Shown here one piece after another: positions 1 through 38,029 of a stretch of DNA of 38,029 nucleotides. The notes under the pieces were generated by a model. The model made no database searches, had not been told where the DNA came from, and worked only from the letters and a program-made list of their open reading frames with translations. Position numbers and translations under genes: made by a program. Source of the stretch: a virus; UHGV virus genome UHGV-0335973; one strand, 5' to 3'. Positions within the stretch are counted from its first letter, which is position 1. The number at the start of each line of letters is the position of its first letter.

Positions 1-79
1 ATGACGCCTCTCTGTGGGCGGCCCAATTTGCGTAGGGAATTCCCTCTACGCAGCCATGACTTTTTAAGGAATTTCCCCT

Positions 80-313
80 ATGTCTAAAGTAAGCGCAATC
101 GATGCAATCCGTCAACCGTTCCAGTTCCAATCCAAATCAACCCAAACCTTCAGCGAACCTAAGCAAATTCGCTTGGGTGGCACAGAGAAAACTGTGTTCG
201 ATCTGGCTAAAAACAAGAGCGTTACCGTAGTTGATGGTGGAACTCTGGTTAACGTTTCCCATCGAATCCGCACTGGCAAAACTGCCAAAGACCGTGCTAA
301 GAAAGGCGAGTAA
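80..313 (+). CDS. hypothetical protein (77 aa)
   Basis: ORF from track; AAGGA Shine-Dalgarno-like sequence upstream of ATG; no recognisable motif. Confidence 0.45.
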   Translation: MSKVSAIDAIRQPFQFQSKSTQTFSEPKQIRLGGTEKTVFDLAKNKSVTVVDGGTLVNVSHRIRTGKTAKDRAKKGE

Positions 314-528
314 TGATAACGCTTGTGTCGATCGTTCACAGAATACACTATCGTCTAGACAAAGGTAAAACCTATAAGTGCAAGAGTAAGACAGGCAATA
401 GATGCTCTGTAGAAAACAACTCTGGTCAATGGGTGGATGTACCTTGTTGTTGGTTCAGGAAAGATTTGACTAACAAAGAAATTGACGAAATCCTTAGTGA
501 TGGTTTTGTAAAATCAAGTGATTTTTAG
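313..528 (+). CDS. hypothetical small Cys-containing protein (71 aa)
   Basis: ORF overlapping upstream stop by 1 nt (TAATG); no recognisable motif. Confidence 0.35.
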   Translation: MITLVSIVHRIHYRLDKGKTYKCKSKTGNRCSVENNSGQWVDVPCCWFRKDLTNKEIDEILSDGFVKSSDF

Positions 529-542
529 TTGTAGTAACGCCT

Positions 543-564
543 ATAGCCTTCTTCGGAGGGCTAT
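543..564 (+). other. stable RNA hairpin with UUCG tetraloop, no downstream T-tract
   Basis: ATAGCC...GGCTAT stem around TTCTTCGGAG; not followed by U-run, so possible processing/stability element rather than terminator. Confidence 0.3.
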
Positions 565-722
565 GTGAGTTATTCTGACTCAACTAACCTAATCTTAATA
601 TATTTCCCGTATGGGGCCGATGCTAGGGAGAGGAATAATCCTCGAACATCCGTCGGATAGATATTTTAAGAGCAGGTTATCCACAGATATTGGGTAATAT
701 CTTTTTTTTGGATTTAAAGCTT

Positions 723-747
723 GGCTCTTTTCGGAGAGTCCTTTTTT
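723..747 (+). terminator. putative rho-independent terminator
   Basis: GGCTCT-TTTCGG-AGAGTCC hairpin followed by TTTTTT. Confidence 0.5.
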
Positions 748-766
748 AAATTCAATGAGAGGAAAT

Positions 767-919
767 ATGTCTAAATTAGATTTAAAACTGCTAGCAGCAG
801 CGGTAGTGATTTGTGCACTAGCACTGGTAACGCAGAGAACATCTGGATTTATTCAGTGTTTCTTTTCTGGGCAATCCACTTATCAGTGGGTTATTGACGA
901 GTGTAAACAACAGGAGTAA
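767..919 (+). CDS. small hydrophobic protein (50 aa), not in ORF track
   Basis: ATG preceded by GAGAGGA; hydrophobic segment LLAAAVVICALALV; stop 2 nt before next gene. Confidence 0.35.
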   Translation: MSKLDLKLLAAAVVICALALVTQRTSGFIQCFFSGQSTYQWVIDECKQQE

Positions 920-921
920 GT

Positions 922-1284
922 ATGAATACACGTCCCATTAAGGGCAACGTTAATATTGAAACTCTGAACAAGGTTGCATCAAATCTCGGTGGAATGTCCA
1001 ACGATGAGCTTGAGCAAGAACTTGCTTGGATTGCAAATGGTATCAAAGTTGCTAAAGGTAAGATTGCTCGTGAGCAAAGCAACATGAAAGCTCACAAGTA
1101 TATCATCCGTCGTGCAAATGTGTTACCAGAGCGGGTTGTACATCTTGCCCGTAAAAACTACGCAGACGCAAAGAAAGCTCTGGAAGAAGCTACTTTCCAG
1201 AAGCATCAATTTATGAACAACTATCGAAACTTCCGAGATATTCTCTATATCCGTAAATCGATCGAGTTGATTAAAAACCAATAG
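922..1284 (+). CDS. hypothetical protein (120 aa)
   Basis: ORF with AGGAG upstream; no recognisable motif. Confidence 0.55.
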   Translation: MNTRPIKGNVNIETLNKVASNLGGMSNDELEQELAWIANGIKVAKGKIAREQSNMKAHKYIIRRANVLPERVVHLARKNYADAKKALEEATFQKHQFMNNYRNFRDILYIRKSIELIKNQ

Positions 1285-1295
1285 AGGTTGGTATA

Positions 1296-2489
1296 ATGTT
1301 TCCAGTAACATTAGAAGATACTGAAGGTAATGTTTTAACGGTCAACCCTCCTTGTTATGGGTTCCTTCAGCTTCGCAACTATAATGGTGGCGTTGATGAA
1401 GATGATGACGAAGATGAATACTTCGACCCTAACATGTATGAGGCAACCCATGGATGGAATATGCACGTTCGAGTGTGGCATGAAGAAGCTAACGTTCGTA
1501 GTGCTGATGGGGAAGAGTTCCTGTTAAGCCGAGAGATGGATATGTGTAAAATCAAGCATATCTGGAACTCCGGAACTCACATGAAGATGTTAGGTTTTAG
1601 ACGTTGGCGTGATGGAAAACCTGTATCCGCAGCTTTAGGTTGGGGTGCAATTGATCACGAAGGCGAGCTTAAAAATAACATTGAGCACTGGAACGACAAA
1701 AACCCTGAACATCGAACCACACCTCGTGCTGTACTGGAAGCTATGGAAGCATTTGTGGACAAAGATCGTCCCTCCTGTTTACGCTGGCACGAGAAAGGTT
1801 TTATGGGGGTAGCAACTGAGAACGTTCCCGCTGATCGTTGTCTGTTCTATTTGATGTTAGACCGAACCTTCTATTGTGAAGATGAAGAGAGTCAAGTTGA
1901 AACCTTCCTTCATAAATGGTTGGTTGAAGGTTGGACAATCCTTCAAGCTTATGTCTACTCACGAATGGTTAGCACTCACACTAACCTCTTGGGAGAAAAG
2001 AAAGCAACTCTGGTTGGTAACGATTGGGATGCTTGTATTTTCCCAGCGTCACTATTTACGGTTGGCATGGCTGATAAATATGCCGAAGCATTTAAAGTGC
2101 CTTGGCGTCAACAGTCATACAGAGATGGTTGTGGTCACTTTCGTGATGAAGACTTTAAGTGGATTCATTATGAGAATGATGAAACAGCAGAGCTACGAGT
2201 TAATAACTCAATGTTCTTACCAGTGATGCACCCTGATTTGGTAGAGAGTGGGTCAGAAATACTGAAATGTGATAACCTTTTGGTTAACTTTGCTCGTCGT
2301 GTCTCTAAAGATGAAAGAACAGCAAATAAATTAGTATATGGCATTCGTGCTGAGACTAAAGATCTGTTCAACATCTATAACATTGTTCAGCGATTTAGTA
2401 GTGGAACTCTGGACCAAAGTTCGGAGTATTCAGTGATTCCGTCCTCTGAGTGGGATGGTATTATGAGCGGATTATTTTTAGGAAAATAA
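1296..2489 (+). CDS. hypothetical protein (397 aa), first gene of the ligase-module operon
   Basis: long ORF, tight spacing with downstream genes; no recognisable motif. Confidence 0.6.
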   Translation: MFPVTLEDTEGNVLTVNPPCYGFLQLRNYNGGVDEDDDEDEYFDPNMYEATHGWNMHVRVWHEEANVRSADGEEFLLSREMDMCKIKHIWNSGTHMKMLGFRRWRDGKPVSAALGWGAIDHEGELKNNIEHWNDKNPEHRTTPRAVLEAMEAFVDKDRPSCLRWHEKGFMGVATENVPADRCLFYLMLDRTFYCEDEESQVETFLHKWLVEGWTILQAYVYSRMVSTHTNLLGEKKATLVGNDWDACIFPASLFTVGMADKYAEAFKVPWRQQSYRDGCGHFRDEDFKWIHYENDETAELRVNNSMFLPVMHPDLVESGSEILKCDNLLVNFARRVSKDERTANKLVYGIRAETKDLFNIYNIVQRFSSGTLDQSSEYSVIPSSEWDGIMSGLFLGK

Positions 2490-2499
2490 AAGGTTAGTT

Positions 2500-3471
2500 A
2501 TGTCAATCTCCACAACGATCGTACCTCTTAATCTTCAACAAGATTTAGGGGAACAGAAGTTCTTAGGTCGTGGGTGCTTCGGTATCCACAACTACATGCA
2601 AGGTCAAGTCGTAGCTGATATTAATGGTGAAACTATCTCGGAAGAAGGGCGTTATCGTCGTTTCAACCGTGATATCAACTTGCAACTGGAGATGTTGAAT
2701 TACTGGACTCACTCTTTTCACGGTCATATTGCATCTGAAATTGAAAAGAACTTGGTTGAAACAGCAGACATTATGAACTCCATGTCTTGCTATCGTCACG
2801 TATTTACGATCACTTCGGCGAATAGTGTTGCTGTCAACCTTCGTGAGCATCCAGCAGATCAGATCTTCACAGGACTTATGCTCTTCCGTAGTATTCTGGA
2901 AGGGCAATATCGTGGAATGGATTTCCTAGCAGAAGGAATTGAAGACAGGGAAGAGTGGCTGAAGCGTAAACGCATCGGCATCGCTCTAGTGTTAGCTGGG
3001 TTGGGTCGTGACTTCTTCGGTGGATGGTCTCAACGAGGAAGAGCCAATGGGAGTAGCGAGAGCACCTCTATTGTTATTAACAACAATATGTCAGCAGCAG
3101 CATTCCTTCCTTTGGTTGTAGACTCTGATGAATATACGAAGCAAGTATGGGTTCAAAACCCTTTCGGTGTTGGTGACAACAAGGATGGTTATGTTCGCAA
3201 CCATAACCAAGATGCCTTACGAAGATTTGCTCGTGCTAAAGATCAAGACCCAGACGAGTATGAAACAATGTCAGAGTGGTTAAGACTCTGGTCCAACTGT
3301 CATGGTCACAAACGTGAATCAATAGACGACAAGTTGGGAAACATTACAGTACAAAACTTTACATCCCGACTGATTCAAAGAACTGGAGCAGATTCCGGTC
3401 TTACTCTTGAAGAAGTTGGTAACACAATCTCATCTCTCTTTTCTGAACTAGTGGAGTATTACAATGACTAA
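2500..3471 (+). CDS. hypothetical protein (323 aa)
   Basis: long ORF, overlaps next gene by 8 nt. Confidence 0.6.
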   Translation: MSISTTIVPLNLQQDLGEQKFLGRGCFGIHNYMQGQVVADINGETISEEGRYRRFNRDINLQLEMLNYWTHSFHGHIASEIEKNLVETADIMNSMSCYRHVFTITSANSVAVNLREHPADQIFTGLMLFRSILEGQYRGMDFLAEGIEDREEWLKRKRIGIALVLAGLGRDFFGGWSQRGRANGSSESTSIVINNNMSAAAFLPLVVDSDEYTKQVWVQNPFGVGDNKDGYVRNHNQDALRRFARAKDQDPDEYETMSEWLRLWSNCHGHKRESIDDKLGNITVQNFTSRLIQRTGADSGLTLEEVGNTISSLFSELVEYYND

Positions 3472-4270
3472 GCGCAATTTCTTAATAGGCAGCGACCCTG
3501 AGATGTTCGTCCGTACCAGCAACGGTATTATCACCTCTGTGGCTGGTCTGTTAGGCTGTTCTAAGGATGATAAGATCACTCTGGCTAAGGATGTTCGTCT
3601 TCAAGAGGACAACGTACTGGCTGAGTTTGATATTGACCCACAGAGCGGTTTTGAAGCGTTTAACGATAACATGCAACGTGGTATTGATCTCACCAATAAT
3701 GTCCTGAACAAACTGGACATGGAAATAGCTCCGGGTGTTAGCTCTCACATCTTCACTGAAGAAGAGATGAAAACTTTCAACGAATCAGCGTTCATCTTCG
3801 GGTGCACTCCTGATTTCAACGCCTTCACTGGTCAGAAGAATCCATCCCCGACTTCTCAGAATAAGGGACTTCGTACTGCCGGTGGTCACGTACATCTTGG
3901 TGTGGTTGGTGCTTTGGATATCACTCTGCAAACCCAGATGATGTTGGGTGTGCTGTGTGATTACTTCCTATCCCTCCCAGCAGTAATTATGGACAAAGAT
4001 ACTCGCCGTAAAGAACTCTACGGTAAAGCATCTGCAATCCGTTATAAAGACTATGGTATTGAATACCGTTCTCTGTCTAACTTCTGGATTAGTGGTCGTG
4101 AAAACCGTAAGTTTGTTTACGATCAGGTTGACAAGGTTGTTCAGCAGTGCGATATGTCCACTCTGATGGCATTGCACTCTCGTCTTCCGATTGAGAAGCT
4201 TCATGAAATCATTAACGGGAACAACGTTAAAGAAGCGGACCAGCAGATCAAACTCCTTCAGGTAGCATAA
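3464..4270 (+). CDS. amidoligase-like protein (divergent Amidoligase_2 / glutamine-synthetase-like COOH-NH2 ligase)
   Basis: N-terminal LIGSDPEMF acidic strand, GGHVHLGV and IEYRS motifs that parallel GVGIELELEG, STHVHMD and GSIEFR in the neighbouring amidoligase. Confidence 0.45.
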   Translation: MTKRNFLIGSDPEMFVRTSNGIITSVAGLLGCSKDDKITLAKDVRLQEDNVLAEFDIDPQSGFEAFNDNMQRGIDLTNNVLNKLDMEIAPGVSSHIFTEEEMKTFNESAFIFGCTPDFNAFTGQKNPSPTSQNKGLRTAGGHVHLGVVGALDITLQTQMMLGVLCDYFLSLPAVIMDKDTRRKELYGKASAIRYKDYGIEYRSLSNFWISGRENRKFVYDQVDKVVQQCDMSTLMALHSRLPIEKLHEIINGNNVKEADQQIKLLQVA

Positions 4271-4279
4271 GAGGTTATC

Positions 4280-4897
4280 GTGAGCTTAGTAGCTGATTTT
4301 TCTCATTACTATAATGGTACATGGATTGCTAAACGAGCAGGTAATATCAACCTTCCATGTTTTGTGATTGGTGTTGAGCAGAGCGGTAACTTCCGCAGTG
4401 ATGACTTCTCTCACGAAGCAGAACAGGCTCTGTACTTTGTTGTAGAGCAGTGGTACAAGAACGAGCATGGGAATCTCCGAAACACTACGATGAATATTCC
4501 AGTGTTCGACCCAACTTTGATTCTTGAATCACCTGATGTTGGTTATCTGTTCCATAACGGTAACACTGTAAGCTGGACTCATATCAACCCTGTTCGTCAG
4601 AGAGCGAAGGGTTTGATGGGTAACAAGATCCGAAACGCTCCGGGGGTTGGTCGTTCTATCTCTGGTGAAATGGTTTACAGTCTATTCAATCCTGAATTCG
4701 AAGGATTGGTTACTCGTTATATTTATATCAACCCTACGGATGGTAAGGTGCACTATAAAGGTGCACTGGTAGGACAAGTAGATCTGGAAGCGCCTCGTGA
4801 CTCTTACGGTCAGCAACCAATGCGACTTCTGGAACACTTTCATCACATTTCTGAAAACCTTAGCAATTATAATATTACGTTGGTGGATTCGTTATGA
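4280..4897 (+). CDS. hypothetical protein (205 aa, GTG start)
   Basis: ORF with AAGAGG SD; overlaps next gene (ATGA). Confidence 0.5.
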   Translation: MSLVADFSHYYNGTWIAKRAGNINLPCFVIGVEQSGNFRSDDFSHEAEQALYFVVEQWYKNEHGNLRNTTMNIPVFDPTLILESPDVGYLFHNGNTVSWTHINPVRQRAKGLMGNKIRNAPGVGRSISGEMVYSLFNPEFEGLVTRYIYINPTDGKVHYKGALVGQVDLEAPRDSYGQQPMRLLEHFHHISENLSNYNITLVDSL

Positions 4898-5997
4898 CAA
4901 CTGTAGCGCAAACTTTTGGATATCGAGAAGGTCGTTTAACTGAGGCGCATAGTTCAATTGCACTTCAGTGCGGTGTCGGTATTGAACTTGAACTCGAAGG
5001 TTCCGACCATATCGAAGCAGATATGTGGGATTGTACAGAGGATGGTTCCCTGCGTAATGGTTGTGAAATGGTATGTTCACGGCCTTACAACGGACAGGAG
5101 TTGTTAGACGCTATCAACAACCTGAGTGAAGCAGTAGCTGAATCGCACGCCGAGGGGACTTGGCGTTGCTCTACTCACGTTCATATGGATATGAGGGATG
5201 CTGATAGTAATATCCTCAAGAAAACCATTCTCGCTTGGACCTTCTATGAAAAGATGTTGTTCAAGTGTTCAGGCTACCACCGTTACCGTAGCAACTTCTG
5301 CCCTGCTTTTGCAGTGGTACAAGCACAGGTAATGAATGCCTCTGACGCATTTAACTACGACGATGAAGAGTTCTTCAACCGTCTGGTTCGTTCATGGGAT
5401 AAGTACACATCCCTGAACCTTCTGCCACTTGCCCAATACGGTTCGATTGAGTTCCGTATCAGTGAGCCTAAGTGGAAACGTGGTCAACTTCTCAATCTGG
5501 TTAACCGCTTCTTAATGTTGAAGAAGCTGGCTTTAGATAACGCAGAGATGAGCAATGATCAGTTTATTGAGCATTTAAATACTGTAAGATTTGCCCCAAT
5601 GCTTCCTTACCTTCCTCTGGATTACAATCTGGATGAATCGGATTTGCATTCAGGCTATTGTATGGCCCGTGATGTTTTGTATTGTCGTTCTCATGAAGTA
5701 GAACAGTCTGGTCGTATTCGTTTACGTCGAACCAACTCCAACGGAGAAGTTCTTGTTGACCTACGCCATATCTCAGACTTCTACGGATTCCTTGGATATG
5801 TTCGAGGGAACGCTAACAACTTGTACCAAGAGATTCTGGTTATGCTCCGTACAACTGATCTATCTACTGTACGATCTGCACCAGAGCAACGTATCCGTGC
5901 TATTTTTGACTTACTACGTGAGTCTGGTCACAGTGATAGCAATATCACAGGGTACATTCCAGACCATCTGGAAAATCAGTTAGAGCAAGCGCTGTAA
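4894..5997 (+). CDS. amidoligase (Amidoligase_2 family)
   Basis: GVGIELELEG...EDGSL..GCEMV, CSTHVHMDM, YTSLNL...GSIEFR motifs typical of the family. Confidence 0.65.
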   Translation: MTTVAQTFGYREGRLTEAHSSIALQCGVGIELELEGSDHIEADMWDCTEDGSLRNGCEMVCSRPYNGQELLDAINNLSEAVAESHAEGTWRCSTHVHMDMRDADSNILKKTILAWTFYEKMLFKCSGYHRYRSNFCPAFAVVQAQVMNASDAFNYDDEEFFNRLVRSWDKYTSLNLLPLAQYGSIEFRISEPKWKRGQLLNLVNRFLMLKKLALDNAEMSNDQFIEHLNTVRFAPMLPYLPLDYNLDESDLHSGYCMARDVLYCRSHEVEQSGRIRLRRTNSNGEVLVDLRHISDFYGFLGYVRGNANNLYQEILVMLRTTDLSTVRSAPEQRIRAIFDLLRESGHSDSNITGYIPDHLENQLEQAL

Positions 5998-6076
5998 TCA
6001 ATGGGTGCCTCTGACAAAGGGGCACAATTTAAAGGTTAATTAGATGAAAGGGTTTACCCTTCAGGTGGATTAGAAA

Positions 6077-8107
6077 ATTTGTGGCATCGTATTAGCTGGC
6101 GGTAATCTGTCAAGCACTGATTTAGACGTATTTAACCAACTCTTTTATGCTGGGGTATTCCGAGGACAACATTCCTCCGGTATCTTTGGTCAGCGTAAAA
6201 GTACTAAGGAAGTCTTCACTTATAAAGAAGCTCTTCCTTCTTTCGCATTCATCCTACAAGATGAGTACAAGAAGCACACCACTGGTGAAACAGCTTACAC
6301 TGTAGCACCTTCATGGATTGTTGGTCACAGCCGTCATGCAACGAAAGGTGCAGTTAACGCCAAGAACGCCCATCCTTTCCAACATGGTAACATCACTCTG
6401 GTTCATAACGGAACCTTGATGGACCAAGATCTGTTACCTGACAGCAAAAACTTCGAGGTAGACAGTGAGAACATCTGCCACTCTATTAACACTATTGGTG
6501 CAGCAGAAACTATTCAAAAGCTGGATGGTGCTTTCACCTTAATCTGGCATGATGCTTCTGATAACCGTCTTCATATCATCCGTAACGAAGAGCGTCCATT
6601 CCACCTCGCACGTTGTAACAGAGATTGGTTTGGTGCTTCTGAAGAAGACATGTTGATGTGGATTCTGAAGCGTTCTAGATCTCACAAGAACCGTATTGAT
6701 GAGCATTTTGAATGTAAAGTTGGTACAGAGTATATCTTTGACATGTCAAACAACAGCATGACTCTGGTTGAAGAGGTCGCCCACGAGCTTCCGGTTTTTA
6801 CGGTAGCCAATCGTTGGGGCAGTTATTACTCGAACAACTACAGCCAAAGCAACTATCAAAGTTCCTCAAAAAGCAATACAAGCAATCCTTACGACACGAA
6901 GCCGGGAGTGACAGCGGCAGACGTTCGTCGAAGAAACGCAGTGGTAAGTCAAAACAAAATCGCAAGCGATCGAAACATTGACATTCGCCGCGATATGACT
7001 GTGGAGATCACTCCGCATGAGTTCGTTCCTTATGCAACTGCTGGTGCTGTTCCTTCTCGTGGTAAGATGATTGGTTATATCTACGATGAGAAGTCTCAAG
7101 AGTACATCGAAGGTGATGTTCATAACGTAGATATTAAGGCTTATCAGGATGCACTGAAAGACCCTAAAATTATTTACCGTGGGACAGTATCCTGCATCTC
7201 CGAAGTTAATGCTATGGTTCGTTTAGTGATCACAGCCGGTCGTTTTGTTGACCCATCTCTGGAGAAAAAGGAGTCTGAGTCAACTACTGCTGACTTCGAT
7301 GATGATATCCCTTTTGATATGAATGATAGTTTCGTCAACAAGAATGGCGTTACTATCACTCGTAAATTCTGGGAAGCACACTCTCATGGCGATTGTGGTG
7401 GTTGTGACAAGCACATTGACTGGAAGGATGCACCTAAAGCAGTCTTCGCATATCAGTGCTACTGGCATCCTGAATGTCTGGAAGGTTTGACTAAACCTAA
7501 AGAGGAAGAAGAGGAGGAGACTCCTATTGGTGTTTGTGAAATCTGTGGTGAAGTTAAAACAGAAAATGAGTTCGATGATGAACTTAGTCGTCTTCGTGGT
7601 GAAGATATCTGTAAAGTCTGCGCTGTAGATGTAAAGAAGAAAGTATCTAATGCTACAATCAAAGATGGTTATGTCTGGATTAAAGCAACAGATACAACAA
7701 ACGCCCGTCGTCCTGAATTTGCTTTACGTGTAACTGAAGATATGATCGGTCGTATGACTGTATTACCTTCCTCAGCGAAACAGACAGGCATCACTCTGGA
7801 GGATGTTGTTGATGCTTATGTTGAGAAACGTAGCAACAGTATTTTTGCAATCTCAACTAAGCCAAAAAAGGAGGAACCTGCTGAGAAAGCAGGTGTGTTT
7901 CCTGAATCACGAACAGCTCTCCGCAAAACTGTTGTTAGCTTCGACGGAAACCGAAGCACTGACTTCACCAAAGCCATGTGGTCAACCCTCGGCTACTGCT
8001 CAGAGTGTTTTAAGCAGATTCCGTGGCGCGATGCTGAAAGTTGTACGCTTGGTTCTATGAATCAAGTTTATTGTAATTCTCCTAAATGTTCATTGAATAG
8101 AGGTTAA
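6077..8107 (+). CDS. class II glutamine amidotransferase-like Ntn hydrolase with C-terminal Cys-rich (zinc-ribbon-like) extension; start codon non-canonical (ATT proposed)
   Basis: in-frame CGIVLAGG...GHSRHATKGAVNAKNAHPFQHGNITLVHNGTL resembles GlmS/PurF N-terminal domain with Cys1 nucleophile; Cys codon at 6080 lies 2 codons after in-frame TAG; AGGTGG SD 8 nt upstream of ATT 6077; track ORF 6416-8107 would lack the catalytic domain. Confidence 0.55.
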   Translation: MCGIVLAGGNLSSTDLDVFNQLFYAGVFRGQHSSGIFGQRKSTKEVFTYKEALPSFAFILQDEYKKHTTGETAYTVAPSWIVGHSRHATKGAVNAKNAHPFQHGNITLVHNGTLMDQDLLPDSKNFEVDSENICHSINTIGAAETIQKLDGAFTLIWHDASDNRLHIIRNEERPFHLARCNRDWFGASEEDMLMWILKRSRSHKNRIDEHFECKVGTEYIFDMSNNSMTLVEEVAHELPVFTVANRWGSYYSNNYSQSNYQSSSKSNTSNPYDTKPGVTAADVRRRNAVVSQNKIASDRNIDIRRDMTVEITPHEFVPYATAGAVPSRGKMIGYIYDEKSQEYIEGDVHNVDIKAYQDALKDPKIIYRGTVSCISEVNAMVRLVITAGRFVDPSLEKKESESTTADFDDDIPFDMNDSFVNKNGVTITRKFWEAHSHGDCGGCDKHIDWKDAPKAVFAYQCYWHPECLEGLTKPKEEEEEETPIGVCEICGEVKTENEFDDELSRLRGEDICKVCAVDVKKKVSNATIKDGYVWIKATDTTNARRPEFALRVTEDMIGRMTVLPSSAKQTGITLEDVVDAYVEKRSNSIFAISTKPKKEEPAEKAGVFPESRTALRKTVVSFDGNRSTDFTKAMWSTLGYCSECFKQIPWRDAESCTLGSMNQVYCNSPKCSLNRG

Positions 8108-8111
8108 GTTT

Positions 8112-8345
8112 ATGGAAATCAGAAAAATGATGTTGGATAACGTTGTAACTACTCGACGTATCCCGATGACGAGCACAGGATGTGATAACCTTCGTGCAAT
8201 CCAGAAGTGGATGCAAGCTGGTATTGGTCAAGTACTTGAGACACAGGTTGAGGTTCCATTCCCAACGGTGATCAATAACGTACTTGCTGATTATGTAAAA
8301 ATCAAAGGCATTAAGGTAGAACCTCATGTCAAATCTGGTTCCTAA
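8112..8345 (+). CDS. hypothetical protein (77 aa)
   Basis: ORF in operon context. Confidence 0.45.
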   Translation: MEIRKMMLDNVVTTRRIPMTSTGCDNLRAIQKWMQAGIGQVLETQVEVPFPTVINNVLADYVKIKGIKVEPHVKSGS

Positions 8346-8550
8346 GAAACCGAAGATTACTCTCCTACAGTATTACATAGGAGTTCATATCGAATTAGTA
8401 ACGGAGCAGCGAAAGCTGTATCCGTTCGCTTTCGGTCTGATTGATGCACCATCCGATGAAGTAGAGAACGACGCGTTCAACGACTACTTCGAAATTGAAG
8501 CTCAGATTCAAAAAACTCGTAACGAAATTCTTAAACTTAAAGGTATCTAA
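8326..8550 (+). CDS. hypothetical protein (74 aa) immediately upstream of ATP-grasp gene
   Basis: ORF ends 2 nt before ATP-grasp start. Confidence 0.4.
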   Translation: MSNLVPKKPKITLLQYYIGVHIELVTEQRKLYPFAFGLIDAPSDEVENDAFNDYFEIEAQIQKTRNEILKLKGI

Positions 8551-8552
8551 CA

Positions 8553-16893: not shown

Positions 16894-17449
16894 GAATGTC
16901 TTTGATTTACCTGAGATTGGTCGTGACAGCTATAGTATGTTAGACCGGTCCGACCTATCAATCTCTCGCCTTGAAACGATGCAAGGTATGATTAGTGGAA
17001 ACAGCCTAGAACACATCCTGAGCTGCTTACAAGCTAACATGGAACTCTTGCATATCAAAGCTAAAAACTACCACTGGAACGTCTCTGGTGCAGGATTTCA
17101 GGGTGTTCATGGTATGTTTGATGAGCTGGAAGATTACGCACGACAGGTAGGAGATCGTATTGCTGAACGTATGCGTTACCACTGTGTTAAAGTGGATGCT
17201 ACAGCAGCTAACTACCTCTCTCATGCTTGGTTCTCAGAGGGTAATGCTGATCTAGACATGGACGGTATGCTCTCTGATATGTGCATGACCTTGATGTGTA
17301 TTATTGAGAAGATGGATGAGTTTGATGGTGATTTAGCCACCTACCCTGTCGATCAGAGTATGCTTCAAGAAATTAATGAAGGTCTTGGCAAGTATTGCTA
17401 CTTCGTCAAGAGCAACATGTCCCATTCAAGTGGTGATGTGTCTTACTAA
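16886..17449 (+). CDS. Dps-like ferritin-fold protein
   Basis: KNYHWNVSGAGFQGVHGMFDELEDYARQVGDRIAERM resembles the Dps motif (HWNV.G..F..LH..FEE); internal ATG 16886 with GGAGA SD preferred over track start 16838. Confidence 0.5.
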   Translation: MHKNVFDLPEIGRDSYSMLDRSDLSISRLETMQGMISGNSLEHILSCLQANMELLHIKAKNYHWNVSGAGFQGVHGMFDELEDYARQVGDRIAERMRYHCVKVDATAANYLSHAWFSEGNADLDMDGMLSDMCMTLMCIIEKMDEFDGDLATYPVDQSMLQEINEGLGKYCYFVKSNMSHSSGDVSY

Positions 17450-17509
17450 AACCTCCGCCCTGTCTCCTAACCCGAGGTGGGGCGAACTTATTTATAAGGA
17501 TATAGATAT

Positions 17510-17689
17510 ATGTTATCAGCAATCGTATGGGGTATTTGGGCTATCTTTATCGGTGGTGGTATTTATTGGGCTTCTGGTAAGCTTATTGAAGAAACTCCTG
17601 ATAAGAAAGGTGAGATTCAAACAGCATCAACCATCATGGTTATCGTAGCTGTTGTTATCCCATTCCTGCTTCACCTCCTGACTGCATAA
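17510..17689 (+). CDS. small two-TM membrane protein (59 aa), not in ORF track
   Basis: ATG with AAGGA SD; two hydrophobic segments (IVWGIWAIFIGGGIYW, IMVIVAVVIPFLL). Confidence 0.35.
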   Translation: MLSAIVWGIWAIFIGGGIYWASGKLIEETPDKKGEIQTASTIMVIVAVVIPFLLHLLTA

Positions 17690-17697
17690 GGATTTAC

Positions 17698-17973
17698 ATG
17701 TCTAAGGTAATTAAATTTTATAGTGATCAGTGTGCTCCATGTAAAGCAATGGCCCCTACCTTTGAGAAGGTTGTTAAGGAGTTTGATGTAGAAGTGGAAG
17801 AGATTAACATCCTTGAAGGTGATGGTCGTGAGCAAGCTGTTAAGTATGGTGTACGAAGTATCCCTGCTTTCGTTGTTCCTGACCGTAACAGTGGTGCACA
17901 CTACAGCCTCTCTGGTATGCAGACTGAAGCAAACCTGAAAGCATTTTTGGACACAGCCCTGAGCAATAAGTAA
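17698..17973 (+). CDS. thioredoxin-family protein
   Basis: CAPC active-site motif in a ~90 aa protein with thioredoxin-like pattern. Confidence 0.65.
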   Translation: MSKVIKFYSDQCAPCKAMAPTFEKVVKEFDVEVEEINILEGDGREQAVKYGVRSIPAFVVPDRNSGAHYSLSGMQTEANLKAFLDTALSNK

Positions 17974-17988
17974 TAAGGATATTCACGG

Positions 17989-18645
17989 ATGAATGAACAA
18001 CTACAAGCAACACTAATCGAAGCTATGGGAAGTGATCGTAGCGTAGTAAATGCAGCTCGAGTTTCCTTTGGCGTAACCCGTGAAGGTGATTTAAATGAAC
18101 GTGATGAACGTCTCATCAACTTCCTCGCAAGAGAGAAGCATGTTACCCCATTCCGACACCCGCAAGTCAGTTTCCGATGCAAAGCACCTATCGCAATTGC
18201 GAGACAGTTGGGCAAGCATCAGGTTGGATTCTCGTGGAACGAAATGTCCCGGCGGTATAAAGATGGAGCAGTTGAAGTCTTCATCCCTAAAGAGATTTTT
18301 GCGAGACCTTCGGACCTCCATGCAGGTTCAGGGATTCAACTCATCGACGGAGAGCGAGCTGAAGCATTAATGCTGATTAACGATGCATATGAAGCTTCTC
18401 TAGCAGCATATGACAAGTTGATTGAATTTATTGCACCAGAGCAAGCTCGATTTGTTCTTCCTCAGGGGATGATCACTGAATGGGTGTGGACTGGTTCTTT
18501 GTATGGCTGGTTTGAGTTGTGTCGTCAGCGACTCTCCTCTCACGCTCAATACGAAGTTCGAGTGTTTGCCCAATCTCTAGACGAAGAGATGGCTAAGCTC
18601 TACCCAATCTCATGGGCAGCTCTGAAGAAAACTTTGGAGAACTGA
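17989..18645 (+). CDS. thyX: flavin-dependent thymidylate synthase (ThyX-like)
   Basis: FRHPQVSF, RQRLSSHAQ (RHR..S-like) and ThyX-typical length. Confidence 0.7.
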   Translation: MNEQLQATLIEAMGSDRSVVNAARVSFGVTREGDLNERDERLINFLAREKHVTPFRHPQVSFRCKAPIAIARQLGKHQVGFSWNEMSRRYKDGAVEVFIPKEIFARPSDLHAGSGIQLIDGERAEALMLINDAYEASLAAYDKLIEFIAPEQARFVLPQGMITEWVWTGSLYGWFELCRQRLSSHAQYEVRVFAQSLDEEMAKLYPISWAALKKTLEN

Positions 18646-18830
18646 TGACACGTAAAGTGTGTAGCTTCTGTAAGAAAGAGAAGACTATCGTCAACTTTAA
18701 ACCTAATCCTGTAACTGGTTTGAATCATGCTATGTGTCATGCTTGTGTTACCTATCATGAGAATAAACACACTATCAACAGGTTGCATTATTATCACCCA
18801 ACAACATTCAAATTTAAGGTTGTGAAATGA
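18645..18830 (+). CDS. small zinc-finger protein
   Basis: CSFCKK...CHAC Cys4 pattern; ATG overlaps thyX stop (TGATG). Confidence 0.4.
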   Translation: MTRKVCSFCKKEKTIVNFKPNPVTGLNHAMCHACVTYHENKHTINRLHYYHPTTFKFKVVK

Positions 18831-19150
18831 TTGACAGTAATACATTTAGGACTTCAAATGGAAGTGAAATAAGTCCCGCTGAAGTAATCAATCGGCATAG
18901 AAGGCAATTGATCATCCATTCCTATTTGTATTACTGGTTGGATGACCCTATCTGGTCTGATGATAAATGGCAACAAGTTGCTAACGATTTGGTTGAGTTG
19001 CAAGCTCTGTATCCAGAGCCTACTGGAGTCTTTGACAACGAGTTTAAAGATTGGGATGGTTCTACAGGTATGCATCTCCCACATAACGAAGCTGTTGCTT
19101 GTATGGCGACAGCTGTTTACAGACTTCATAAAGAGGTTAACGTCGCATGA
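18827..19150 (+). CDS. hypothetical protein (107 aa)
   Basis: ORF from track, ATGA overlap. Confidence 0.5.
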   Translation: MIDSNTFRTSNGSEISPAEVINRHRRQLIIHSYLYYWLDDPIWSDDKWQQVANDLVELQALYPEPTGVFDNEFKDWDGSTGMHLPHNEAVACMATAVYRLHKEVNVA

Positions 19151-19347
19151 GCGTAGTTTATGTTCTAGAAAGATACGCTGAAGATCACAACGGTGTTGTT
19201 GCCATATTTAAATATGCCCCGGATGTTGAGGACGTTTTGAATGTGACCAACTTAACTGATGTTGATAAAATCAAAGACCTCATCAGAGATGACAATGCCC
19301 ACATAGGTGACTCCTTGTGGTCTCTTACTGAATGGACATTGTGGTGA
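19147..19347 (+). CDS. hypothetical protein (66 aa)
   Basis: ORF from track. Confidence 0.4.
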   Translation: MSVVYVLERYAEDHNGVVAIFKYAPDVEDVLNVTNLTDVDKIKDLIRDDNAHIGDSLWSLTEWTLW

Positions 19348-19529
19348 GGTGCTCTAGATGTGAAGGAACAAACCTTCATTTAAGTAACAAGGTTATCAGA
19401 GAGCTTGCTAAAGGCTCTCCAACCAAAGGGAAGAACAAACGATTTACTAACGTCAGGGTTTATACAGCAATCTGTAAAGACTGCTTAACTACTGAGTGTC
19501 ATTACGAAGAAATTGGAGAGCGTAAATGA
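19332..19529 (+). CDS. small zinc-ribbon protein
   Basis: CSRC...CKDC Cys4 pattern. Confidence 0.4.
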   Translation: MDIVVRCSRCEGTNLHLSNKVIRELAKGSPTKGKNKRFTNVRVYTAICKDCLTTECHYEEIGERK

Positions 19530-20269
19530 GTCGTCGTCAATCACGGAAAGAATCACGGAAAGACCTTCGTCGGGAAGCACTTGTTACTCGTAAGGGTAAG
19601 CGAGAGTATGAAGAGGTGGTTTTAGCAAAGCCTGTAGTCCCTCAGAACCAGTTTCAGTCTGAGCTACTCAATGCTATTAAGACTAAACAAGTTGTGTTCA
19701 CAGACGCTCCTGCGGGCTGTGGTAAGACCTTTGTAATCACTTCCACGGTTATTGATGCACTGAAGAGTGGTAAGATTCAGAAGATCATCCTGAGTCGACC
19801 TTCGGTCGGCATGGGCAACTCTCTTGGGTTACTTCCGGGAGGAATGCGTGAGAAGTTTGAACCATACCTGATGCCTATTATTGATGTTATTACTCAGCGA
19901 TATGGTAAAGGGTTCTATGAATGCCAAATCGGAAACGGTAACATCGAATTCGTACCTCTGGAATATCTCCGTGGTCGTTCCTTCAATGATGCCATTGTTA
20001 TCGTGGATGAGTTCCAGAACACCACTAAAGATGAAGCCTTCTCCATCATGACTCGATTGGGAGAAACCTCTCAATTGTTCTGTATGGGTGATACAAACCA
20101 GCATGATATGCGTGGTCGTGAGGGTGGTCTTACTTGGGCTACTAACTTTATTGATGAACATGATCTGTATGAGTTCGCTGAGATTGTAGATGGTGAATCA
20201 GATGACATTGTTCGTTCTGGTTTCTGTAAGGCGATTGTTAAAGCAATGGAAAAAGGACAAGATGAGTGA
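19526..20269 (+). CDS. phoH: PhoH-like ATPase
   Basis: Walker A DAPAGCGKTF, Walker B IVIVDEFQN, PhoH-typical length. Confidence 0.75.
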   Translation: MSRRQSRKESRKDLRREALVTRKGKREYEEVVLAKPVVPQNQFQSELLNAIKTKQVVFTDAPAGCGKTFVITSTVIDALKSGKIQKIILSRPSVGMGNSLGLLPGGMREKFEPYLMPIIDVITQRYGKGFYECQIGNGNIEFVPLEYLRGRSFNDAIVIVDEFQNTTKDEAFSIMTRLGETSQLFCMGDTNQHDMRGREGGLTWATNFIDEHDLYEFAEIVDGESDDIVRSGFCKAIVKAMEKGQDE

Positions 20270-20451
20270 AAGCAGCTCTAGTTATTCGAGATTGTGGTGA
20301 TGGTTCAGCAACCATCGACTTCTACAAAAATATCGAACGAGCGTGTTTTGAGTGTGAAGAGTTCAATGAAGACACCTGCATGAATGATGGAGAACCTACT
20401 ATCATTGATGTTCCTGATGATTTTGTACCACCGGGAGGGTGGAGTGAGTAA
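20266..20451 (+). CDS. hypothetical protein (61 aa)
   Basis: ORF from track. Confidence 0.4.
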   Translation: MKAALVIRDCGDGSATIDFYKNIERACFECEEFNEDTCMNDGEPTIIDVPDDFVPPGGWSE

Positions 20452-20632
20452 TACTCAAGAGTCAGTAATAGAAGAGATTAAAGCTCAGATAGTTGATAAA
20501 CTCTCTATCAGGGTTGATTCTAAAGACACCAAATGCTCTGGTATATTGAAGATAGATCTTCTTTACAATGGGGAGGTTATCTCCTTTGATGAGGTATATG
20601 CCTCTGATATTAAATACTTAGCAGAGTTTTAA
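20444..20632 (+). CDS. hypothetical protein (GTG start)
   Basis: ORF overlapping upstream stop; track start 20384 is in the upstream gene. Confidence 0.35.
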   Translation: MSNTQESVIEEIKAQIVDKLSIRVDSKDTKCSGILKIDLLYNGEVISFDEVYASDIKYLAEF

Positions 20633-20686
20633 TAGCATTCATAATGTATACTCCTTAGTGTACACTGATATATTAAGGAGTTTTAA

Positions 20687-21004
20687 ATGGCAGATCATGT
20701 AGGAAAGAGAGATTATGCACAAGAAAGACGTACCGCAATTGCCCGTGGTGAGACAGGCGTTGGGAGCAAGAGCGGAGATGCTCAGCGCCACCGTGCACGT
20801 CGCATCGTTGAAAAGCGCGACGGAAAAGCTGCTGTCAGAGGTAAAGACGTTGGACACAAACGAGCTGTCAAGTCTGGAGGTTCTAATGCGTCAAGCAACT
20901 TACGTGTTGAATCAGTCAGCTCAAACCGTTCAAACGGCGGCAAAAGTGGTGATCGAGCTGGAAAAGCAGCTGGAGCACGCAAAGGAGCTTTAAGCTCATC
21001 GTAA
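20687..21004 (+). CDS. basic Gly/Ser/Lys-rich low-complexity protein (KGG-like stress protein flavour); alternative overlapping frame 20715-20993 also open
   Basis: strong TAAGGAG SD 6 nt upstream; locally GC-richer island; followed by strong terminator. Confidence 0.4.
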   Translation: MADHVGKRDYAQERRTAIARGETGVGSKSGDAQRHRARRIVEKRDGKAAVRGKDVGHKRAVKSGGSNASSNLRVESVSSNRSNGGKSGDRAGKAAGARKGALSSS

Positions 21005-21008
21005 TATG

Positions 21009-21039
21009 AGGCTACCCAAATGGGTGGCCTTTTCTTTTA
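21009..21039 (+). terminator. rho-independent terminator
   Basis: AGGCTACCCA...TGGGTGGCCT stem followed by TTTTCTTTT. Confidence 0.55.
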
Positions 21040-21073
21040 TATAAATCAAGTTGAACTTTTTTAGGTAATAAAT

Positions 21074-21328
21074 ATGTCTATTGTAAAAATCGTAAATATT
21101 TTTGATGTAACCAGAGATGGCAAGATTGTTAAGTGGACTTTCACTAACCACCACAACAAATCAAACAAGATCATCGAACGCATGATTGAGATTAACCCTA
21201 AAACAGCTCGCACTAACGTACTCCTTCGCGGAGCTGATGGAAAATTTATCTCTTATAAGAATAAGAACGTAGAAAAATCTTTCCGTGTTGCAGTAGAAAA
21301 CCTAATCCCATTCCCTAAAGGAGTTTAA
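21074..21328 (+). CDS. small protein, paralog A of tandem pair
   Basis: shares KTARTNV(L/M)LR..GKFISY and PFPKG with next ORF. Confidence 0.5.
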   Translation: MSIVKIVNIFDVTRDGKIVKWTFTNHHNKSNKIIERMIEINPKTARTNVLLRGADGKFISYKNKNVEKSFRVAVENLIPFPKGV

Positions 21329-21329
21329 T

Positions 21330-21614
21330 ATGAATAAATTAGCTATGGTTCAAATTCGAGATACTTTTCCTCTGCGTGAGAATATGAAACCACGTACTTG
21401 GTCTTACCTGCTAGCTGAGAGTAAGACTATCAACAAATATTTTGTAGAGATTGATTGTATCCCAACTAGTATCACATTACTCCCTCACAAAACAGCCAGA
21501 ACTAATGTGATGTTACGTGACAGCAAAGGTAAGTTTATCTCTTACCGTGATTCACGAATCAATAACGAAATTAAATCTGCTATGGAATCTTTAATGCCAT
21601 TCCCAAAAGGTTGA
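21330..21614 (+). CDS. small protein, paralog B of tandem pair
   Basis: same conserved motifs as 21074-21328. Confidence 0.5.
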   Translation: MNKLAMVQIRDTFPLRENMKPRTWSYLLAESKTINKYFVEIDCIPTSITLLPHKTARTNVMLRDSKGKFISYRDSRINNEIKSAMESLMPFPKG

Positions 21615-21616
21615 GT

Positions 21617-21775
21617 AATGAAAGAATACATTTACGTAGGACAGCGCTGGTTCGGTGATGAATGGGAAGGCGGATACAGCGTTGTGAAAGCTTTTAAGTC
21701 GGAAGAAGATGCCAAGTCATGGGTCTTAAAAGACGATGTTGGCGAGAGAACTTACATTGAAGTAGAGGTGGAGTA
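21617..21775 (+). CDS. hypothetical small protein (52 aa), not in ORF track
   Basis: ATG 2 nt after upstream stop; ends 2 nt before next start. Confidence 0.3.
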
Positions 21776-21777
21776 GG

Positions 21778-22191
21778 ATGCCATTACCAGCTAGACACCA
21801 AAACCGTTTCTTAGTTCTCAAGTGGGATGATATTGAAATGAATCTCACTGAACATGAACTAGATTTGTTCCATGAATTATTATCAGAGATTCGCTCTGGT
21901 ATTCCTGAACGTCAGTATGTGGTTATCAGTGATAAGCACCCTCAAGAGTTTGAAGAAGCTTGGGGCATGAAGCTGGCCTATATCCAGAGAGCTATTAGAG
22001 AAAGAGAAGAAGTTGCTAATCAGAGGGTTGTGGCCCATCTAGTCAGAGAGCAGCCTCGTGAGGTTAGATCTTCTTATTCTGCATCTACTTGGGCACAAAC
22101 AAATGCAGCAATGAGAACATATGCTGTTGATTCCTCATCCTTGGATGTAGTAGAAGATAACCAAGCATTTACAGATTTACTTTACCAATAA
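21778..22191 (+). CDS. hypothetical protein (137 aa)
   Basis: ORF from track. Confidence 0.5.
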   Translation: MPLPARHQNRFLVLKWDDIEMNLTEHELDLFHELLSEIRSGIPERQYVVISDKHPQEFEEAWGMKLAYIQRAIREREEVANQRVVAHLVREQPREVRSSYSASTWAQTNAAMRTYAVDSSSLDVVEDNQAFTDLLYQ

Positions 22192-22207
22192 TTTAAAGGA
22201 GTATAAA

Positions 22208-23558
22208 GTGAGCAACCCGGACGCTCTTCCATTTTTGACAGAGATGACTGTCGCTGATATAATCTCTAAGCAAGCAAAGCACGGAGTGAGTTTCAACCGA
22301 AGAAATGCTCGGTGGTATGTTCACCTCCTTAAAGAGATTATTGTTAATATTGACAGAGAGTTGATTCCTCTCTTACCTAAGATGAGATTAGACGGCTCTA
22401 CTTATATGAAGCCGTTTAAGAAGTCTGGAGCTTTGCAGAAGTGGCCTCAAGCTTATTGTGATAGGGTTGGACTTAAGAGAGAAGATATTGGTGGAGCTTT
22501 CACCTGTGTCGAATATGTAGACTTTGACCCATCGAAAGATGCACGAGTTAAAGAAGCTCTTATGGATGAGGGCTTTCTTCCTCCAGAGTTTAACGTATCT
22601 AAGAAGCCTTGGAATACTTTCGAAATTAAGAAAGACATGAGAAAGTATGGAACATACCAAGCATGGTATACTGCTTGGATGCGAGGCAATGCTAAGCAGA
22701 AGCAGACAGCCGAGATGGTTGACGCTGATATTAAGAAGTTCTTAGAAAAGCATTTCAGGTTTAAAACTAAGAACTACATGAAGGCTTATGTATTTGGTTT
22801 AGGTTTAAACCCTAACCGACGTAATCCTGTAACGTTTGATGAGATTAAGAAAGCACTAGCCACATCAAACAAGTGGCCTACAGCTCCTACAAACCTCGAG
22901 GAGACTCTTGAAGAAGGGTTAGGGGGTGAGCTAGGGAGTGTCGGAAGTTTGCTTAAGAGACGCGTTGTAGCGGCTCACAGGCTAGGTCTTATCAGTGGAC
23001 TCATAGCAAAGGAGCGCGAAGATGGTAAACTTTCGGCAGAAGCTAACAGCTGCGCTACGCCGACTTTTCGATTCAAACACCGTATCGTGGTTAATATTCC
23101 CTCCCGTGGTTTGTTTGGTCATGAGTGTCGCAGTTTGTTTGAATCTGACTATAACTCAGATGATGATCACTCTCGTCCTTTCGTTATTACTAACGTTGTT
23201 CCTGATGGTTGTTATATACGAAAAGGTACTAACGTAATTTATGAGAAAGGTAAACCGGGGAAGAAAGACAAACCTGTAGGTGCTTACAAATATTACATAC
23301 CCGCTGGTAAAGAAGTATTCTTAGGGTATGATGGTTCTGGGCTTGAACTTCGTATGCTCGCTCACTACCTCATTAAAGAGTGTAGGGATATGCTTGCTGA
23401 GGCAATCGAAGAGAACAATCCAGCTAAGAAAGCTCTGGCAGAACGTGGTTTAGCTTCTGCTATTATGTATCGTGATATTCTCCTTGAAGGTGATATCCAC
23501 TCCCACAACCAGAAACTTGCTGGTCTTCCTACTCGTGACAACGCTAAGACGTTTATCT
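22208..23558 (+). CDS. DNA polymerase (family A, T7 gene 5-like polymerase domain), exon 1
   Basis: motif A GYDGSGLELRMLAHY; DIHSHNQKLAGLPTRDNAKTFI = start of motif B; track stop 23558-23560 is created by the intron. Confidence 0.75.
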
Positions 23559-24264
23559 GACGTAAATGGATACTTCGAGAGTAATCTCGTCGATTAAATT
23601 GGGTGAACTCAGGGAAACTCTCTAGTAGACAATCCTGAGCCAAGCAAGTATTCTATAGCAACTCAACAAGGAGGTGCTTATGGAATATACAACTGTAACT
23701 AAAACTAAAGAAGAACAGACTGCCGAGGCAGGTAAATACCCTCAAGGTCAGTTCAACCCAAAACCTTGCCGTAATTGCTCAAAAGATTTTCAACCAAATG
23801 CACCATCTGAACATTATTGCTCTGATGGATGCAAAGATAGAGGCTGGAGAAATTCATACTTCAAACGAATGTATGGAATCACAGCCGATGATTACGAAAA
23901 GATGTACGCTGATCAGGATGGGAAGTGTGCTATCTGTAAGGGCGAAGGATTTGTAATGGCAACACATCACAGAATTAGACTTGTGGTTGATCATTGCCAT
24001 GAATCTGGAGTAATACGTGGTCTGTTGTGTCACAACTGCAACAGAGCTTTAGGGCTACTGAAAGATGATGTTAGCCGATTAGAAACAGCTATAGAATACT
24101 TGAAGGTGCAACGACTATCCGAAAGGAGTACACCGGAAGCTGATGCCGGTGGAAGCGCCCAACCCCTCGACAGAGGGTGATGATATAGTCTATCCTACAC
24201 GGCGACGTGTAGCAGTTCATAAGAGAACGGGCAGGAGTGTTGCGGCTCCTGTCGAATATACGAG
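23559..24264 (+). mobile_element. group I intron (706 nt) with endonuclease VII-type HNH ORF
   Basis: P1 pairing exon UAUCU with intron GGAUA (~23568); 5' and 3' segments homologous to intron 1 with compensatory changes in two hairpins; splicing yields KTFIYAFNYGAGD, matching T7 KTFIYGFLYGAGD spacing. Confidence 0.65.
23674..24180 (+). CDS. intron-encoded HNH endonuclease (endonuclease VII family)
   Basis: CAICKGEG...VVDHCHESGVIRGLLCHNCNRALG motif; AAGGAGG SD. Confidence 0.65.
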   Translation: MLMEYTTVTKTKEEQTAEAGKYPQGQFNPKPCRNCSKDFQPNAPSEHYCSDGCKDRGWRNSYFKRMYGITADDYEKMYADQDGKCAICKGEGFVMATHHRIRLVVDHCHESGVIRGLLCHNCNRALGLLKDDVSRLETAIEYLKVQRLSERSTPEADAGGSAQPLDRG

Positions 24265-24758
24265 ATGCGTTCAACTACGGTGCTGGCGACGCTAAGCTTG
24301 GCTCAATTGTAGGTGGTGGGGCTGACGAAGGCTCAGTGATGCGAGCACGTTTCTTAGCAGAGAACCCATGTATTGCAATCCTCATTGATCGTATGACAGA
24401 AAAGGCTGCTCAAGGGTACTTGATTGGTGTTGATGGTCGTAAGATTACAATGAGACGAGATGCCACTGGTAAAGTTATGGTTCATAAAGCCCTTAACACA
24501 CTCCTGCAATGTGCTGGTGCTGTTGTTATGAAATATGCTATGATGTTCCTCAACAAGTGGATTGAGAGGGATGGGGTTCGTTGTGCTAAGGTAATTGATA
24601 TGCACGATGAAGGTCAATTCTCAGTAAACCGTAATGATGTACAGAAACTCAAAGAGCACACTGAGCTTTGTGTTAAGAAAGCTGGTGAGTATTTGAACAT
24701 GGAATGTCCTCTGGCTTCTGATTGTCAGATTGGATTAAATTGGATGCACACACACTAA
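24265..24758 (+). CDS. DNA polymerase, exon 2 (motif B/C region)
   Basis: AFNYGAGDAKLG and NTLLQCAGAVVMK, HDEGQF matching T7 gene 5 C-terminal region; track start 24237 is intron-encoded. Confidence 0.7.
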
Positions 24759-24955
24759 ATTCAGAACTGAAAGACCGGAACACAAATGAACTAGTCTTAT
24801 TGATTAGTTCATCATAAGGAGATTGAAGTGGAAGAGATGCCATCGGATTGGTGTTATCGTCAGAGCGCCATCTGTAATGAACAAGGCCGTGCAGATGAAG
24901 CACAATATTATCTGGAATTAGCGGAGCTTTGGAAAGAGCGAGAGGAGAAAGAGTG

Positions 24956-25123
24956 ATGGAAGGTATCTACCGTAAGCCACCTCCGAAATACAACATCCTT
25001 TATACTGATGCAACAGGTGAGTTTAGAAGTGTGTTAGTTTACACGGATGAAGAACGAAACCAAATGGTTGCTGCTATTGAAGCCAATGGTGGTATAATCA
25101 TGCGAATTTATAACATAACATAA
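24956..25123 (+). CDS. hypothetical small protein
   Basis: internal ATG with GAGGAG SD preferred over TTG track start 24929. Confidence 0.3.
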   Translation: MEGIYRKPPPKYNILYTDATGEFRSVLVYTDEERNQMVAAIEANGGIIMRIYNIT

Positions 25124-25132
25124 GGAATATCA

Positions 25133-25309
25133 ATGACTGCTTCTGAATTAAAAGAAACCCTATCCACTGAAGAAGGTAAAGCTTTCTTCTTATCTCAAGT
25201 ACACTCTATGGGTAAAGATGCCCTTCGCCAAGCAGTCGTTGAGCTTACTGGTGTAGTGATTGACTTGAGTATTGAAAATGAAACACTTGAAGCTAAAGTG
25301 AATAGTTAA
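25133..25309 (+). CDS. hypothetical small protein (58 aa), not in ORF track
   Basis: ATG with AAGGA SD; followed by terminator. Confidence 0.35.
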   Translation: MTASELKETLSTEEGKAFFLSQVHSMGKDALRQAVVELTGVVIDLSIENETLEAKVNS

Positions 25310-25314
25310 ATAAG

Positions 25315-25339
25315 AAGCTGCCTTAGGGCGGCTTTTCTT
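25315..25339 (+). terminator. putative rho-independent terminator
   Basis: AAGCTGCC-TTAG-GGCGGCTT hairpin followed by TTCTTG. Confidence 0.45.
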
Positions 25340-25355
25340 GTCTAAAGGATTTGAC

Positions 25356-25748
25356 ATGAATATTGGTTTAGACTATGATGACACTTACACAGCAGATAGA
25401 CGTCTGTGGAGAGATGTGATAGGTTTAATGAAAGAGTACGGACATGATGTAAGATTCGTGACTTTCCGTTTCTCAGAGCCTAATGGTTATGATAACGTGG
25501 ATATCCTCTACGATGCAGAGACCCTGCAAATCCCTGTCATCTTTTGTAATGGTGTGCAGAAGGATGATGTGTGTCGACAGTTAGGTTTCTTTGTAGATAT
25601 CTGGATTGATGACTTCCCTGTTGGAATCCCCAAAAAGGACCACCTAGACGGTATGCTGAAGGGCGTAAGACTTAATGACCTTAGGGCAGCACCTCCTGTA
25701 GAAATAGCCGCCCCTGTGTACTCTGAAGAGCCTTTGGTGATTCGATGA
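25356..25748 (+). CDS. putative HAD-like phosphatase (short)
   Basis: N-terminal GLDYDDT (DxDxT) motif; ATG 25356 with AAAGGA SD preferred over track start 25338. Confidence 0.35.
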   Translation: MNIGLDYDDTYTADRRLWRDVIGLMKEYGHDVRFVTFRFSEPNGYDNVDILYDAETLQIPVIFCNGVQKDDVCRQLGFFVDIWIDDFPVGIPKKDHLDGMLKGVRLNDLRAAPPVEIAAPVYSEEPLVIR

Positions 25749-25917
25749 AGAAGGTAACTCTTTGGGCTTTAGGTATAGCTCTATTCCTATATCTTATTGA
25801 TATCGGAGGAGATGCCAGTAGAGAAGACTGTGAAATGAGATTGTCTCAAGAGTTTAAGTCAGAGACAAAGTGGGTTAACGGTAGATGCTATGTAAAAGAT
25901 TGGGGAAGAACTTCTCG

Positions 25918-26085
25918 ATGAAGAAATATAGTGTATGGATTAATGAGGAAGAAGAAGGTTTTGATGAAGTTGGAGGATGGGTAAATATCCTAAACACTGA
26001 CGACATAGAAGAGGCCGAGAAGTGCGCCCTAAACTATAACTCTGGATATTATGAAAGAAATTGGGAGTATAAGGAAGAAGTATGA
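25918..26085 (+). CDS. hypothetical acidic small protein
   Basis: ORF from track with internal ATG start. Confidence 0.3.
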   Translation: MKKYSVWINEEEEGFDEVGGWVNILNTDDIEEAEKCALNYNSGYYERNWEYKEEV

Positions 26086-26240
26086 TTTGGATTCACACTT
26101 ATAAGATTGGAAAGAAAGAGATCACCGTTGTACATCACTCTGAGGAAAGTGCAAATGCTTCTCAGGAAGTCTTGAAAGGTGAAGTTAAAACATACGTCGA
26201 AGTAAAAGCTAAATCTTGGTCATAATTAATAGGAGTAAAA

Positions 26241-26456
26241 ATGGAATACATTGATAAATATTCAAGTGAAGATTCAACAGACGCTGAAGTTTTATTTATA
26301 CTAAAAACAGACTGTCTTGAACATGGTCAACTTATCAATTTCATCGAGTTGGCAAAACTTAAAGAAGAGATCGATCAACTATATAGTGATGAGCAATCCA
26401 GATTACTTTCTCTATCCCTTCTAGGTGATTTAACTTGCGATGGTTGCATGATATGA
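26241..26456 (+). CDS. hypothetical protein (71 aa)
   Basis: ORF with AGGAG SD. Confidence 0.4.
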   Translation: MEYIDKYSSEDSTDAEVLFILKTDCLEHGQLINFIELAKLKEEIDQLYSDEQSRLLSLSLLGDLTCDGCMI

Positions 26457-26926
26457 TAGAAGATCTTCTTGATGAGTTCTTTGTTTGTGATTTATCATCT
26501 GGAAAAGTGTTCTGGAGAATTCACAACGGAACAAAATGCAGGCAAGGCGACGAGGCAGGAACTTCAAAAAAGGATGGAAGAGTACTTATTCGAGTGAAAG
26601 GAAGAGCCATTTACAGATACCACATCATTTGGTATTTTGCTAATGGCGTTTTACCTAAAGATCAAATAGATCATATTGATCGAAACCCTTCCAATGATTC
26701 CATAGGCAACCTTAGAGAAGTTAACAACGAGAATAACTCTTGGAACAAGGGTTTGAACTCTAACAACACATCAGGGGCTAAGGGTGTATACCTCAATTCA
26801 AGAGGGAAGTACATAGCCAATATACACATTAAAGGTAAAACTAAATACCTAGGAACTTTCTCAACCCTAGAGGAAGCCGTCTCTGTTAGAAACAGAGCGG
26901 AGGAAGATCACAAATTAACTATCTAA
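26435..26926 (+). CDS. freestanding HNH endonuclease with AP2-like DNA-binding domain
   Basis: IDHIDRNPSNDSIGNLR HNH motif; SGAKGVY...YIANI..KGKTKYLGTFSTLEEA AP2-like motif. Confidence 0.6.
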   Translation: MRWLHDMIEDLLDEFFVCDLSSGKVFWRIHNGTKCRQGDEAGTSKKDGRVLIRVKGRAIYRYHIIWYFANGVLPKDQIDHIDRNPSNDSIGNLREVNNENNSWNKGLNSNNTSGAKGVYLNSRGKYIANIHIKGKTKYLGTFSTLEEAVSVRNRAEEDHKLTI

Positions 26927-26935
26927 GAGGTCTTT

Positions 26936-27439
26936 ATGGCTGAAGTTTATTTTGCAGGAGATGGTCACTTAGGTCATCGCAACATCTGTAGTTTTCGTAA
27001 GCAATTTAAAACCATCGAAGAACATGACAAAGAAATTCTAGCTGCATTTGATCATGTAACTAAGCGAGACAAAATCTTCTTTACCGGTGATTGGGTGTTT
27101 GAAAAGTATGCCCTTGATATCATCGCTGAAGTAAAAGGAGAGAAGCATCTAGTCTTAGGGAACCATGACAGGTTAGAACTTCTCCCTGATATGATGAAAG
27201 TCTTCCGTAGAATCTCTGGTGATTATAAATATAAAGAGTTTTGGGTAACTCATATCCCTATTCACACTGATGAGATGAGAGGAAAGTTTAACATTTATGC
27301 TCATACACACAACCATGTAATTGATGATTGGAGATATTTCTGTACATCAATGGAGCAAATTAACTATAAAGCTGTTTCTCTGCAAGAGATTAGGAAGGTC
27401 TTTGATGAAAGAAGAAAAGAACAAGATCTCGTTATTTAA
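26936..27439 (+). CDS. calcineurin-like metallophosphoesterase
   Basis: GDGHLGH, GDW, GNHD, THIP, HTH metal-ligand motif series. Confidence 0.6.
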   Translation: MAEVYFAGDGHLGHRNICSFRKQFKTIEEHDKEILAAFDHVTKRDKIFFTGDWVFEKYALDIIAEVKGEKHLVLGNHDRLELLPDMMKVFRRISGDYKYKEFWVTHIPIHTDEMRGKFNIYAHTHNHVIDDWRYFCTSMEQINYKAVSLQEIRKVFDERRKEQDLVI

Positions 27440-27985
27440 AGAACCTGTAGTACATAAAGACTCTATCAGAGATCAATATAATGAGATGTTAAAGAAACAA
27501 GCTGATTCTAATCTTCGTTATCAGAGGATAGTAGAACAATCTAACTTTAAAGGTTTACTTGAATGGTAACTTATATTGTTTACTTCTTAGCTTTCTTAGG
27601 AATAATCTTTTTATCTATTATTCTTGAATTTGGTTTAAGTAAGTTAGTTAATTATTTAGGTAATAAGTAATTATTATTCTTTTAAATAGAGAATCAAAGT
27701 CCCTAGGAGTCCCTACAACCTAAATCAAGGATTCCTTAATTCTCTATTTTTATCTCGCAGGTGGCTCCTGCCCTTCGGTACTTGCAAGGGATTCTGTGAA
27801 TTGCCCAATATACAAGCCTGCAATAACTTTATCAGCTATACAATATATACATTACTAGTGTGTTATATCTACTACCAAAGATACTTATATTATATAGCAC
27901 TCTTATCGGTATAAGCGTAATGTATACTATACATAACCGCTCAAAGAGAGCAACAATCTTTCAAATTAAATAAGGAAATTAAAAT

Positions 27986-28732
27986 ATGTCTATGATTCCA
28001 ACTATCGCAACTGCTTCCCGTAAATCCAACTACGATGTAATCCCTGATGGTGAATACGAAGCACGTATCGTTCGTGTAGTAGGTTTGGGTGTTCACAATC
28101 GTGACCCTTGGATTGACCCGAAGACCAAAGCAGTAACTCCTAAGAATCCGGCTTTCCGTATGGATTTAGCTTTCGAGCTGATTGGTGTTGATGCTACTGG
28201 TAAAGATTCCGATGGTAAGGCATTAGAACCACGTCCGGCTTGCCAGTTCAAGAGCTATGATGTAAACCCACGAGCTAAGAACTCTGGTATTCTTGATCTC
28301 TGCAAGATGATTGACCCAAGTATTCAAGCACTGAAAGGTGATCTGTCTTGGTTCAAGGATGTTCTGTTAGGTCAGCCTGTTAACATTCTGGTTAACTCTT
28401 ATACTAACAAAGCTGGTGAAGTTAAAAACTCCATCAAGACCATTTCTCCAATCCCAACCAAATATCGTGCAGCAGTTGGTGAAGCTCGCAGTCCTCTGGT
28501 ATTCTTCGAACCATATGCTGAAACCGATGAGAACGTAGCATCCTATCAACTGATGTTCCCGTTCCAGCGCAACCTGCTTACCCAAGCTAATGACGCTAAG
28601 AACATGCCTCTGGCTGGTCGTGAAATTACTCGTGCTTCTGAAACAGAACAGAAAGAAGCTACTCCTTCAATCCCTACGATTGATAAAGAGCCTGCTTCTA
28701 CCTATGAAGATGACAACGACTCTCCTTTCTAA
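27986..28732 (+). CDS. putative ssDNA-binding protein with acidic C-terminal tail ending in Phe
   Basis: C-terminus YEDDNDSPF resembles acidic F-terminated tails of E. coli SSB and T7 gp2.5; strong RBS, long upstream intergenic region, terminator downstream. Confidence 0.45.
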   Translation: MSMIPTIATASRKSNYDVIPDGEYEARIVRVVGLGVHNRDPWIDPKTKAVTPKNPAFRMDLAFELIGVDATGKDSDGKALEPRPACQFKSYDVNPRAKNSGILDLCKMIDPSIQALKGDLSWFKDVLLGQPVNILVNSYTNKAGEVKNSIKTISPIPTKYRAAVGEARSPLVFFEPYAETDENVASYQLMFPFQRNLLTQANDAKNMPLAGREITRASETEQKEATPSIPTIDKEPASTYEDDNDSPF

Positions 28733-28754
28733 GTAACTCTCCTTGTTATAGCTT

Positions 28755-28778
28755 AGCCACCTCCGGGTGGCTTTTTTC
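28755..28778 (+). terminator. rho-independent terminator
   Basis: GCCACC-TCCG-GGTGGC hairpin followed by TTTTTT. Confidence 0.55.
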
Positions 28779-29025
28779 GTTGGAGATAACATGCAAAACA
28801 CATTAAGTGATAACTTAGGGTTTATCGTTTTCTCAGCTCTTGTATTCTTTGGTGGTATGAAGTTCAATGAATACAGAACAGATAGTAACAACCTCGATAA
28901 AGAGAAACACCAACAAGAGTTAGAGATTGAAAGAAGTAAGGCAGCTGATGAAGTTGCTCAGAGGGTTCTTAATGGTTTATCTAACTGGAAGAAGAACACG
29001 GAGACTGTTTATAAAGAGATGCATT

Positions 29026-30309
<1,284 letters not shown>

Positions 30310-30319
<10 letters not shown>

Positions 30320-30846
30320 ACGAGTTTGAATCCAAAAAAGCAGAAGTTATTGTACTAACAGAGAAATTAAAAGAGAAGACTAAGACAATCTCTATGCTAC
30401 GTGCAGTTATTGACAGTTATCGTAAATCTGTTGAAGAAATCTCTTCATGTTCCGATGATACAGAAATTCGATTTGCAATGAAAAGGTTGATAGTAAAACC
30501 ACCAGTAGGTGAAGAGTATCCAATTTATTCCTCTGTTCCTGTAGTCAGTTTTAAGCCTACAACTGAACAAACCAGCAAAAGAAGCCCAGCTTTAGATGTT
30601 ATGGTAGGTGGCGCACACTACGACCCCGATAGCAAAAAGATTCAACCTGTCGAGTTTTATCATGCAAACCCTCAGTTGAACTTCCAACAAACCAATATGA
30701 TCAAATATGCTTATCGACACAAAGATAAGAATAAGGTTCAGGATTTGTTGAAGGTTGTTCATTATGCCCTTCTTGAATGTGGGTTTGAATACCCTGAAGA
30801 GTACGATAACTTCCGTAGTGAAATTCGTAAGCTGTTAGGAGAATAA
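30310..30846 (+). CDS. DUF3310-like phage protein
   Basis: GGAHY...IQPVEF...NMIKYAYRHKDKN..DLLKVVHYA pattern. Confidence 0.45.
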
Positions 30847-30847
30847 T

Positions 30848-31666
30848 ATGGAAGACGTTAAGCTCCCTGAAGTAGCTATAGTGGATGCTGACGTTCTTCG
30901 ATATGAAGTGGGTGCTCTTACTCAGGAGCATCCCTTCCTTGACACAGGACGTGTTCCAGTTGACTACAATTTCATGATTGAACGACTTCAGTACAAGATC
31001 GATACAATCATAGCTCGCTCAGGTTGTAGTAAGGTTGTGTTCTACTTCAGCGAAGGTGGTAACTTCCGTTTTGATGTTGCTAAGCAGCAAGACTACAAAG
31101 CAAATAGACCTCCCGGAGAAAGACCTTTTCACTGGCAAAACGTTGGTGATTACATTAAAGGTAAATATGAATACATAGACGTATTTGGGAGAGAGGCTGA
31201 TGATGCACTAGCTGAAAGGCAACGCAGAGATAAGAACACTATCATCTGTACTAGAGACAAAGACTTGTTGATAACTCCCGGATGGCACTATCGCTGGGCT
31301 TGTGGAGAAAGGCAGAAAGAGGTTCCCCCTCACTACGTATCTGATTTAATCTCATGGCAAAACTTCTTCTATCAAATGTTGATAGGAGACGGTACGGATA
31401 ATATCCCCGGATGTGGGGAACGTAAAGAGGTTATGTGGGGTGGTAAACTTCAGCTTCGACGTCAAGGTATAGGGAAGAAGGCAGCAGCTAAATTACTAGC
31501 TGATGTTACAGATAAGTGGACCATGTATCATATAGTACGAATGGAATATTATAAGAAGTTCGATACTGAAGATGAAGAGAAGATGCTTGAGAATGCTAGG
31601 CTGCTCTTTGTTGGTCAGACTCCGGAAGATTTATTTGATTGGACATGGTTGGATAGAGAATGGTAA
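30848..31666 (+). CDS. 5'-3' exonuclease (T7 gp6 / FEN family)
   Basis: YKANRPP, EADDALA, TRDKDL and GDGTDNIPG (H3TH) motifs. Confidence 0.7.
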   Translation: MEDVKLPEVAIVDADVLRYEVGALTQEHPFLDTGRVPVDYNFMIERLQYKIDTIIARSGCSKVVFYFSEGGNFRFDVAKQQDYKANRPPGERPFHWQNVGDYIKGKYEYIDVFGREADDALAERQRRDKNTIICTRDKDLLITPGWHYRWACGERQKEVPPHYVSDLISWQNFFYQMLIGDGTDNIPGCGERKEVMWGGKLQLRRQGIGKKAAAKLLADVTDKWTMYHIVRMEYYKKFDTEDEEKMLENARLLFVGQTPEDLFDWTWLDREW

Positions 31667-32172
31667 CAGATTATAGATCTAGTAATACCCCAGAAGACAT
31701 TAGAGATTTATGGCAAACTCCTAAATGGCTGTTTGATTTCTTTAACACAAGGTTTGAATTCTCCTGTGATATAGCATCTAGTGACAAGAATCATCTACTA
31801 GAAAAATATATAACAGAGGAAATGAATTCTCTAACCTATGATTTCTCTGAGTTCAGAAACACTTACACTTGGTGTAATCCTCCATATTCAGATATAACTC
31901 CTTGGGTTGACTTGGCAATCAAAAACAAGAAACTTAAAGTTGGTACAGTTTTATTACTACCAGCTGATACTTCTGTTAAGTGGTTTACTAAGTGTATAAA
32001 CCATGCTGATGAGATTGTTTTCATAACAGGTGGTCGTGTGAGTTTCACAAGAGCAGATACACAGCAAAGTGTTAGTGGTAACACTAAAGGAAGTGTAGTA
32101 GTCATCTTCTCCACTGAAGCAGAGAGACGTAAGCTCTCAACCTCCTATATAGAAAGAGACTGGATAAAATAA
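31660..32172 (+). CDS. DNA N6-adenine methyltransferase (phage Dam family)
   Basis: WQTPKWLFD near N-terminus and NPPY catalytic motif. Confidence 0.65.
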   Translation: MVTDYRSSNTPEDIRDLWQTPKWLFDFFNTRFEFSCDIASSDKNHLLEKYITEEMNSLTYDFSEFRNTYTWCNPPYSDITPWVDLAIKNKKLKVGTVLLLPADTSVKWFTKCINHADEIVFITGGRVSFTRADTQQSVSGNTKGSVVVIFSTEAERRKLSTSYIERDWIK

Positions 32173-32348
32173 GGATATTATAATGGGTAAATTTGATTAT
32201 CGTTCATATGATGAAAACTCCTCCAACCGTGAATCTCGTAAAGACCAAAAGATTAAACATCAACTGTTTGATCAGAGAACTGGTCGTATTCCTCGTGAGG
32301 GTAAGGTGAGCCATCGTGTAAACAAACGAGTTTGGGAAGAAGCTGATT

Positions 32349-33302
32349 ATGGCGAAGTCTGAGAAGACTCGCTGTAGTGGAATGTGGACTGAAGCTCGTT
32401 ATAACTCTTTCATCAAGTCAGGGATTCGTTCTCTGACTAGAAAGTGGAAGCCCATGTTCGATGCACTAGCAGACGCCAAGACAGAGCAGAAGATTAATCC
32501 AAAGACAGGTAGACTGGCAATGCACTTTAAGTGTGCCATGTGTGGTTCTGACCACCCTGTAAAGGATATGGCTATTGACCACATAAAGAGTATCATAGGT
32601 CCAGAAGGGTTCCTTGATTGGGACACTACTATAGAGAGGGCTTTGTGTGAGAAAGAAGGTTTTCAAGTTCTATGTAAAGATCCTTGCCACAAAGAGAAAA
32701 CAAATAGAGAGAGTATGGAAAGAAAGACTTGGAAGAAAGCAAGAGATGACAACCCTAGAGAGTATGATTCTTGGAACAGCATGAATCGAAGATGCTACGA
32801 TAAGAATTTTAGAGCATACCCTTGGTACGGAGGAAAAGGCATCAAGGTTTGTGAGGAGTGGAATCAATCAAATGGTATAGGATCTCTTGATAACTTTATA
32901 AGAGATATGGGCAAGAGGCCAGAAGGTTGCACTTTAGACAGGATAGACCCAGAGAAAGATTATGAACCAACCAATTGTCGATGGGCTACTAATTTAGAAC
33001 AAGGACGAAACACTTCAAGGAATGTTTGGATTCAAGTAGACGATGATTTACTGCAACTTCATGAGTGTGAGGAGCGATACGGTGTTCCTGCTAAATTAGT
33101 GGGACGACGTATCAACAAAGGTTGGACCCCTAGACAGGCTGTTGGTTTAGATAAGAAAGAAAAAGCGGAATACCTCACTAACCTAACAGAAGAAGACGTA
33201 GAGTTTATCAGAGATAGCAAGTTATCACAGGAGAAAACTGGAGAAGTTCTAGGGTTAACAAGAGATCAAGTCAGATGGATTAAAAAGAAATTTAACATTT
33301 AA
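32349..33302 (+). CDS. freestanding HNH endonuclease with C-terminal DNA-binding region
   Basis: CAMCGSDHPVKDMAIDHIKS...LCKDPCHKEK HNH motif. Confidence 0.65.
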   Translation: MAKSEKTRCSGMWTEARYNSFIKSGIRSLTRKWKPMFDALADAKTEQKINPKTGRLAMHFKCAMCGSDHPVKDMAIDHIKSIIGPEGFLDWDTTIERALCEKEGFQVLCKDPCHKEKTNRESMERKTWKKARDDNPREYDSWNSMNRRCYDKNFRAYPWYGGKGIKVCEEWNQSNGIGSLDNFIRDMGKRPEGCTLDRIDPEKDYEPTNCRWATNLEQGRNTSRNVWIQVDDDLLQLHECEERYGVPAKLVGRRINKGWTPRQAVGLDKKEKAEYLTNLTEEDVEFIRDSKLSQEKTGEVLGLTRDQVRWIKKKFNI

Positions 33303-33309
33303 GGATATC

Positions 33310-33555
33310 ATGGAAACTATTAAGGAAATTAATGATGATCAAAAGTCTACGCAACAAGTGCTTCGCTTTCGCTATCGTAATTGGAGAGGCGAGGTTGCTG
33401 ACCGGTCCGTTATTCCACTCCGAACCTCCGTTGCTAGCTCCCGTTTTCATAACGGTGGCAAACCTTGTTGGATTATGACAGCGATAGATGTAGAGAAAGA
33501 TGAGATTCGAGAGTTCAAACTCTCTGACATTATTCAGTATTATGATTTAATCTAG
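33310..33555 (+). CDS. hypothetical protein (81 aa), last + strand gene in track
   Basis: ORF with AAGGA SD. Confidence 0.45.
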   Translation: METIKEINDDQKSTQQVLRFRYRNWRGEVADRSVIPLRTSVASSRFHNGGKPCWIMTAIDVEKDEIREFKLSDIIQYYDLI

Positions 33556-33722
33556 GAGATTGTATGGGAAATGACCAAGAACTGATTGACGAAATGTTAA
33601 AACTAGCCAACCGTCTCACAGAGATAATTAAAGAGATCAATGCAAGAAAGGAATCATACTTAGCCTCTGAAGAGAATTGGGATGTATGACGAATTTGATG
33701 GTTTTTAAAATTTAGAAACAAA

Positions 33723-33759
33723 TAAAGCCCTCTTGGATTTCTCCTTGAGGGCTTTTCTT
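33723..33759. terminator. putative bidirectional terminator between convergent transcription units
   Basis: AAGCCCTC...GAGGGCTT hairpin flanked by A-rich 5' and T-rich 3' sequence; lies between last + strand gene and stop of - strand gene. Confidence 0.45.
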
Positions 33760-33762
33760 TTA

Positions 33763-36700
33763 TCACTCCTTAGGTCGAACTCTTACACGGAGTCTCGATT
33801 GACGCTTACTGCGTTCAAGCTTCTCTGACAATGAGCCACGTTTAATCTTAGGCTTCCCTTCGTCATTAAACTTCTCCAAGAACTGCAAGTACTCAGTACG
33901 ATTCGTTGTCTTGTAAGAAGGAATCTTAATATCAGGGTTCTCTTCAATTACACGTCTCATCTTCGCTACATCATCCCTACCAAGCAACTTACTCTTAGCC
34001 TGTTCAGCTGTAGAACCAAAGATCTTCTCCAGTGCTCTGGATTTGTTACCACCTGCGGAAGAAGCACCAAGTTTAGCAATGGCAGAGTAATCATCAGCAC
34101 TAAACCAAGCTACTGGATTATCACCATACTTCTTCTTGTTTTCAGCAGCAGTCTGCAATGCACGTACAAAGCGACGGTTGTTACCAGCCTTATCTGCACC
34201 ATGAACCCTGTCTAAAACTTCAGCCACACTAGCCAACTCATCCAAGCTCTTCCCACTCAAGAAAGCTTTCTCTACTTTATCAGCAAAGACCTCTTCCTGT
34301 TGTTTAATACTTTCCAAGATATCAGAATTTGCTTGAGATCTTTCATCATCAGGCAGAGCAGAACGAATCTTCTCCATCTCCAACTCTTCCTCTTGCAGTT
34401 TCTTAATATCAGAGTCAACCTTCTGAGCCTCCTCAATAGCCTTCCTAGTATCCGCATCCAAGTTATCAAGCTTACCTTCAGTATCTCCAGTAACCTTAAC
34501 AATCTCTTTCTCGATAGGAGTCATTGATTCGTACTTCTTAGCAAACTTCTCAACATCAGCTTCGATACGAGAACGAGCATTCTGATGTTCAGTGGGAGTC
34601 ATAGGCTTCTCAAGAAGTGCATAACGGTTGTCCATATAGGAACCAGCAAATACTTCAGCATCCTCTCTAGATATGCCCTTATCTTCCATAGTACGCATCA
34701 GGCGGCGATGAATGTCATCACGTTGACGTTGTACTGCCATAAGGTCATTCTCACGCTCTTGGGCCGCTTTAAGCTCTTCACTGCGCTTAACTCTCTTGTC
34801 CACATCAAACTTACGGTTCATCTCTTCCGCTTGCTCATACATCTTATTCCACTTGGCCTGACGAGCATCTTCCTCTGCATCAGTTAAACGACGCTGACGA
34901 TCAAGGTAATCTGACTCGGCGTTGTGGATACGTTCAATGTAACTACGGAACTTCTCTGGAGGAACTGGAGAGTTCTTGTCATGGTGAGCAGCCAACTGTT
35001 TCAATGTACGAGATTCCTGAGCCTCACGAACAGGTTTAGGTAAACCTTCCATCATCTTCTCAATCTCACTCTTCTGAGCTGCAATAGCCTCTAGAGTTTT
35101 ACGTTCATTCTCAACAGCAGCCTTAGCATCTGAACGAGCCTGAGCTTTGTTTTTCAGAGTAGCAAGACGTTCTTCACGAGCTTGTATGTGTTTAGCAAAA
35201 GCTTCGTACTGAGAGTTCTTGTTAGCTTTGTTGAAGGCATTCACTTCTCTGTTGTAGGTGTTAATAAACCCATCCCAAATATCCTTCATCTGACCAACTT
35301 CCAAAGCCTCTTCCCTACCAGCCTTCTCTGAAGACTTAAACTTCCCGTCTACAAAGTCATTCATCAGCTTACGCATAGCGTCTTTCTGAGCAGGACGTAA
35401 AGGTTCTGAATCAATCAAAGCATCAATCTCAGACTGAAGCTCTTTCTTCTGGTCAACCAGCTTAGGAGCATTCTTGTTATCGAAAGCTTTATTCTCTTCA
35501 AGAGCTTGTTGATACAGTCTATCAAACTCATCTTCACGCTGCTTCTGATACAACCTTTCAGCACGACGTTTCAGACTATCCAAGTTAGTTACGTTCCCAC
35601 CTAAACCTTTCTCTTCAGCACGTAATGCCTTAGTAGCAATATCTTCTGGCAGACCACGTTCCTTAACCCATTCAGCAAAATTAGTTCGTACAGTGTTGTT
35701 CTTAGCAGTAGCAATACCTTGCTGAGAAGCCAGCTGGTTACGAGCCATTTCTTCATGACGTTCAGTGTTGATAGCATTATCTTCCTGACGAATACGACGC
35801 ATCAACTCTTTAGGATCACCCTTGTAAGCCAAGAAGTTTTCAGCAGTAGCTTTAGCCTTAGCAGCCTTAGAGTACAAAGAACGAGCAAAACGTTCTGCAC
35901 GATCTTTAGTAGCCTGACGAGCAGCACTAGACATAGCAGCTAAACGTTCTACACCACTTGCCGGTTTAACGTCCTGTACAGCTTCCTTAGGAGCTTTAGG
36001 AGCACTAGCAGGTAATGGATCAGCTTGTCTTAGAGAACTAGCTTTGACCATATCGTTTGAGTCAACCAAATTATGGTTGCGCAAAAACTGTTGCTCAGCC
36101 GGGGTGAACTGGTTTAGGCGAAGAGCAATGTTGCCATTTAAATCTTGAGAAAGTATCCCATCTTCAGTGTAGTGAGAGAGAGATTCTTTAGTAACAGAAG
36201 ATACATCCTCTGATGAAACCTTTTGGCCCTCTTCTTGAGCACGTTGCTGTTCCATTGCACGACGTTCCTCTAAAGGATTACGAGCAGGGAGTGGTTCAGC
36301 CTGTGGAGTCTGTTCGACCGGAACTTCTTGAGCTGCTGCTGCCTCTTCTTCAGCACGACGCTGTTCAGCCTGACGGATAGCACGTCTTTGCGCAACTAAA
36401 TCACGAGCTGTAAGAGGAGATTCTTGAGGAGCAGAAGAAGGAAGATTTTCTTCCGTCACAGTACTAGAAGAAGGCTCCCGAACCGGTTCGGTTTCTACGT
36501 CATTTTGCGTCTTAAATTTAATGTCGTCAACAACTGGCTCTTCTTCCATTTTAGCACGAGCTTCATCAGCAGTAGATTTAGCACGAGCAACTTCCAAATC
36601 ACCACGAGCCAGAGAGCGGATAGCTTCACTGTTAGACTCTTGTTGCTTAACACGTTGAGAACGGGCACGCTGAGAAGAGAAGCGATTCAGAGCATATTTA

Positions 36701-38016
36701 GCAGCACCAAGTGTATTCATAACCAGACTAGGAGAAGAAGCCTCACGGAAGCCATCATCAGTCAGGGAAGTCCAACCACGGTCTTGGTTGCTCATGAACT
36801 TAGCTGTATTATTCAGAGTGTAAGCATCTTGGATAGGATTAAAACCTTTAGGCATACCCTTCAGTTTCTTCAACCCACCAATAGCTTTCTTCATCTCTGG
36901 AGAAACGTTATCAGCCATCTTCTGTAGTTCAGCAGCTTTCTCTACGAAGTTGTTAAAGTCTTCACCATCACGAGCTTTGAATCGATTTGCTTCGTTATAG
37001 AAAGTCTTGTACGCATCAATGAAATCACGGTCAGCTTGTGTGCGATTCTTAATATCAATCGGACTGCCAGTAAAGTCACCAGAAGCTCGGAGAGAAACTA
37101 ACTCACGATCAAGATTATCCAGAACATCTGTAAGAGCTTTAGTGTTATCCTTGGTGTAGTCAGCCATTGCATCTTTCATAGCGACAGCTTGCTTCTGGTT
37201 GTGCTCATTATCAGCGAAGGCTTTACCACGAGTCTTAGCCGGAGAAGATAAAGGGTTAAGGCCCGGAATGTTGGAATGTTCTTTCTGAACAGAAGCAGCT
37301 TTCTCAGCACGAGCTTGGTCAGTATTAAGAATACGCTGAGCAGCAGGAGAATCTACAGCAACAGCATCTGTGATACGGAATCCGTTCTCGTCGAGAAGGT
37401 TCAGAGCAGAAGCAGCGTTAGCAGTTTCAGCTTTAGAGTAAGCCTCTTTCAGCTCATCAATATTCTTAGCACCACGAATCAGTTCATCATCAGCAGCAAT
37501 ATCAGTCTTCGCATACTCTGGAGTGTTCTTGAAGACAGCAGAATCCGGACGGCTAATCAAACCATGAACCCCACCAACTGCGCCACCAAATGCAGCACCC
37601 ATAGCCCCTTCTTCTATAACCCCTTCCAATGTCTTAGCTAGATCATTGTCATCACCATACTTGTTCTGAACCTCAGCAGCGCCAACAAGAGCACCACCTT
37701 TAGCACCAGCCACTGCGTTACTAGCAACGTTCTGACCAATACGACCAAGAGCTGATTCAGCTGTCCCTACAGCACCTGGAAGGATTCTTTGAGCTGCATA
37801 GTTAGCACCACCAACTAGGGCTGCATCTAGAACAGACTTATCTTCCCCCTCTTTAGGGGTTTGGTCTGCATACGCACGACCGGTCTCACGACCTGCGATG
37901 ATAGCAGCGGCAGCTAACGGGTTAGCAACTGTCAGACCAATATCGGCAACCACCCCAGCATACTGACCAGCAGATTTACCAATCCCATCCTCAATCTTAT
38001 CCATACGTTCTTTCAA
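33763..38016 (-). CDS. giant virion-associated protein (putative internal/ejection protein), 1417 aa or longer
   Basis: single uninterrupted - strand ORF; N-terminal Gly/Ala-rich hydrophobic segments, long charged coiled-coil-like central and C-terminal regions; no stop between start 38016 and window end. Confidence 0.5.
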   Translation of the reverse strand: MKERMDKIEDGIGKSAGQYAGVVADIGLTVANPLAAAAIIAGRETGRAYADQTPKEGEDKSVLDAALVGGANYAAQRILPGAVGTAESALGRIGQNVASNAVAGAKGGALVGAAEVQNKYGDDNDLAKTLEGVIEEGAMGAAFGGAVGGVHGLISRPDSAVFKNTPEYAKTDIAADDELIRGAKNIDELKEAYSKAETANAASALNLLDENGFRITDAVAVDSPAAQRILNTDQARAEKAASVQKEHSNIPGLNPLSSPAKTRGKAFADNEHNQKQAVAMKDAMADYTKDNTKALTDVLDNLDRELVSLRASGDFTGSPIDIKNRTQADRDFIDAYKTFYNEANRFKARDGEDFNNFVEKAAELQKMADNVSPEMKKAIGGLKKLKGMPKGFNPIQDAYTLNNTAKFMSNQDRGWTSLTDDGFREASSPSLVMNTLGAAKYALNRFSSQRARSQRVKQQESNSEAIRSLARGDLEVARAKSTADEARAKMEEEPVVDDIKFKTQNDVETEPVREPSSSTVTEENLPSSAPQESPLTARDLVAQRRAIRQAEQRRAEEEAAAAQEVPVEQTPQAEPLPARNPLEERRAMEQQRAQEEGQKVSSEDVSSVTKESLSHYTEDGILSQDLNGNIALRLNQFTPAEQQFLRNHNLVDSNDMVKASSLRQADPLPASAPKAPKEAVQDVKPASGVERLAAMSSAARQATKDRAERFARSLYSKAAKAKATAENFLAYKGDPKELMRRIRQEDNAINTERHEEMARNQLASQQGIATAKNNTVRTNFAEWVKERGLPEDIATKALRAEEKGLGGNVTNLDSLKRRAERLYQKQREDEFDRLYQQALEENKAFDNKNAPKLVDQKKELQSEIDALIDSEPLRPAQKDAMRKLMNDFVDGKFKSSEKAGREEALEVGQMKDIWDGFINTYNREVNAFNKANKNSQYEAFAKHIQAREERLATLKNKAQARSDAKAAVENERKTLEAIAAQKSEIEKMMEGLPKPVREAQESRTLKQLAAHHDKNSPVPPEKFRSYIERIHNAESDYLDRQRRLTDAEEDARQAKWNKMYEQAEEMNRKFDVDKRVKRSEELKAAQERENDLMAVQRQRDDIHRRLMRTMEDKGISREDAEVFAGSYMDNRYALLEKPMTPTEHQNARSRIEADVEKFAKKYESMTPIEKEIVKVTGDTEGKLDNLDADTRKAIEEAQKVDSDIKKLQEEELEMEKIRSALPDDERSQANSDILESIKQQEEVFADKVEKAFLSGKSLDELASVAEVLDRVHGADKAGNNRRFVRALQTAAENKKKYGDNPVAWFSADDYSAIAKLGASSAGGNKSRALEKIFGSTAEQAKSKLLGRDDVAKMRRVIEENPDIKIPSYKTTNRTEYLQFLEKFNDEGKPKIKRGSLSEKLERSKRQSRLRVRVRPKE

Positions 38017-38029
38017 GAGATTTTGAGCG

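What the first reader, a model, noticed from the sequence alone, without database searches (positions are those of the whole stretch)
6044..6082. GAT-II catalytic Cys codon has no canonical start: ATT initiation, processing or amber read-through
Clear GAT-II homology begins at Cys (TGT 6080-6082), which must be residue 1 of the mature Ntn hydrolase. In frame, Cys is preceded by AAA ATT and then a TAG stop (6071-6073). The first in-frame ATG/GTG/TTG is 113 codons downstream (6416), which would delete the catalytic domain. An AGGTGG Shine-Dalgarno sits 8 nt upstream of ATT 6077, suggesting rare AUU initiation. Alternatively a 9-codon uORF (ATG 6044 ... TAG) lies in the same frame; reading through the TAG would give a ~12-residue propeptide like those removed autocatalytically from PurF-type enzymes. 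A small hairpin (AAGGG-TTTA-CCCTT) lies inside the uORF.
Basis: seen in the sequence. Interest (0 to 1): 0.65.

Follow-up and report, generated by a model that had tools for sequence, protein, structure and literature searches.

The report
ATT-started phage amidotransferase gene
This phage enzyme gene really does begin with the rare start codon ATT, as databases already annotate it, and related phages suggest that the hairpin, ribosome site and ATT were left behind by a selfish homing-endonuclease gene that inserts at this gene's start codon.

Summary
The window is a phiEco32-like Kuravirus. In frame, ATG 6044 opens nine codons ending at TAG 6071, followed by AAA, ATT 6077 and TGT 6080. AGGTGG lies 8 nt before the ATT. 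The next canonical in-frame start is TTG 6416.

ATT initiation is well supported:
- The Cys aligns with Cys1 of PurF.
- 65 of 80 homologue lineages have ATG directly before that Cys codon; 11 have ATT or ATC.
- Codons 1-113 evolve as coding sequence.
- All 99 related phage records keep the ATT, so it is not a sequencing error.

Amber read-through is not supported. The ATT start is already annotated for phiEco32 (2008), SU10 and Bas93, so the start itself is not new.

What I did not find reported:
- The ATT is part of a recurring module of small hairpin, Shine-Dalgarno, 7-9 nt spacer, ATT or ATC, then TGT.
- That module is tied to HNH homing endonucleases. In 11 of 12 loci where such an endonuclease sits directly upstream, the gene starts with ATT or ATC.
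- In one 97%-identical phage pair, the endonuclease cassette sits exactly between ATG and TGT.

The window has no endonuclease. A scar of a lost cassette is my inference, at about 0.55.

The parts
4894..5997 (+). Upstream gene, an amidoligase (phiEco32 gp84 homologue).
   Evidence: Pfam Amidoligase_2; annotation of phi32_84.
6005..6025 (+). Stem-loop after the amidoligase stop (GUGCCUCU / GGGGCAC). It is not followed by a T run.
   Evidence: RNAfold. The arms change together between genera, GTGCC..GGCAC versus GCGC..GCGC. The terminator scan did not call it.
6030..6084 (+). A 55-nt run that is invariant across Kuravirus, Suseptimavirus and Nieuwekanaalvirus. It holds everything listed below.
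   Evidence: Among 7 representatives, 162 of 400 aligned columns vary, yet 6030-6084 has no change; the next longest invariant run is 11 nt. All 99 phage records keep it.
6044..6073 (+). Nine-codon upstream ORF (MKGFTLQVD, stop TAG), in the same frame as the enzyme gene. AAAGG lies 8 nt before its ATG. Whether it is translated is unknown.
   Evidence: It is present only in Gordonclarkvirinae and Aeromonas phage BUCT695, where it reads MKGLTLQAD. It is absent from other lineages that use ATT.
6045..6063 (+). Small hairpin directly 5' of the Shine-Dalgarno. Core AAGGG 6048-6052, loop TTTA, CCCTT 6057-6061.
   Evidence: RNAfold -6.1 kcal/mol. A hairpin in the same place but with a different sequence occurs in 28 of 30 ATT/ATC loci. 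Mean energy is -6.0 against -2.1 kcal/mol in 91 ATG loci, Mann-Whitney p = 1e-10.
6063..6068 (+). Shine-Dalgarno AGGTGG, 8 nt before the ATT.
   Evidence: The equivalent is GGAGG or GGCGG in the other lineages with the same spacer.
6071..6073 (+). In-frame TAG, 3 nt before the ATT. It is part of the conserved spacer ATTAGAAA.
   Evidence: In L100, L107 and L114 the upstream endonuclease ORF ends at this same TAG.
6077..6079 (+). ATT, the inferred initiation codon.
   Evidence: It occupies the position of ATG in 65 of 80 homologue lineages. It is annotated as the CDS start in phiEco32, SU10 and Bas93.
6080..6082 (+). TGT, the catalytic N-terminal Cys of the Ntn-type amidotransferase.
   Evidence: Invariant C1 G2 in alignments A1 and A2. 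It aligns to Cys1 of PurF 1ecb.
6077..8107 (+). Whole gene (phiEco32 gp83 homologue): 676 codons including the ATT, with a GAT-II domain followed by about 440 further residues that contain several Cys-X2-Cys pairs.
   Evidence: The protein was detected by mass spectrometry in SU10-infected cells (9 peptides, PMC4281155).

Best explanation
The gene for the class-II (Ntn) glutamine amidotransferase, the phiEco32 gp83 homologue, is translated from AUU 6077. A ribosome binds the AGGUGG at 6063-6068, places initiator tRNA on the AUU 8 nt downstream, and makes fMet-Cys-Gly-Ile. Deformylase and methionine aminopeptidase then remove the Met and expose Cys1 as the nucleophile. This is the same route used by the many homologues that begin ATG-TGT.

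The AUU is one element of a fixed module: a small hairpin, a strong Shine-Dalgarno, a 7-9 nt A/T-rich spacer, then AUU or AUC, then UGU-GG. The hairpin and strong Shine-Dalgarno probably offset the weak codon. The TAG 3 nt upstream gives the same stop, 3 nt, AUU geometry as E. coli thrS-infC, so ribosomes finishing the nine-codon upstream ORF may also re-initiate there.

Comparison with other phages shows that this module is the right-hand end of an HNH homing-endonuclease cassette that inserts at the ATG|TGT junction of these genes. The cassette takes over the old ribosome site and hands the enzyme gene a replacement site with a non-AUG codon. In this phage the endonuclease is absent, so the module is most likely what remained after it was lost.

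What is shown: the position of the start, its conservation, the module, and its association with the endonuclease. What is inferred: that AUU is actually used, the role of the hairpin, and the scar origin in this particular phage. My confidence is about 0.9 for AUU initiation and about 0.55 for the scar origin.
For: Start position:
- The codon before the Cys is ATG in 65, ATT in 10, ATC in 1 and TTG in 4 of 80 lineages clustered at 70% identity in an unbiased IMG/VR sample.
- The Cys aligns to Cys1 of PurF.
- No canonical start lies between the upstream stop and the Cys in any ATT lineage.
- Codons 1-113 differ from other genera mostly at third positions (22/13/63 for SU7) and contain no stops.
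- The protein is expressed in SU10 (PMC4281155).
- All 99 related phage records keep the region to within 2 mismatches in 53 nt, and there is a 55-nt invariant island.
- Curated records already start at the ATT.

Module:
- The hairpin 5' of the Shine-Dalgarno is present in 28 of 30 ATT/ATC loci, p = 1e-10 against ATG loci.
- Hairpins flanking a translation initiation region stimulate expression, and AUU is 6-8 times weaker than AUG (PMC3592434).

Endonuclease link:
- Searching by the endonuclease alone, all 8 IMG/VR loci with it directly upstream of the enzyme gene have ATT (6) or ATC (2).
- Of 4 cultured phages with it, 3 have ATT or ATC. The background frequency is 14%.
- VPp1 and VpJYP1 have 97%-identical flanks; the cassette lies exactly between ATG and TGT, and the right end carries hairpin, Shine-Dalgarno and ATT.
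- Klyazma (endonuclease present, ATC) and Asterion (no endonuclease, ATT) share the same hairpin and Shine-Dalgarno.
- BUCT695 carries the same 46-nt element as this window, directly after two out-of-frame fragments of the endonuclease.
- ATT and endonuclease lineages are scattered among ATG lineages in the protein tree.
Against: - There is no direct protein evidence. The one paper I checked that reports mass spectrometry of this protein (SU10, PMC4281155) gives no N-terminal sequence, and no ribosome profiling was found. Its expected mass of 63.8 kDa matches the 563-aa TTG-started form, so N-terminal peptides may not have been searchable.
- The window has no endonuclease, no fragment of one and no ATGTGTGG left-end copy (read directly from 5990-6080). 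The scar reading therefore rests on BUCT695 and on analogy.
- A mere scar would not be expected to stay invariant over 55 nt while 40% of neighbouring columns vary. That points to present function, which could exist without any endonuclease history.
- UFV-P2 has the endonuclease upstream but keeps ATG and has no hairpin.
- Most class-1 examples were found by searching for the motif itself, so they are not an unbiased sample.
- The tree is neighbour-joining on very divergent sequences.
Confidence: 0.75

Rival explanations
1. The AUU is reached mainly by termination-reinitiation. Ribosomes translate the nine-codon upstream ORF (ATG 6044), stop at UAG 6071, stay held by the AGGUGG just behind them, and restart at the AUU 3 nt downstream. 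The upstream ORF would then be the real entry point, and AUU use would depend on it.
For: The stop, 3 nt, AUU geometry equals thrS-infC (UAA GGU AUU). There, about half of expression comes from reinitiation (PMC3592434). The upstream ORF, its AAAGG and the TAG all lie inside the 55-nt invariant island. In L100, L107 and L114 a full-length upstream ORF ends at the same TAG. Many ATG-type homologues overlap the upstream gene by 1-13 nt, so coupling is common in this family.
Against: L102, L108 and L109 have the identical spacer and ATT but no ORF ending at the TAG. The gap between endonuclease stop and start varies from 1 to 41 nt across ATT/ATC loci. The upstream ORF's ATG is partly inside the hairpin stem. 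The two differences in BUCT695 both change the peptide, F to L and V to A. Coupling can add to Shine-Dalgarno-directed initiation but cannot be the general mechanism.
Confidence: 0.25
2. The ATT and its module are kept purely to set the expression level, or to make expression respond to IF3 as in infC. The nearby endonucleases are incidental visitors to a convenient intergenic slot, so the window carries no scar.
For: The 55-nt island is under strong constraint in phages that have no endonuclease. AUU starts in E. coli (infC, pcnB) are known to limit or regulate expression (PMC3592434). Because Cys must be residue 1, the start cannot move, so changing the codon is one of few ways to tune output. 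Nine of the 10 ATT lineages in the unbiased sample have no endonuclease.
Against: ATT or ATC occurs in 11 of 12 endonuclease-adjacent genes against a 14% background. The VPp1/VpJYP1 pair shows the ATG-to-ATT switch arriving together with the cassette. ATT is paired with the strongest possible Shine-Dalgarno, which is odd if the aim were only low output.
Confidence: 0.3
3. Translation starts at ATG 6044 and reads through the TAG. This gives a 12-residue propeptide that is removed autocatalytically, as in B. subtilis PurF.
For: The upstream ORF is in frame and conserved in close relatives. A propeptide precedent in PurF exists; I cite it from established knowledge and did not test it here.
Against: No tRNA gene, and so no suppressor, was found in the window. 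TAG ends three long ORFs in the window. Homologues start M-C with no propeptide. Other lineages with the same TAG-AAA-ATT have no ORF upstream of the TAG, or have a 150-aa endonuclease there.
Confidence: 0.03
4. The gene is a sequencing artefact or a decaying pseudogene, or the protein is made only from TTG 6416 without the catalytic Cys.
For: Several GenBank records annotate a truncated CDS.
Against: The junction is the same to within 2 mismatches in 99 independent records. Codons 1-113 are under purifying selection, with a third-position bias and no stops. Invariant catalytic residues are retained.
Confidence: 0.02

Closest known systems
E. coli infC (IF3) AUU start codon, 3 nt after the thrS stop (UAA GGU AUU)
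   Same: An AUU initiator, a good Shine-Dalgarno, and a stop codon of an upstream ORF exactly 3 nt before the AUU. Expression there is a mix of de novo initiation and reinitiation, and AUU is several-fold weaker than AUG (PMC3592434).
   Different: In infC the AUU serves autoregulation by IF3; nothing here shows such a loop. Here the AUU comes with a hairpin directly 5' of the Shine-Dalgarno, recurs in about 14% of lineages of one enzyme family, and travels with a mobile element.
E. coli pcnB, whose expression is limited by an AUU start (Binns and Masters 2002, cited in PMC3592434)
   Same: A near-cognate start used to hold down the level of an enzyme.
   Different: pcnB is a single chromosomal case. 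It shows no conserved module and no link to a mobile element.
Free-standing homing endonuclease genes of phages (T4 seg and mob genes, intronless homing; from established knowledge)
   Same: A small HNH_3 endonuclease ORF (Pfam) sits next to a highly conserved stretch of a host gene. Near-identical phages exist with and without it. Decayed copies are found. Different ORFs occupy the same slot (L100 versus L105).
   Different: Those elements usually sit between genes. This one sits between codon 1 and codon 2, keeps the old ribosome site for itself and supplies a new one with a non-AUG codon. I found no description of this arrangement in the searches I ran. No endonuclease is present in this window.
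Class-II (Ntn) glutamine amidotransferases PurF, GlmS and AsnB
   Same: An N-terminal Cys nucleophile exposed by removal of Met. Pfam GATase_6 and GATase_7 match, and Cys1 aligns.
   Different: The phage protein has a different, uncharacterised C-terminal part of about 440 residues. It belongs to the phage amidoligase, ATP-grasp and COOH-NH2 ligase gene cluster, whose product is unknown (Iyer et al. 2009, cited in PMC10580990).

Membership tests
Class-II (Ntn) glutamine amidotransferase | Matches the family's sequence profiles above the curated threshold. | tested here: met
   GATase_6 scores 55 bits (cutoff 27) and GATase_7 27.4 (cutoff 25). PDB profile hits to GlmS, PurF and AsnB.
Class-II (Ntn) glutamine amidotransferase | The catalytic Cys is the first residue of the mature protein. 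| tested here: inconclusive
   By alignment the Cys equals Cys1 of PurF 1ecb and Cys2 of human GFAT. It is preceded by a start codon in 152 of 152 sampled homologue loci. The mature N-terminus of this protein has not been measured.
Class-II (Ntn) glutamine amidotransferase | Glutaminase activity that depends on Cys1. | not testable with these tools
   This needs an enzyme assay.
AUU-initiated bacterial or phage gene (infC and pcnB type) | AUU at the position that is AUG in orthologues, with no canonical in-frame alternative. | tested here: met
AUU-initiated bacterial or phage gene (infC and pcnB type) | Shine-Dalgarno at working distance. | tested here: met
   AGGTGG lies 8 nt upstream. Other lineages have GGAGGA or GGCGGA with the same spacer.
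AUU-initiated bacterial or phage gene (infC and pcnB type) | Sequence downstream of the AUU is translated in that frame. | tested here: met
   Third-position bias of 22/13/63 and no stops over codons 1-113.
AUU-initiated bacterial or phage gene (infC and pcnB type) | Initiation at the AUU shown by protein sequencing, toeprinting or a reporter. | not testable with these tools
   The SU10 proteomics paper gives no N-terminal data, and my searches found nothing that addresses it.
Homing-endonuclease cassette at the ATG|TGT junction | An endonuclease ORF directly upstream of the enzyme gene. | tested here: not met
   The endonuclease profile has no hit in the six-frame translation of the window. 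Only 79 nt separate the amidoligase stop from the ATT.
Homing-endonuclease cassette at the ATG|TGT junction | The right-end module: hairpin, Shine-Dalgarno, 7-9 nt spacer, ATT or ATC, TGT. | tested here: met
   The architecture is the same as in VPp1, Klyazma, L107, L181 and others.
Homing-endonuclease cassette at the ATG|TGT junction | A left-end copy of the old start (ATGTGTGG or TTGTGTGG). | tested here: not met
   It is present in L107, L114, L191, L192 and L193 and as ATG in VPp1. It is absent from 5990-6080 of the window.
Homing-endonuclease cassette at the ATG|TGT junction | A relative that carries the same element next to an endonuclease or its remains. | tested here: met
   BUCT695 has the same 46-nt element with 2 differences, directly after endonuclease fragments; the N-terminal fragment scores 25.8 bits.
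Homing-endonuclease cassette at the ATG|TGT junction | The endonuclease cuts ATG-type junctions and spares ATT-type junctions. | not testable with these tools
   This needs cleavage assays.
Stop-codon read-through or propeptide | A suppressor tRNA or recoding signal, and an upstream ORF conserved wherever the TAG is. | tested here: not met
   No tRNA gene was found. TAG is used as a stop. No ORF runs into the TAG in L102, L108 or L109.

The most novel reading that the evidence does not exclude
The G-to-T or G-to-C change in the start codon is the endonuclease's immunity mark. The HNH endonuclease would recognise the most conserved DNA of these genes, ATG|TGTGG and what follows. The cassette inserts there, takes the old ribosome site for its own ORF, and must give the enzyme gene a new start without rebuilding its own target. 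The third base of the initiator is the one base that is invariant in targets yet can change without altering the mature protein, because the initiator residue is removed whichever start codon is used. A selfish element would thus force a near-cognate start codon on its host gene, with the hairpin and strong Shine-Dalgarno as compensation. The Kuravirus ATT would then be a fossil of that event, possibly kept because it still protects against such endonucleases during mixed infections.
Probability: 0.35. Interest if true: 0.8.

Novelty: new variant of a known kind. Interest (0 to 1): 0.55.

Why it matters
On its own, the ATT start matters mainly for annotation. At least seven public phage records cut the catalytic Cys off this enzyme because gene callers do not allow ATT or ATC: SU7, ECBP2, KBNP1711, VPp1, 275E43-1, Klyazma and Asterion. 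Any expression construct built from those records would be dead.

The wider pattern is more interesting. One phage enzyme family uses ATT or ATC in about one lineage in seven. It always does so inside the same hairpin and Shine-Dalgarno module, and almost always when a homing endonuclease sits in front. That offers a natural, repeated experiment on how bacteria-infecting viruses make a near-cognate start codon work. It also offers a concrete, testable example of a mobile element reshaping the translation signals of the gene it invades. The VPp1/VpJYP1 and Klyazma/Asterion pairs are cultured phages on which the idea can be tested directly.

Tried and rejected
- Rfam scan of 5900-6250 gave only two sub-threshold chance hits.
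- The sigma-70 promoter and terminator scan found nothing relevant on the + strand near the element.
- No tRNA or suppressor gene was found in the window.
- The longer-range fold of 5995-6110 had a z-score of only -1.96. Its alternative hairpin that hides the Shine-Dalgarno is broken by both BUCT695 substitutions, so I dropped it.
- I looked for other copies of the hairpin or of GGATTAGAAAA in the window to test for a general ribosome-site or operator motif. Each is unique.
- I looked in IMG/VR for an ATG, ATC or ATA version of the class-1 motif in front of an amidotransferase. The nine extra hits were all chance matches.
- I looked by tblastx for endonuclease remains in the long gaps upstream of ATT genes that lack an endonuclease (L062, L126, L177, L180). 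None was found.
- I considered a +1 frameshift or a hop at GAT-TAG, as in prfB or T4 gene 60. I rejected it because the upstream ORF and the enzyme are in the same frame and no landing codon exists (read from the sequence).
- I considered that the upstream ORF is the vestigial C-terminus of a lost endonuclease (…QED* against …QVD*). It is suggestive, but in BUCT695 the endonuclease fragment ends at a TAA before the ORF, so I do not claim it.
- Literature searches for phiEco32 with ATT, and for homing endonuclease with start codon and immunity, found nothing on this point.
Full report
WHAT IS IN THE WINDOW

The window is a phiEco32-like podovirus (Kuravirus, Gordonclarkvirinae). Region 5600-6700 is 96-98% identical to about 70 E. 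coli and Shigella phages. The finding lies between the amidoligase gene (4894-5997) and the gene for a class-II glutamine amidotransferase, both of which match Pfam families.

- ATG 6044 opens nine codons that end at TAG 6071.
- AAA, ATT 6077 and TGT 6080 follow in the same frame.
- AGGTGG is at 6063-6068.
- The hairpin AAGGG-TTTA-CCCTT is at 6048-6061.
- The next canonical in-frame start is TTG 6416.

IS IT AN ERROR?

No. The 53-mer 6036-6088 is identical in 69 phage records and has one or two mismatches in the other 30. In the sequences I read, the single mismatch is a synonymous GGC/GGT in codon 2.

Among seven representatives of three genera, 162 of 400 aligned columns vary. Yet 6030-6084 is a 55-nt run without a single change; the next longest invariant run is 11 nt.

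WHERE DOES THE PROTEIN START?

Four lines of evidence agree on the ATT.

(i) A profile of the family places its first position, the Cys, on residue 1 of mature E. coli PurF and on residue 2 of human GFAT.

(ii) In two samples of homologues drawn from IMG/VR by protein similarity alone, there are 152 loci in 80 clusters at 70% identity. The codon directly before the Cys is ATG in 65 clusters, ATT in 10, ATC in 1 and TTG in 4. Cultured relatives in Grimontviridae and Zobellviridae read ATG-TGT. The ATT therefore sits exactly where the start codon is.

(iii) In every ATT lineage, no ATG, GTG or TTG lies between the nearest upstream in-frame stop and the Cys.

(iv) Between this window and Suseptimavirus or Nieuwekanaalvirus, codons 1-113 differ mostly at third positions (22/13/63 for SU7) and carry no stops. 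This stretch is therefore translated, and the protein cannot begin at 6416.

The protein is made during infection: nine peptides were found in SU10 (PMC4281155). That paper lists an expected mass of 63.8 kDa, which is about the size I calculate for the 563-residue form starting at TTG, so the N-terminal part may not have been in the search database.

READ-THROUGH

This alternative is not supported.
- No tRNA gene was found in the window.
- TAG ends three long ORFs in the window.
- Homologues have no propeptide.
- The same TAG-AAA-ATT context occurs in lineages with no ORF running into the TAG (L102, L108, L109), and in lineages where the ORF ending there is a 150-residue endonuclease.

ALREADY KNOWN?

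Yes, at the level of annotation. The phiEco32 GenBank record (2008) and its RefSeq copy start phi32_83 at this ATT. So do SU10 and Bas93.

Other records truncate the gene and lose the Cys: SU7 and ECBP2 (ATG 27 nt downstream), KBNP1711, VPp1, 275E43-1, Klyazma and Asterion. I found no paper that discusses or tests the ATT.

A RECURRING MODULE

The ATT is not alone. In 28 of 30 distinct ATT or ATC loci, a 5-7 bp hairpin ends right at the Shine-Dalgarno. The hairpin sequences differ between lineages while the position stays the same. The mean folding energy of the 32 nt before the Shine-Dalgarno is -6.0 kcal/mol, against -2.1 in 91 ATG loci (Mann-Whitney p = 1e-10).

Published reporter work shows that AUU gives 6-8 times less expression than AUG. 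It also shows that hairpins flanking an initiation region stimulate it, and that the infC junction UAA-GGU-AUU is served about equally by de novo initiation and reinitiation (PMC3592434). The window's UAG-AAA-AUU has the same geometry, so the nine-codon upstream ORF may feed the AUU. It cannot be the general route, because several lineages with the same spacer lack any such ORF.

AN EXACT SHARED 21-MER

GG[A/T/C]GGATTAGAAAATTTGTGG precedes amidotransferase genes in Kuravirus, in Aeromonas phage BUCT695, in one IMG/VR contig (L019) and in at least six metagenome lineages. The catalytic domains of those proteins are only 28-38% identical. I cannot fully explain this identity.

THE ENDONUCLEASE LINK

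In several of those metagenome contigs, the gene directly upstream is an HNH_3 homing endonuclease by Pfam (L105, L107, L108, L114).

To remove the bias of having searched by motif, I searched IMG/VR with the endonuclease alone. In all 8 loci where it sits directly before an amidotransferase gene, that gene starts with ATT (6) or ATC (2).

In cultured phages found the same way, VPp1 and 275E43-1 have ATT and Klyazma has ATC. UFV-P2 keeps ATG. That makes 11 of 12 against a background of 14%. None of the 65 ATG clusters has this endonuclease upstream. In a rough tree, ATT and endonuclease lineages are scattered among ATG lineages.

MATCHED PAIRS

Vibrio phages VPp1 and VpJYP1 are 97% identical on both sides of the junction.
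- VpJYP1 reads …aaatt ATG TGT GGA ATT….
- VPp1 reads …aaatt ATG gtatagttt ATG, then the endonuclease, then TAA, then a hairpin (cccagc/gctggg), then ctaaggtgaaccgtt ATT TGT GGA ATC….

The cassette therefore lies exactly between codon 1 and codon 2. The old ribosome site and ATG now open ATG-GTA-TAG, 3 nt before the endonuclease start. The enzyme gene receives a new hairpin, Shine-Dalgarno and ATT.

Klyazma (endonuclease present, ATC) and Asterion (no endonuclease, ATT) are 94% identical downstream and share the same hairpin and Shine-Dalgarno. The most economical reading is that the endonuclease was lost from Asterion and the module stayed behind, although the pair alone does not exclude the module having been there first.

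An ATGTGTGG or TTGTGTGG octamer lies 30-45 nt upstream of the endonuclease start in L107, L114, L191, L192 and L193.

BUCT695 has the same 46-nt element as this window, with two differences. It lies directly after two out-of-frame fragments of such an endonuclease, whose catalytic core is missing.

READING FOR THIS WINDOW

The gene starts at AUU 6077; my confidence is about 0.9. The hairpin, Shine-Dalgarno and AUU form a functional initiation module under strong constraint.

Its most likely origin is the right end of an endonuclease cassette that has since been lost, at a confidence of about 0.55. The caveat is that the window holds no endonuclease, no fragment of one and no left-end octamer.

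Why the codon is ATT or ATC rather than ATG is open. My favoured idea is that ATG would rebuild the endonuclease's target. A rival is simple tuning of expression, or IF3-sensitive control as in infC. Neither can be decided without experiments.

Noticed in passing
L283 (Vibrio phage VPp1) 785-805 and 1212-1258, compared with L288 (VpJYP1) 640-720: A 464-nt endonuclease cassette lies exactly between the ATG and the TGT of the enzyme gene. The old ribosome site and ATG now open a two-codon ORF (ATG GTA TAG), 3 nt before the endonuclease ATG. The element appears to borrow its host gene's translation signals.
   Followed up: yes
L100 and L105 (metagenome contigs), upstream of the shared motif: The enzyme genes are nearly identical, and the left and right flanks are identical. 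Two unrelated ORFs occupy the slot: L105 has HNH_3 plus AP2, and L100 has a 163-residue ORF with no Pfam hit. This looks like turnover of mobile genes at one site.
   Followed up: partly
L282 (Pseudomonas phage UFV-P2) 801-1223: An endonuclease of the same family sits directly upstream of the enzyme gene, but the start is ATG and there is no hairpin. This is the one exception among 12. Its relative NV1 lacks the endonuclease and also has ATG.
   Followed up: partly
window 6005-6025: A stem-loop right after the amidoligase stop has arms that change together between genera (GTGCC…GGCAC against GCGC…GCGC). It has no T tail, so it is not a classic terminator. Its role is unknown.
   Followed up: partly
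window 6031-6036; L006 about 4003-4008; L007-L009 and L025-L027 about 25-30 nt before the start: AATGTA, the consensus of phiEco32 gp36-dependent middle and late promoters (PMC12276001), lies just upstream of this gene in Grimontviridae, BUCT695 and three IMG/VR relatives. The window has AAAGGT at the matching place. The gene may be transcribed differently in the two groups.
   Followed up: no
GenBank records of SU7, ECBP2, KBNP1711, VPp1, 275E43-1, Klyazma and Asterion (L003-L005, L283-L285, L287): The annotated CDS starts at a downstream ATG or GTG and omits the catalytic Cys, by 9 to more than 50 codons. This is a systematic annotation error, because gene callers do not allow ATT or ATC.
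   Followed up: yes
window 6800-8104 (residues about 240-675 of the protein): The C-terminal two thirds has no Pfam match and carries several Cys-X2-Cys pairs (for example CGGCDKH…HPEC, CEICGE…CKVC, CSECFK…). These may be zinc-binding modules. The homologues L019, L100 and L106 end with similar Cys pairs.
   Followed up: no
L085/L139, L145/L151, L161, L178 and L286 (CVT22): TTG directly before the Cys codon occurs in about 5% of lineages, including cultured Citrobacter phage CVT22. This is a second non-ATG solution in the family, with no endonuclease nearby in the sampled loci.
   Followed up: no
H101 (phage myPSH1131) and H113 (phage 172-1): In these two records the N-terminal domain matches in two pieces, which suggests a frameshift or a small insertion in the gene.
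   Followed up: no

What the first reader, a model, noticed from the sequence alone, without database searches (positions are those of the whole stretch)
7380..8107. Cys-rich zinc-ribbon-like C-terminal extension fused to the GAT-II domain
After the amidotransferase-like domain the protein continues for about 450 residues containing several CxxC pairs (CGGCDKH...HPEC; CEICGEV...CKVC; CSECFKQ...C...CNSPKC). Such an extension could deliver the enzyme to a nucleic acid or protein target, which bears on what the module modifies.
Basis: seen in the sequence. Interest (0 to 1): 0.4.

Follow-up and report, generated by a model that had tools for sequence, protein, structure and literature searches.

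The report
Zinc-finger and SSB-like arm on phage amidotransferase
The cysteine clusters are real and conserved: they form three small zinc-binding modules at the end of a phage glutamine amidotransferase, and just before them lie an SSB-like OB fold and an exact copy of the E. coli SSB tail motif, which suggests, without proving it, that this arm takes the enzyme to replicating DNA or to partner proteins.

Summary
The window is a Kuravirus (phiEco32/SU10-like) genome. The finding lies in the ortholog of phiEco32 gp83 (window 6077-8107, 676 aa, ATT start).

**Observation: confirmed.**
- Residues 435-676 hold four CxxC pairs (shuffle p about 0.002).
- 12 of the 13 cysteines are invariant in 17 homologs that fall to 34% identity (Fisher 6.5e-12).

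**The extension is a chain of parts, not one zinc ribbon:**
- a low-complexity linker;
- an OB fold (285-396);
- a half-LIM-like CCHC module;
- a CCCC module;
- a small alpha/beta domain;
- a terminal module homologous to the first.

AlphaFold2 models these modules with confidence (pLDDT 85-95). In each, the second ligand pair sits at the start of a helix, which is treble-clef-like rather than a classic ribbon.

**Distribution.** A terminal zinc module appears ancestral to this phage GAT-II family. The operon (two amidoligases, GAT-II, ATP-grasp, GGACT) is constant and lies next to replication genes.

**Best reading, inferred not shown:** a non-catalytic targeting or scaffolding arm, possibly directed to ssDNA or the replisome. 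Against this, the domains are not basic and the SSB motif is internal rather than C-terminal.

I rate it a new variant of a known kind, of moderate interest.

The parts
6077..8107 (+). Whole gene: ortholog of phiEco32 gp83 / SU10_085, 'glutamine amidotransferase'. 676 aa, ATT start codon, stop at 8105-8107.
   Evidence: Translation. 97.8-98.5% nucleotide identity to phiEco32 and SU10, which annotate the same coordinates. The sequence context is TAG AAA ATT TGT, with AGGTGGA 8 nt upstream.
6077..6796 (+). Class-II (Ntn) glutamine amidotransferase domain, residues 1-240, with Cys2 as the nucleophile.
   Evidence: Pfam GATase_6 E 1.1e-14, 55 bits against a cut-off of 27; GATase_7 27.4 against 25. 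The HNG and DSE motifs are invariant in the alignment. The nearest solved structures are the GlmS and PurF glutaminase domains, weakly (E about 0.03).
6797..6928 (+). Low-complexity linker rich in S, N, Y and Q, residues 241-284.
   Evidence: Read from the sequence. It is variable and full of gaps in the alignment.
6929..7264 (+). OB-fold domain, residues 285-396: an N-terminal helix, then beta1-3, a helix, and beta4-5.
   Evidence: AlphaFold2 model mf86d78aaf00f, block pLDDT 72-88, with DSSP showing OB topology. The top Foldseek PDB hits are SSB/RPA/POT1-type OB folds, E 3e-3 to 5e-2, probability up to 0.99. A local HMM of this domain matches all 36 long-family proteins.
7292..7315 (+). DFDDDIPF, residues 406-413. 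[quoted passage not shown] Here the motif is internal and is followed by the invariant D414. It sits in a disordered acidic linker (397-417).
   Evidence: This is the only D[DE][IVL]PF match in the six-frame translation of the window. The SSB-Ct sequence MDFDDDIPF is given in PMC7913777. hhalign aligns only these 8 residues, at 100% identity. pLDDT is below 50 for residues 398-414. D409, D410, P412, F413 and D414 are invariant in 13 homologs. The motif is present in 22 long-family proteins.
7328..7486 (+). Zinc module 1, residues 418-470. Ligands C440, C443, H464, C467 with half-LIM spacing. H435 and H437 are also invariant.
   Evidence: Invariant ligands. pLDDT 88-95. The PDB sequence search gives LMO4 LIM finger 1, E 0.14. 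Foldseek's best hits are PINCH-1 and LMO2 LIM domains, E 0.04.
7526..7663 (+). Zinc module 2 plus a long helix, residues 484-529. Ligands C487, C490, C512, C515.
   Evidence: All four cysteines are invariant. pLDDT 86-91. C512 and C515 lie at the start of a helix.
7664..7864 (+). Small alpha/beta domain, residues 530-596, with no recognisable relative.
   Evidence: pLDDT 86-92, four strands and two short helices. No significant Foldseek or Pfam match.
7922..8104 (+). Zinc module 3, residues 616-676, at the C-terminus. Ligands C641, C644, C666, C671, plus the clade-specific C656. It is a paralog of module 1.
   Evidence: All five cysteines are invariant. hhalign of module 1 against module 3 gives probability 84%, E 7e-6 over 33 columns. 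pLDDT 89-92. A terminal module of this kind is found in 20 of 32 short relatives.
3464..5997 (+). Upstream operon partners: COOH-NH2 ligase type 2 (3464-4270), a conserved protein of about 205 aa with unknown function (4280-4897), and Amidoligase_2 (4894-5997).
   Evidence: Pfam and PHROGs. The same gene order is seen in distant relatives.
8112..10672 (+). Downstream operon partners: DUF7195 (8112-8345), a small ORF (8326-8550), a RimK-like ATP-grasp enzyme (8553-9746) and a GGACT gamma-glutamyl cyclotransferase-like protein (10253-10672). The primase/helicase gene follows from 10892.
   Evidence: Pfam, PHROGs and the phiEco32, SU10 and Bas91 annotations.

Best explanation
The roughly 436 residues after the glutaminase domain form a non-catalytic, beads-on-a-string recognition arm.

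**Parts**
- An SSB-like unit: an OB fold followed by a disordered acidic linker ending in the SSB tip motif DFDDDIPF.
- Three structural zinc modules of treble-clef, half-LIM type. Modules 1 and 3 are paralogs.
- A small alpha/beta domain.

**Proposed working**
- The N-terminal Ntn domain hydrolyses glutamine, or a gamma-glutamyl amide.
- The arm holds that activity on a macromolecular target and/or on the partner ligases encoded beside it: two glutamine-synthetase-like amidoligases and a RimK-like ATP-grasp enzyme. The GGACT enzyme belongs to the same operon.
- The OB fold and SSB-tip motif would place the complex at single-stranded DNA or at proteins that read the SSB tail, that is, at the replication fork. 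The zinc modules would serve as rigid protein-contact surfaces.

**Shown here:** the domain layout, the conservation, the motif identity and the operon constancy.

**Inferred:** zinc binding, any DNA or protein binding, and the site of action.
For: **Domain architecture and zinc sites**
- Ligand residues are invariant in 17 homologs down to 34% identity.
- The AlphaFold2 model of residues 416-676 has mean pLDDT 84.7. The second ligand pair of each module sits at the start of a helix.
- Modules 1 and 3 are homologous.
- LIM domains are the nearest sequence and fold neighbours.

**SSB-like unit**
- OB topology, with SSB/RPA/POT1 OB folds as the top PDB matches.
- DFDDDIPF matches the E. coli SSB tip at 8 of 8 residues.
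- The motif lies in a segment with pLDDT below 50, as expected for a flexible tail.
- It is conserved as DD[IVLA]PF in 22 family members.

**An integral part of the enzyme family**
- An exhaustive profile search of 1.84 billion representatives finds the arm in only 24 clusters. The 23 full-length ones are 490-810 aa, and the match starts after the GAT-II domain, around residues 256-343; the 24th hit is a 52-aa fragment.
- 20 of 32 short GAT-II relatives end in a single CxxC...[CH]xxC module.
- Bruynoghevirus has an OB-like region plus a terminal cysteine module.

**Context**
- The operon COOH-NH2_lig, unknown protein of about 200 aa, Amidoligase_2, GAT-II, (DUF7195), ATP-grasp, GGACT is constant. 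In the longer contigs and phage genomes examined it lies directly upstream of helicase and polymerase genes; four other contigs confirm the gene order but end before any replication genes.
- Gordonclarkvirinae are reported as 'remarkably resistant to RM systems' with no known modification pathway (PMC11990801).
- Amidoligase and amidotransferase genes co-occur with thymidine-hypermodification genes in viral contigs (PMC8989533).
Against: - No domain of the arm is basic: OB pI 6.2, module 1 6.4, module 2 4.9, alpha/beta domain 6.4, module 3 8.7. This is weak support for nucleic-acid binding.
- The OB-fold matches are weak (E 3e-3 or worse), and SSB-type OB folds are over-represented in the PDB. 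There is no sequence-level similarity to SSB outside the 8-residue motif.
- From established structural work on SSB-Ct complexes, canonical recognition uses the free alpha-carboxylate of the terminal Phe. Here the motif is internal.
- The motif is missing from many relatives, including Bruynoghevirus, so it cannot be essential to the core function of the operon.
- LIM-type fingers are typically protein-binding modules.
- No base-activating enzyme (hydroxymethylase, DNA kinase, glycosylase-like) was detected in the operon.
Confidence: 0.4

Rival explanations
1. The arm is purely a protein-protein scaffold. The LIM-like zinc modules, and the OB fold acting as a generic binding surface, dock the glutaminase onto its partner ligases or onto a small carrier protein (DUF7195). 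This would let ammonia or a gamma-glutamyl intermediate be handed over. The product would be a small molecule, a peptide tag or a cell-wall modification, as Iyer et al. 2009 proposed for this phage module. DNA would play no part.
For: - LIM domains are the nearest neighbours of the zinc modules.
- The domains are neutral or acidic.
- The terminal zinc module is kept even in short relatives that lack the OB fold and tip motif, as expected if it docks a partner that is always present. The ligases are always present.
- A GAT-II protein with no fused synthase domain needs a partner in trans.
- Later authors cite Iyer et al. 2009 for a cell-wall or superinfection-exclusion role (PMC10580990).
Against: - It does not explain an exact 8-residue SSB tail motif directly after an SSB-like OB fold.
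- The number of zinc modules varies from 1 to at least 4 while the set of ligases stays the same, so a one-finger-per-partner scheme fails.
- The constant position beside replication genes is left unexplained.
Confidence: 0.3
2. The arm is a host-takeover decoy or targeting device aimed at the host SSB hub. The internal DFDDDIPFD copy would compete with host SSB for SSB-interacting proteins (chi, ExoI, RecQ, PriA, Ung and others). Alternatively it marks SSB-tail-like sequences as the substrate or pseudo-substrate that the amide-forming enzymes modify, switching off host replication and repair.
For: - The motif is identical to the host SSB tip and lies in a disordered acidic linker.
- The Asp that follows Phe is invariant and could stand in for the terminal carboxylate.
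- The partner enzymes act on carboxylates.
- The gene lies in the early region, and the protein is listed among early gene products in SU10 proteomics.
Against: - The motif is internal.
- It is absent from many family members that have the same operon.
- There is no direct evidence of any interaction.
- A decoy would not need to be fused to a glutaminase.
Confidence: 0.1
3. The cysteine clusters bind iron-sulfur clusters or act as redox-active disulfides, so they are catalytic or regulatory rather than structural zinc sites.
For: The region is rich in cysteine, and two further invariant histidines (H435, H437) lie next to site 1.
Against: - Each site is a pair of CxxC-type knuckles about 20 residues apart, and one site includes a histidine ligand. 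This is typical of zinc treble clefs and ribbons, not of CxxxCxxC or CxxCxxC Fe-S motifs.
- The neighbours are LIM and RING zinc domains.
- No radical-SAM or ferredoxin Pfam match was found.
Confidence: 0.04

Closest known systems
Class-II (Ntn, PurF/GlmS-type) glutamine amidotransferases
   Same: The N-terminal domain has Cys directly after the initiator codon, passes the Pfam GATase_6 and GATase_7 cut-offs, and keeps the HNG and DSE motifs.
   Different: There is no fused synthase domain. In its place are an OB fold, an SSB-tip motif and three zinc modules. The likely acceptor enzymes are encoded separately. Similarity to solved GlmS and PurF domains is very weak (E about 0.03).
phiEco32-type phage amidoligase module (Iyer, Abhiman, Burroughs & Aravind 2009; source of the Pfam family COOH-NH2_lig 'Phage phiEco32-like')
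   Same: This is the same operon: COOH-NH2 ligase type 2, Amidoligase_2, GAT-II, ATP-grasp and GGACT. The gene is the ortholog of phiEco32 gp83.
   Different: That work is a computational prediction about the enzymes. I could not read it. None of the papers I could read describes the C-terminal arm, its OB fold, the SSB-tip motif or the zinc modules.
LIM domain (first zinc finger)
   Same: The spacing C-x2-C-x20-H-x2-C and the YWH-x2-C signature match LIM finger 1. LMO4, LMO2 and PINCH-1 are the best sequence and fold neighbours.
   Different: Only half a LIM domain is present; no second finger follows directly. There is no Pfam LIM match, and the E-values are not significant (0.04-0.14). The 'TxxxW' helix in front of the finger is specific to this family.
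Bacterial SSB (OB fold + disordered linker + acidic C-terminal tip)
   Same: OB topology with SSB/RPA-type folds as the best matches. A disordered acidic segment ends in DFDDDIPF, identical to the E. coli SSB tip.
   Different: There is no sequence similarity in the OB domain and no Pfam SSB match. The tip is internal and followed by Asp, with only about 9 residues between the OB fold and the motif instead of a long linker. Oligomeric state is unknown.
Glutamine-dependent amide-forming enzymes in phage DNA hypermodification (predicted GAT-domain CmoY-like ligases acting on 5-carboxymethylcytosine, PMC12783734; amidoligase and amidotransferase genes in thymidine-hypermodification clusters, PMC8989533)
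   Same: These are phage-encoded glutamine amidotransferase and ligase pairs associated with DNA base modification.
   Different: Those systems sit with a base-activating enzyme (CmoX, 5-HMUDK, aGPT-Pplase). None was found here. The ligase folds also differ: AMP-forming there, glutamine-synthetase-like and ATP-grasp here.

Membership tests
Class-II (Ntn) glutamine amidotransferase | Catalytic Cys as the first residue after the initiator | tested here: met
   ATT(6077)-TGT(6080) with an in-frame TAG two codons upstream. Homologs begin MCGIV.
Class-II (Ntn) glutamine amidotransferase | Profile match above the curated threshold | tested here: met
   GATase_6 scores 55 bits against a cut-off of 27. 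GATase_7 scores 27.4 against 25.
Class-II (Ntn) glutamine amidotransferase | Coupled synthase (acceptor) domain in the same polypeptide | tested here: not met
   No synthase-type domain appears in Pfam, PHROGs, PDB or Foldseek searches of residues 241-676.
Class-II (Ntn) glutamine amidotransferase | Glutaminase activity and ammonia transfer | not testable with these tools
   This needs an enzyme assay with and without the partner ligases.
Classical zinc ribbon | Two CxxC knuckles about 15-30 residues apart | tested here: met
   C487-x2-C490-x21-C512-x2-C515. Distant relatives have CxxC-x(about 20)-CxxC modules.
Classical zinc ribbon | Both knuckles carried on beta-hairpins | tested here: not met
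   By DSSP of model md00b01491061, the second ligand pair of each module lies at the N-terminus of a helix, which is a treble-clef arrangement. This rests on a predicted model only.
Classical zinc ribbon | Stoichiometric zinc binding | not testable with these tools
   This needs ICP-MS or a PAR assay.
LIM domain | First finger C-x2-C-x16-23-H-x2-C | tested here: met
   C440-x2-C443-x20-H464-x2-C467, all four invariant.
LIM domain | Contiguous second finger (C-x2-C-x2-C-x16-21-C-x2-C/H/D) and a profile match | tested here: not met
   C467 is followed by an acidic linker with no second finger. No Pfam LIM hit at E up to 1. PDB LIM matches have E 0.14 or worse.
Bacterial SSB | OB fold of the SSB/RPA type | tested here: inconclusive
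   The predicted OB topology is clear and SSB/RPA/POT1 folds top the list. However E is 3e-3 or worse and TM-scores normalised to the target are 0.4-0.5.
Bacterial SSB | Sequence-profile membership (Pfam SSB) | tested here: not met
   No SSB family hit. hhalign against E. coli SSB aligns only the 8-residue tip.
Bacterial SSB | Acidic tip DDDIPF at the extreme C-terminus | tested here: not met
   The motif is present at 8 of 8 residues but lies at 406-413 of 676, followed by D414.
phiEco32-type amidoligase operon | Adjacent COOH-NH2_lig type 2, Amidoligase_2, GAT-II and ATP-grasp genes, with GGACT nearby | tested here: met
   Pfam hits in the window. Synteny with phiEco32, SU10 and Bas91 and with distant contigs.

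The most novel reading that the evidence does not exclude
The GAT-II/OB/SSB-tip/zinc-module protein is the DNA-targeting subunit of a so far unknown, amidoligase-based DNA hypermodification machine. It would ride on single-stranded DNA, or on proteins that bind the SSB tail, at the phage replication fork. There it would install an amide-linked (glutamyl or amidated) base modification. [quoted passage not shown]
Probability: 0.15. Interest if true: 0.85.

Novelty: new variant of a known kind. Interest (0 to 1): 0.5.

Why it matters
The operon around this gene occurs in several groups of phages, including the therapeutically used Kuravirus and Bruynoghevirus groups; relatives of the amidotransferase itself were found in 314 phage records. 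Its function has been unknown since a 2009 computational prediction.

The arm is the only part of the system that says anything about what is being modified. Finding an SSB-like OB fold and an exact SSB tail motif in it yields a concrete hypothesis that is cheap to test: the system acts at replicating DNA, or acts on or through the SSB interaction hub.

The same test addresses an open observation, the unexplained restriction resistance of Gordonclarkvirinae.

It also corrects annotation. The protein is routinely labelled 'glucosamine-fructose-6-phosphate aminotransferase'. Gene callers often truncate it because they miss the ATT start, and so lose the catalytic cysteine.

Tried and rejected
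1. **One zinc module per partner ligase.** Rejected. Relatives with a single module have the same three ligases.
2. **Sequence searches of the arm** against Pfam, PHROGs and PDB sequences. Only sub-threshold hits came back: zf-A20, DUF7837, A2M_BRD, endonuclease VII, and LIM at E 0.14.
3. **Foldseek of the zinc region alone** (residues 416-676) against the PDB. Nothing significant; the best hit is LIM at E 0.04. The alpha/beta domain (530-596) has no neighbour.
4. **Looking for a free-standing relative of the arm.** The exhaustive profile search found only GAT-II fusions, plus one 52-aa fragment.
5. **Looking for a base-activating or DNA-modifying enzyme in the operon.** The proteins of 397, 323 and 205 aa give no Pfam or PDB hit and fall in 'unknown function' PHROGs. 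ThyX and dCTP deaminase look ordinary.
6. **Another SSB-tail-like motif elsewhere in the window**, for example on a phage SSB. None found.
7. **RNA structure upstream of the ATT start.** Two local hairpins, but the fold is not better than shuffles (z -1.4).
8. **Iyer et al. 2009 (PMC3268129) and Savalia et al. 2008 (PMC2587145)** could not be read. Whether they mention the extension is therefore unchecked.
9. **Literature searches** for a Kuravirus DNA modification or a study of this protein's C-terminus found nothing.
10. **Zinc-site geometry** could not be measured, because model coordinates are not exposed.
Full report
**Source and gene.** The window is a Kuravirus genome, an E. coli podophage of the Gordonclarkvirinae. 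The 2,031-nt gene is 97.8-98.5% identical to phiEco32 gp83 and SU10_085, both annotated 'glutamine amidotransferase'. The ORF listing reports only 6416-8107 because the true start is an ATT at 6077. An in-frame TAG lies two codons upstream, AGGTGGA lies 8 nt upstream, and the next codon is the Cys that class-II amidotransferases need as their first residue. The protein is 676 aa. All residue numbers below count that initiator as 1.

**Checking the observation.**
- CxxC pairs start at residues 440, 487, 512 and 641 (nt 7394, 7535, 7610, 7997).
- Only 39 of 20,000 shuffles of residues 435-676 give four or more CxxC pairs.
- In an alignment of 17 homologs falling to 34% identity over this region, 12 of the 13 cysteines are invariant, against 18 of 248 other positions (Fisher p 6.5e-12).
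- The exception, C461, is replaced by A, S or G in relatives, while H464 is invariant.
- The sites are therefore C440/C443/H464/C467, C487/C490/C512/C515, and C641/C644/C666/C671 with an extra clade-specific C656.

**What lies between the enzyme and the cysteines.** Pfam recognises only the GAT-II domain: the GATase_6, GATase_7 and sub-threshold GATase_4 matches together span residues 75-192. I therefore modelled the rest with AlphaFold2.

- Model 1 covers residues 285-676 with 13 sequences (mean pLDDT 77).
- Model 2 covers residues 416-676 with 17 sequences (mean pLDDT 84.7).
- Both show well-folded beads joined by low-confidence linkers.

The beads, in order:
1. Residues 285-396 have the strand-strand-strand-helix-strand-strand order of an OB fold. 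Foldseek against the PDB returns almost only nucleic-acid-binding OB folds at the top (Ta0387 OB domain, RPA, human SSB1, POT1, CST). The E-values are modest, 3e-3 to 5e-2.
2. Residues 398-414 have pLDDT below 50 and are strongly acidic.
3. Residues 418-470, 484-529 and 616-676 are the three cysteine modules (pLDDT about 86-95).
4. Residues 530-596 form a small alpha/beta domain with no detectable relative.

**The SSB tail motif.** The disordered acidic segment reads ...TTADFDDDIPFDMND... Residues 406-413, DFDDDIPF, are identical to the last eight residues of E. coli SSB. This is the 'acidic tip' through which SSB recruits more than 17 genome-maintenance proteins (MDFDDDIPF; PMC7913777).

- It is the only such motif in the six-frame translation of the window.
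- It is the only stretch that hhalign aligns with E. coli SSB.
- D409, D410, P412, F413 and the following D414 are invariant in 13 homologs.
- A DD[IVLA]PF motif is present in 22 members of the long family.

An SSB-type fold followed by a flexible acidic tail ending in the SSB tip is the layout of an SSB protein, so the resemblance is unlikely to be accidental. Membership in the SSB family is not supported, however. The OB domain has no sequence similarity to SSB. The tip is also internal, whereas canonical recognition of the SSB tail uses the free carboxylate of the terminal Phe (established structural knowledge, not tested here).

**Nature of the cysteine modules.**
- In model 2 the first ligand pair of each module lies in a short knuckle. 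The second pair straddles the N-terminus of a helix: H464/C467 before helix 465-472, C512/C515 before helix 513-529, and C666/C671 around helix 669-672. That is a treble-clef arrangement rather than the two-hairpin zinc ribbon.
- Module 1 has exactly the spacing and the 'YWHxxC' signature of the first finger of a LIM domain.
- LMO4 is the best PDB sequence match (E 0.14). PINCH-1 and LMO2 LIM domains are the best fold matches (E 0.04). None is significant, and the second LIM finger is absent.
- Modules 1 and 3 are paralogs. Both begin with a strand and a 'T-x-x-x-W' helix and continue C-x2-C-x3-I-x-W-x-D-A. hhalign gives 84% probability, E 7e-6.
- I could not measure sulfur-sulfur distances because coordinates are not exposed. 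Zinc binding is therefore inferred from spacing, conservation, model confidence and neighbours.

**Distribution.**
- A profile of the arm was searched against 1.84 billion representative proteins. It found only 24 clusters. All but one 52-aa fragment are 490-810 aa, with the match beginning after a GAT-II domain. The arm has no detectable free-standing relatives.
- In these relatives the number and type of cysteine modules vary from one to at least four.
- Searching with the GAT-II domain alone retrieved shorter relatives of about 330-420 aa. Twenty of the 32 end with a single CxxC...[CH]xxC module 6-29 residues from the C-terminus. Several of the rest are fragments.
- The Bruynoghevirus (LUZ24-like) protein has an OB-like region and a terminal cysteine module but no SSB-tip motif.
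- The family occurs in 314 phage records infecting Pseudomonas, Escherichia, Vibrio, Aeromonas, Proteus, Salmonella and others.
- A terminal zinc module therefore looks ancestral to this phage amidotransferase family. The phiEco32 lineage duplicated it and added a second kind, and the SSB-tip motif is a clade-level addition.

**Context.** The gene order is COOH-NH2 ligase type 2, a conserved protein of about 200 aa with unknown function, Amidoligase_2, GAT-II, (DUF7195), RimK-like ATP-grasp, GGACT.

- This order is kept from Kuravirus to distant metagenomic contigs and to Bruynoghevirus.
- In the contigs and genomes long enough to show it, the operon lies directly upstream of the helicase/primase and DNA polymerase genes; the shorter contigs confirm only the gene order.
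- The number of zinc modules does not track the number of ligases, which rules out a simple one-finger-per-partner scheme.
- No hydroxymethylase, DNA kinase or glycosylase-like protein was detected in the operon.

**Literature.**
- Later papers cite Iyer et al. 2009 for the idea that this module modifies the cell wall or makes a metabolite. I could not read that paper.
- Lee et al. note amidoligase and amidotransferase genes of unknown role in thymidine-hypermodification clusters (PMC8989533).
- Glutamine-hydrolysing ligases are predicted to amidate 5-carboxymethylcytosine in other phages (PMC12783734).
- SU10 proteomics lists the amidotransferase, the ATP-grasp enzyme and the GGACT-like protein among early gene products.
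- I found no paper describing the arm, the SSB motif, or a Kuravirus DNA modification.

**Interpretation.** The best-supported reading is that the extension is a non-catalytic recognition and scaffolding arm whose cysteine clusters are structural zinc sites. I put confidence at about 0.4 for the version in which the OB fold and tip motif direct it to single-stranded DNA or to the replisome.

The main rival is a pure protein-protein scaffold towards the partner ligases or a carrier protein (about 0.3). It is favoured by the LIM-like character of the fingers, by the non-basic charge of every domain (pI 4.9-8.7), and by the persistence of the terminal finger in relatives that lack the OB fold and tip motif.

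A decoy or targeting role against the host SSB hub (about 0.1) and a redox or Fe-S role (about 0.04) are less likely.

**Novelty and score.** The gene and its operon are known and annotated. The amidotransferase and zinc-finger folds are ordinary. What appears new is the architecture of the arm, above all an SSB-like OB fold with an exact internal copy of the SSB tail, fused to a glutaminase. I rate it a new variant of a known kind, interest 0.5. It turns a vague 'Cys-rich extension' into specific, cheap experiments that also bear on the unexplained restriction resistance of these phages.

Noticed in passing
window 6071-6082; L011 (EP335) 631-650: The amidotransferase gene starts at an ATT codon in the context AGGTGGA-N8-ATT-TGT. 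The same context is conserved in Nieuwekanaalvirus EP335. There the GenBank CDS instead starts about 180 nt downstream and so loses the catalytic Cys. The 90%-identity cluster representative P0001 (211 member sequences) is likewise called from the internal TTG, as a 563-aa protein.
   Followed up: partly
window 11826-12608: A 783-bp insertion splits the primase/helicase gene, which is contiguous in phiEco32. The junction is precise: ...KKAEWG | IPYPWKT... The insert carries an HNH_3 endonuclease ORF (11919-12419) and a sub-threshold Rfam group I intron match (12337-12557; 27.7 bits against a gathering score of 50; E 8e-5). It is probably a group I intron with a homing endonuclease.
   Followed up: partly
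window 7379-7390 (residues 435-437): Two further invariant histidines (H435, H437, in the motif H-x-H-G-[DE]-C-G-G-C) lie directly before the first zinc knuckle, and H446 is nearly invariant. They are not needed for a four-ligand site. A second metal site or a functional surface is possible.
   Followed up: no
window 8112-8345: A 77-aa DUF7195 protein directly follows the amidotransferase gene here and in distant relatives (L004, L010). It is a candidate small carrier or substrate protein for the ATP-grasp and amidoligase enzymes. No function is known.
   Followed up: no
window 4280-4897: A protein of about 185-226 aa (phrog_4877, no Pfam or PDB match) always sits between the two amidoligase genes in every relative examined. 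It is a core member of the operon with unknown function.
   Followed up: partly
window 6000-6070: Two local hairpins lie between the amidoligase stop codon and the ATT start: GGGUGCCUC...GGGGCAC and AAGGGU..ACCCUU, the second next to the Shine-Dalgarno sequence. They are conserved in EP335. The overall fold is not better than shuffles (z -1.4).
   Followed up: partly
window 26000-28000 and 33763-38016: GC content dips to 0.33-0.37 at about 26-28 kb. A strand switch at about 33.7 kb is followed by a 1,417-aa ORF on the minus strand.
   Followed up: no
L009 4260-4871 and 12302-12784: One distant contig with the same operon also carries a class-I glutamine amidotransferase (Peptidase_C26) just upstream and a Macro domain protein among the replication genes.
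   Followed up: no
P0041 (L010 8001-9254): One relative (417 aa) has the GAT-II domain followed directly by three cysteine modules with no OB fold. The OB fold and the zinc modules are therefore separable units.
   Followed up: partly

What the first reader, a model, noticed from the sequence alone, without database searches (positions are those of the whole stretch)
20642..20652. Recurrent TAATGTATACT motif upstream of highly expressed-looking genes
The 11-mer TAATGTATACT occurs 35 nt upstream of the 20687 start and again at 27918-27928, 58 nt upstream of the SSB start. A related AAATGTATATAGAGTAC lies upstream of 16564. This could be a -10-like promoter element used by host RNAP or by the phage sigma factor candidate.
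Basis: seen in the sequence. Interest (0 to 1): 0.4.

Follow-up and report, generated by a model that had tools for sequence, protein, structure and literature searches.

The report
Known phage sigma-factor promoters (phiEco32 type)
The repeated TAATGTATA motif is the already published promoter signal read by this phage's own sigma factor (gp36 of phiEco32-like coliphages), so the finding is real but already explained; a fourth copy on the opposite strand, absent from the published lists I could read, is the only part that may be new.

Summary
TAATGTATACT occurs exactly twice (20642-20652 and 27918-27928; 0.03 expected by chance), and AAATGTATATAGAGTAC lies at 16516-16532.

The window is a Kuravirus (phiEco32-like coliphage), about 95-98% identical to phiEco32. 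The motif is the published consensus tAATGTAtA of promoters used by E. coli RNA polymerase carrying the phage sigma factor gp36. The three sites are the orthologues of the phiEco32 middle promoters P58, P40 and P68. P68 has been used for in vitro transcription and a cryo-EM open complex.

The window encodes gp36 (29286-29930, 213/214 identical, all DNA-contact residues kept) and the co-activator gp79 (9753-10001, 100% identical). All three sites also carry T-38, R-37 and A-34. So the sigma-factor reading is supported and the finding is already known. The trailing 'CT' is not part of the signal.

Three extras do not appear in the papers I could read:
- A fourth perfect TAATGTATA lies on the minus strand (27854-27846). 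It carries P68's upstream block and was found in all 20 relatives checked. It would start a non-coding RNA of about 159 nt.
- Leader hairpins hide the ribosome-binding sites of genes 58 and 68 unless transcription starts at the gp36 promoter.
- A nearly invariant block lies at 27684-27772.

None of these extras is supported by transcript data.

The parts
20642..20650 (+). P58: gp36 -10-like element TAATGTATA. G-11 is at 20646 and the predicted +1 is 20657.
   Evidence: Exact match. It is identical to phiEco32 P58 upstream of phi32_58 and is listed as P58 in Table S3 of PMC8948821. In many relatives homology starts exactly at this motif.
20618..20624 (+). P58 -35 region, TTAGCAG (-39 to -33), with T-38, A-37 and A-34.
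   Evidence: The register is taken from the cryo-EM numbering of P68. T-38/R-37/A-34 were scored. The same three positions recur in the non-homologous upstream sequences of ECBP2 and KBNP1711.
20687..21004 (+). Gene 58 orthologue (105 aa, function unknown), the first gene served by P58.
   Evidence: Same length and position as phi32_58. It matches PHROG 4590, of unknown function.
27918..27926 (+). P40: gp36 -10-like element TAATGTATA. G-11 is at 27922 and the predicted +1 is 27933.
   Evidence: Exact match. It is identical to phiEco32 P40 and is listed in Table S3 of PMC8948821.
27894..27900 (+). P40 -35 region, ATAGCAC, with T-38, A-37 and A-34.
27986..28732 (+). Gene 40 orthologue (248 aa), the first gene served by P40.
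   Evidence: It has the same length and position as phi32_40 and aligns with it through the start codon. tblastn gave 98-100% identity in most Kuravirus records. PHROG 6599 is of unknown function and there is no Pfam domain.
16516..16524 (+). P68: gp36 -10-like element AAATGTATA. G-11 is at 16520 and the predicted +1 is 16531.
   Evidence: It is identical to phiEco32 P68, the promoter used for in vitro transcription and for the cryo-EM open complex (PMC12276001).
16492..16505 (+). P68 -35 region block TTGGTAGTAGATAT. G-37 is at 16494 and A-34 at 16497.
   Evidence: The -37G and -34A contacts come from PMC12276001. GGTAGTAGATA occurs only twice in the window and only twice in the whole phiEco32 genome.
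16564..16893 (+). Gene 68 orthologue (109 aa, function unknown), the first gene served by P68.
29286..29930 (+). gp36, the phage sigma factor that reads the motif.
   Evidence: It is 213/214 identical to phi32_36. E79, H80, Y83, R84, W90, S91, S94, N95, Y186 and R187 are all present. It matches PDB 9M7Y chain F and PHROG 1740, sigma factor.
9753..10001 (+). gp79, which inhibits the sigma70 holoenzyme and activates the gp36 holoenzyme.
   Evidence: It is 82/82 identical to phi32_79 and matches PDB 9M7Y and 9M7Z. Its function is described in PMC12276001.
27846..27879 (-). Candidate seventh gp36-type promoter, back to back with P40. TTGGTAGTAGATAT spans 27879-27866, a 10-nt spacer follows, and TAATGTATA spans 27854-27846. 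The predicted +1 is 27839. It is not among the six published promoters.
   Evidence: The upstream block is identical to that of P68, at the same spacing. The site is conserved in 20 of 20 relatives while the spacer varies. It is the only perfect 9-mer in phiEco32 that is not a listed promoter.
27681..27839 (-). Predicted non-coding RNA of about 159 nt from the divergent promoter. It has a 5' hairpin starting at +1, a variable middle domain and a nearly invariant 3' block with a long hairpin. The 3' end is uncertain.
   Evidence: Alignments. Indels that are not multiples of three, with no conserved ORF. Covariation in the 5' hairpin. The minus strand folds better than the plus strand. There is no Rfam family.
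20650..20681 (+). Gene 58 leader hairpin. The 5' arm 20650-20662 pairs with 20669-20681 and covers the Shine-Dalgarno AAGGAG (20675-20680). The predicted P58 start at 20657 lies inside the 5' arm.
   Evidence: -15.9 kcal/mol and z -2.1 with the arm, against -1.6 kcal/mol from +1. The same holds in 5 genomes.
16507..16565 (+). Gene 68 leader hairpin. GUAACUCUC (16507-16515) pairs with GAGAGUUAU (16557-16565), covering part of the Shine-Dalgarno sequence and the AU of the start codon. The P68 element and its start lie inside the loop.
   Evidence: -20.3 kcal/mol, z -3.67, 0 of 200 shuffles as stable; -2.3 kcal/mol from +1. One search repeats this in 6 genomes. One compensatory A-U to C-G change exists, but the statistics are weak.

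Best explanation
The motif is the -10-like element of promoters recognised by E. coli core RNA polymerase bound to the phage-encoded sigma factor gp36. The window belongs to a phiEco32-like Kuravirus.

The three sites are the middle promoters P68 (16516-16524), P58 (20642-20650) and P40 (27918-27926).

Shown for phiEco32 in the literature:
- gp36 and gp79 are then made.
- gp79 displaces sigma70 region 4 and stabilises the C-terminal domain of gp36.
- The N-terminal domain of gp36 reads A-14, A-13, T-12 and G-11 of AATGTA and melts the DNA from -11.
- The C-terminal domain contacts -37 and -34.
- Transcription starts 6-8 nt downstream of the 9-mer.

Inferred here by orthology and sequence identity: the same happens at window positions 16531, 20657 and 27933. 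These starts would drive the operons that begin with the orthologues of genes 68, 58 and 40.
For: Identity of the phage:
- The window is 93-96% identical over 13 kb to many Kuravirus genomes.
- It is 94.9% and 98.4% identical to phiEco32 over the two motif regions.

Identity of the motif:
- Table S3 of PMC8948821 lists TAATGTATA for P40 and P58 and aAATGTATA for P68, in phiEco32 and five relatives.
- PMC4331800 places the motif upstream of genes 6, 13, 26, 40, 58 and 68.

Orthology:
- Gene sizes and order match phi32_68, phi32_58 and phi32_40.
- The promoter regions align almost base for base with phiEco32.

Machinery present in the window:
- gp36 is 213/214 identical, with every published DNA-contact residue.
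- gp79 is 100% identical.

Upstream determinant:
- All three sites have T-38, R-37 and A-34, which fits the cryo-EM contacts at -37 and -34.
- None of the six other one-mismatch 9-mers in the window has all three.

Conservation:
- The 9-mers are invariant in Kuravirus, Suseptimavirus and Nieuwekanaalvirus genomes.
- At P58 homology begins exactly at the motif in many relatives.

Direct biochemistry on the orthologous promoter: gp36-holoenzyme transcription and an open-complex structure on P68 (PMC12276001).
Against: No transcript start has been mapped for this particular phage; the assignment rests on orthology.

I could not read the primary mapping paper (Pavlova et al. 2012, J Mol Biol 416:389). 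It is not held, so the experimental status of P40 and P58 comes from later papers that cite it.

The SU10 paper predicts overlapping sigma70 promoters at the same places. The simple scan also finds TTAGCA-16-CATAAT at 20618-20645, a 9/12 match. Some early sigma70 use therefore cannot be excluded.
Confidence: 0.93

Rival explanations
1. The sites are ordinary host sigma70 promoters. TATACT, the last six bases of the 11-mer, would serve as the -10 hexamer, or CATAAT would at P58, and the phage sigma would play no part.
For: TATACT matches TATAAT at 5 of 6 positions. One search lists TTAGCA-16-CATAAT at 20618-20645 (9/12). The SU10 genome paper predicts sigma70 promoters with BPROM at the three middle positions.
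Against: The sigma70-type scan found fewer hits than in shuffled sequence (38 against 46.9), and none uses TATACT. No acceptable -35 hexamer lies 16-18 nt upstream of TATACT at P58 or P40.

The conserved core is AATGTATA, not a TATAAT-like hexamer, and the CT is lost at P40 in several genera.

gp79 shuts off the sigma70 holoenzyme while these genes are being expressed, and the gp36 holoenzyme transcribes P68 in vitro (PMC12276001).
Confidence: 0.04
2. The motif is the binding site of a phage repressor or other DNA-binding regulator, or a recombination or homing hot-spot, rather than a promoter element.
For: P40 is nearly palindromic: TAATGTATA-C-TATACATAA (27918-27936). The mosaic junction at P58 coincides with the 5' edge of the motif.
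Against: The orientation relative to the downstream genes is fixed, as is the distance to the predicted start. The motif matches the published gp36 element base for base, and the structure shows the sigma reading these very bases. No candidate regulator is known.
Confidence: 0.02
3. The recurrence is a chance event in AT-rich intergenic DNA and has no function.
For: Short versions of the motif are not enriched.
Against: The 11-mer occurs twice against 0.03 expected. The sites are invariant across three genera while the flanks diverge. All lie upstream of operon-leading genes.
Confidence: 0.01

Closest known systems
phiEco32 gp36-dependent middle promoters P68, P58 and P40 (Pavlova et al. 2012; Lavysh et al. 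2022, PMC8948821; NAR 2025, PMC12276001)
   Same: The 9-mers are the same, they sit before the same orthologous genes, and the flanks are nearly identical. The sigma factor and gp79 are the same. The -37 and -34 bases are the same at P68.
   Different: Nothing of substance differs; this is another isolate of the same virus group. There are single-base differences in the -35 region of P40 (ATAGCAC here, ATAGTAC in phiEco32) and in the spacers.
Late promoters of Salmonella phage 7-11 and Cronobacter phage GAP52 (gp47 sigma; GTAAtg-N16-aCTA)
   Same: A phage-encoded, distantly related sigma factor directs host core polymerase. A promoter sits upstream of the gp40 homologue, gene 48.
   Different: The consensus is different and bipartite, and there is no gp79 homologue. 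AATGTATA-type sites are absent there, and no divergent partner promoter exists upstream of gene 48.
T4 late promoters (gp55 with gp33; TATAAATA at -10) and T4 sigma appropriation (AsiA/MotA)
   Same: A phage sigma-like factor reads one dominant -10-type element, and a small phage protein remodels the polymerase. PMC12276001 draws the analogy to AsiA/MotA. The comparison with the gp55 promoters is from general knowledge.
   Different: gp36 has a sigma4-like C-terminal domain that contacts -37 and -34. The motif differs, and no sliding-clamp activation is known.
T4 late genes whose ribosome-binding site is hidden in early read-through transcripts and exposed in transcripts that start at a late promoter inside the hairpin (gene e lysozyme, soc, gene 49, I-TevI; recalled from the literature, not checked here)
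   Same: At P58 and P68 the predicted start lies inside or after the 5' arm of a hairpin whose 3' arm covers the Shine-Dalgarno sequence.
   Different: This has not been shown experimentally for any phiEco32-like phage. Covariation support is weak, and P40 has no such hairpin.

Membership tests
phiEco32-type gp36-dependent promoters | A single conserved element tAATGTAtA, with AATGTA at -14 to -9. | tested here: met
   TAATGTATA at 20642 and 27918 and AAATGTATA at 16516. The consensus is given in PMC8948821 and PMC12276001.
phiEco32-type gp36-dependent promoters | Location upstream of the orthologues of phiEco32 genes 68, 58 and 40, in the orientation of the genes. | tested here: met
   Gene-by-gene correspondence and near-identical alignment through the start codons. 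Table S3 of PMC8948821 lists the positions.
phiEco32-type gp36-dependent promoters | The cognate sigma factor gp36 is encoded in the same genome with its DNA-contact residues intact. | tested here: met
   Window 29286-29930 is 213/214 identical. E79, H80, Y83, R84, W90, S91, S94, N95, Y186 and R187 are present, and it matches PDB 9M7Y_F.
phiEco32-type gp36-dependent promoters | The co-activator and sigma70 inhibitor gp79 is encoded. | tested here: met
   Window 9753-10001 is 82/82 identical and matches PDB 9M7Y_G.
phiEco32-type gp36-dependent promoters | -35 region contacts: a purine at -37 and an A at -34. | tested here: met
   P68 has G and A, P58 has A and A, and P40 has A and A, each with T at -38. 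The same holds for phiEco32 P6, P13 and P26. The contacts are described.
phiEco32-type gp36-dependent promoters | Transcription starts 6-8 nt downstream of the element, depends on the gp36 holoenzyme and is stimulated by gp79. | not testable with these tools
   This needs primer extension, dRNA-seq or in vitro transcription. It is known only for phiEco32 itself, through citations of Pavlova 2012 and through PMC12276001.
phiEco32-type gp36-dependent promoters (the extra minus-strand site at 27879-27846) | All sequence features above, plus conservation among relatives. | tested here: met
   It has a perfect 9-mer and P68's TTGGTAGTAGATAT block at the same spacing, with T-38, G-37 and A-34. It is present in 20 of 20 relatives with a variable spacer. 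Activity could not be tested, and the site is not in the published list of six.
Sigma70 (-35/-10) promoters | A TTGACA-like hexamer 16-18 nt upstream of a TATAAT-like hexamer. | tested here: not met
   Only a 9/12 match at P58, using a different hexamer. P68 and P40 have none, and the scan gave fewer hits than in shuffled sequence.
Known RNA families (for the predicted 159-nt RNA) | A match to an Rfam covariance model at gathering score. | tested here: not met
   No hit at gathering threshold over the whole window. Only chance-level hairpin hits appeared at E up to 10.

The most novel reading that the evidence does not exclude
phiEco32-like phages may have a seventh gp36-type promoter that is absent from the published lists. 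It lies back to back with P40 on the opposite strand (window 27879-27846) and would make a conserved non-coding RNA of about 159 nt (27839 to about 27681). The 3' two-thirds of that RNA is the most conserved DNA in the region. The RNA could act on read-through transcripts or on replication next to gene 40.

In addition, genes 58 and 68 may be translated only from gp36-initiated transcripts. In that reading the promoter sits inside a hairpin that hides the ribosome-binding site in read-through RNA.
Probability: 0.45. Interest if true: 0.5.

Novelty: already known. Interest (0 to 1): 0.2.

Why it matters
As reported, the finding re-discovers from raw sequence a promoter class that was mapped in 2012 and visualised by cryo-EM in 2025. 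Its value is annotation: it fixes the three middle-operon starts and the temporal class of the genes in this window.

The part that could matter is the by-product. The phiEco32 system is a model for sigma replacement by a phage. An unlisted promoter that makes a conserved non-coding RNA would add a new player to that system. Leader hairpins that tie translation to the choice of promoter would add a second layer of timing control. Both ideas can be tested cheaply in that system.

Tried and rejected
- **Primary papers:** Pavlova 2012 (DOI and PMC3275717) and Savalia 2008 (PMC2587145) are not held. I therefore cannot say whether the minus-strand site was ever tested.
- **IMG/VR scan with the bipartite pattern:** it returned only four copies of RefSeq genomes.
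- **Metagenome scan:** it returned 20 loci. Six were unrelated chance matches and only two added divergent-site sequences, though it did add P68 leader variants.
- **Rfam:** there were no hits at gathering threshold, and a relaxed-threshold scan of the P40 intergenic region gave only chance-level hits. There are no tRNAs.
- **Coding reading of the region downstream of the divergent promoter:** rejected. Only TTG- or GTG-started ORFs of 20-37 aa exist, and the indels among relatives are not multiples of three.
- **Canonical intrinsic terminator at 27683-27750:** the scan does not detect one and relatives do not annotate one. The stem base is AU-rich, so the 3' end of the RNA is uncertain.
- **Structure of the 5' 86 nt of the predicted RNA:** not significantly stable (z -0.66). 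Outside the first hairpin almost all predicted pairs are invariant, so they give no covariation evidence.
- **Trans target of the RNA:** a duplex scan of the whole phiEco32 genome showed nothing beyond the RNA's own antisense locus.
- **Deeper conservation:** 7-11 and GAP52 have no divergent promoter and no such block upstream of the gp40 homologue.
- **Covariation for the P68 leader hairpin:** one compensatory pair only, and 49 of 500 shuffles did as well.
- **Literature search for Kuravirus transcriptomes, sRNAs or antisense RNAs:** nothing relevant was found.

Full report
**1. The observation**

TAATGTATACT occurs exactly twice in the 38,029-bp window, both times on the + strand, at 20642-20652 and 27918-27928. 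The chance expectation is 0.03, and no shuffle gave two matches. The two copies end 35 nt before the ATG at 20687 and 58 nt before the ATG at 27986. The related AAATGTATATAGAGTAC is at 16516-16532, upstream of the ATG at 16564.

The 9-mer core TAATGTATA occurs three times against 0.33 expected. Short or degenerate versions are not enriched. What is unusual is therefore the exact long match and its placement.

**2. What the window is**

The window is 93-96% identical over 13 kb to dozens of Escherichia phages of the genus Kuravirus. It is 94.9% and 98.4% identical to phiEco32 over the two motif regions.

The phiEco32 annotation gives a gene-by-gene correspondence:
- 16564-16893 is phi32_68.
- 20687-21004 is phi32_58.
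- 27986-28732 is phi32_40.
- 29286-29930 is phi32_36, annotated as an ECF-type RNA polymerase sigma factor.

**3. What the motif is**

The literature on phiEco32 answers this directly. Six promoters used by the gp36 holoenzyme were identified upstream of genes 6, 13, 26, 40, 58 and 68. They share a single consensus element tAATGTAtA, and transcription starts 6-8 bp downstream (PMC8948821; PMC4331800; PMC4281155).

Table S3 of PMC8948821 lists TAATGTATA for P40 and P58 and aAATGTATA for P68, in phiEco32 and five relatives. These are exactly the three sequences in the window. The window's promoter regions align almost base for base with those of phiEco32.

A 2025 cryo-EM study placed AATGTA at -14 to -9 (PMC12276001):
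- gp36 residues N95, S91, S94, E79 and H80 read A-14, A-13, T-12 and G-11.
- W90 and Y83 stack at the fork junction.
- The sigma4-like C-terminal domain contacts G-37 through R187 and A-34 through Y186 on P68.
- gp79 shuts off the sigma70 holoenzyme and stimulates gp36-dependent transcription 3- to 4-fold.

**4. Is the machinery present here?**

The window's gp36 is 213/214 identical to phi32_36 and keeps every contact residue named above. It matches PDB 9M7Y chain F. gp79 is encoded at 9753-10001, is 82/82 identical and matches 9M7Y and 9M7Z.

With G-11 at 16520, 20646 and 27922, the predicted starts are 16531, 20657 and 27933. In that register P68 has G-37 at 16494 and A-34 at 16497, as in the structure. 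All three sites have T-38, R-37 and A-34, and none of the six other one-mismatch 9-mers in the window has all three. The same three positions hold for phiEco32 P6, P13 and P26.

At P58 the upstream DNA is not homologous among relatives, because BLAST homology starts at window 20641-20642, the first base of the motif. T-38, G-37 and A-34 nevertheless recur in ECBP2 and KBNP1711.

**5. Verdict on the finding**

The interpretation as a -10-like element used by the phage sigma factor is supported. The feature is already known: these are the middle promoters P68, P58 and P40 of a phiEco32-like phage.

The sigma70 alternative is weak:
- The only sigma70-like match is a 9/12 hit at P58 that uses a different hexamer.
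- The scan as a whole found fewer hits than in shuffled sequence.
- gp79 inactivates the sigma70 holoenzyme during the phase when these genes are expressed.

What is missing is direct start-site mapping in this isolate. I also could not read the primary 2012 paper.

**6. A fourth site that is not in the published lists**

The minus-strand TAATGTATA (27854-27846) is preceded by TTGGTAGTAGATAT (27879-27866). The same 14-mer sits upstream of P68 (16492-16505), with the same 10-nt spacer before the 9-mer.

In the complete phiEco32 genome, TAATGTATA occurs five times: at P13, P26, P40, P58 and this site. GGTAGTAGATA occurs only twice: at P68 and this site.

The site is present in all 20 relatives I fetched, covering Kuravirus, Suseptimavirus, Nieuwekanaalvirus and unclassified isolates. 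The two elements are invariant while the spacer between them varies. One genome has TGGTAGTAtAT at the same offset. The papers I could read speak of six promoters and do not mention this site. GenBank records annotate nothing there.

**7. What that site would transcribe**

The predicted start is 27839 on the minus strand, 94 bp from the predicted P40 start and pointing away from it.

The first 17 nt form a hairpin, AUAGCU-GAUAA-AGUUAU. Among six sequence variants, two of its pairs show changes on both sides, there are G-U pairs that would be A-C mismatches on the other strand, and 97% of cells are paired. Only 3 of 500 shuffles did as well.

A middle domain follows and exists in two unrelated forms.

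Then comes a block at 27684-27772 in which 27-29 of every 30 columns are invariant across six genomes of three genera. The adjacent gene 40 coding sequence has about 21 of 30. The block contains a long hairpin (27684-27749) and a direct repeat, AGTCCCTA twice at a 10-bp period.

The region is not coding. Only short ORFs starting with TTG or GTG are present, and the indels among relatives are not multiples of three.

The minus strand folds better than its complement:
- Single-sequence folding gives -45.8 against -35.3 kcal/mol (z -2.55 against -1.61).
- Alignment folding gives -39.1 against -32.8 kcal/mol.

The remaining checks did not help:
- The 5' 86 nt alone are not significantly stable.
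- Most predicted pairs never vary, so they carry no covariation evidence.
- Rfam has no matching family.
- No trans target stood out.
- Phages 7-11 and GAP52 lack the arrangement.

I regard a gp36-dependent start here as likely and a functional RNA of about 159 nt as plausible. Its role is unknown. It could act as an antisense RNA to read-through transcripts, as an insulator between operons, or as an origin transcript. Its 3' end is uncertain because the hairpin is not a canonical terminator.

**8. Leader hairpins at P58 and P68**

RNA that includes the sequence just upstream of the predicted start folds into a hairpin that covers the ribosome-binding site.

| Gene | 5' arm | 3' arm | Covers | With the arm | From the predicted +1 |
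|---|---|---|---|---|---|
| 58 | 20650-20662 | 20669-20681 | AAGGAG | -15.9 kcal/mol, z -2.1 | -1.6 kcal/mol |
| 68 | 16507-16515 | 16557-16565 | part of AGGAGAG and the AU of the AUG | -20.3 kcal/mol, z -3.67, 0 of 200 shuffles as stable | -2.3 kcal/mol |

RNA that starts at the predicted +1 lacks the 5' arm and is essentially unstructured. The same holds in five or six genomes.

One A-U to C-G compensatory change occurs in KBNP1711 and two metagenomic contigs, and a C-U intermediate occurs in another contig. The statistics are weak. P40 has no such hairpin.

This suggests that genes 58 and 68 are translated only from gp36-initiated transcripts. The logic is known for several T4 late genes; I recall that from the literature and did not check it here. 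It is an inference, not a result.

**9. Other observations**

- The primase/helicase gene is split between residues 311 and 312 by an insert that carries an HNH endonuclease ORF.
- The DNA polymerase gene is split near residue 450 by an insert that carries an endonuclease VII-type ORF. No group I intron model matches either insert.
- A perfect sigma70 consensus promoter lies inside the 5' end of the polymerase gene.

**10. Scores**

The finding as given is already known, so its interest is low (0.2). The most novel reading my evidence does not exclude combines the unlisted seventh promoter, its RNA and promoter-coupled translation. I give it a probability of about 0.45 and an interest of about 0.5 if true.

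Noticed in passing
window 27846-27879 (minus strand): A fourth perfect TAATGTATA sits 10 nt downstream of TTGGTAGTAGATAT, the same block and spacing as at P68. It lies back to back with P40, is conserved in 20 of 20 relatives with a variable spacer, and is not among the six published gp36 promoters.
   Followed up: yes
window 27681-27839 (minus strand): A non-coding RNA of about 159 nt is predicted from that site. It has a 5' hairpin with compensatory changes starting at +1, a middle domain in two unrelated forms, and no Rfam match. Its function and 3' end are unknown.
   Followed up: partly
window 27684-27772: This is the most conserved block of the region, with 27-29 of 30 columns invariant in six genomes of three genera against about 21 of 30 in gene 40. 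It contains a long hairpin (27684-27749) and the direct repeat AGTCCCTA twice at a 10-bp period (27698-27705 and 27708-27715). In some relatives both repeat copies lose one G together.
   Followed up: partly
window 20650-20681: A 13-bp leader hairpin hides the Shine-Dalgarno sequence of gene 58. The predicted P58 start (20657) lies inside its 5' arm, so only read-through RNA would be blocked.
   Followed up: partly
window 16507-16565: A 9-bp stem pairs the sequence just upstream of the P68 element with the Shine-Dalgarno and start-codon region of gene 68 (z -3.67). RNA from the predicted start (16531) lacks it. One compensatory A-U to C-G change is seen in KBNP1711-like sequences.
   Followed up: partly
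window 20641-20642: In many relatives BLAST homology begins exactly at the first base of the P58 motif. The upstream DNA is mosaic and in several relatives carries an HNH homing endonuclease gene.
   Followed up: partly
window 10892-13466: The primase/helicase gene (phi32_75 orthologue) is split precisely between residues 311 and 312 by an insert of about 720 bp that carries an HNH endonuclease ORF (11919-12419). No group I intron model matches.
   Followed up: partly
window 22208-24758: The DNA polymerase gene (phi32_53 orthologue) is split near residue 450 by an insert that carries an endonuclease VII-type ORF (23674-24180). Relatives have HNH endonucleases in the polymerase gene at other positions.
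   Followed up: partly
window 22235-22263: A perfect sigma70 consensus promoter (TTGACA, 17 nt, TATAAT, with an upstream TG) lies inside the first 60 nt of the DNA polymerase coding sequence. It is also present in phiEco32 and MN05 but not in ECBP2, SU7 or KBNP1711.
   Followed up: partly
window 27917-27937: The P40 element is nearly palindromic: GTAATGTATA-C-TATACATAAC. This places a one-mismatch copy (TTATGTATA) on the opposite strand, overlapping the P40 start region.
   Followed up: no
L025 (phiEco32) 9071-9110 and 25984-26023: The late promoters P13 and P26 share TAAGACCTA at -38 to -30. The middle promoter P68 and the new site share TTGGTAGTAGATAT. The upstream regions may therefore be class-specific.
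   Followed up: no
Only a few GenBank records label it as an ssDNA-binding protein.
   Followed up: partly

What the first reader, a model, noticed from the sequence alone, without database searches (positions are those of the whole stretch)
20687..21004. GC-richer island with two long overlapping ORFs in different frames
A locally GC-richer segment encodes a basic Gly/Ser/Lys-rich low-complexity protein (20687-21004, strong TAAGGAG SD) and, in another frame, a helical protein (20715-20993). It cannot be decided from sequence which is expressed, or whether both are. The island is followed by a strong terminator and may be horizontally acquired.
Basis: seen in the sequence. Interest (0 to 1): 0.45.

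Follow-up and report, generated by a model that had tools for sequence, protein, structure and literature searches.

The report
Small HNH-like phage gene, spurious overlap
The "two overlapping genes" are one real, expressed phage gene (a small, very basic HNH-nuclease-like protein of the DNA-replication module) plus a chance open reading frame, and the GC-rich look comes from the protein's glycine/alanine/arginine content rather than foreign origin.

Summary
The window is a phiEco32-like (Kuravirus) coliphage. ORF 20687-21004 is the homolog of phiEco32 gene 58. Both ORFs, the SD, the GC bump and the terminator are real.

The ambiguity can be resolved:
- The 105-aa frame has dN/dS of about 0.1 and belongs to PHROG 4590.
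- It has homologs in 254 phage records across many genera.
- An identical protein (SU10 gp56, 10.8 kDa) was detected by mass spectrometry.
- The +1 ORF has no homologs outside DNA-level relatives and takes most substitutions at its codon position 2.
- It is broken in AT-richer relatives, and is 4-8% likely by chance given the frame-1 protein.

The GC excess sits in codon positions 1 and 2 (63/59%), while GC3 is 33%. The genome's own codon usage predicts it (50.9% against 51.7% observed), so it is not evidence of horizontal transfer.

The gene has its own gp36-type middle promoter (TAATGTATA), SD and terminator. The product is a Cys-less, divergent HNH (beta-beta-alpha-Me) protein that is co-inherited with exonuclease-less family-A DNA polymerases and better conserved than they are. 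Its exact role is unknown; it is probably a DNA nicking or processing enzyme.

This is an ordinary gene and an uncharacterised subfamily.

The parts
20642..20650 (+). phi32_gp36-type (phage sigma factor) middle promoter element TAATGTATA. The transcription start is inferred 6-8 bp downstream, at about 20656-20658.
   Evidence: Exact match to the motif; 3 matches in the window against 0.33 expected. The consensus tAATGTAtA and the start-site distance come from PMC8948821. PMC4281155 places a middle promoter with this motif between SU10 CDS56 and CDS57, and SU10_056 is this gene. The block is conserved in 10 of 12 diverged copies. The start site itself was not mapped here.
20674..20680 (+). Shine-Dalgarno sequence TAAGGAG, 6 nt upstream of the ATG.
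   Evidence: Read directly from the sequence. Conserved as AAGGAG in 10 of 12 relatives.
20687..21004 (+). Real gene: homolog of phiEco32 phi32_58 and SU10 gp56. 105 aa, 10.9 kDa, pI 11.5, net charge about +15. Member of PHROG 4590.
   Evidence: PHROG 4590 at E = 7.7e-41. Annotated CDS phi32_58. dN/dS 0.10-0.12. Variable sites 24/14/54 by codon position. 254 phage records carry it. Peptides of the 104/104-identical SU10 gp56 were detected.
20708..20803 (+). Conserved N-terminal block (aa 8-39: RDYaQERrTAIaRGETGvGSkSGDAqRHRARR). Predicted helix-loop-helix; specific to this family.
   Evidence: Invariant or near-invariant columns R8, E13, A17, R20-T23, G26, S29, D31, R34, H35, A37-R39. R8 and Y10 are invariant even in the wider family. 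AF2 helices at 10-20 and 30-45.
20846..20944 (+). HNH-like beta-beta-alpha core (aa 54-86: DVGHKRAVKSGGSNASSNLRVESVSSNRSNGGK). H57 is codon 20855-20857, N71 is 20897-20899, N80 is 20924-20926. G56 (20852-20854) replaces the family's usual Asp.
20936..21001 (+). Basic Gly/Lys/Ala-rich C-terminal tail (aa 84-105). Predicted helical, less conserved, variable in length.
   Evidence: Alignment columns G84, G85, G88, K93 and K99 are conserved and the rest vary. AF2 helix 90-103.
20715..20993 (+). Alternative +1-frame ORF (92 aa). Judged not to be a gene.
   Evidence: No family hit. Homologs only in the 99 records that already match at DNA level, with faster decay. 54 of 92 variable sites fall on its codon position 2. 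Apparent dN/dS 1.5-2.8, like the nonsense +2 frame. Broken in Aeromonas LAh_6 and Vibrio SJSY21. Weak SD context.
21008..21041 (+). Intrinsic terminator: stem-loop 21008-21031 followed by a T-run.
   Evidence: The stem is invariant and the loop varies in six diverged relatives. Annotated as a terminator in SU7.

Best explanation
Only the 105-aa frame (20687-21004) is a gene. It is the phiEco32 gene-58 / SU10 gp56 ortholog and forms a compact unit of its own. A phage-sigma (gp36) middle promoter, TAATGTATA, sits at 20642-20650, with a leader of about 30 nt. Then come a strong SD, the CDS, and an intrinsic terminator at 21008-21041.

The +1 ORF is a by-product of a protein rich in Gly/Ala/Arg/Ser/Lys and poor in hydrophobic residues. 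Such a protein uses few codons that create stop codons in the +1 frame. The same composition, not foreign origin, makes the segment GC-rich.

Most likely mechanism (inferred, not shown): it binds DNA through its basic surfaces and, with H57 as general base and N80 (plus D56 in most relatives) holding a divalent metal, nicks or processes phage DNA during replication or recombination at middle times of infection.

Shown: the coding frame, expression of the protein, the signals, the conservation pattern and the predicted fold. Inferred: promoter use in this phage, nuclease activity, the substrate and the biological role.
For: Coding frame:
- Codon-position variation is 24/14/54.
- dN/dS is 0.10-0.12 with dS up to 0.61.
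- PHROG 4590 at E = 8e-41.
- 254 phage records in at least 10 host genera at 45-70% identity.
- 200 metagenomic relatives.
- SU10 gp56 is 104/104 identical, has a computed mass of 10,827 Da, and was found by MS as a 10.8-kDa middle protein with 2 peptides.

Composition:
- GC1/2/3 is 63/59/33% against a genome average of 52/38/39%.
- Predicted GC is 50.9% against 51.7% observed.
- Gly + Ala + Arg make up 44% of residues.

Signals:
- Promoter motif.
- Terminator.

HNH assignment:
- Invariant H57, N71 and N80.
- AF2 beta-beta-alpha unit at pLDDT 82.5.
- Foldseek PDB hits are dominated by HNH.
- BFVD hits are small 'HNHc domain' phage proteins at E down to 1.5e-4.
- 28 of 40 relatives touch Pfam HNH and 14 of 40 touch HNH_3.
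- Distant relatives P0209 and P0213 pass the Pfam gathering scores.

Replication-module core gene:
- The gene lies 0.4-2 kb upstream of the DNA polymerase in six genera, and between the polymerase halves in LUZ24.
- Record counts per genus match those of the polymerase.
- It is 60-70% identical where the polymerase is 34-47% and PhoH 31%.
- SU10 CDS56 is listed among the genes shared by all C3 phages.
Against: - The window's own copy gives no Pfam HNH hit.
- A family profile finds no PDB sequence even at E <= 10.
- The Asp of the usual 'DH' dipeptide, a metal ligand in I-HmuI, T4 endonuclease VII and Cas9 (my own knowledge), is Gly in all 12 Kuravirus/Suseptimavirus copies examined and in several distant branches. 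Catalysis may therefore be weakened or lost.
- No nuclease assay or mutant phenotype was found for any member.
- The MS search in SU10 used predicted CDSs only, so it proves frame 1 but cannot by itself exclude frame 2.
- The promoter's activity at this exact site was not seen in a primary source, because Pavlova 2012 is not held.
Confidence: 0.8

Rival explanations
1. Dual coding: both the 105-aa frame and the 92-aa +1 frame are translated, giving a true overlapping gene pair.
For: The +1 ORF is open in all 12 Kuravirus/Suseptimavirus copies examined (window plus 11 relatives) and in LUZ24, where GenBank annotated that frame as gp26. Openness is somewhat unlikely by chance, at 4-8.5%.
Against: - It has no homologs beyond DNA-level relatives and no family hit.
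- 54 of 92 variable sites fall on its codon position 2.
- Its apparent dN/dS is 1.5-2.8, the same as the nonsense +2 frame.
- Its product falls to 64-70% identity where frame 1 keeps 88-90%.
- The frame is broken in Aeromonas LAh_6 and Vibrio SJSY21.
- Its ATG is forced by the invariant Tyr10 codon plus Ala11, and its SD context is poor.
- With about 130 genes per genome, several 4-8% events are expected.
Confidence: 0.03
2. A recently acquired foreign island or mobile element, for example a free-standing HNH homing endonuclease gene dropped into the replication module.
For: There is a local GC bump. The motif is HNH-like. Real homing endonuclease genes do insert right next to this gene in some relatives (Bas89, 4E8, EcoN5), and an intron with an endonuclease sits in this window's polymerase gene. 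The very high cross-genus identity could superficially suggest transfer.
Against: - GC3 is 33%, below the genome mean of 39%, and the GC is fully predicted by the amino-acid content.
- The gene is present at the same locus in all 99 related records.
- Per-genus record counts equal those of the polymerase lineage.
- Synteny is conserved across genera.
- dN/dS is about 0.1.
- There is no extra DNA-recognition domain.
- The gene has its own phage-specific promoter.
Confidence: 0.05
3. A non-catalytic nucleic-acid-binding protein built on a relic HNH fold. Examples would be a DNA- or RNA-coating protein or a polymerase/replisome accessory factor, with no nuclease role, at least in Kuravirus.
For: - G56 replaces the metal-ligand Asp in the Kuravirus/Suseptimavirus copies examined and recurrently elsewhere.
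- Net charge is about +15 and pI 11.5.
- Expression signals are strong and dedicated.
- The most conserved block is the N-terminal, non-HNH part.
- It is conserved more tightly than the polymerase, as expected for a protein with many contacts.
Against: H57 is invariant even in the wide family and N80 nearly so, and N71 is invariant in the subfamily. That is hard to explain without a metal or catalytic site. In 5 of the 8 G56-type sequences in alignment A5, counting the window copy, D54 lies two residues upstream on the same strand and could substitute for D56; this is inference.
Confidence: 0.3
4. A terminase-associated HNH packaging factor of the HK97 gp74 / GVE2 HNHE type that stimulates terminase cutting of concatemers.
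Against: - The gene is not next to terminase or portal genes. It lies in the middle/replication cluster (SU10 CDS56, against the terminase at CDS5) and next to PhoH and the polymerase in every genus examined.
- It is transcribed from a middle promoter.
- It lacks the [CxxC]2 zinc site described as typical of that group in PMC3592412 (abstract seen).
Confidence: 0.07

Closest known systems
PHROG 4590 / phiEco32 phi32_58 / SU10 gp56 ('hypothetical protein'; named 'HNH endonuclease' or 'McrA' in a few records)
   Same: Full-length match at E = 7.7e-41. The 105-aa translation is identical to phiEco32's, and the first 104 residues are identical to the 104-aa SU10 protein.
   Different: Nothing differs; this is the family it belongs to. 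The family has no assigned function, no Pfam or NCBIfam model and no solved structure.
Small stand-alone phage/bacterial HNH nicking endonucleases: GVE2 HNHE (PDB 5H0O), Gme HNH (4H9D), HK97 gp74 type
   Different: - It has no Cys4 zinc site; there are no Cys residues at all.
- It is not adjacent to the terminase.
- It carries a family-specific N-terminal RDY...RGETG.GS.SGDA.RHRARR block and a basic Gly/Lys tail.
- The Asp of the 'DH' dipeptide is Gly in this copy.
- Sequence similarity is undetectable by profile-versus-PDB search.
HNH_3 / I-HmuI-type homing endonucleases (PF13392; PDB 1U3E)
   Different: There is no DNA-recognition extension. It is a fixed core gene with low dN/dS rather than a sporadic mobile gene.
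T4 endonuclease VII (Pfam Endonuclease_7), a beta-beta-alpha-Me junction-resolving enzyme of a phage DNA-metabolism module
   Same: The same superfamily fold and a D-H...N catalytic logic (my own knowledge). Both lie among replication and recombination genes.
   Different: There is no sequence hit to PF02945. By contrast, the intron ORF at 23674-24180 in this same window hits it at 7e-24. There is also no zinc site and no dimerisation domain.

Membership tests
PHROG 4590 (phi32_58-like proteins) | Significant full-length match to the family profile | tested here: met
   E = 7.7e-41, residues 4-101 matching profile positions 2-99 of 100.
HNH / beta-beta-alpha-Me nuclease superfamily | Two antiparallel strands followed by a helix (beta-beta-alpha fold) | tested here: met
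HNH / beta-beta-alpha-Me nuclease superfamily | Conserved His (general base) at the end of strand 1 | tested here: met
   H57 is invariant in 121 close relatives and 28 distant ones.
HNH / beta-beta-alpha-Me nuclease superfamily | Structural Asn before strand 2, and Asn/His metal ligand in the helix | tested here: met
   N71 and N80 are invariant in A2. N80 is at least 90% conserved in the wide family, while N71 is more variable there.
HNH / beta-beta-alpha-Me nuclease superfamily | Acidic or His residue immediately before the catalytic His (the 'DH'/'HH' metal ligand) | tested here: not met
   The window copy has G56 (VGH). More than 90% of relatives in the 40-sequence alignment A1 have D56. 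All 12 Kuravirus/Suseptimavirus copies examined have Gly. So the feature is met for the family but not for this copy.
HNH / beta-beta-alpha-Me nuclease superfamily | Match to the Pfam HNH-clan models above the gathering score | tested here: inconclusive
   The window copy gives no hit. 28 of 40 relatives hit PF01844 (best E 5e-4) and 14 of 40 hit PF13392 (7.5e-5). The distant relatives P0209 (24.1 bits against 21.4) and P0213 (25.8 against 24.8) pass.
HNH / beta-beta-alpha-Me nuclease superfamily | Metal-dependent nuclease activity | not testable with these tools
   This needs a biochemical assay. No published assay of any member was found.
Terminase-associated HNH packaging proteins (HK97 gp74 type) | Gene adjacent to the terminase, portal or cos site | tested here: not met
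   The gene lies between PhoH and the DNA polymerase in the middle cluster. In SU10 it is CDS56, whereas the terminase is CDS5.
Terminase-associated HNH packaging proteins (HK97 gp74 type) | [CxxC]2 zinc-binding site around the HNH motif | tested here: not met
   The protein has no cysteine, and none is conserved in the family alignments.
Free-standing homing endonuclease genes | Sporadic presence or absence among close relatives, and insertion next to or into a conserved target gene | tested here: not met
   The gene is present at the same locus in all 99 related records. Its per-genus counts match the polymerase lineage. dN/dS is about 0.1.
Overlapping (dual-coding) gene pair | Purifying selection and conservation of the second frame beyond what the first frame imposes | tested here: not met
   
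phi32_gp36-dependent middle/late promoters of phiEco32-like phages | Single element tAATGTAtA, 6-8 bp upstream of the start site, located upstream of middle or late genes | tested here: met
   Exact TAATGTATA at 20642-20650. The consensus comes from PMC8948821, and the location agrees with the SU10 description. Use of the start site in this phage was not tested.

The most novel reading that the evidence does not exclude
Probability: 0.15. Interest if true: 0.55.

Novelty: new member of a known kind. Interest (0 to 1): 0.22.

Why it matters
For the finding as posed, the result is a clean negative. There is no overlapping gene pair and no foreign island, only one ordinary, already-annotated phage gene whose amino-acid content creates both illusions.

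There are two modest points of value.

First, the same illusion misled GenBank annotation of phage LUZ24, where gp26 ('contains transmembrane domain') is called in the non-coding +1 frame. The 'membrane protein' ORFs at the same position in tf and UFV-P2 probably have the same cause. Their true products are homologs of this protein, so the annotations should be corrected.

Second, the real product belongs to an uncharacterised, Cys-less HNH-like subfamily. It is the best-conserved protein of a replication module shared by several phage genera used in therapy research, including Kuravirus and Bruynoghevirus. That makes it a reasonable target for a simple biochemical and genetic study.

Tried and rejected
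- **tf nick motif.** I tested whether the tf nick-site consensus TACTRTGMC (PMC3517423) is enriched or strand-biased in the window, as expected if this protein were that nickase with the same specificity. It gave 14 hits at one mismatch or fewer against 26 expected, and one exact hit. No support; a different specificity is not excluded.
- **PDB sequence profile.** The family profile against PDB sequences gave no hit even at E <= 10.
- **NCBIfam and PADLOC.** No family was found, only trivial IscB-HNH touches at E of about 3e-3. There is no sign of a defence or anti-defence family.
- **Fusion proteins.** Long proteins carrying the domain at the C-terminus (P0210, P0214, P0220, P0229) have N-terminal parts with no Pfam or PHROG match, so they gave no functional hint.
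- **Papers not held.** The primary phiEco32 papers (Pavlova 2012, PMC3275717; Savalia 2008, PMC2587145) are not held. The promoter assignment therefore rests on the consensus quoted in PMC8948821 and the SU10 description.
- **AFDB50.** The fold library was not available.
- **Antisense ORFs.** The ORFs at 20782-20982 and 20639-20857 have no family hits and were not pursued.
- **Walker-A idea.** I considered reading GETGVGSKS as a Walker-A loop and rejected it by inspection, because the Lys is one residue out of register with GxxxxGK[ST].

Full report
**1.

A 3-kb stretch around the finding matches 99 phage records at 80-99% DNA identity, nearly all Escherichia/Shigella phages of the phiEco32 group (Kuravirus, Gordonclarkvirinae). 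The ORF at 20687..21004 corresponds to phiEco32 CDS phi32_58, annotated 'hypothetical protein'. It lies between a PhoH-like gene and the DNA polymerase gene.

- Both ORFs exist at the stated coordinates: 105 aa in one frame, and 92 aa at 20715..20993 in the +1 frame.
- TAAGGAG lies 6 nt upstream of the first ATG.
- The segment is 51.3% GC against 42.1% for the window, in the top 0.56% of 318-nt windows.
- A 10-bp GC-rich hairpin plus T-run follows at 21008-21041 (z = -4.4).

**2. Which frame is the gene**

Four independent lines point to the 105-aa frame alone.

(a) Homology.
- The 105-aa product matches PHROG 4590 at E = 7.7e-41. The 92-aa product and the two antisense ORFs match nothing.
- By tblastn, the 105-aa product is found in 254 phage records from Escherichia, Pseudomonas, Aeromonas, Proteus, Salmonella, Cronobacter, Vibrio, Photobacterium and even a Planktothrix cyanophage, at 44-70% identity.
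- The 92-aa product is found only in the 99 records that already match at DNA level. Its identity decays much faster, for example 64% in Bas89 where frame 1 keeps 88%.

(b) Substitution pattern.
- In 12 Kuravirus/Suseptimavirus copies (the window plus 11 relatives), variable sites fall 24/14/54 on frame-1 codon positions 1/2/3.
- Those 54 sites are position 2 of the +1 frame, where every change alters the amino acid.
- Nei-Gojobori dN/dS is 0.10-0.12 for frame 1 in the diverged pairs (dS up to 0.61). It is 1.5-2.8 for the +1 frame, indistinguishable from the nonsense +2 frame at 2.5-4.4.

(c) ORF conservation.
- The +1 frame is open in the 12 close copies and in GC-richer LUZ24.
- It is broken in Aeromonas LAh_6 and Vibrio SJSY21, where no ORF in that frame exceeds 45 aa.
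- Given the frame-1 protein, openness is expected in 8.5% of synonymous recodings and 4.0% of codon shuffles. That is unremarkable for a genome of about 130 genes.
- The +1 ATG is created by the invariant Tyr10 codon plus Ala11, and its SD context is weak.

(d) Peptides.
- In phage SU10, mass spectrometry identified the CDS56 product: 10.8 kDa, 2 peptides, 18.3% coverage, listed as a middle-gene product (PMC4281155 Table 2).
- SU10_056 is the frame-1 ORF, is 104/104 identical to the window protein, and has a computed mass of 10,827 Da.
- Caveat: that search used predicted CDSs only. It proves frame 1 is expressed but does not by itself exclude frame 2.

**3. The GC island**

The excess GC is in codon positions 1 and 2 (62.9% and 59.0%, against 51.9% and 37.7% for the pooled long + strand ORFs of the window). 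GC3 is 33.3%, below the pooled value of 38.8%.

Encoding this amino-acid sequence with the window's own codon usage predicts 50.9% GC, and 51.7% is observed over the same 105 codons. Gly, Ala and Arg together make up 44% of residues. The island is therefore a consequence of the protein's composition.

The gene's distribution also argues against recent acquisition:
- tblastn with the neighbouring polymerase returns the same record counts per genus as the small protein: Escherichia 95/95, Aeromonas 11/11, Proteus 8/8, Salmonella 7/7, Cronobacter 6/6, Shigella 3/3 and Bruynoghevirus 2/2.
- The gene order PhoH / small gene / small ORFs / polymerase recurs across genera.

**4. Expression signals**

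The motif TAATGTATA at 20642-20650 is an exact match to the single-element promoter recognised by the phiEco32 sigma factor gp36. The consensus is tAATGTAtA, with the start site 6-8 bp downstream (PMC8948821). The window has three such sites against 0.33 expected.

The SU10 paper places one of three middle promoters with this motif between CDS56 and CDS57, which is this position.

The promoter-leader-SD block is conserved in 10 of 12 diverged copies, even where the upstream gene differs. SU7 and ES17 have a different upstream region. The terminator stem is invariant while its loop varies.

The gene therefore looks like a short transcription unit of about 0.38 kb, expressed at middle times. The start and end points are inferred, not mapped here.

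**5. What the protein is**

Basic properties:
- It is 105 aa, with pI 11.5, net charge about +15 and no Cys, Trp, Phe or Pro.
- In 121 relatives, A17, G26, S29, D31, H35, A37, H57, G64, N71 and N80 are invariant.
- In a wider set of 28 distant representatives, R8, Y10 and H57 are invariant, and N80 and G65 are at least 90% conserved.

HNH assignment:
- The C-terminal half, V-[DG]-H57-K..(x)..GGSN..S-N71-L-R-V.S.S.-N80-RS.GGK, has the spacing of an HNH (His-Asn-Asn) motif. Ser occupies the positions where many HNH proteins have Cys; this comparison is by eye and from my own knowledge.
- Tests of that lead: the window copy alone gives no Pfam hit, but 28 of 40 relatives touch PF01844 (best E 5e-4) and 14 of 40 touch PF13392 HNH_3 (7.5e-5).
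- Two distant relatives pass the Pfam gathering scores.
- An AF2 model built on the 121-sequence alignment is confident (pLDDT 82.5). It has strand 54-57 ending in H57, strand 72-75 following N71, and helix 77-86 containing N80. That is the beta-beta-alpha-Me arrangement.
- Foldseek against the PDB is not significant, but its hits are also HNH-dominated.
- BFVD returns small phage 'HNHc domain' proteins at E down to 1.5e-4.
- A profile search of PDB sequences finds nothing, and no NCBIfam or PADLOC family applies.

The protein is therefore a divergent, zinc-finger-less member of the HNH superfamily. It has a family-specific N-terminal helical hairpin (RDY..QE...RGETG.GS.SGDA.RHRARR) and a basic tail.

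One feature is not met in this copy. The residue before the catalytic His is Asp in more than 90% of relatives in the 40-sequence alignment. It is Gly in all 12 Kuravirus/Suseptimavirus copies examined and, independently, in several distant branches. In I-HmuI, T4 endonuclease VII and Cas9 the equivalent Asp ligates the metal (my own knowledge). Activity may therefore be altered or lost here.

**6. Family size and context**

An exhaustive profile search of 1.84 billion cluster representatives finds 439 clusters at E <= 1e-3, 49 at <= 1e-10 and 5 at <= 1e-30. Almost all are stand-alone proteins of 80-110 aa. A few long proteins carry the domain at the C-terminus, but their N-terminal parts match nothing known.

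Across genera the small protein is 60-70% identical where the adjacent polymerase is 34-47% and PhoH 31%. It is the best-conserved protein of the module.

PMC9965538 notes that a polymerase separated from its exonuclease domains is shared by Kuravirus, 7-11, Privateer, Vp_R1 and BUCT695. These are the groups that carry this gene. In LUZ24 it sits between 'DNA polymerase part I' (the exonuclease) and 'part II'.

**7. Mechanism and rivals**

The best-supported reading is a DNA-binding, probably metal-dependent nicking or processing enzyme of the replication/recombination module. It would be expressed from its own middle promoter. This step is inferred.

- A non-catalytic DNA-binding role is a serious rival (about 0.3) because of G56.
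- A terminase-associated packaging HNH is unlikely, given the wrong genomic location, the middle expression class and the absence of a zinc site.
- A mobile homing endonuclease is unlikely, given the fixed locus, a phyletic pattern identical to the polymerase, and low dN/dS.
- A specific lead was that this might be the unidentified nickase behind the strand-specific TACTRTGMC nicks of LUZ24-group phage tf (PMC3517423). It got no support from motif counts in this window, but a different specificity cannot be excluded.

**8. Novelty and verdict**

The finding as posed resolves to an ordinary, already-annotated gene plus a compositional artefact. The residual interest is modest: an uncharacterised Cys-less HNH subfamily tightly linked to one polymerase lineage, and the fact that the same +1-frame illusion produced a wrong annotation in LUZ24, where gp26 is called as a 'transmembrane' protein. 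The 'membrane protein' ORFs at the same position in tf (tf_29) and UFV-P2 (ORF33) probably have the same cause, but I did not check their frames.

Noticed in passing
window 23559-24264 (within the DNA polymerase gene, 22208-24706+): Relative to phiEco32, the polymerase gene is interrupted by a 706-bp insertion. It matches the Rfam group I intron model (RF00028) at 23544-24212 with 42.7 bits, below the 50-bit gathering score, at E = 2.3e-9. It contains a 168-aa ORF (23674-24180) that hits Pfam Endonuclease_7 at E = 7e-24. This is an intron with an EndoVII/HNH-type homing endonuclease.
   Followed up: partly
L012 (LUZ24) 3468-3783; also tf_29 and UFV-P2 ORF33: In LUZ24 the GenBank CDS gp26 ('contains transmembrane domain', 3514-3783) is in the +1 frame. 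The true homolog of this protein is the unannotated 103-aa ORF at 3468-3779. The 'conserved hypothetical membrane protein' at the same position in tf and UFV-P2 looks like the same mis-call, but I did not check their frames.
   Followed up: partly
Just downstream of the gene's stop codon, window about 21005; loci L002, L005, L007, L008, L010, L011: The spot between the gene's stop codon and its terminator is an insertion hotspot. WFI101126, ES17 and SU10 carry an extra 294-nt ORF (SU10_055-like). Bas89, 4E8 and EK010 carry a 495-nt ORF there, annotated as an HNH homing endonuclease in Bas89 and 4E8 (as 'baseplate subunit' in EK010), that overlaps the stop codon.
   Followed up: no
window 21074-21328 and 21330-21614: Two adjacent small ORFs (84 and 94 aa) look like tandem paralogs. 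Both end in ...KTARTNV(L/M)LR..GKFISY(K/R)....(L/M)(I/M)PFPKG. Neither has a Pfam hit.
   Followed up: no
window 27846-27854 (-) and 27918-27926 (+): Two more exact TAATGTATA elements lie 64 bp apart on opposite strands. They may be a pair of divergent gp36-type promoters.
   Followed up: no
L003 (SU7) and L008 (ES17), about 100 nt upstream of the gene: These two relatives lack the conserved promoter-leader block and have a different upstream sequence and SD. In them the gene is probably transcribed by read-through from upstream.
   Followed up: no
window 20266-20632: Where phiEco32 has a single 333-nt gene 59, this window has two short overlapping ORFs: 20266-20451, and one ending at 20632. 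This matches the arrangement in WFI101126 (gp056 and gp055).
   Followed up: no
window 24014-24464 and 37580-38008: These are the only other 318-nt stretches as GC-rich as the finding. The first overlaps the 3' end of the intron and the start of the polymerase's second exon.
   Followed up: no

What the first reader, a model, noticed from the sequence alone, without database searches (positions are those of the whole stretch)
21074..21614. Tandem duplicated small genes with conserved KTARTNV...GKFISY...PFPKG core
Two adjacent ORFs (84 and 94 aa) share a strongly conserved central block and C-terminal PFPKG with divergent N-termini, a second example of local paralog expansion in this arm.
Basis: seen in the sequence. 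Interest (0 to 1): 0.45.

Follow-up and report, generated by a model that had tools for sequence, protein, structure and literature searches.

The report
Tandem paralogs of an orphan phage protein
Two neighbouring small genes in a phiEco32-like E. coli phage are real but anciently diverged copies of one lineage-restricted protein of unknown function that always sits just upstream of the phage DNA polymerase; this is a catalogued, fairly ordinary feature, notable mainly because half of each protein evolves unusually fast.

Summary
ORFs 21074-21328 (84 aa) and 21330-21614 (94 aa) are paralogs: BLASTP gives 37% identity and E=3e-18, and both match PHROG 6814 at E~1e-35. They are the orthologs of phiEco32 gp57 and gp56, annotated as hypothetical proteins and placed among the middle genes.

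One or two copies always lie between an HNH-like gp58 and gp54/DNA polymerase. This holds even in metagenomic phages whose polymerase is only 71% identical.

The duplication is ancient: core DNA identity is 55% and synonymous sites are saturated. The second copy is missing in several lineages.

The C-terminal half (TARTNV...GKFISY...PFP) is under strong purifying selection (dN/dS about 0.05-0.15). The N-terminal half is hypervariable, at about 50% nucleotide identity while flanks are 97-100% identical.

Function is untested. My best inference, at low confidence, is a non-enzymatic binding or adaptor protein of the replication-gene module. Interest is modest.

The parts
21074..21328 (+). Copy 1, 84 aa, ortholog of phiEco32 gp57 (phi32_57); member of PHROG 6814
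   Evidence: ORF. PHROG 6814, E=3.7e-36. Syntenic with phi32_57. 100% identical in metagenome contig L013 and 65% identical to the phiEco32 protein. AF2 model: pLDDT 76.8, beta-beta-alpha-beta-alpha.
21074..21199 (+). Hypervariable N-terminal half of copy 1 (codons 1-42: beta1, beta2, alpha1)
   Evidence: Nucleotide identity to close relatives falls to about 50% here, while flanks are 95-100%. dN is 0.36-0.52 against other Kuravirus-type alleles, compared with 0.00-0.04 in the flanking genes gp58, PhoH and pol.
21200..21322 (+). Conserved core of copy 1 (K43-G83: KTARTNV-LRGADGKFISY ... AVENLIPFPKG)
   Evidence: 14 invariant columns in A1. dN is 0.02-0.07 with dS 0.2-0.6 among Kuravirus alleles. 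The core motif is conserved in all ~27 family clusters.
21316..21333 (+). Junction TAAAGGAGTTTAATATGA: the last codons of copy 1 (K-G-V) supply the Shine-Dalgarno AAGGAG for copy 2; stop and start are 1 nt apart
   Evidence: Sequence. The same RBS-start context recurs at the gp58 start and the pol start (repeat family D1).
21330..21614 (+). Copy 2, 94 aa, ortholog of phiEco32 gp56 (phi32_56); member of PHROG 6814
   Evidence: ORF. PHROG 6814, E=1.5e-34. Syntenic with phi32_56. AF2 model: pLDDT 82.4, pTM 0.73. Absent as a block, together with gp55, in Bas92, EP335 and L021.
21489..21611 (+). Conserved core of copy 2 (K54-G94: KTARTNVMLRDSKGKFISY ... AMESLMPFPKG)
   Evidence: dN 0.01-0.09 and dS 0.17-0.68 among orthologs; the N-half has dN up to 0.23. 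56% amino-acid identity and 55% nucleotide identity to the core of copy 1.
21008..21040 (+). Intrinsic-terminator-like hairpin plus T-run between gp58 and copy 1; the pair is probably transcribed by read-through
   Evidence: Terminator scan: 10-bp stem, 6 GC pairs, tail TTCTTTTATA. I found no promoter-like site between it and 21074.
20618..20650 (+). Promoter-like site upstream of gp58: a weak sigma70-type match overlapping the phage sigma (gp36) motif TAATGTATA at 20642-20650
   Evidence: The motif and the middle-gene class come from the SU10 paper, PMC4281155.
20687..21004 (+). Upstream neighbour, gp58-like basic 105-aa protein with an HNH-like motif (GKDVGH...GGSN...NL...N); constant left border of the module
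   Evidence: Syntenic in every locus examined. tblastn finds it in 254 phage records, often next to the DNA polymerase and sometimes annotated as HNH endonuclease. No Pfam hit; the HNH reading is mine, from the motif.
21618..22191 (+). Downstream cistrons gp55-like (21618-21776, 52 aa, variably present) and gp54-like (21778-22191, 137 aa); then the DNA polymerase starts at 22208
   Evidence: phrog_17007, phrog_11427. gp55 is absent in many relatives. gp54-like proteins have a conserved N-domain and a variable acidic tail, 137-237 aa in total.

Best explanation
SHOWN. The two ORFs are anciently diverged tandem paralogs of one small, lineage-restricted, single-domain alpha/beta protein family (PHROG 6814; phiEco32 gp57 and gp56). 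The family is a fixed component of the middle-gene block PhoH ... gp58 (HNH-like) - [1 or 2 members] - gp54 - family A DNA polymerase. This holds in Gordonclarkvirinae coliphages and their metagenomic relatives. The genes are tightly packed and translationally coupled. They lie behind a terminator-like hairpin and are under purifying selection.

INFERRED (low confidence). The proteins are non-enzymatic binding or adaptor proteins of the replication-gene module. The invariant C-terminal half is a beta-hairpin (TARTNV-x-LR-xxx-GKFISY), a helix and a PFP cap. It would engage an invariant partner: nucleic acid, or one of the conserved neighbours gp58, gp54 or the polymerase. The N-terminal half (beta1, beta2, alpha1) is a rapidly evolving surface shuffled by recombination. 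It would either face a variable partner such as a host factor or be only loosely constrained. Where two copies exist, they are made from one message at similar rates. They would act either as a hetero-oligomer or as two specificities of the same activity.

The confidence of 0.3 refers to the inferred mechanism. The shown part (identity, paralogy, synteny, selection pattern) I hold at about 0.95.
For: Identity and paralogy.

A family with no known domain or fold relative:
- Pfam, NCBIfam, PADLOC and PDB sequence searches are negative.
- No conserved set of catalytic-type residues stands out; the invariant positions are T, A, R, T, G, F, S and PFP.

Core status and fixed position:
- Only about 27 clusters exist among 1.84e9 representatives, all 79-103 aa.
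- The family is in all 99 related phage records and in no other of 50,697 records.
- Synteny is identical in metagenomic contigs whose polymerase is only ~71% identical.
- A hairpin-sharing small gene sits at the same place in 7-11-like Grimontviridae (hhalign probability 92.5%, but only 24 columns).

Two-part evolution:
- The C-half has dN/dS of about 0.05-0.15.
- The N-half has dN 0.4-0.5 where flanking genes have dN 0.00-0.04. Its dS is also raised, which indicates old alleles exchanged by recombination.

Co-expression: a TAA-T-ATG junction with the SD inside copy 1. Middle class by homology to phiEco32 and SU10.
Against: No experiment or homology ties the family to any activity, so the partner is unknown.

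Net charge is not conserved across the family (pI 4.6-10.8). This weakens a general nucleic-acid-binding reading.

gp58-like genes occur in many phages that lack the family, for example Pseudomonas Bruynoghevirus. The family is therefore not an obligatory partner of gp58.

The second copy is dispensable in several lineages.

A hypervariable half maintained as old alleles is more typical of host-interaction or anti-defence genes than of replication accessories.

Gene neighbourhood in phages is weak evidence of function.
Confidence: 0.3

Rival explanations
1. Host-takeover or anti-defence inhibitors. Each copy would bind and neutralise a variable host protein, such as a defence-system component, through the fast-evolving N-terminal half. 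Two copies would broaden the range of targets.
Against: At least one copy is present at a fixed position in every relative, including distant metagenomic ones. That is core-gene rather than accessory behaviour. The genes lie in the middle replication and nucleotide-metabolism block, not among the early genes. The invariant half is under strong purifying selection. There is no PADLOC hit and no fold match.
Confidence: 0.2
2. Nucleic-acid-binding proteins. They would use the exposed face of the beta-sheet, with the conserved R57, N59, R63, K68, Y72 and K73 on the beta3-beta4 hairpin. Candidate roles are an ssDNA or primer-template accessory of the exonuclease-less polymerase, or a translational repressor of middle mRNAs, by analogy with T4 RegA next to gene 43.
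For: The coliphage copies are basic (pI 9.9 and 10.3). Conserved polar and aromatic residues alternate on a predicted hairpin. The position next to the polymerase is constant.
Against: Family pI ranges down to 4.6. No match to any known nucleic-acid-binding fold or profile was found. The side-chain orientation is inferred from the alternation pattern only, because I had no coordinates to inspect. The RegA analogy is from memory and was not tested.
Confidence: 0.15
3. Regulator, inhibitor or specificity subunit of the adjacent HNH-like gp58. This would resemble nuclease and immunity-protein gene pairs, which often carry extra tandem immunity copies.
For: The family is immediately downstream of gp58 in every locus. 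gp58 carries an HNH-like motif and is annotated as HNH in some relatives. Small variable proteins in tandem fit the pattern.
Against: gp58 is nearly invariant (0-4% amino-acid change) while the N-halves diverge, so there is no co-variation. gp58-like genes exist in 254 phage records, whereas the family exists in only 99. A terminator-like hairpin separates them. The comparison with colicin immunity proteins is from memory and was not tested.
Confidence: 0.1
4. Largely redundant duplicates. One ancestral function is carried by copy 1, and copy 2 is a dispensable spare that drifts and is repeatedly lost, with no distinct role.
For: Single-copy genomes always keep the copy 1 type next to gp58. 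Copy 2 plus gp55 is missing as a block in Bas92, EP335 and L021.
Against: Copy 2 is the better conserved of the two among Kuravirus phages: 76-95% identity, against 60-96% for copy 1. Its core has dN/dS of about 0.1-0.2. At least 84 of 99 records keep two copies. Tandem pairs persist in distant lineages.
Confidence: 0.1
5. The similarity is due to chance or to a repeated DNA element, and the ORFs are not real genes.
For: None beyond the small size of the ORFs.
Against: BLASTP E=3e-18. PHROG hits at E~1e-35. There are more than 100 homologs with conserved length and start. dN/dS is well below 1 in the core. The only DNA repeat between the copies is the 17-nt stretch coding GKFISY. There is no Rfam hit.
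Confidence: 0.01

Closest known systems
phiEco32 gp57 (YP_001671802) and gp56 (YP_001671801); PHROG 6814 (unknown function)
   Same: Same genes at the same position between phi32_58 and phi32_55/54/53 (DNA polymerase). Same lengths (85 and 94 aa), same motifs, both in one PHROG.
   Different: The window's copy 1 is only 65% identical to phiEco32 gp57 and copy 2 is 85% identical to gp56. The flanking gp58, gp54 and pol are 98-100% identical. No function is recorded for any member.
Small syntenic proteins of 7-11-like / Privateer-like phages (Grimontviridae; e.g. SeKF_80 CDS0075, Cronobacter phage 009 ORF126)
   Same: 85-89 aa. They lie between the HNH-like gp58 homolog and the DNA polymerase. 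They share the hairpin motif RTN[VI]-x-VRD-xx-G-x-[FL][IV]-x-W and a beta1-like '[VI]-x-[YS]-R-[ED]-Y' start.
   Different: Profile-profile alignment covers only 24 columns (probability 92.5%). The motif is at the extreme C-terminus, and the final helix and PFP are absent. Homology of the whole protein is not established.
Small phage-encoded alpha/beta inhibitor proteins (phi29 p56, T4 Dmd, T7 Gp2, AcrIIC3)
   Same: Size (50-120 aa), two-layer alpha/beta architecture, phage origin.
Fascin-like / beta-trefoil hairpin motif 'LRg-x-nGk[FY][IV]S' (e.g. accessory domain of PDB 7zoi)
   Same: A local beta-strand, tight turn and beta-strand sequence pattern (best PDB sequence hit, 21 residues, E=0.067). 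Four large repeat proteins in the exhaustive search match in several short stretches (P0112-P0114, P0116).
   Different: Only the hairpin matches. The overall fold and size differ. I regard this as a recurrent structural motif, not homology.

Membership tests
PHROG 6814 (phiEco32 gp56/gp57-like, unknown function) | Significant full-length match to the family profile | tested here: met
   E=3.7e-36 (residues 1-84 on profile 1-86) and E=1.5e-34 (residues 1-94 on profile 1-85).
PHROG 6814 (phiEco32 gp56/gp57-like, unknown function) | Orthologous position in phiEco32-like genomes (between gp58 and gp55/gp54/DNA polymerase) | tested here: met
   Annotated phiEco32 region. Synteny seen in 20 or more loci.
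PHROG 6814 (phiEco32 gp56/gp57-like, unknown function) | Core motif T-A-R-T-[NH]-V ... G-[KR]-F-[IV]-S-[YF] ... L-x-P-F-P | tested here: met
   Present in both window proteins and in all 38 sequences of A2. Invariant: T58, G67, S71, F91, P92.
Any Pfam / NCBIfam / PADLOC family | Match above the curated or a significant threshold | tested here: not met
   Best Pfam E-values are 0.18-0.29. No family recurs across the 38 members. NCBIfam best is 0.073 and PADLOC best is 0.041.
Beta-clamp-binding proteins (QL[SD]LF / QLxLxL motif; recalled from memory) | C-terminal motif with a hydrophobic residue at the fourth position | tested here: not met
   The family consensus is L-K-P-F-P, with Lys at that position in most members. 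In the better model the segment is partly ordered, with mean pLDDT 88 for residues 81-90.
Nuclease immunity/inhibitor proteins paired with an HNH nuclease | Physical binding to and neutralisation of the adjacent nuclease; co-variation of the pair | tested here: inconclusive
   Adjacency is met. Co-variation is not seen, because gp58 is invariant while the N-halves vary. Binding cannot be tested with these tools.

The most novel reading that the evidence does not exclude
The family would be a new class of two-part phage adaptor or inhibitor. An invariant C-terminal hairpin-helix-PFP module would anchor it to the phage replication machinery. A hypervariable N-terminal module, kept as ancient alleles and reshuffled by recombination at the conserved core, would recognise and neutralise variable host factors, for example defence sensors that target phage replication proteins. 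Tandem copies would stack specificities. This could contribute to the reported broad defence resistance of Gordonclarkvirinae.
Probability: 0.15. Interest if true: 0.6.

Novelty: new member of a known kind. Interest (0 to 1): 0.3.

Why it matters
As it stands, this is a correct but ordinary annotation-level finding. Two 'hypothetical proteins' of a phiEco32-like phage are paralogs belonging to a catalogued orphan family.

It becomes mildly useful for three reasons:
- The family is a universal, fixed neighbour of the DNA polymerase in a phage group whose replication biology is almost unstudied.
- It shows a sharp split between an invariant half and a hypervariable half amid near-identical flanks. 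That pattern marks proteins engaged with something variable.
- It is small, soluble and easy to test.

If the variable half proves to target host factors, the locus would be a compact model for modular evolution of phage counter-defence or host-range determinants.

Tried and rejected
1. Known domains. Pfam on the pair and on all 38 family members, NCBIfam, PADLOC and a PDB sequence profile search gave nothing.

3. Clamp-binding or SSB-tail-like C-terminal motif. Rejected on sequence: the motif is LKPFP, it is not acidic, and it is not strictly terminal.

4. General DNA binding by net charge. Rejected as a family-wide feature, because pI ranges from 4.6 to 10.8.

5. Recent duplication or gene conversion. 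Rejected: 55% nucleotide identity in the core and saturated dS.

6. A DNA repeat or RNA element instead of genes. Rejected: only a 17-nt shared stretch, and no Rfam hit.

7. A promoter directly upstream of copy 1. None was found. The nearest promoter-like site and gp36 motif lie upstream of gp58.

8. Clear positive selection in the N-half. Inconclusive: synonymous sites are saturated, and close pairs give omega from 0.1 to 1.3.

9. Co-variation of the copy 1 N-half with gp56, gp54 or gp58 alleles. None is apparent.

10. Literature. No paper in the library discusses gp56/gp57 function or their paralogy.

11. The NJ tree of the family has no support values and the sequences are short. I use it only qualitatively.

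12. The first metagenome scan failed because A2 has no stretch conserved enough to search with. It succeeded with the reduced alignment A3.

Full report
**What the window is.** A 1.7-kb stretch around the finding is 92-95% identical in DNA to phiEco32-like podophages of E. coli and Shigella (Kuravirus, Gordonclarkvirinae). It matches 99 records. In phiEco32 the two ORFs correspond to phi32_57 and phi32_56, both annotated 'hypothetical protein'. They lie between phi32_58 and phi32_55/54 and the DNA polymerase phi32_53. By homology to phiEco32 and SU10 this is the middle-gene cluster, which holds replication and nucleotide-metabolism genes (PMC4281155 and PMC8948821).

**Checking the observation.**
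- The ORFs are exactly as described: 21074-21328 (84 aa) and 21330-21614 (94 aa).
- BLASTP gives 37% identity over 91 columns and E=3e-18.
- It is the only strong paralog pair in an all-against-all comparison of the window's ORFs (E=8e-16).
- Both match PHROG 6814 end to end at E~1e-35.
- Similarity is concentrated in the last 41 residues (56% identity): KTARTNV-x-LR-xxx-GKFISY ... A[VM]E-x-L-x-PFPKG. The N-terminal parts are about 22% identical.
- The 10-residue length difference is an insertion in the beta2-alpha1 loop of the longer copy. That is the only low-confidence segment of its model.

**They are genes, and the signal is at the protein level.**
- The paralog cores are only 55% identical in DNA, with saturated synonymous sites.
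- Among orthologs the C-terminal halves have dN 0.02-0.07 against dS 0.2-0.6.
- The only DNA repeat between the copies is 17 nt coding GKFISY. Rfam finds nothing.

**Operon structure.**
- The genes are tightly packed: TAA-T-ATG between the copies, then 3 nt to gp55, 1 nt to gp54 and 16 nt to the polymerase.
- The codons for the terminal K-G-V of copy 1 (AAAGGAGTT) form the Shine-Dalgarno sequence of copy 2. The same RBS context recurs at the starts of gp58 and pol.
- 'KG' is not conserved in the wider family, where PFP is followed by T, V, E or N. So the 'PFPKG' of the finding is partly a translational signal.
- A terminator-like hairpin (21008-21031 plus a T-run) separates gp58 from the pair.
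- The nearest promoter-like site lies upstream of gp58. It overlaps an exact copy of the phage-sigma motif TAATGTATA at 20642-20650.

**How big is the family?**
- An exhaustive profile search of 1.84 billion cluster representatives found 31 hits.
- 27 of them are proteins of 79-103 aa.
- The other four are large repeat proteins that match only through short hairpin-like stretches.
- All small members share T-A-R-T-[NH]-V, G-[KR]-F-[IV]-S-[YF] and L-x-P-F-P.
- Three tblastn queries, including two distant members, hit the same 99 Gordonclarkvirinae-type phage records out of 50,697 and nothing else.
- Pfam, NCBIfam, PADLOC and PDB sequence searches are negative.

**Predicted structure.**
- AlphaFold2 gives a consistent small alpha/beta domain for both copies: beta1, beta2, alpha1, beta3, a short beta4 and alpha2.
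- The 84-aa copy has pLDDT 76.8. The 94-aa copy, with a deeper alignment, has pLDDT 82.4 and pTM 0.73.
- Foldseek against viral models returns only the family itself.

**Context is remarkably constant.** Every locus I examined has the order gp58-like (104-105 aa, basic, HNH-like motif), then one or two family members, then a gp54-like protein (conserved N-domain with an acidic tail of variable length), then a family A DNA polymerase. The loci were:
- Kuravirus, Suseptimavirus (ECBP2), Nieuwekanaalvirus (EP335), KBNP1711 and BASEL Bas92;
- 57-100 kb metagenomic contigs whose polymerase is only ~71% identical.

The gp58-like gene is much more widespread, at 254 phage records including Pseudomonas Bruynoghevirus. 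So it does not depend on this family.

In 7-11-like and Privateer-like Grimontviridae, an 85-89-aa gene at the same place shares only the hairpin motif. hhalign gives probability 92.5% and E=5e-7, but over just 24 columns. I treat it as a possible remote relative, not as established homology.

**Copy number and age of the duplication.**
- At least 84 of 99 phage records have two places.
- Bas92-94, EP335 and the metagenomic L021 have one copy. It is always the copy 1 type, and copy 2 plus gp55 is missing as a block.
- Tandem pairs also occur in distant metagenomic lineages (L029, L038).
- The 94-aa copy is closer to metagenomic P0096 (58%) than to its neighbour (39%).
- The duplication is therefore old and has been lost repeatedly. 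I cannot separate in situ duplication from stacking of a diverged allele.

**A sharp evolutionary asymmetry.** Between the window and phiEco32:

| Gene or part | dN | dS |
|---|---|---|
| PhoH | 0.005 | 0.13 |
| gp58 | 0.000 | 0.08 |
| gp54 | 0.009 | 0.035 |
| pol | 0.002 | 0.14 |
| copy 1 | 0.25 | 0.77 |
| copy 2, N-half | 0.17 | 1.0 |
| copy 2, C-half | 0.036 | 0.195 |

- In sliding windows, nucleotide identity to six close relatives falls from 95-100% to about 50% across 21111-21230, the N-half of copy 1. It recovers to 84-92% in its C-half.
- Synonymous divergence is raised as well. The alleles are therefore old and exchanged by recombination, not merely evolving fast in place.
- The N-halves remain alignable: a graded series with the x-W-x-F-T-N and I-I-x-N-Q-I patterns.
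- A test for positive selection is inconclusive because of saturation (omega 0.1-1.3 in close pairs).
- The pair is also AT-richer than its neighbours (GC 0.33-0.38 against 0.40-0.53).
- The SU10 paper independently lists these two genes among the few middle genes below 90% identity to phiEco32 (89% and 66%).

**Interpretation.**
- Shown: tandem, co-translated, anciently diverged paralogs of an orphan, lineage-restricted, single-domain protein family. The family is a fixed element of the polymerase-proximal middle-gene block.
- Inferred: a non-enzymatic binding or adaptor role. The basis is the small size, the lack of a conserved catalytic-type residue set, one invariant half and one variable half.
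- The invariant hairpin-helix-PFP half probably contacts an invariant partner: nucleic acid, gp58, gp54 or the polymerase. The variable half is either loosely constrained or faces something variable in the host.
- I put about 0.3 on this mechanistic reading. The anti-defence, nucleic-acid-binding, gp58-partner and redundant-spare readings remain open (see rivals).
- No paper in the searchable library addresses these genes.

**Verdict.** The family is already catalogued (PHROG 6814; phiEco32 gp56/gp57), so this is a new member of a known orphan kind. Interest is modest. It rises only if the hypervariable half proves to be a host-interaction module.

Noticed in passing
window 22208-24758: The DNA polymerase gene is interrupted. 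The N-part is 22208-23560 (450 aa) and the C-part is 24237-24758 (Pfam DNA_pol_A). Between them is a group I intron (Rfam Intron_gpI, 23544-24212, 42.7 bits, E=2e-9, below the gathering score of 50). The intron carries an Endonuclease VII-type homing endonuclease ORF (23674-24180, E=7e-24). phiEco32 has an intact 615-aa gene.
   Followed up: partly
window 11919-13466: There is a second intron-like element. An HNH_3 endonuclease ORF (11919-12419) is followed by a weaker Intron_gpI match (12337-12557, E=8e-5), just upstream of a DnaB-like helicase fragment (12552-13466). About 160 nt (12466-12640) are ~75% identical to 24106-24280 downstream of the polymerase intron ORF, including the GATATAGTCT element.
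   Followed up: partly
window 22235-22263 (+): A perfect sigma70 consensus promoter (TTGACA, 17-nt spacer, TATAAT, with an extended-10 TG) lies inside the first 60 nt of the DNA polymerase coding sequence.
   Followed up: no
window 20687-21004: The gp58 region has two long overlapping + strand frames: 105 aa (basic) and 92 aa (coiled-coil-like). The basic frame is the conserved one (70-100% identity across all relatives). It carries an HNH-like motif GKDVGH...GGSN...NL...N. tblastn finds it in 254 phage records from many hosts, usually near the DNA polymerase. Database annotations are inconsistent: 'autotransporter adhesin', 'Cas8 protein', 'cytidyltransferase', 'HNH endonuclease'. It has no Pfam hit.
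   Followed up: partly
window 20266-20632 and 21618-21776: Two small-gene cassettes are presence/absence polymorphisms among otherwise near-identical phages: the gp59 region (20266-20632) and gp55 (52 aa). The C-terminal part of gp54 (about 21973-22100) is another local divergence hotspot. The whole PhoH-to-polymerase interval is plastic.
   Followed up: partly
window 21778-22191; L027 4486-5148; L029 5285-5818; L030 5290-6003: gp54-like proteins share a conserved ~80-aa N-domain (MPLP-x-R ... Y-V-V-I-S-D-K-x-P-E-x-Y-E-E-V-W-G-M-K-L). It is followed by an acidic, apparently disordered tail of very variable length, giving 137-237 aa in total. No known domain was found.
   Followed up: no
window 18095-18370 vs 20384-20632: An ORF in an alternative frame inside the thymidylate synthase gene shows weak similarity (37% over 49 aa, E=7e-5) to the gp59b-like protein. 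The same match appears in loci L009 and L021. It may be chance or compositional.
   Followed up: no

What the first reader, a model, noticed from the sequence alone, without database searches (positions are those of the whole stretch)
23559..24264. Second group I intron with endonuclease VII-type HNH ORF interrupting the DNA polymerase gene
The polymerase ORF stops at TGA 23558-23560, in the middle of motif B (…RDNAKTFI). After an Endo VII-like HNH ORF the coding sequence resumes. Exon end UAUCU pairs with intron GGAUA (~23568) for P1. Splicing after T 23558 and G 24264 yields KTFIYAFNYGAGDAKLG, matching the T7 gene 5 spacing KTFIYGFLYGAGD and creating a Tyr codon across the junction (T|AT).
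Basis: partly seen in the sequence, partly recalled or inferred. Interest (0 to 1): 0.7.

Follow-up and report, generated by a model that had tools for sequence, protein, structure and literature searches.

The report
Mobile group I intron in phage polymerase

Summary
Compared with the uninterrupted polymerase genes of phiEco32 and ES17, the window has a 706-bp insertion at 23559-24264. Removing it restores ...KTFIYAFNYGAGDAKLG, identical to the phiEco32 protein.

The insert has a complete group I fold of the IA/IA2 type: P1 with a U.G pair at the 5' splice site, P2 to P9.2 including P7.1 and P7.2, and a terminal G. Covariation across nine related introns supports the fold: 94% of cells paired, 39 of 61 pairs changed on both sides, 0 of 500 shuffles as good. 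Rfam scores it 42.7 bits, below the cut-off of 50, because a 428-nt loop holding the ORF sits in P6a. An ORF-less relative at the same site scores 75 bits.

The ORF (23680-24180) is an endonuclease VII-type ("DHHRN") enzyme with all catalytic and zinc-binding residues present.

The same intron, 96% identical, is annotated as a joined CDS in phages Bas93 and Bas94. Homologous endonuclease genes sit in polymerase introns of Yersinia, Pectobacterium and Klebsiella podophages.

Two details are mildly interesting. Related introns use three insertion sites within 12 nt of motif B. This intron also looks like a mosaic of one ribozyme subtype and an endonuclease cassette from another.

Splicing and homing are inferred, not shown. 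Interest is low.

The parts
22208..23558 (+). DNA polymerase exon 1 (family A polymerase lacking exonuclease domains). It ends after the first base of a Tyr codon in motif B. If unspliced, translation stops at TGA 23558-23560.
   Evidence: ORF list. 97.0% nt identity to phiEco32 phi32_53.
23559..24264 (+). Group I intron, 706 nt, IA/IA2-type, from G23559 to the terminal (omega) G24264.
   Evidence: Exact gap against intronless phiEco32 and ES17. Rfam RF00028 42.7 bits, E 2e-9. Covariation.
23554..23572 (+). P1: exon UAUCU 23554-23558 pairs with internal guide GGAUA 23568-23572, with U23558.G23568 at the 5' splice site. The loop GACGUAAAU includes a candidate P10 strand, ACGUA 23560-23564.
   Evidence: Sequence. 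The same pairing is present in Bas93 and MQM1. At the two neighbouring sites the guide sequence changes to match the exon.
23576..23589 (+). P2 hairpin CGAGA-GUAA-UCUCG.
   Evidence: Sequence. MQM1 has GGGGA-GUAA-UCCCC, so two pairs are changed on both sides.
23599..23605 (+). P3 5' strand UUGGGUG; pairs with 24156-24162.
   Evidence: helix 1: 5 of 7 pairs changed on both sides, 96.8% of cells paired.
23609..23638 (+). P4 (23609-23614 with 23633-23638) enclosing P5 (23619-23621 with 23627-23629).
   Evidence: helices 2 and 3: 100% of cells paired; 4 of 6 and 2 of 3 pairs changed on both sides. Also recovered in the unconstrained minimum-free-energy fold.
23639..23659 (+). P6 5' strand GCC 23639-23641 and P6a 5' strand CAAGUAUUCUAUAGC 23645-23659.
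   Evidence: Perfect 15-bp complement to 24088-24102 (sequence). helices 4 and 5.
23680..24180 (+). Homing-endonuclease gene, 166 aa, Endo VII / DHHRN type. Shine-Dalgarno AAGGAGG lies at 23668-23674. The gene sits in the 428-nt P6a loop. Its last 31 codons overlap P6a', P6', P7, P7.1, P7.2, P3' and P8. The stop codon UGA lies in J8/7.
   Evidence: Pfam PF02945 E 7e-24. Alignment to T4 Endo VII and Hpy99I. 95.8% aa identity to the Bas93 'endonuclease VII'.
24088..24107 (+). P6a 3' strand 24088-24102 (inside the ORF, encoding ..AIEYL..) and P6 3' strand GGU 24105-24107.
24113..24151 (+). P7 5' strand GACUA 24113-24117; P7.1 CC-GAAA-GG 24119-24126; P7.2 CACCGG/CCGGUG 24131-24136 with 24146-24151. 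P7.1 and P7.2 are the subgroup IA hallmark.
   Evidence: helices 6-8. P7 is invariant. All 6 pairs of P7.2 are changed on both sides.
24156..24190 (+). P3 3' strand CGCCCAA 24156-24162; P8 CCCUC-GACA-GAGGG 24164-24177; J8/7; P7 3' strand UAGUC 24186-24190.
   Evidence: helices 1, 9 and 6. Matches the Rfam consensus GAUAUAGUC.
24195..24253 (+). Peripheral 3' helices: P9 24195-24212 (GCGA loop), P9.1 24215-24228, P9.2 24230-24253.
   Evidence: helices 10-12. Compensatory differences between the window and Bas93 in P9 and P9.2. Minimum-free-energy fold.
24265..24758 (+). DNA polymerase exon 2. It starts with AT, completing the Tyr codon. UGCGU 24266-24270 could form P10 with intron ACGUA.

Best explanation
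The 706 nt at 23559-24264 are a mobile group I intron of the phage IA/IA2 type, inserted in the motif B (O-helix) coding sequence of the family A DNA polymerase gene of a phiEco32-like (Gordonclarkvirinae) coliphage.

Inferred mechanism, by analogy with characterised group I introns:
- The pre-mRNA folds into P1-P9.2.
- An exogenous guanosine attacks after U23558, which pairs as U.G with G23568 in P1.
- The freed exon 1 then attacks after the terminal G24264. This joins T|AT into a Tyr codon and restores a 614-aa polymerase.
- Unspliced RNA terminates at the UGA formed across the 5' junction.

The P6a loop carries a separately translated gene with its own Shine-Dalgarno sequence, in a different frame. 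It encodes an Endo VII-type (DHHRN, beta-beta-alpha-metal) endonuclease. This enzyme is inferred to cut intronless polymerase alleles near the insertion site during mixed infection. Recombinational repair would then copy the intron in (homing).

Shown here: the exact boundaries, the conserved and covarying ribozyme fold, an intact endonuclease active site, and patchy distribution among close relatives. Inferred: catalytic splicing, endonuclease specificity and mobility.
For: - Boundaries: there is an exact 706-nt gap against the intronless phiEco32 and ES17 genes, and the spliced protein is identical to phiEco32 across the junction.
- Family match: Rfam Intron_gpI full-length hit, E 2e-9. The ORF-less homologue at the same site in Aeromonas phage MQM1 scores 75.1 bits and Pseudoalteromonas phage HP1 scores 75.5 bits, above the cut-off of 50.
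- Covariation on nine introns: 94.1% of cells paired, against 34-44% when the partners are slid. 39 of 61 pairs are changed on both sides, against 5-11 when slid. 0 of 500 shuffles did as well.
- The unconstrained minimum-free-energy fold of the ORF-deleted intron recovers P3, P4, P5, P6a, P7.1, P7.2, P8, P9, P9.1 and P9.2.
- The differences between the window and Bas93 that fall in P7.2, P9 and P9.2 are compensatory or wobble-preserving.
- At three neighbouring insertion sites the guide sequence is complementary to the local exon, with U.G at the cut.
- Endonuclease: Pfam Endonuclease_7 E 7e-24. C83, C86, D104, H105, H107, R113, C117, C120 and N121 align with T4 Endo VII C23, C26, D40, H41, H43, R54, C58, C61 and N62 (residue roles from PMC6083498).
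- Distribution: of 148 phage records matching the polymerase region, only Bas93 and Bas94 carry the intron. The window's exons are closer to intronless phiEco32 and ES17 (97.0-97.5% in exon 1) than to Bas93 (94.9%). The intron itself is 96.2% identical to that of Bas93.
- The identical endonuclease protein is found in 17 metagenome contigs. The six shown all have the same polymerase context.
- Bas93 and Bas94 are viable isolates, and their records annotate the polymerase as a joined CDS.
Against: - No RNA or biochemical data are available, so splicing and homing are inferences.
- The window's own Rfam score (42.7 bits) is below the gathering cut-off of 50. The Rfam alignment mis-threads the region after P6, because the ORF loop sits in P6a.
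- P1 is invariant among the four introns at this site, so it has no covariation of its own.
- P10 is weak and is not conserved in MQM1.
- I chose the P6a columns of the covariation alignment by eye for complementarity and replaced the loops with GAAA. P6a's contribution to the statistics is therefore partly circular.
- P8 and P9.2 show some unpaired cells, which I attribute to gaps placed by MAFFT.
Confidence: 0.93

Rival explanations
1. The intron splices, but the endonuclease is no longer active or no longer recognises Kuravirus polymerase genes. The intron would then be vertically inherited and immobile in this lineage.
For: Only 3 isolates (the window, Bas93, Bas94) among about 100 sequenced relatives carry it. 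The ORF has a 23-codon tail dictated by the ribozyme sequence. No cleavage data exist for any member of this endonuclease clade, as far as the searched literature shows.
Against: All catalytic and zinc-ligand residues are intact. The ORF is full length in the window, in Bas93 and in 17 metagenome contigs. Between the window and Bas93, 20 nt differences in the ORF give only 7 aa changes. Intron presence does not follow exon similarity.
Confidence: 0.12
2. This is a split polymerase gene. A free-standing endonuclease gene has been inserted, and the two polymerase halves are made as separate polypeptides without RNA splicing.
For: Gene callers on metagenome contigs and several GenBank records annotate two polymerase ORFs plus an endonuclease. 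An ORF starting at GTG 24237 covers exon 2.
Against: The break lies inside a codon of the O-helix. GTG 24237 lies inside helix P9.2 and has no usable Shine-Dalgarno spacing. The flanking 205 nt of non-ORF insert fold into a covarying group I core. The insert is bounded by the canonical U and G.
Confidence: 0.02
3. The insert is an intein or another protein-level insertion, or an assembly artefact.
For: None beyond the fact of an insertion in a conserved motif.
Against: Exon 1, the ORF and exon 2 are in three different frames, and a stop codon forms at the junction. The same insertion is present in independent isolates and in 17 metagenome contigs.
Confidence: 0.01

Closest known systems
Polymerase intron of Escherichia phages AidaStucki_Bas93 (PQ850593) and ManiMatter_Bas94 (PQ850617), BASEL collection
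   Same: Same gene, same insertion point and same 706-nt length. 96.2-96.3% nt identity. The endonuclease is 95-96% identical. The polymerase CDS is annotated as a join with 'endonuclease VII' nested inside it.
   Different: The exons of Bas93 are less similar to the window (94.9% and 93.7%) than those of intronless phiEco32 and ES17. The BASEL paper itself never mentions an intron.
[quoted passage not shown] The Berlin and YpP-G cases are noted in PMC6083498.
   Same: The endonuclease is homologous (58-60% aa identity). The P6a stems and ORF leader are homologous. The ORF is in P6a, and the target is the same polymerase motif B.
   Different: The insertion point is 5 nt upstream (after ...ACGTT; Yersinia, Jarilo, RCIP0053) or 7 nt downstream (after ...ATGCGTT; IME184, Kpp-61), with matching guide sequences. 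Their ribozymes are a different subtype: no P2, a different P4, a short P8, and only 51-62% identity in P3-P6. Their ORFs stop at UAA inside GUGUAACGACUA rather than reading on through the core.
[quoted passage not shown]
   Same: Identical insertion point (...ACGTTTATCT|...|ATGCG) and the same P1 (UAUCU/GGAUA). It has P2. It is the closest ribozyme core (81% in P3-P6, 74% in P7-P8). Rfam scores it 75.1 bits.
   Different: It is 289 nt long with no endonuclease gene, only a short P6a loop. The host phage is unrelated.
PhiI and W31 (T7-like) IA2 introns with the HNH endonuclease I-TslI (Bonocora & Shub 2004, 2009), and the Pf-WMP3 intron with I-PfoP3I (PMC3428280)
   Same: These are experimentally self-splicing IA2 introns in podophage family A polymerase genes. 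The endonuclease ORF is inserted in P6a. In Pf-WMP3 the ORF extends through P6a, P6, P7, P7.1 and P7.2, and P7.1 and P7.2 are linked by G-U-A, as here.
   Different: PMC3428280 reports other insertion sites: E. coli Pol I position 881 for PhiI and W31, and 674 for Pf-WMP3 and SPO1. The present site corresponds to about position 762 by my own numbering from memory. Their endonucleases are classical HNH enzymes, not Endo VII-type. The two Bonocora & Shub papers were not available to read.
T4 endonuclease VII, Hpy99I and F-CphI (DHHRN family of beta-beta-alpha-metal nucleases)
   Same: The catalytic core and zinc ligands are conserved. F-CphI shows that this motif can serve as a homing endonuclease.
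   Different: [quoted passage not shown] F-CphI is free-standing. The N-terminal 60 residues here (CxxC...CxxxC) match none of them.

Membership tests
Group I intron (Rfam RF00028) | Precise excision boundaries: the 5' exon ends in U paired with G in P1, and the intron ends in G. | tested here: met
   U23558.G23568 in UAUCU/GGAUA; terminal G24264. The boundaries are fixed independently by alignment to intronless genes.
Group I intron (Rfam RF00028) | Score at or above the family's gathering cut-off (50 bits). | tested here: not met
   42.7 bits, E 2e-9, full model length. I attribute the shortfall to the 428-nt ORF loop in P6a. Homologous ORF-less introns score 75.1 bits (MQM1, same site) and 75.5 bits (HP1).
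Group I intron (Rfam RF00028) | Conserved core helices P3-P8, including the P3/P7 pseudoknot, supported by covariation. | tested here: met
   94.1% of cells paired, 39 of 61 pairs changed on both sides, 0 of 500 shuffles as good, slid controls 34-44%. P7 is invariant and so gives no information either way.
Group I intron (Rfam RF00028) | Guanosine-dependent self-splicing. | not testable with these tools
   Needs in vitro transcription and splicing, or RT-PCR.
Subgroup IA / IA2 | Extra helices P7.1 and P7.2 between P7 and P3', linked by G-U-A (criterion as quoted in PMC3428280). | tested here: met
   P7.1 24119-24126, then GUA 24128-24130, then P7.2 24131-24151. All six P7.2 pairs covary. I did not test formal IA2 against IA3 assignment with subgroup-specific models.
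Endo VII-type (DHHRN) homing endonuclease | Endonuclease_7 domain with CX2-4C ... DH(D)H ... R ... CX2C-N. | tested here: met
   Pfam E 7e-24. C83/C86, D104, H105, H107, R113, C117/C120 and N121 align with T4 Endo VII residues (motif definition).
Endo VII-type (DHHRN) homing endonuclease | Site-specific cleavage of the intronless allele, and homing. | not testable with these tools
   Only indirect support: patchy distribution and disagreement between exon and intron similarity.
Intein | In-frame insertion with no stop codons, and Hint-domain motifs. | tested here: not met
   A stop codon forms at the junction; three different frames are used; the only Pfam hit is Endonuclease_7.

The most novel reading that the evidence does not exclude
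The intron may be a natural chimera. A ribozyme already resident at this exact site is seen without an ORF in Aeromonas phage MQM1. That ribozyme would have captured an Endo VII-type endonuclease cassette (P6a stems, leader and ORF). Elsewhere the same cassette sits in a different ribozyme subtype, 5 nt upstream and 7 nt downstream in the same motif B. On this reading, one endonuclease lineage targeting motif B has been paired with at least three ribozyme and guide-sequence combinations. These would be natural intermediates for the Bonocora-Shub model, in which introns and endonucleases converge separately on one conserved target and then unite.
Probability: 0.5. Interest if true: 0.4.

Novelty: new member of a known kind. 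Interest (0 to 1): 0.2.

Why it matters
In practice this matters mainly for annotation. The polymerase of this phage and of its metagenomic relatives should be annotated as one spliced 614-aa protein, not as two polymerase fragments plus an endonuclease. Several GenBank records of related introns and all the metagenome gene calls get this wrong.

Biologically, it extends the known IA2 + Endo VII-type polymerase introns from Autographiviridae to Gordonclarkvirinae. Together with its relatives it also offers a compact natural series for studying how homing endonucleases and ribozymes become associated: three staggered sites, two ribozyme subtypes, and one ORF-less form.

By my own numbering from memory, the split codon corresponds to T7 Tyr526 / E. 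coli Pol I Phe762, the residue that governs dideoxynucleotide discrimination. That fits the rule that such introns sit in the most conserved and functionally critical codons.

None of this is surprising to a specialist.

Tried and rejected
- Rfam at gathering threshold on the whole window gave no hit. The intron appeared only with the E-value threshold.
- I first assumed, from memory, that this was the PhiI/W31 (I-TslI) intron site. PMC3428280 places those introns at E. coli position 881, a different site. The Vi06 endonuclease at the neighbouring site is unrelated to the one here, apart from a tail encoded by the ribozyme. I dropped that identification.
- The two Bonocora & Shub papers (PMC529087, PMC2856452) are not held. 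Statements about them rest on citing papers and on my memory.
- Scans of IMG/VR for further introns at this exact site: a P1/P2 pattern gave 0 hits. [quoted passage not shown]
- The Rfam register for P1 (GACGUUUAU with AUGGAUACU) has non-canonical pairs and leaves the splice-site U unpaired. I rejected it in favour of UAUCU/GGAUA.
- An extension of P4 by C23608-G23639 was rejected, because IME184 has A-G at that position. The pair G23639.U24107 was assigned to P6 instead (helix 4).
- Literature searches for an intron in phiEco32-like phages found nothing relevant.

Full report
**Observation.** The window comes from a phiEco32-like coliphage (Gordonclarkvirinae/Kuravirus type). The 3-kb region around the finding matches about 100 Escherichia phages of that group at 94-96% identity. 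The ORF 22208-23560 is the N-terminal 450 residues of the phiEco32-type family A DNA polymerase, and it stops at TGA 23558-23560. I aligned the window with the uninterrupted 1845-nt polymerase genes of phiEco32 (phi32_53) and ES17. This gives a single gap of exactly 706 nt at window 23559-24264. The flanks join as ...ACG TTT ATC T|AT GCG TTC..., giving ...AKTFIYAFNYGAGDAKLG..., identical to the phiEco32 protein there.

**What the insert is.**
- Rfam gives a full-length Intron_gpI match at 23544-24212: 42.7 bits, E 2e-9, below the 50-bit cut-off.
- Reading the sequence, I placed every element of a group I ribozyme. P1 is exon UAUCU 23554-23558 with GGAUA 23568-23572, with U.G at the splice site.
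- P2 is 23576-23589, with a GUAA loop.
- P3 is 23599-23605 with 24156-24162.
- P4 is 23609-23614 with 23633-23638.
- P5 is 23619-23621 with 23627-23629.
- P6 is 23639-23641 with 24105-24107.
- P6a is a perfect 15-bp helix, 23645-23659 with 24088-24102.
- P7 is 24113-24117 with 24186-24190.
- P7.1 is 24119-24126 and P7.2 is 24131-24151. They are joined by GUA, which PMC3428280 quotes as the hallmark of subgroup IA2.
- P8 is 24164-24177, P9 is 24195-24212, P9.1 is 24215-24228 and P9.2 is 24230-24253. The terminal G is at 24264.
- The sub-threshold Rfam score is explained by the 428-nt P6a loop. Rfam mis-threads everything after P6. ORF-less homologues score 75.1 bits (Aeromonas phage MQM1, same insertion site) and 75.5 bits (Pseudoalteromonas phage HP1).

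**Comparative test of the fold.**
- I collected related introns from phage records: Bas93, MQM1, Vi06, YpP_T3, RCIP0053, IME184, HP1 and Draal02. I replaced each P6a loop by GAAA, aligned the nine sequences (A1) and counted pairs for my structure.
- 94.1% of cells form standard pairs, against 34-44% when the partners are slid by 1-3 columns.
- 39 of 61 pairs carry changes on both sides, against 5-11 when slid.
- No shuffle out of 500 reached any observed measure.
- P3, P4, P5, P6a, P7.2, P8 and P9 all covary. P7 and P9.1 are essentially invariant.
- Caveats: I picked the P6a columns by eye for complementarity, and MAFFT gap placement degrades P8 and P9.2.
- An unconstrained minimum-free-energy fold of the ORF-deleted intron recovers ten of the helices.
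- Of the 27 differences between the window and Bas93, those that fall in stems are compensatory or wobble-preserving. P9 changes from UACACG/CGUGUA to UACAUG/CAUGUA. P9.2 changes from AG..C to GA..U. P7.2 changes an A-U pair to G.U.

**The ORF.**
- The real start is ATG 23680, six bases after AAGGAGG 23668-23674. This gives 166 aa, the same length as the Bas93 'endonuclease VII' CDS.
- It matches Pfam Endonuclease_7 (E 7e-24), and the PDB sequences of Hpy99I and T4 Endo VII.
- C83/C86, D104, H105, H107, R113, C117/C120 and N121 align with T4 C23/C26, D40, H41, H43, R54, C58/C61 and N62. These are the zinc ligands and catalytic residues that define the 'DHHRN' homing-endonuclease family of Fang et al. 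(PMC6083498).
- The ORF is in a different frame from both exons. Its last 31 codons run through P6a', P6', P7, P7.1, P7.2, P3' and P8 to a UGA in J8/7. The same arrangement is described for the Pf-WMP3 intron.

**Distribution.**
- Of 148 phage records matching the polymerase region, only Bas93 and Bas94 contain the intron, at 96.2-96.3% identity. Both annotate the polymerase as a joined CDS.
- The BASEL paper that released them does not mention introns.
- The identical endonuclease protein occurs on 17 metagenome contigs. The six shown all have the same polymerase context.
- The window's exons are closer to intronless phiEco32 and ES17 (97.0-97.5% in exon 1) than to Bas93 (94.9%), whereas the intron is 96.2% identical to that of Bas93.
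- Presence or absence therefore does not track the host gene. This fits horizontal spread or repeated loss.
- In the three intronless or intron-bearing Kuravirus sequences compared with the window, the only exon nucleotide within about 100 nt of the junction that is shared by the intron-bearing ones (window, Bas93) and absent from the intronless ones is G at exon 2 position +5; MQM1 also has G there. It would strengthen a P10 pairing (ACGUA 23560-23564 with UGCGU 24266-24270). It could also be a short co-conversion tract.

**Relatives, and what is slightly unusual.**
- The nearest endonuclease homologues outside Bas93 and Bas94 (58-60% aa identity) are all inside DNA polymerase introns of Autographiviridae: Yersinia phages Berlin, Yepe2, YpP-G and YpP_T3; Pectobacterium phage Jarilo; Klebsiella phages IME184, Kpp-61 and RCIP0053. 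Fang et al. already noted the Berlin and YpP-G cases.
- These introns are not at the same nucleotide. Site A is after ...AAGACGTT| (Vi06, YpP_T3, Jarilo, RCIP0053). Site B is five nt further on, after ...TTTATCT| (window, Bas93, Bas94, MQM1). Site C is another seven nt on, after ...ATGCGTT| (IME184, Kpp-61).
- Each site has a guide sequence complementary to its own exon and U.G at the cut.
- Segment identities suggest a mosaic. The window's P3-P6 and P7-P8 are closest to MQM1 (81% and 74%) and Vi06 (79% and 75%). Its P6a stems and ORF are closest to IME184, RCIP0053 and YpP_T3, whose ribozyme cores are only 51-62% identical and lack P2.
- In that second subtype the ORF ends at the UAA of GUGUAACGACUA. 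In the window the element reads GUGCAACGACUA, so translation continues for 23 codons (..QRLSERSTPEADAGGSAQPLDRG).
- The Vi06 endonuclease shows no Pfam hit and no BLASTP similarity to the window's beyond the C-terminal stretch that includes this tail. It carries a homologous ribozyme-encoded tail (..STSEANADGSAQPLETE).
- This is what exchange of endonuclease cassettes at P6a of a shared scaffold would produce. It fits the Bonocora-Shub idea that endonucleases and introns converge separately on a conserved target. It remains an inference from nine sequences.

**Mechanism and rivals.** The best explanation (confidence 0.93) is a self-splicing, probably mobile, group I intron.
- A non-spliced split polymerase is very unlikely. 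The break lies inside a codon of the O-helix. The only start codon for 'exon 2' lies inside P9.2. The non-coding parts form a covarying ribozyme.
- An intein is excluded by the frames and the junction stop codon.
- An artefact is excluded by independent isolates and contigs.
- The one live sub-question is whether the endonuclease is still active on Kuravirus targets. The sequence says probably yes, but only cleavage and cross experiments can tell.

**Comparison with the known, and novelty.**
- The kind is well known: an IA2 intron with an endonuclease ORF in P6a, in a conserved polymerase motif of a lytic podophage. Examples are PhiI and W31, Pf-WMP3 and SPO1, at other polymerase sites according to PMC3428280.
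- The specific endonuclease family in polymerase introns is published. This very intron is annotated in GenBank.
- What I could not find described is its presence in Gordonclarkvirinae, the staggered trio of sites, and the mosaic structure.
- I therefore rate it a new member of a known kind, with low interest (0.2).

Noticed in passing
window 11825-12608: This is the 'first' intron. A 784-nt insertion interrupts the DNA primase/helicase gene relative to phiEco32 phi32_75: exon 1 ends ...GAGTGGGGT| and exon 2 starts |ATTCCATATCC. Its 3' core (about 12440-12608) is the same IA2-like family. Its ORF 11919-12419 is Pfam HNH_3, a different endonuclease family. Rfam gives only 27.7 bits. No phage record covers 80% or more of 11850-13500, so unlike the polymerase intron it has no close annotated relative. 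Phage vB-EcoP-XT18 may carry a related intron, because its record appears to start and end inside one.
   Followed up: partly
L018, L019, L021 (metagenome contigs), about 3558-4413 in locus coordinates: Wild relatives that carry the identical Endo VII-type ORF have polymerase exon 2 cut short (98-132 aa called), followed by a 131-aa HNH_3 ORF. This suggests a further intron in the polymerase gene that the window lacks.
   Followed up: no
window 23549-23563: The first five intron bases GACGU (23559-23563) can pair with exon ACGUU (23549-23553), and they do so in the minimum-free-energy fold. This mimics the P1 of the neighbouring 'site A' introns (GACGUU/GACGUC in Vi06). It could be a relic, chance, or simply the P10 strand. 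MQM1 lacks it.
   Followed up: partly
L006 (Aeromonas phage MQM1) 3112-3743: MQM1 has a second polymerase intron (Rfam 61 bits) just before ...DEIQ (motif C). This appears to be the position PMC3428280 gives for PhiI and W31 (E. coli 881). The window's polymerase is uninterrupted there.
   Followed up: no
L010, L011, L012, L013, L015, L016: The same ribozyme family (3' core 72-77% identical in the loci fetched) interrupts other genes in unrelated phages: RNA polymerase (Draal02, PPWS1), terminase large subunit (UAB_1) and others. Each has a different endonuclease type. Many of these records annotate the host gene as two fragments.
   Followed up: no
L007 (Klebsiella phage RCIP0053) about 2990-3425: The Endo VII-type ORF in this site-A intron is broken: 76 aa, then a second frame. 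It is a possibly decaying endonuclease gene in an otherwise intact intron.
   Followed up: no

What the first reader, a model, noticed from the sequence alone, without database searches (positions are those of the whole stretch)
27570..27985. Long structured AT-rich intergenic region upstream of the SSB gene
This is the largest non-coding stretch on the + strand. It contains an 11-bp inverted repeat (AAATAGAGAAT 27684-27694 / ATTCTCTATTT 27739-27749) enclosing smaller palindromes, two GC hairpins (GCAGG...CCTGC, CCCTT...AAGGG), TTGCAA and TATA-rich promoter-like elements and the TAATGTATACT motif. Candidate functions are a strong promoter or regulatory region, a small RNA, or a replication origin.
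Basis: seen in the sequence. Interest (0 to 1): 0.45.

Follow-up and report, generated by a model that had tools for sequence, protein, structure and literature searches.

The report
Hidden leftward promoter and noncoding RNA
The gap upstream of the likely SSB gene of this phiEco32-like coliphage holds the published phage-sigma promoter P40 plus an apparently undescribed, conserved twin promoter on the opposite strand, which probably makes a ~160-nt structured noncoding RNA of unknown function.

Summary
The window is a Kuravirus (phiEco32/SU10-like, about 98% identical). The finding is the gp41-gp40 spacer.

**What checks out**
- All listed elements exist.
- The true non-coding part is 27671-27985 (315 bp). 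This is the largest gap in the gene cluster.

**Already known**
- TAATGTATACT is the published gp36-sigma middle promoter P40.

**New**
- A second perfect motif, TAATGTATATA, lies on the minus strand, preceded by TTGGTAGTAGATA at the same spacing as in promoter P68.
- Both boxes are essentially invariant in 29 relatives, while the spacer between them varies freely.
- The predicted start is 27839(-).
- A hairpin begins at the predicted +1 (+3 in one relative) in every lineage, built from four unrelated stem sequences. In the window's own type it folds only on the minus strand.
- Next come a swappable central domain (four forms) and a 96-nt module that stays about 95% identical even where gp40 is only about 71% identical.
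- The module ends in a large hairpin flanked by A and T tracts, which looks like a bidirectional terminator.

**Limits**
- There is no Rfam hit, no conserved ORF, and no E. coli or phage target.
- Transcription, RNA ends and function are untested. A replication-origin role is not excluded.

The parts
27563..27670 (+). gp41, a 35-aa hydrophobic small ORF.
   Evidence: It is annotated as phi32_41 in phiEco32 and matches PHROG 24970 at E 1e-24. It is absent from ECBP2, XT32, Bas87, Bas88 and Paul. GC is 0.21.
27677..27780 (-). Nearly invariant 3' module of the predicted leftward RNA. It comprises the large hairpin, a linker, hairpin 2 and GAAGGG.
   Evidence: 80 of 96 alignment columns are invariant across 16 distinct versions, including relatives whose gp40 is only 71% identical. 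Indels of -1, -2 and +1 nt in ECBP2-type phages break every reading frame.
27684..27749 (.). Large imperfect hairpin flanked by A and T tracts. It is a candidate bidirectional intrinsic terminator: the end of the upstream rightward operon and the 3' end of the leftward RNA.
   Evidence: The + strand folds at -17.8 kcal/mol (z -3.3) and is followed by UUUUUAU. The - strand folds at -23.2 kcal/mol (z -3.1) with a 16-bp lower stem using two G-U pairs, followed by UAUUUAAAA here and CUCUUUUAAAA in L208/L210. The generic terminator scan did not call it, because the stem is AU-rich and the loop long.
27757..27771 (.). Hairpin 2: GCAGG, a 5-nt loop, CCTGC.
   Evidence: It folds at -7.9 kcal/mol on either strand. 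One compensatory double change, GCTGG/CCAGC, is seen in L206.
27772..27822 (-). Variable central domain of the predicted RNA (form A in this window).
   Evidence: Four unrelated or partly related forms A-D (44-79 nt) are bounded by invariant UUGCA and GAAGGG. Internal hairpins show compensatory changes: CUG/CAG to CCG/CGG in ECBP2, and CGUC/GGCG versus CCUU/AAGG in form C (read by eye).
27823..27839 (-). 5'-terminal stem-loop of the predicted leftward RNA (+1 to +17).
   Evidence: There are ten sequence types and four unrelated stems (AUAGCU, AGAGUUA, AUCUCU, ACAUC). All fold as one hairpin, starting at the predicted +1 (at +3 in HC25922) and ending just before UGCA. The window type folds only on the minus strand: -2.9 kcal/mol, z -6.5, against 0 kcal/mol on the plus strand.
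27844..27854 (-). -10-type element TAATGTATATA of the newly recognised leftward promoter ('P-anti'). G(-11) is at 27850 and the predicted start is A 27839.
   Evidence: It is an exact match to the published consensus tAATGTAtA. It is invariant in 23 of 24 close relatives, and is TAATGAATATT in four distant ones. In phiEco32 it is the only exact consensus site outside the six published promoters.
27866..27878 (-). -35-type element of P-anti, TTGGTAGTAGATA (TTGGTA at -39..-34).
   Evidence: The 13-mer occurs exactly twice in the window, here and in promoter P68 at 16492-16504, at identical spacing to AATGTA. It places G at -37 and A at -34, the bases contacted by the gp36 C-terminal domain in the P68 cryo-EM structure (PMC12276001). 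TGGTAGT is invariant in all 29 relatives while the 10-11-nt spacer varies at nearly every position.
27918..27928 (+). P40, the published gp36-dependent middle promoter of gene 40 (TAATGTATACT). The predicted start is about 27933.
   Evidence: The SU10 S2 table lists the identical sequence. P40 is among the six phi32_gp36 promoters. The motif is invariant in 24 relatives while its -35 region varies. TAATGTA also lies upstream of gp40 homologues in Privateer, GAP52 and BUCT695.
27933..27985 (+). Predicted 5' UTR of the gp40 mRNA, with the invariant block AACCGCTCAAAGAGAGCAACAATCT and the Shine-Dalgarno sequence AAGGA at 27972-27976.
   Evidence: One search gives the conservation. The fold is not unusual (z -0.4). 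The weak Rfam 'DUF2815 RNA' hit matches only the ribosome-binding-site part (15.2 bits against a threshold of 41.2).
27986..28732 (+). gp40, a probable OB-fold ssDNA-binding protein. It is followed by a strong terminator at 28755-28780.

Best explanation
The gp41-gp40 spacer is a compound transcription-control region built around two back-to-back promoters for the phage sigma factor gp36.

**Rightward.** The published promoter P40 (start about 27933) makes a monocistronic gp40 mRNA that ends at the terminator at 28755.

**Leftward.** A second promoter that I could not find described ('P-anti') has the same -35 and -10 boxes and spacing as the strong middle promoter P68. It should start transcription at about 27839 on the minus strand, once gp36 and gp79 appear in mid-infection.

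Its product is a non-coding RNA of roughly 160 nt, made up of:
- a 5'-terminal stem-loop starting at the predicted +1, probably protecting the 5' end;
- a central domain that is exchanged between phage lineages;
- a sequence-invariant 3' module of two hairpins.

The large A/T-tract-flanked hairpin (27684-27749) probably ends this RNA. In the other orientation it probably ends the upstream rightward operon.

The invariance of the 3' module, against free drift of the 5' stem, argues that the module is read by sequence, by a partner that does not co-evolve with the phage. A host protein or RNA is the simplest candidate.

**Shown:** the sequence elements, their conservation pattern, covariation in the 5' hairpin, and the absence of coding potential.

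**Inferred:** that the promoter fires, where the RNA ends, and what it does.
For: **The promoter**
- It matches the consensus exactly, and its 13-nt -35 box is shared only with P68 at the same spacing.
- In the whole phiEco32 genome it is the only consensus-grade site besides the six published promoters.
- It shows the conservation pattern expected of a working promoter, with boxes invariant and spacer and discriminator variable, in 24 close relatives and in 5 distant ones.
- The cryo-EM work on P68 shows that G-37, A-34, T-12 and G-11 are the contacted bases, and all four are present here.

**The RNA**
- The hairpin begins at the predicted +1 (+3 in HC25922) in all 10 sequence types. Four stem sequences are unrelated, and 5 of the 10 types are matched by at most 1 of 1000 composition shuffles.
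- RNAalifold finds both-sides-changed pairs only in this hairpin.
- The window-type stem pairs only on the minus strand, because its G-U becomes A-C on the plus strand.
- The whole 167-nt minus transcript folds at -45.8 kcal/mol (z -2.5), against -35.3 kcal/mol (z -1.3) for the plus strand.
- Compensatory changes are also seen in hairpin 2 and in the central hairpins.
- The 3' module is about 95% identical where gp40 protein is 71% identical.
- Frame-breaking indels and the absence of a conserved ORF rule out coding.

**The terminator**
- The hairpin is significant on both strands and flanked by A and T tracts. The U-tract on the minus strand is better in the L208-L212 lineage.
Against: - No transcript data were available, so the start site, the 3' end and the very existence of the RNA are predictions.
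- The accessible literature lists only six gp36 promoters. The primary paper (Pavlova 2012) could not be read, so the site may have been tested there and found silent, or simply not mentioned.
- Covariation support is strong only for the 5' hairpin. The 3' module barely varies, so its fold is untestable: one compensatory pair, with 35 of 500 shuffles as good.
- One upper-stem pair is G-U on the plus strand but A-C on the minus strand, so strand evidence inside the large hairpin is mixed.
- The minus-strand U-tract after the hairpin is weak in this window (UAUUUAAAA), and the generic scan called no terminator. Read-through antisense transcription is therefore possible.
- In four distant relatives the -10 box is AATGAA rather than AATGTA, and one metagenomic contig has AATATA.
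- No target, partner or Rfam relative was found.
Confidence: 0.55

Rival explanations
1. Transcription-activated replication origin. The leftward gp36 promoter fires toward the most AT-rich DNA of the region (27563-27756). Its transcript, or the act of transcribing, opens the duplex or primes leading-strand synthesis, as at the T7 primary origin (phi1.1A/B promoters plus an AT-rich stretch) and the T4 ori(uvsY)/ori(34) origins (middle promoter plus an unwinding element). The invariant module would then be a DNA or R-loop recognition site for replication proteins.
For: - A promoter points against all neighbouring genes, with no ORF to serve.
- The DNA downstream has GC 0.21-0.30, the lowest in the window.
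- The site sits next to the probable SSB gene and inside the replication-gene cluster.
- The sequence invariance is compatible with a DNA-level site.
- The tandem AGTCCCTA pair at 10-bp spacing changes in concert in both copies in ECBP2-type phages.
Against: - The RNA-specific signals do not fit a pure DNA site: a covarying 5' hairpin starting at the predicted +1, and G-U pairs that work on one strand only.
- A strongly self-folded RNA ending at a terminator-like hairpin is a poor R-loop former.
- The AT-rich stretch shrinks to about 40 bp in phages that lack gp41.
- The 8-mer repeat is at chance frequency.
- There is no GC-skew inflection.
- More distant relatives with the same replication genes lack the element altogether.
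Confidence: 0.15
2. Plus-strand-only function. The conserved hairpins serve the rightward transcripts as a terminator, attenuator or RNase III-type processing site between the upstream operon and gp40. The minus-strand promoter is a silent or weak by-product, for example an old duplication of P68, or it acts only as a head-on barrier to read-through.
For: - The plus-strand hairpin is followed by the best U-tract (UUUUUAU) in every relative and always lies 10-110 nt after the last upstream gene.
- gp40 is otherwise bracketed as its own unit.
- The -35 box is identical to that of P68, which is compatible with duplication.
- One upper-stem G-U pair favours the plus strand.
Against: - A decaying duplicate would not keep both boxes invariant while its spacer varies at nearly every position across 29 genomes.
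- The hairpin at +1..+17 has no role on the plus strand. It cannot even form there in the window-type sequences carried by 9 of the 29 relatives.
- A simple terminator does not need about 95% sequence identity in its loops.
Confidence: 0.15
3. Long cis-antisense RNA. P-anti transcripts read through the weak minus-strand terminator into gp41, gp42 and the phosphoesterase gene. They then down-regulate those genes by RNA duplex formation, RNase III cleavage or transcriptional collision at middle and late times.
For: - The minus-strand U-tract is weak in this window, and no other minus-strand terminator was found nearby.
- The promoter class implies firing after the early phase.
Against: - The upstream gene content is variable: gp41 is present or absent, phiEco32 lacks the phosphoesterase, and this window has an extra HNH gene. 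The element itself stays invariant.
- The conserved, structured part lies entirely in the spacer.
- In the L208-L212 lineage the hairpin is followed by UUUU.
Confidence: 0.1

Closest known systems
phiEco32 gp36-dependent middle and late promoters (P6, P13, P26, P40, P58, P68; Pavlova et al. 2012, as cited in PMC8948821 and PMC12276001)
   Same: P40 in this window is one of them. P-anti carries the exact tAATGTAtA element and the same TTGGTA box, at the same distance, as P68, the promoter solved in the gp79-gp36-RNAP open complex.
   Different: P-anti is not among the six published promoters. It lies on the strand opposite to the whole middle-gene cluster and has no ORF downstream. All published promoters sit directly upstream of genes, and at least one published search scanned only the gene-sense strand.
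Small non-coding RNAs of phages with their own promoter and terminator (lambda oop, P22 sar, P1/P7 c4, T4 band C/D RNAs). This comparison is from my own knowledge.
   Same: It is a short, structured, non-coding transcript made from a dedicated promoter inside a protein-gene cluster and ending at a hairpin.
   Different: There is no sequence or structure relation to any Rfam family. In the conserved part it is not complementary to a neighbouring gene, unlike oop, sar or c4. It depends on a phage-encoded sigma factor. It has a swappable central domain and an invariant 3' module.
Transcription-dependent phage origins (T7 primary origin, T4 ori(uvsY) and ori(34)). This comparison is from my own knowledge.
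   Same: A phage-specific (middle-type) promoter fires into AT-rich, non-coding DNA within the replication-gene region.
   Different: The transcript here is strongly self-structured with covarying stems and a terminator-like end. There is no experimental origin mapping. The AT-rich segment is dispensable in several relatives.
Bidirectional intrinsic terminators
   Same: It is a hairpin flanked by an A-tract on one side and a T-tract on the other, placed between convergent transcription units (the upstream operon and the P-anti RNA).
   Different: The stem is AU-rich, with a long, sequence-invariant internal region of 38 or more nt. It fails a standard terminator scan.

Membership tests
gp36 (phiEco32 sigma) promoters | Consensus element tAATGTAtA centred near -11.5 | tested here: met
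   P40 has TAATGTATA at 27918-27926 (+). P-anti has TAATGTATATA at 27854..27844 (-). Both are invariant in close relatives.
gp36 (phiEco32 sigma) promoters | -35 region contacted by the gp36 C-terminal domain (G at -37 and A at -34 in P68) | tested here: met
   P-anti has TTGGTA at -39..-34, identical to P68. P40 has ATAGCA, with A at -34 but A at -37, and this region is not conserved.
gp36 (phiEco32 sigma) promoters | Located directly upstream of a middle or late gene | tested here: not met
   This is met for P40 (gene 40). It is not met for P-anti, which has no conserved ORF downstream on the minus strand. This lowers the claim 'P-anti is a classical member' but not the claim 'it works like one'.
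gp36 (phiEco32 sigma) promoters | Transcription start 6-8 nt downstream of the motif, made by core RNA polymerase plus gp36 and stimulated by gp79 | not testable with these tools
   This needs primer extension or in vitro transcription. It has been published for P40 and is unknown for P-anti.
Any described RNA family (Rfam 15) | Covariance-model score at or above the family's gathering threshold | tested here: not met
   There were no hits at gathering thresholds in the whole window. At E up to 10 only chance-level hits appeared. The 'DUF2815 RNA' hit scored 15.2 bits against a threshold of 41.2 and lacked its hairpin.
Structured non-coding RNA (generic) | Base pairs maintained by compensatory substitutions | tested here: inconclusive
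   This is clearly met for the 5' hairpin (10 sequence types, 4 unrelated stems). One event each is seen in hairpin 2 and in the central hairpins. The 3' module is too invariant to test (35 of 500 shuffles).
Intrinsic terminator | Stable GC-rich stem-loop immediately followed by a U-tract | tested here: inconclusive
   The hairpin is stable (z about -3 on both strands). It is followed by UUUUUAU on the plus strand and UAUUU or CUUUU on the minus strand. The stem is AU-rich with a long interior, and the consensus scan found 0 terminators here.
Transcription-primed replication origin (T7/T4 type) | Phage-specific promoter followed by an AT-rich unwinding region, with initiation mapped there | not testable with these tools
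   The sequence layout is present: a promoter, then DNA of GC 0.21-0.30. GC skew is uninformative. Origin mapping is required.
Single-stranded DNA-binding protein (for gp40, the 'SSB' of the title) | OB fold plus an acidic C-terminal tail ending in a hydrophobic tip | tested here: met

The most novel reading that the evidence does not exclude
The leftward transcript is a dedicated, gp36-driven effector RNA. Its invariant 96-nt 3' module binds a host component that cannot co-evolve with the phage, such as a defence protein, an RNase, Hfq or CsrA, or RNA polymerase. The swappable central domain would tune specificity between phage lineages. This would make it a new class of host-directed decoy or anti-defence RNA in virulent coliphages. 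Alternatively, the RNA is the long-sought primer or activator of the Kuravirus replication origin.
Probability: 0.2. Interest if true: 0.75.

Novelty: new member of a known kind. Interest (0 to 1): 0.5.

Why it matters
phiEco32 is the model for sigma-factor replacement by a phage (gp36 and gp79, with recent cryo-EM structures). Its transcription map is treated as complete, with six gp36 promoters.

A seventh consensus-grade promoter would add an unrecognised player to that programme. It points against the whole middle-gene cluster and drives a conserved non-coding RNA.

Kuraviruses are widely used in therapy and biocontrol cocktails. A conserved regulatory RNA, or a replication origin, in the largest spacer of the replication region would matter for engineering these phages and for understanding how they take over the host.

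The proposal can be tested directly with one Northern blot or one in vitro transcription assay.

Tried and rejected
- **Rfam and tRNA scans.** Rfam at gathering and permissive thresholds, and a tRNA/tmRNA scan, found nothing. The 'DUF2815 RNA' hit upstream of the SSB-like gene looked attractive in context, but it matches only the ribosome-binding site and gp40 is not a Pfam DUF2815 protein.
- **Sigma-70 promoter and terminator scan of the spacer.** Results were at chance level.
- **Coding potential.** The open +1 frame from 27690 and the minus-strand 32-aa ORF at 27725-27823 were rejected. They lack proper starts, are destroyed by indels in ECBP2-type phages, and do not survive replacement of the central domain.
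- **Host mimicry.** There was no blastn match of 27671-27860 in 5,426 E. coli genomes. Short pairing sites cannot be seen this way.
- **Trans targets.** blastn-short and RNAduplex against all start regions in the window gave nothing better than shuffled controls.
- **Second copies.** There is no other copy of the module in phiEco32 or in other phage groups.
- **Metagenome and viral scans with a 16-mer from the hairpin.** These returned at least 170 loci, but only 7 carried the element.
- **Long-range helix UUGCAGG/CCUGCGA.** RNAalifold proposed it. I rejected it because the compensatory change in L206 preserves the competing local hairpin and breaks the long helix.
- **GC skew as an origin signal.** It follows the direction of transcription only.
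- **Primary papers.** Pavlova 2012 and Savalia 2008 are not held in the library.
- **A prophage sRNA paper that used Kuraviruses.** It turned out to be unrelated.

Full report
**Identity of the window**

The 2 kb around the finding is 96-98% identical to Kuraviruses such as phiEc_1, SU10, NJ01 and 172-1. The window runs in reverse orientation to the phiEco32 GenBank record.

The finding is the spacer between phi32_41, a 35-aa ORF at 27563-27670, and phi32_40 at 27986-28732. In the phiEco32 annotation this 315-bp spacer is the largest gap of the 38-kb early/middle cluster. The next largest are 235 and 181 bp.

**Check of the observation**

- The inverted repeat is at 27684-27694 / 27739-27749, and extends to 14 nt at 93%.
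- GCAGG/CCTGC is at 27757-27771 and CCCTT/AAGGG at 27771-27790.
- TAATGTATACT is at 27918-27928.

An 11-bp perfect repeat on its own is only marginally unusual, since 16 of 500 dinucleotide shuffles reach it. The hairpin it closes is clearly non-random, with z about -3 on both strands. Sigma-70-like hexamer pairs are at chance level.

**What is already known**

phiEco32 encodes its own sigma factor, gp36. This is the ORF at 29286-29930 in the window, which gives a weak Sigma70_r2 hit.

Six gp36-holoenzyme promoters have been published: P6, P13, P26, P40, P58 and P68. Their consensus is tAATGTAtA, with starts 6-8 nt downstream (PMC8948821 text and supplement).

The SU10 paper lists 'aagcgtaatgtatactatacataaccgctcaaagagagcaa between CDS37 and CDS38' as a middle promoter. 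That string is identical to window 27914-27954.

The geometry comes from the gp79-gp36-RNAP/P68 structure, with T-12, G-11, G-37 and A-34 as contacted bases. By that geometry the P40 start falls at about 27933, giving a 53-nt leader.

A strong terminator at 28755-28780 follows gp40, so gp40 is its own transcription unit.

The P40 motif is invariant in 24 relatives while its -35 region varies. TAATGTA also precedes the gp40 homologue in Privateer, GAP52 and BUCT695.

**The new element: a second promoter on the opposite strand**

TAATGTATA occurs exactly three times in the window: at P58, at P40, and on the minus strand at 27854..27846.

- **The -35 box.** The minus-strand copy reads TAATGTATATA and is preceded by TTGGTAGTAGATA (27878..27866). 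This 13-mer occurs only twice in the window, the other copy being in P68 at 16492.
- **Spacing.** In both places TTGGTA lies at -39..-34 relative to G-11. So the bases contacted by gp36 in the P68 structure are all in place.
- **Uniqueness in phiEco32.** In the complete phiEco32 genome there are nine AATGTA[T/G]A sites. Six are the published promoters and two are poor intragenic matches. The ninth is this site, at phiEco32 coordinate 36719 on the + strand.
- **Conservation in close relatives.** In 24 distinct sequences TGGTAGTA and TAATGTATATA are invariant, apart from one metagenomic contig and a G-to-T change in the ES17 group. The 10-11-nt spacer and the discriminator differ at nearly every position.
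- **Conservation in distant relatives.** Five relatives with gp40 71-82% identical keep TGGTAGT and an AATG(T/A)A box at a 23-24-nt distance, again with unrelated spacers.

I call this promoter P-anti. Its predicted start is A 27839 on the minus strand. P-anti and P40 are back to back, with starts 94 bp apart.

The published promoter searches I could read considered gene-upstream positions, and in one case only the gene-sense strand. I found no mention of this site. The primary paper (Pavlova 2012) is not held in the library.

**What P-anti would transcribe**

There is no conserved ORF downstream. The only minus-strand ORF (32 aa, TTG start) begins in a segment that is replaced in other lineages. 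Indels of -1, -2 and +1 nt in ECBP2-type phages break all frames through the conserved block. The predicted RNA has three parts.

**1. A 5' stem-loop at +1 to +17 (27839..27823).**
- The 29 relatives show ten sequence types with four unrelated stems: AUAGCU/AGCUAU, AGAGUUA/UAACUCU, AUCUCU/AGAGGU and ACAUC/GAUGU.
- Every type folds into one hairpin that ends just before an invariant UGCA. It begins at the predicted +1, or at +3 in HC25922, which has a 2-nt insertion.
- RNAalifold finds both-sides-changed pairs only here.
- In the window-type sequences, carried by 9 of the 29 relatives including phiEco32, one pair is G-U. The stem therefore forms on the minus strand (-2.9 kcal/mol, z -6.5) but not on the plus strand (0 kcal/mol).

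**2. A central domain (27822..27772) in at least four forms.**
- Forms A-D are 44-79 nt long and bounded by invariant UUGCA and GAAGGG.
- They assort independently of the flanks. For example, rybdy3 combines the MN05-type 5' stem with form A.
- Their internal hairpins show compensatory changes.

**3. A 96-nt 3' module (27780..27677).**
- It comprises hairpin 2 (GCAGG, 5-nt loop, CCUGC), a linker GAGAUAAAA, and the large hairpin.
- 80 of 96 columns are invariant across 16 distinct versions, including phages whose gp40 is only about 71% identical.
- Hairpin 2 has one compensatory change, GCUGG/CCAGC in L206.
- Otherwise the module is too conserved for a covariation test, with 35 of 500 shuffles as good.

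The complete 167-nt minus-strand sequence folds at -45.8 kcal/mol (z -2.5, 3/200). The plus strand folds at -35.3 kcal/mol (z -1.3, 19/200).

**The large hairpin as a two-way terminator**

It is flanked by an A-tract and a T-tract.
- On the plus strand it is followed by UUUUUAU in all relatives. It always lies shortly after the last upstream gene, whether or not gp41 is present.
- On the minus strand it is followed by UAUUUAAAA here and by CUCUUUUAAAA in the L208-L212 lineage.

The generic scan does not call it, because the stem is AU-rich and the interior long. I read it as a probable bidirectional terminator. It would end the upstream rightward operon and would give the P-anti RNA a length of about 160 nt. 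This step is inferred.

**Distribution**

The element is present in all Gordonclarkvirinae examined (Kuravirus, Suseptimavirus, Nieuwekanaalvirus) and in intermediate metagenomic relatives.

It is absent from a sister group that has a different 145-bp spacer (L027-L029, L209, L213, L215, L216). It is also absent from Grimontviridae, which have short spacers.

It has no second copy in phiEco32 and no relative in other phages. It has no match in E. coli genomes or in Rfam. No convincing trans target was found in the window.

**Interpretation**

The best-supported reading is a divergent pair of gp36 promoters. P40 serves gp40, and P-anti makes a roughly 160-nt structured non-coding RNA in mid-infection.

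The contrast between a freely drifting but always-paired 5' stem and a sequence-frozen 3' module suggests two different roles. The 5' stem looks like a generic stability element. The 3' module looks as if it is read by sequence, by a partner that does not co-evolve with the phage. That points toward a host factor. This last point is inference only.

The rivals are:
- a T7/T4-style transcription-activated origin, for which the layout fits but the RNA-specific signals and the dispensable AT-rich segment argue against;
- a purely plus-strand terminator or processing site with an inert antisense promoter, which is contradicted by the promoter's conservation pattern and by the minus-strand-only 5' stem;
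- a long cis-antisense RNA.

None of these can be excluded without transcript or origin mapping.

**The 'SSB' label**

gp40 has no Pfam or PDB sequence match. Other evidence points to ssDNA binding:
- A confident AlphaFold model (pLDDT 82) has an OB-type barrel.
- Foldseek's weak top hits are SSB, PriB and RPA.
- The family ends in an acidic tail with invariant ...PF, with consensus DDDxPF. From my own knowledge, this resembles the E. coli SSB tip.

The label is therefore reasonable but unproven.

**Verdict**

The added value is an apparently undescribed, consensus-grade gp36 promoter on the opposite strand and the conserved non-coding RNA it predicts.

I rate the finding as a new member of a known kind: a phage small RNA with its own promoter and terminator. 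It is of moderate interest and is testable with a single Northern blot or in vitro transcription assay.

Noticed in passing
window 27933-27985: The predicted gp40 5' leader contains a block, AACCGCTCAAAGAGAGCAACAATCT (+4..+28), that is invariant in 24 relatives except for one loop base. It carries a small GCUC/GAGC hairpin. It could be a translational operator, for example for autoregulation by the SSB-like protein, but its fold is not unusual (z -0.4).
   Followed up: partly
window 27986-28780: gp40 is a self-contained transcription unit running from P40 to a strong terminator, AGCCACCTCCGGGTGGCT followed by TTTTTCG, at 28755-28780. gp40 models as an OB-fold protein with an SSB-like DDDxPF tail but has no Pfam or PDB sequence match.
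   Followed up: yes
L007 (ES17) 1040-1280; also EcM-vB1, L084, L169: The ES17 group carries an insertion of about 150 bp between the -35 box of P-anti and P40. It contains an annotated 47-aa ORF with no Pfam match. In this group the -35 box is TGGTAGTATATC.
   Followed up: partly
L027-L029, L209, L213, L215, L216 (about 145 bp upstream of the gp40 homologue): A sister lineage (gp40 63-70% identical) replaces the whole element with a different conserved spacer. It has TATAATGGATAAAGC followed by GCTTAGCTTAGCTTTGATATGCTAGCTTTGCTAG-type repeats. This may be that lineage's own promoter and regulatory hairpin.
   Followed up: no
window 26435-26926 (+): A 163-aa HNH_3 endonuclease ORF (Pfam E 9e-10) sits between the gp43 homologue and the phosphoesterase gene. 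It is absent at this position in phiEco32 and WFI101126. SU10 and WFI101126 instead carry an HNH gene just downstream of gp40. So homing endonucleases come and go around this locus.
   Followed up: partly
window 27563-27670 and 26936-27439: Gene content left of the spacer is mosaic. gp41 is missing in ECBP2, XT32, Bas87, Bas88 and Paul, where the phosphoesterase ORF is longer. phiEco32 lacks the phosphoesterase gene altogether. The spacer module stays invariant throughout.
   Followed up: partly
window 22235-22263 (+) and 25351-25379 (+): There is a perfect sigma-70 consensus promoter (TTGACA, 17 nt, TATAAT, with an upstream TG; 12/12) at the start of the 450-aa ORF 22208-23560. A second match scores 11/12 near 25351. 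Both lie inside the 'middle' gene cluster.
   Followed up: no
window 27698-27715: A tandem AGTCCCTA pair at 10-bp spacing lies inside the large hairpin. Both copies lose a C in concert in ECBP2-type phages (AGTCCTA...GTCCT). The 8-mer pair itself is at chance frequency in the window.
   Followed up: partly
phiEco32 genome (L205, L217, L218), -39..-34 of all seven gp36-type promoters: All seven sites share a -35-like hexamer with an invariant A at -34: TTGGGA, TTAAGA, ATAAGA, ATAGTA, TTAGCA, TTGGTA and TTGGTA. Older papers described these promoters as single-element. This agrees with the 2025 cryo-EM report of a -35 contact.
   Followed up: partly
L084 (metagenome contig ERZ1034915 NODE-75): One metagenomic relative has AATATA instead of AATGTA in the P-anti -10 box. 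This is either a natural promoter-down variant or an assembly error.
   Followed up: no
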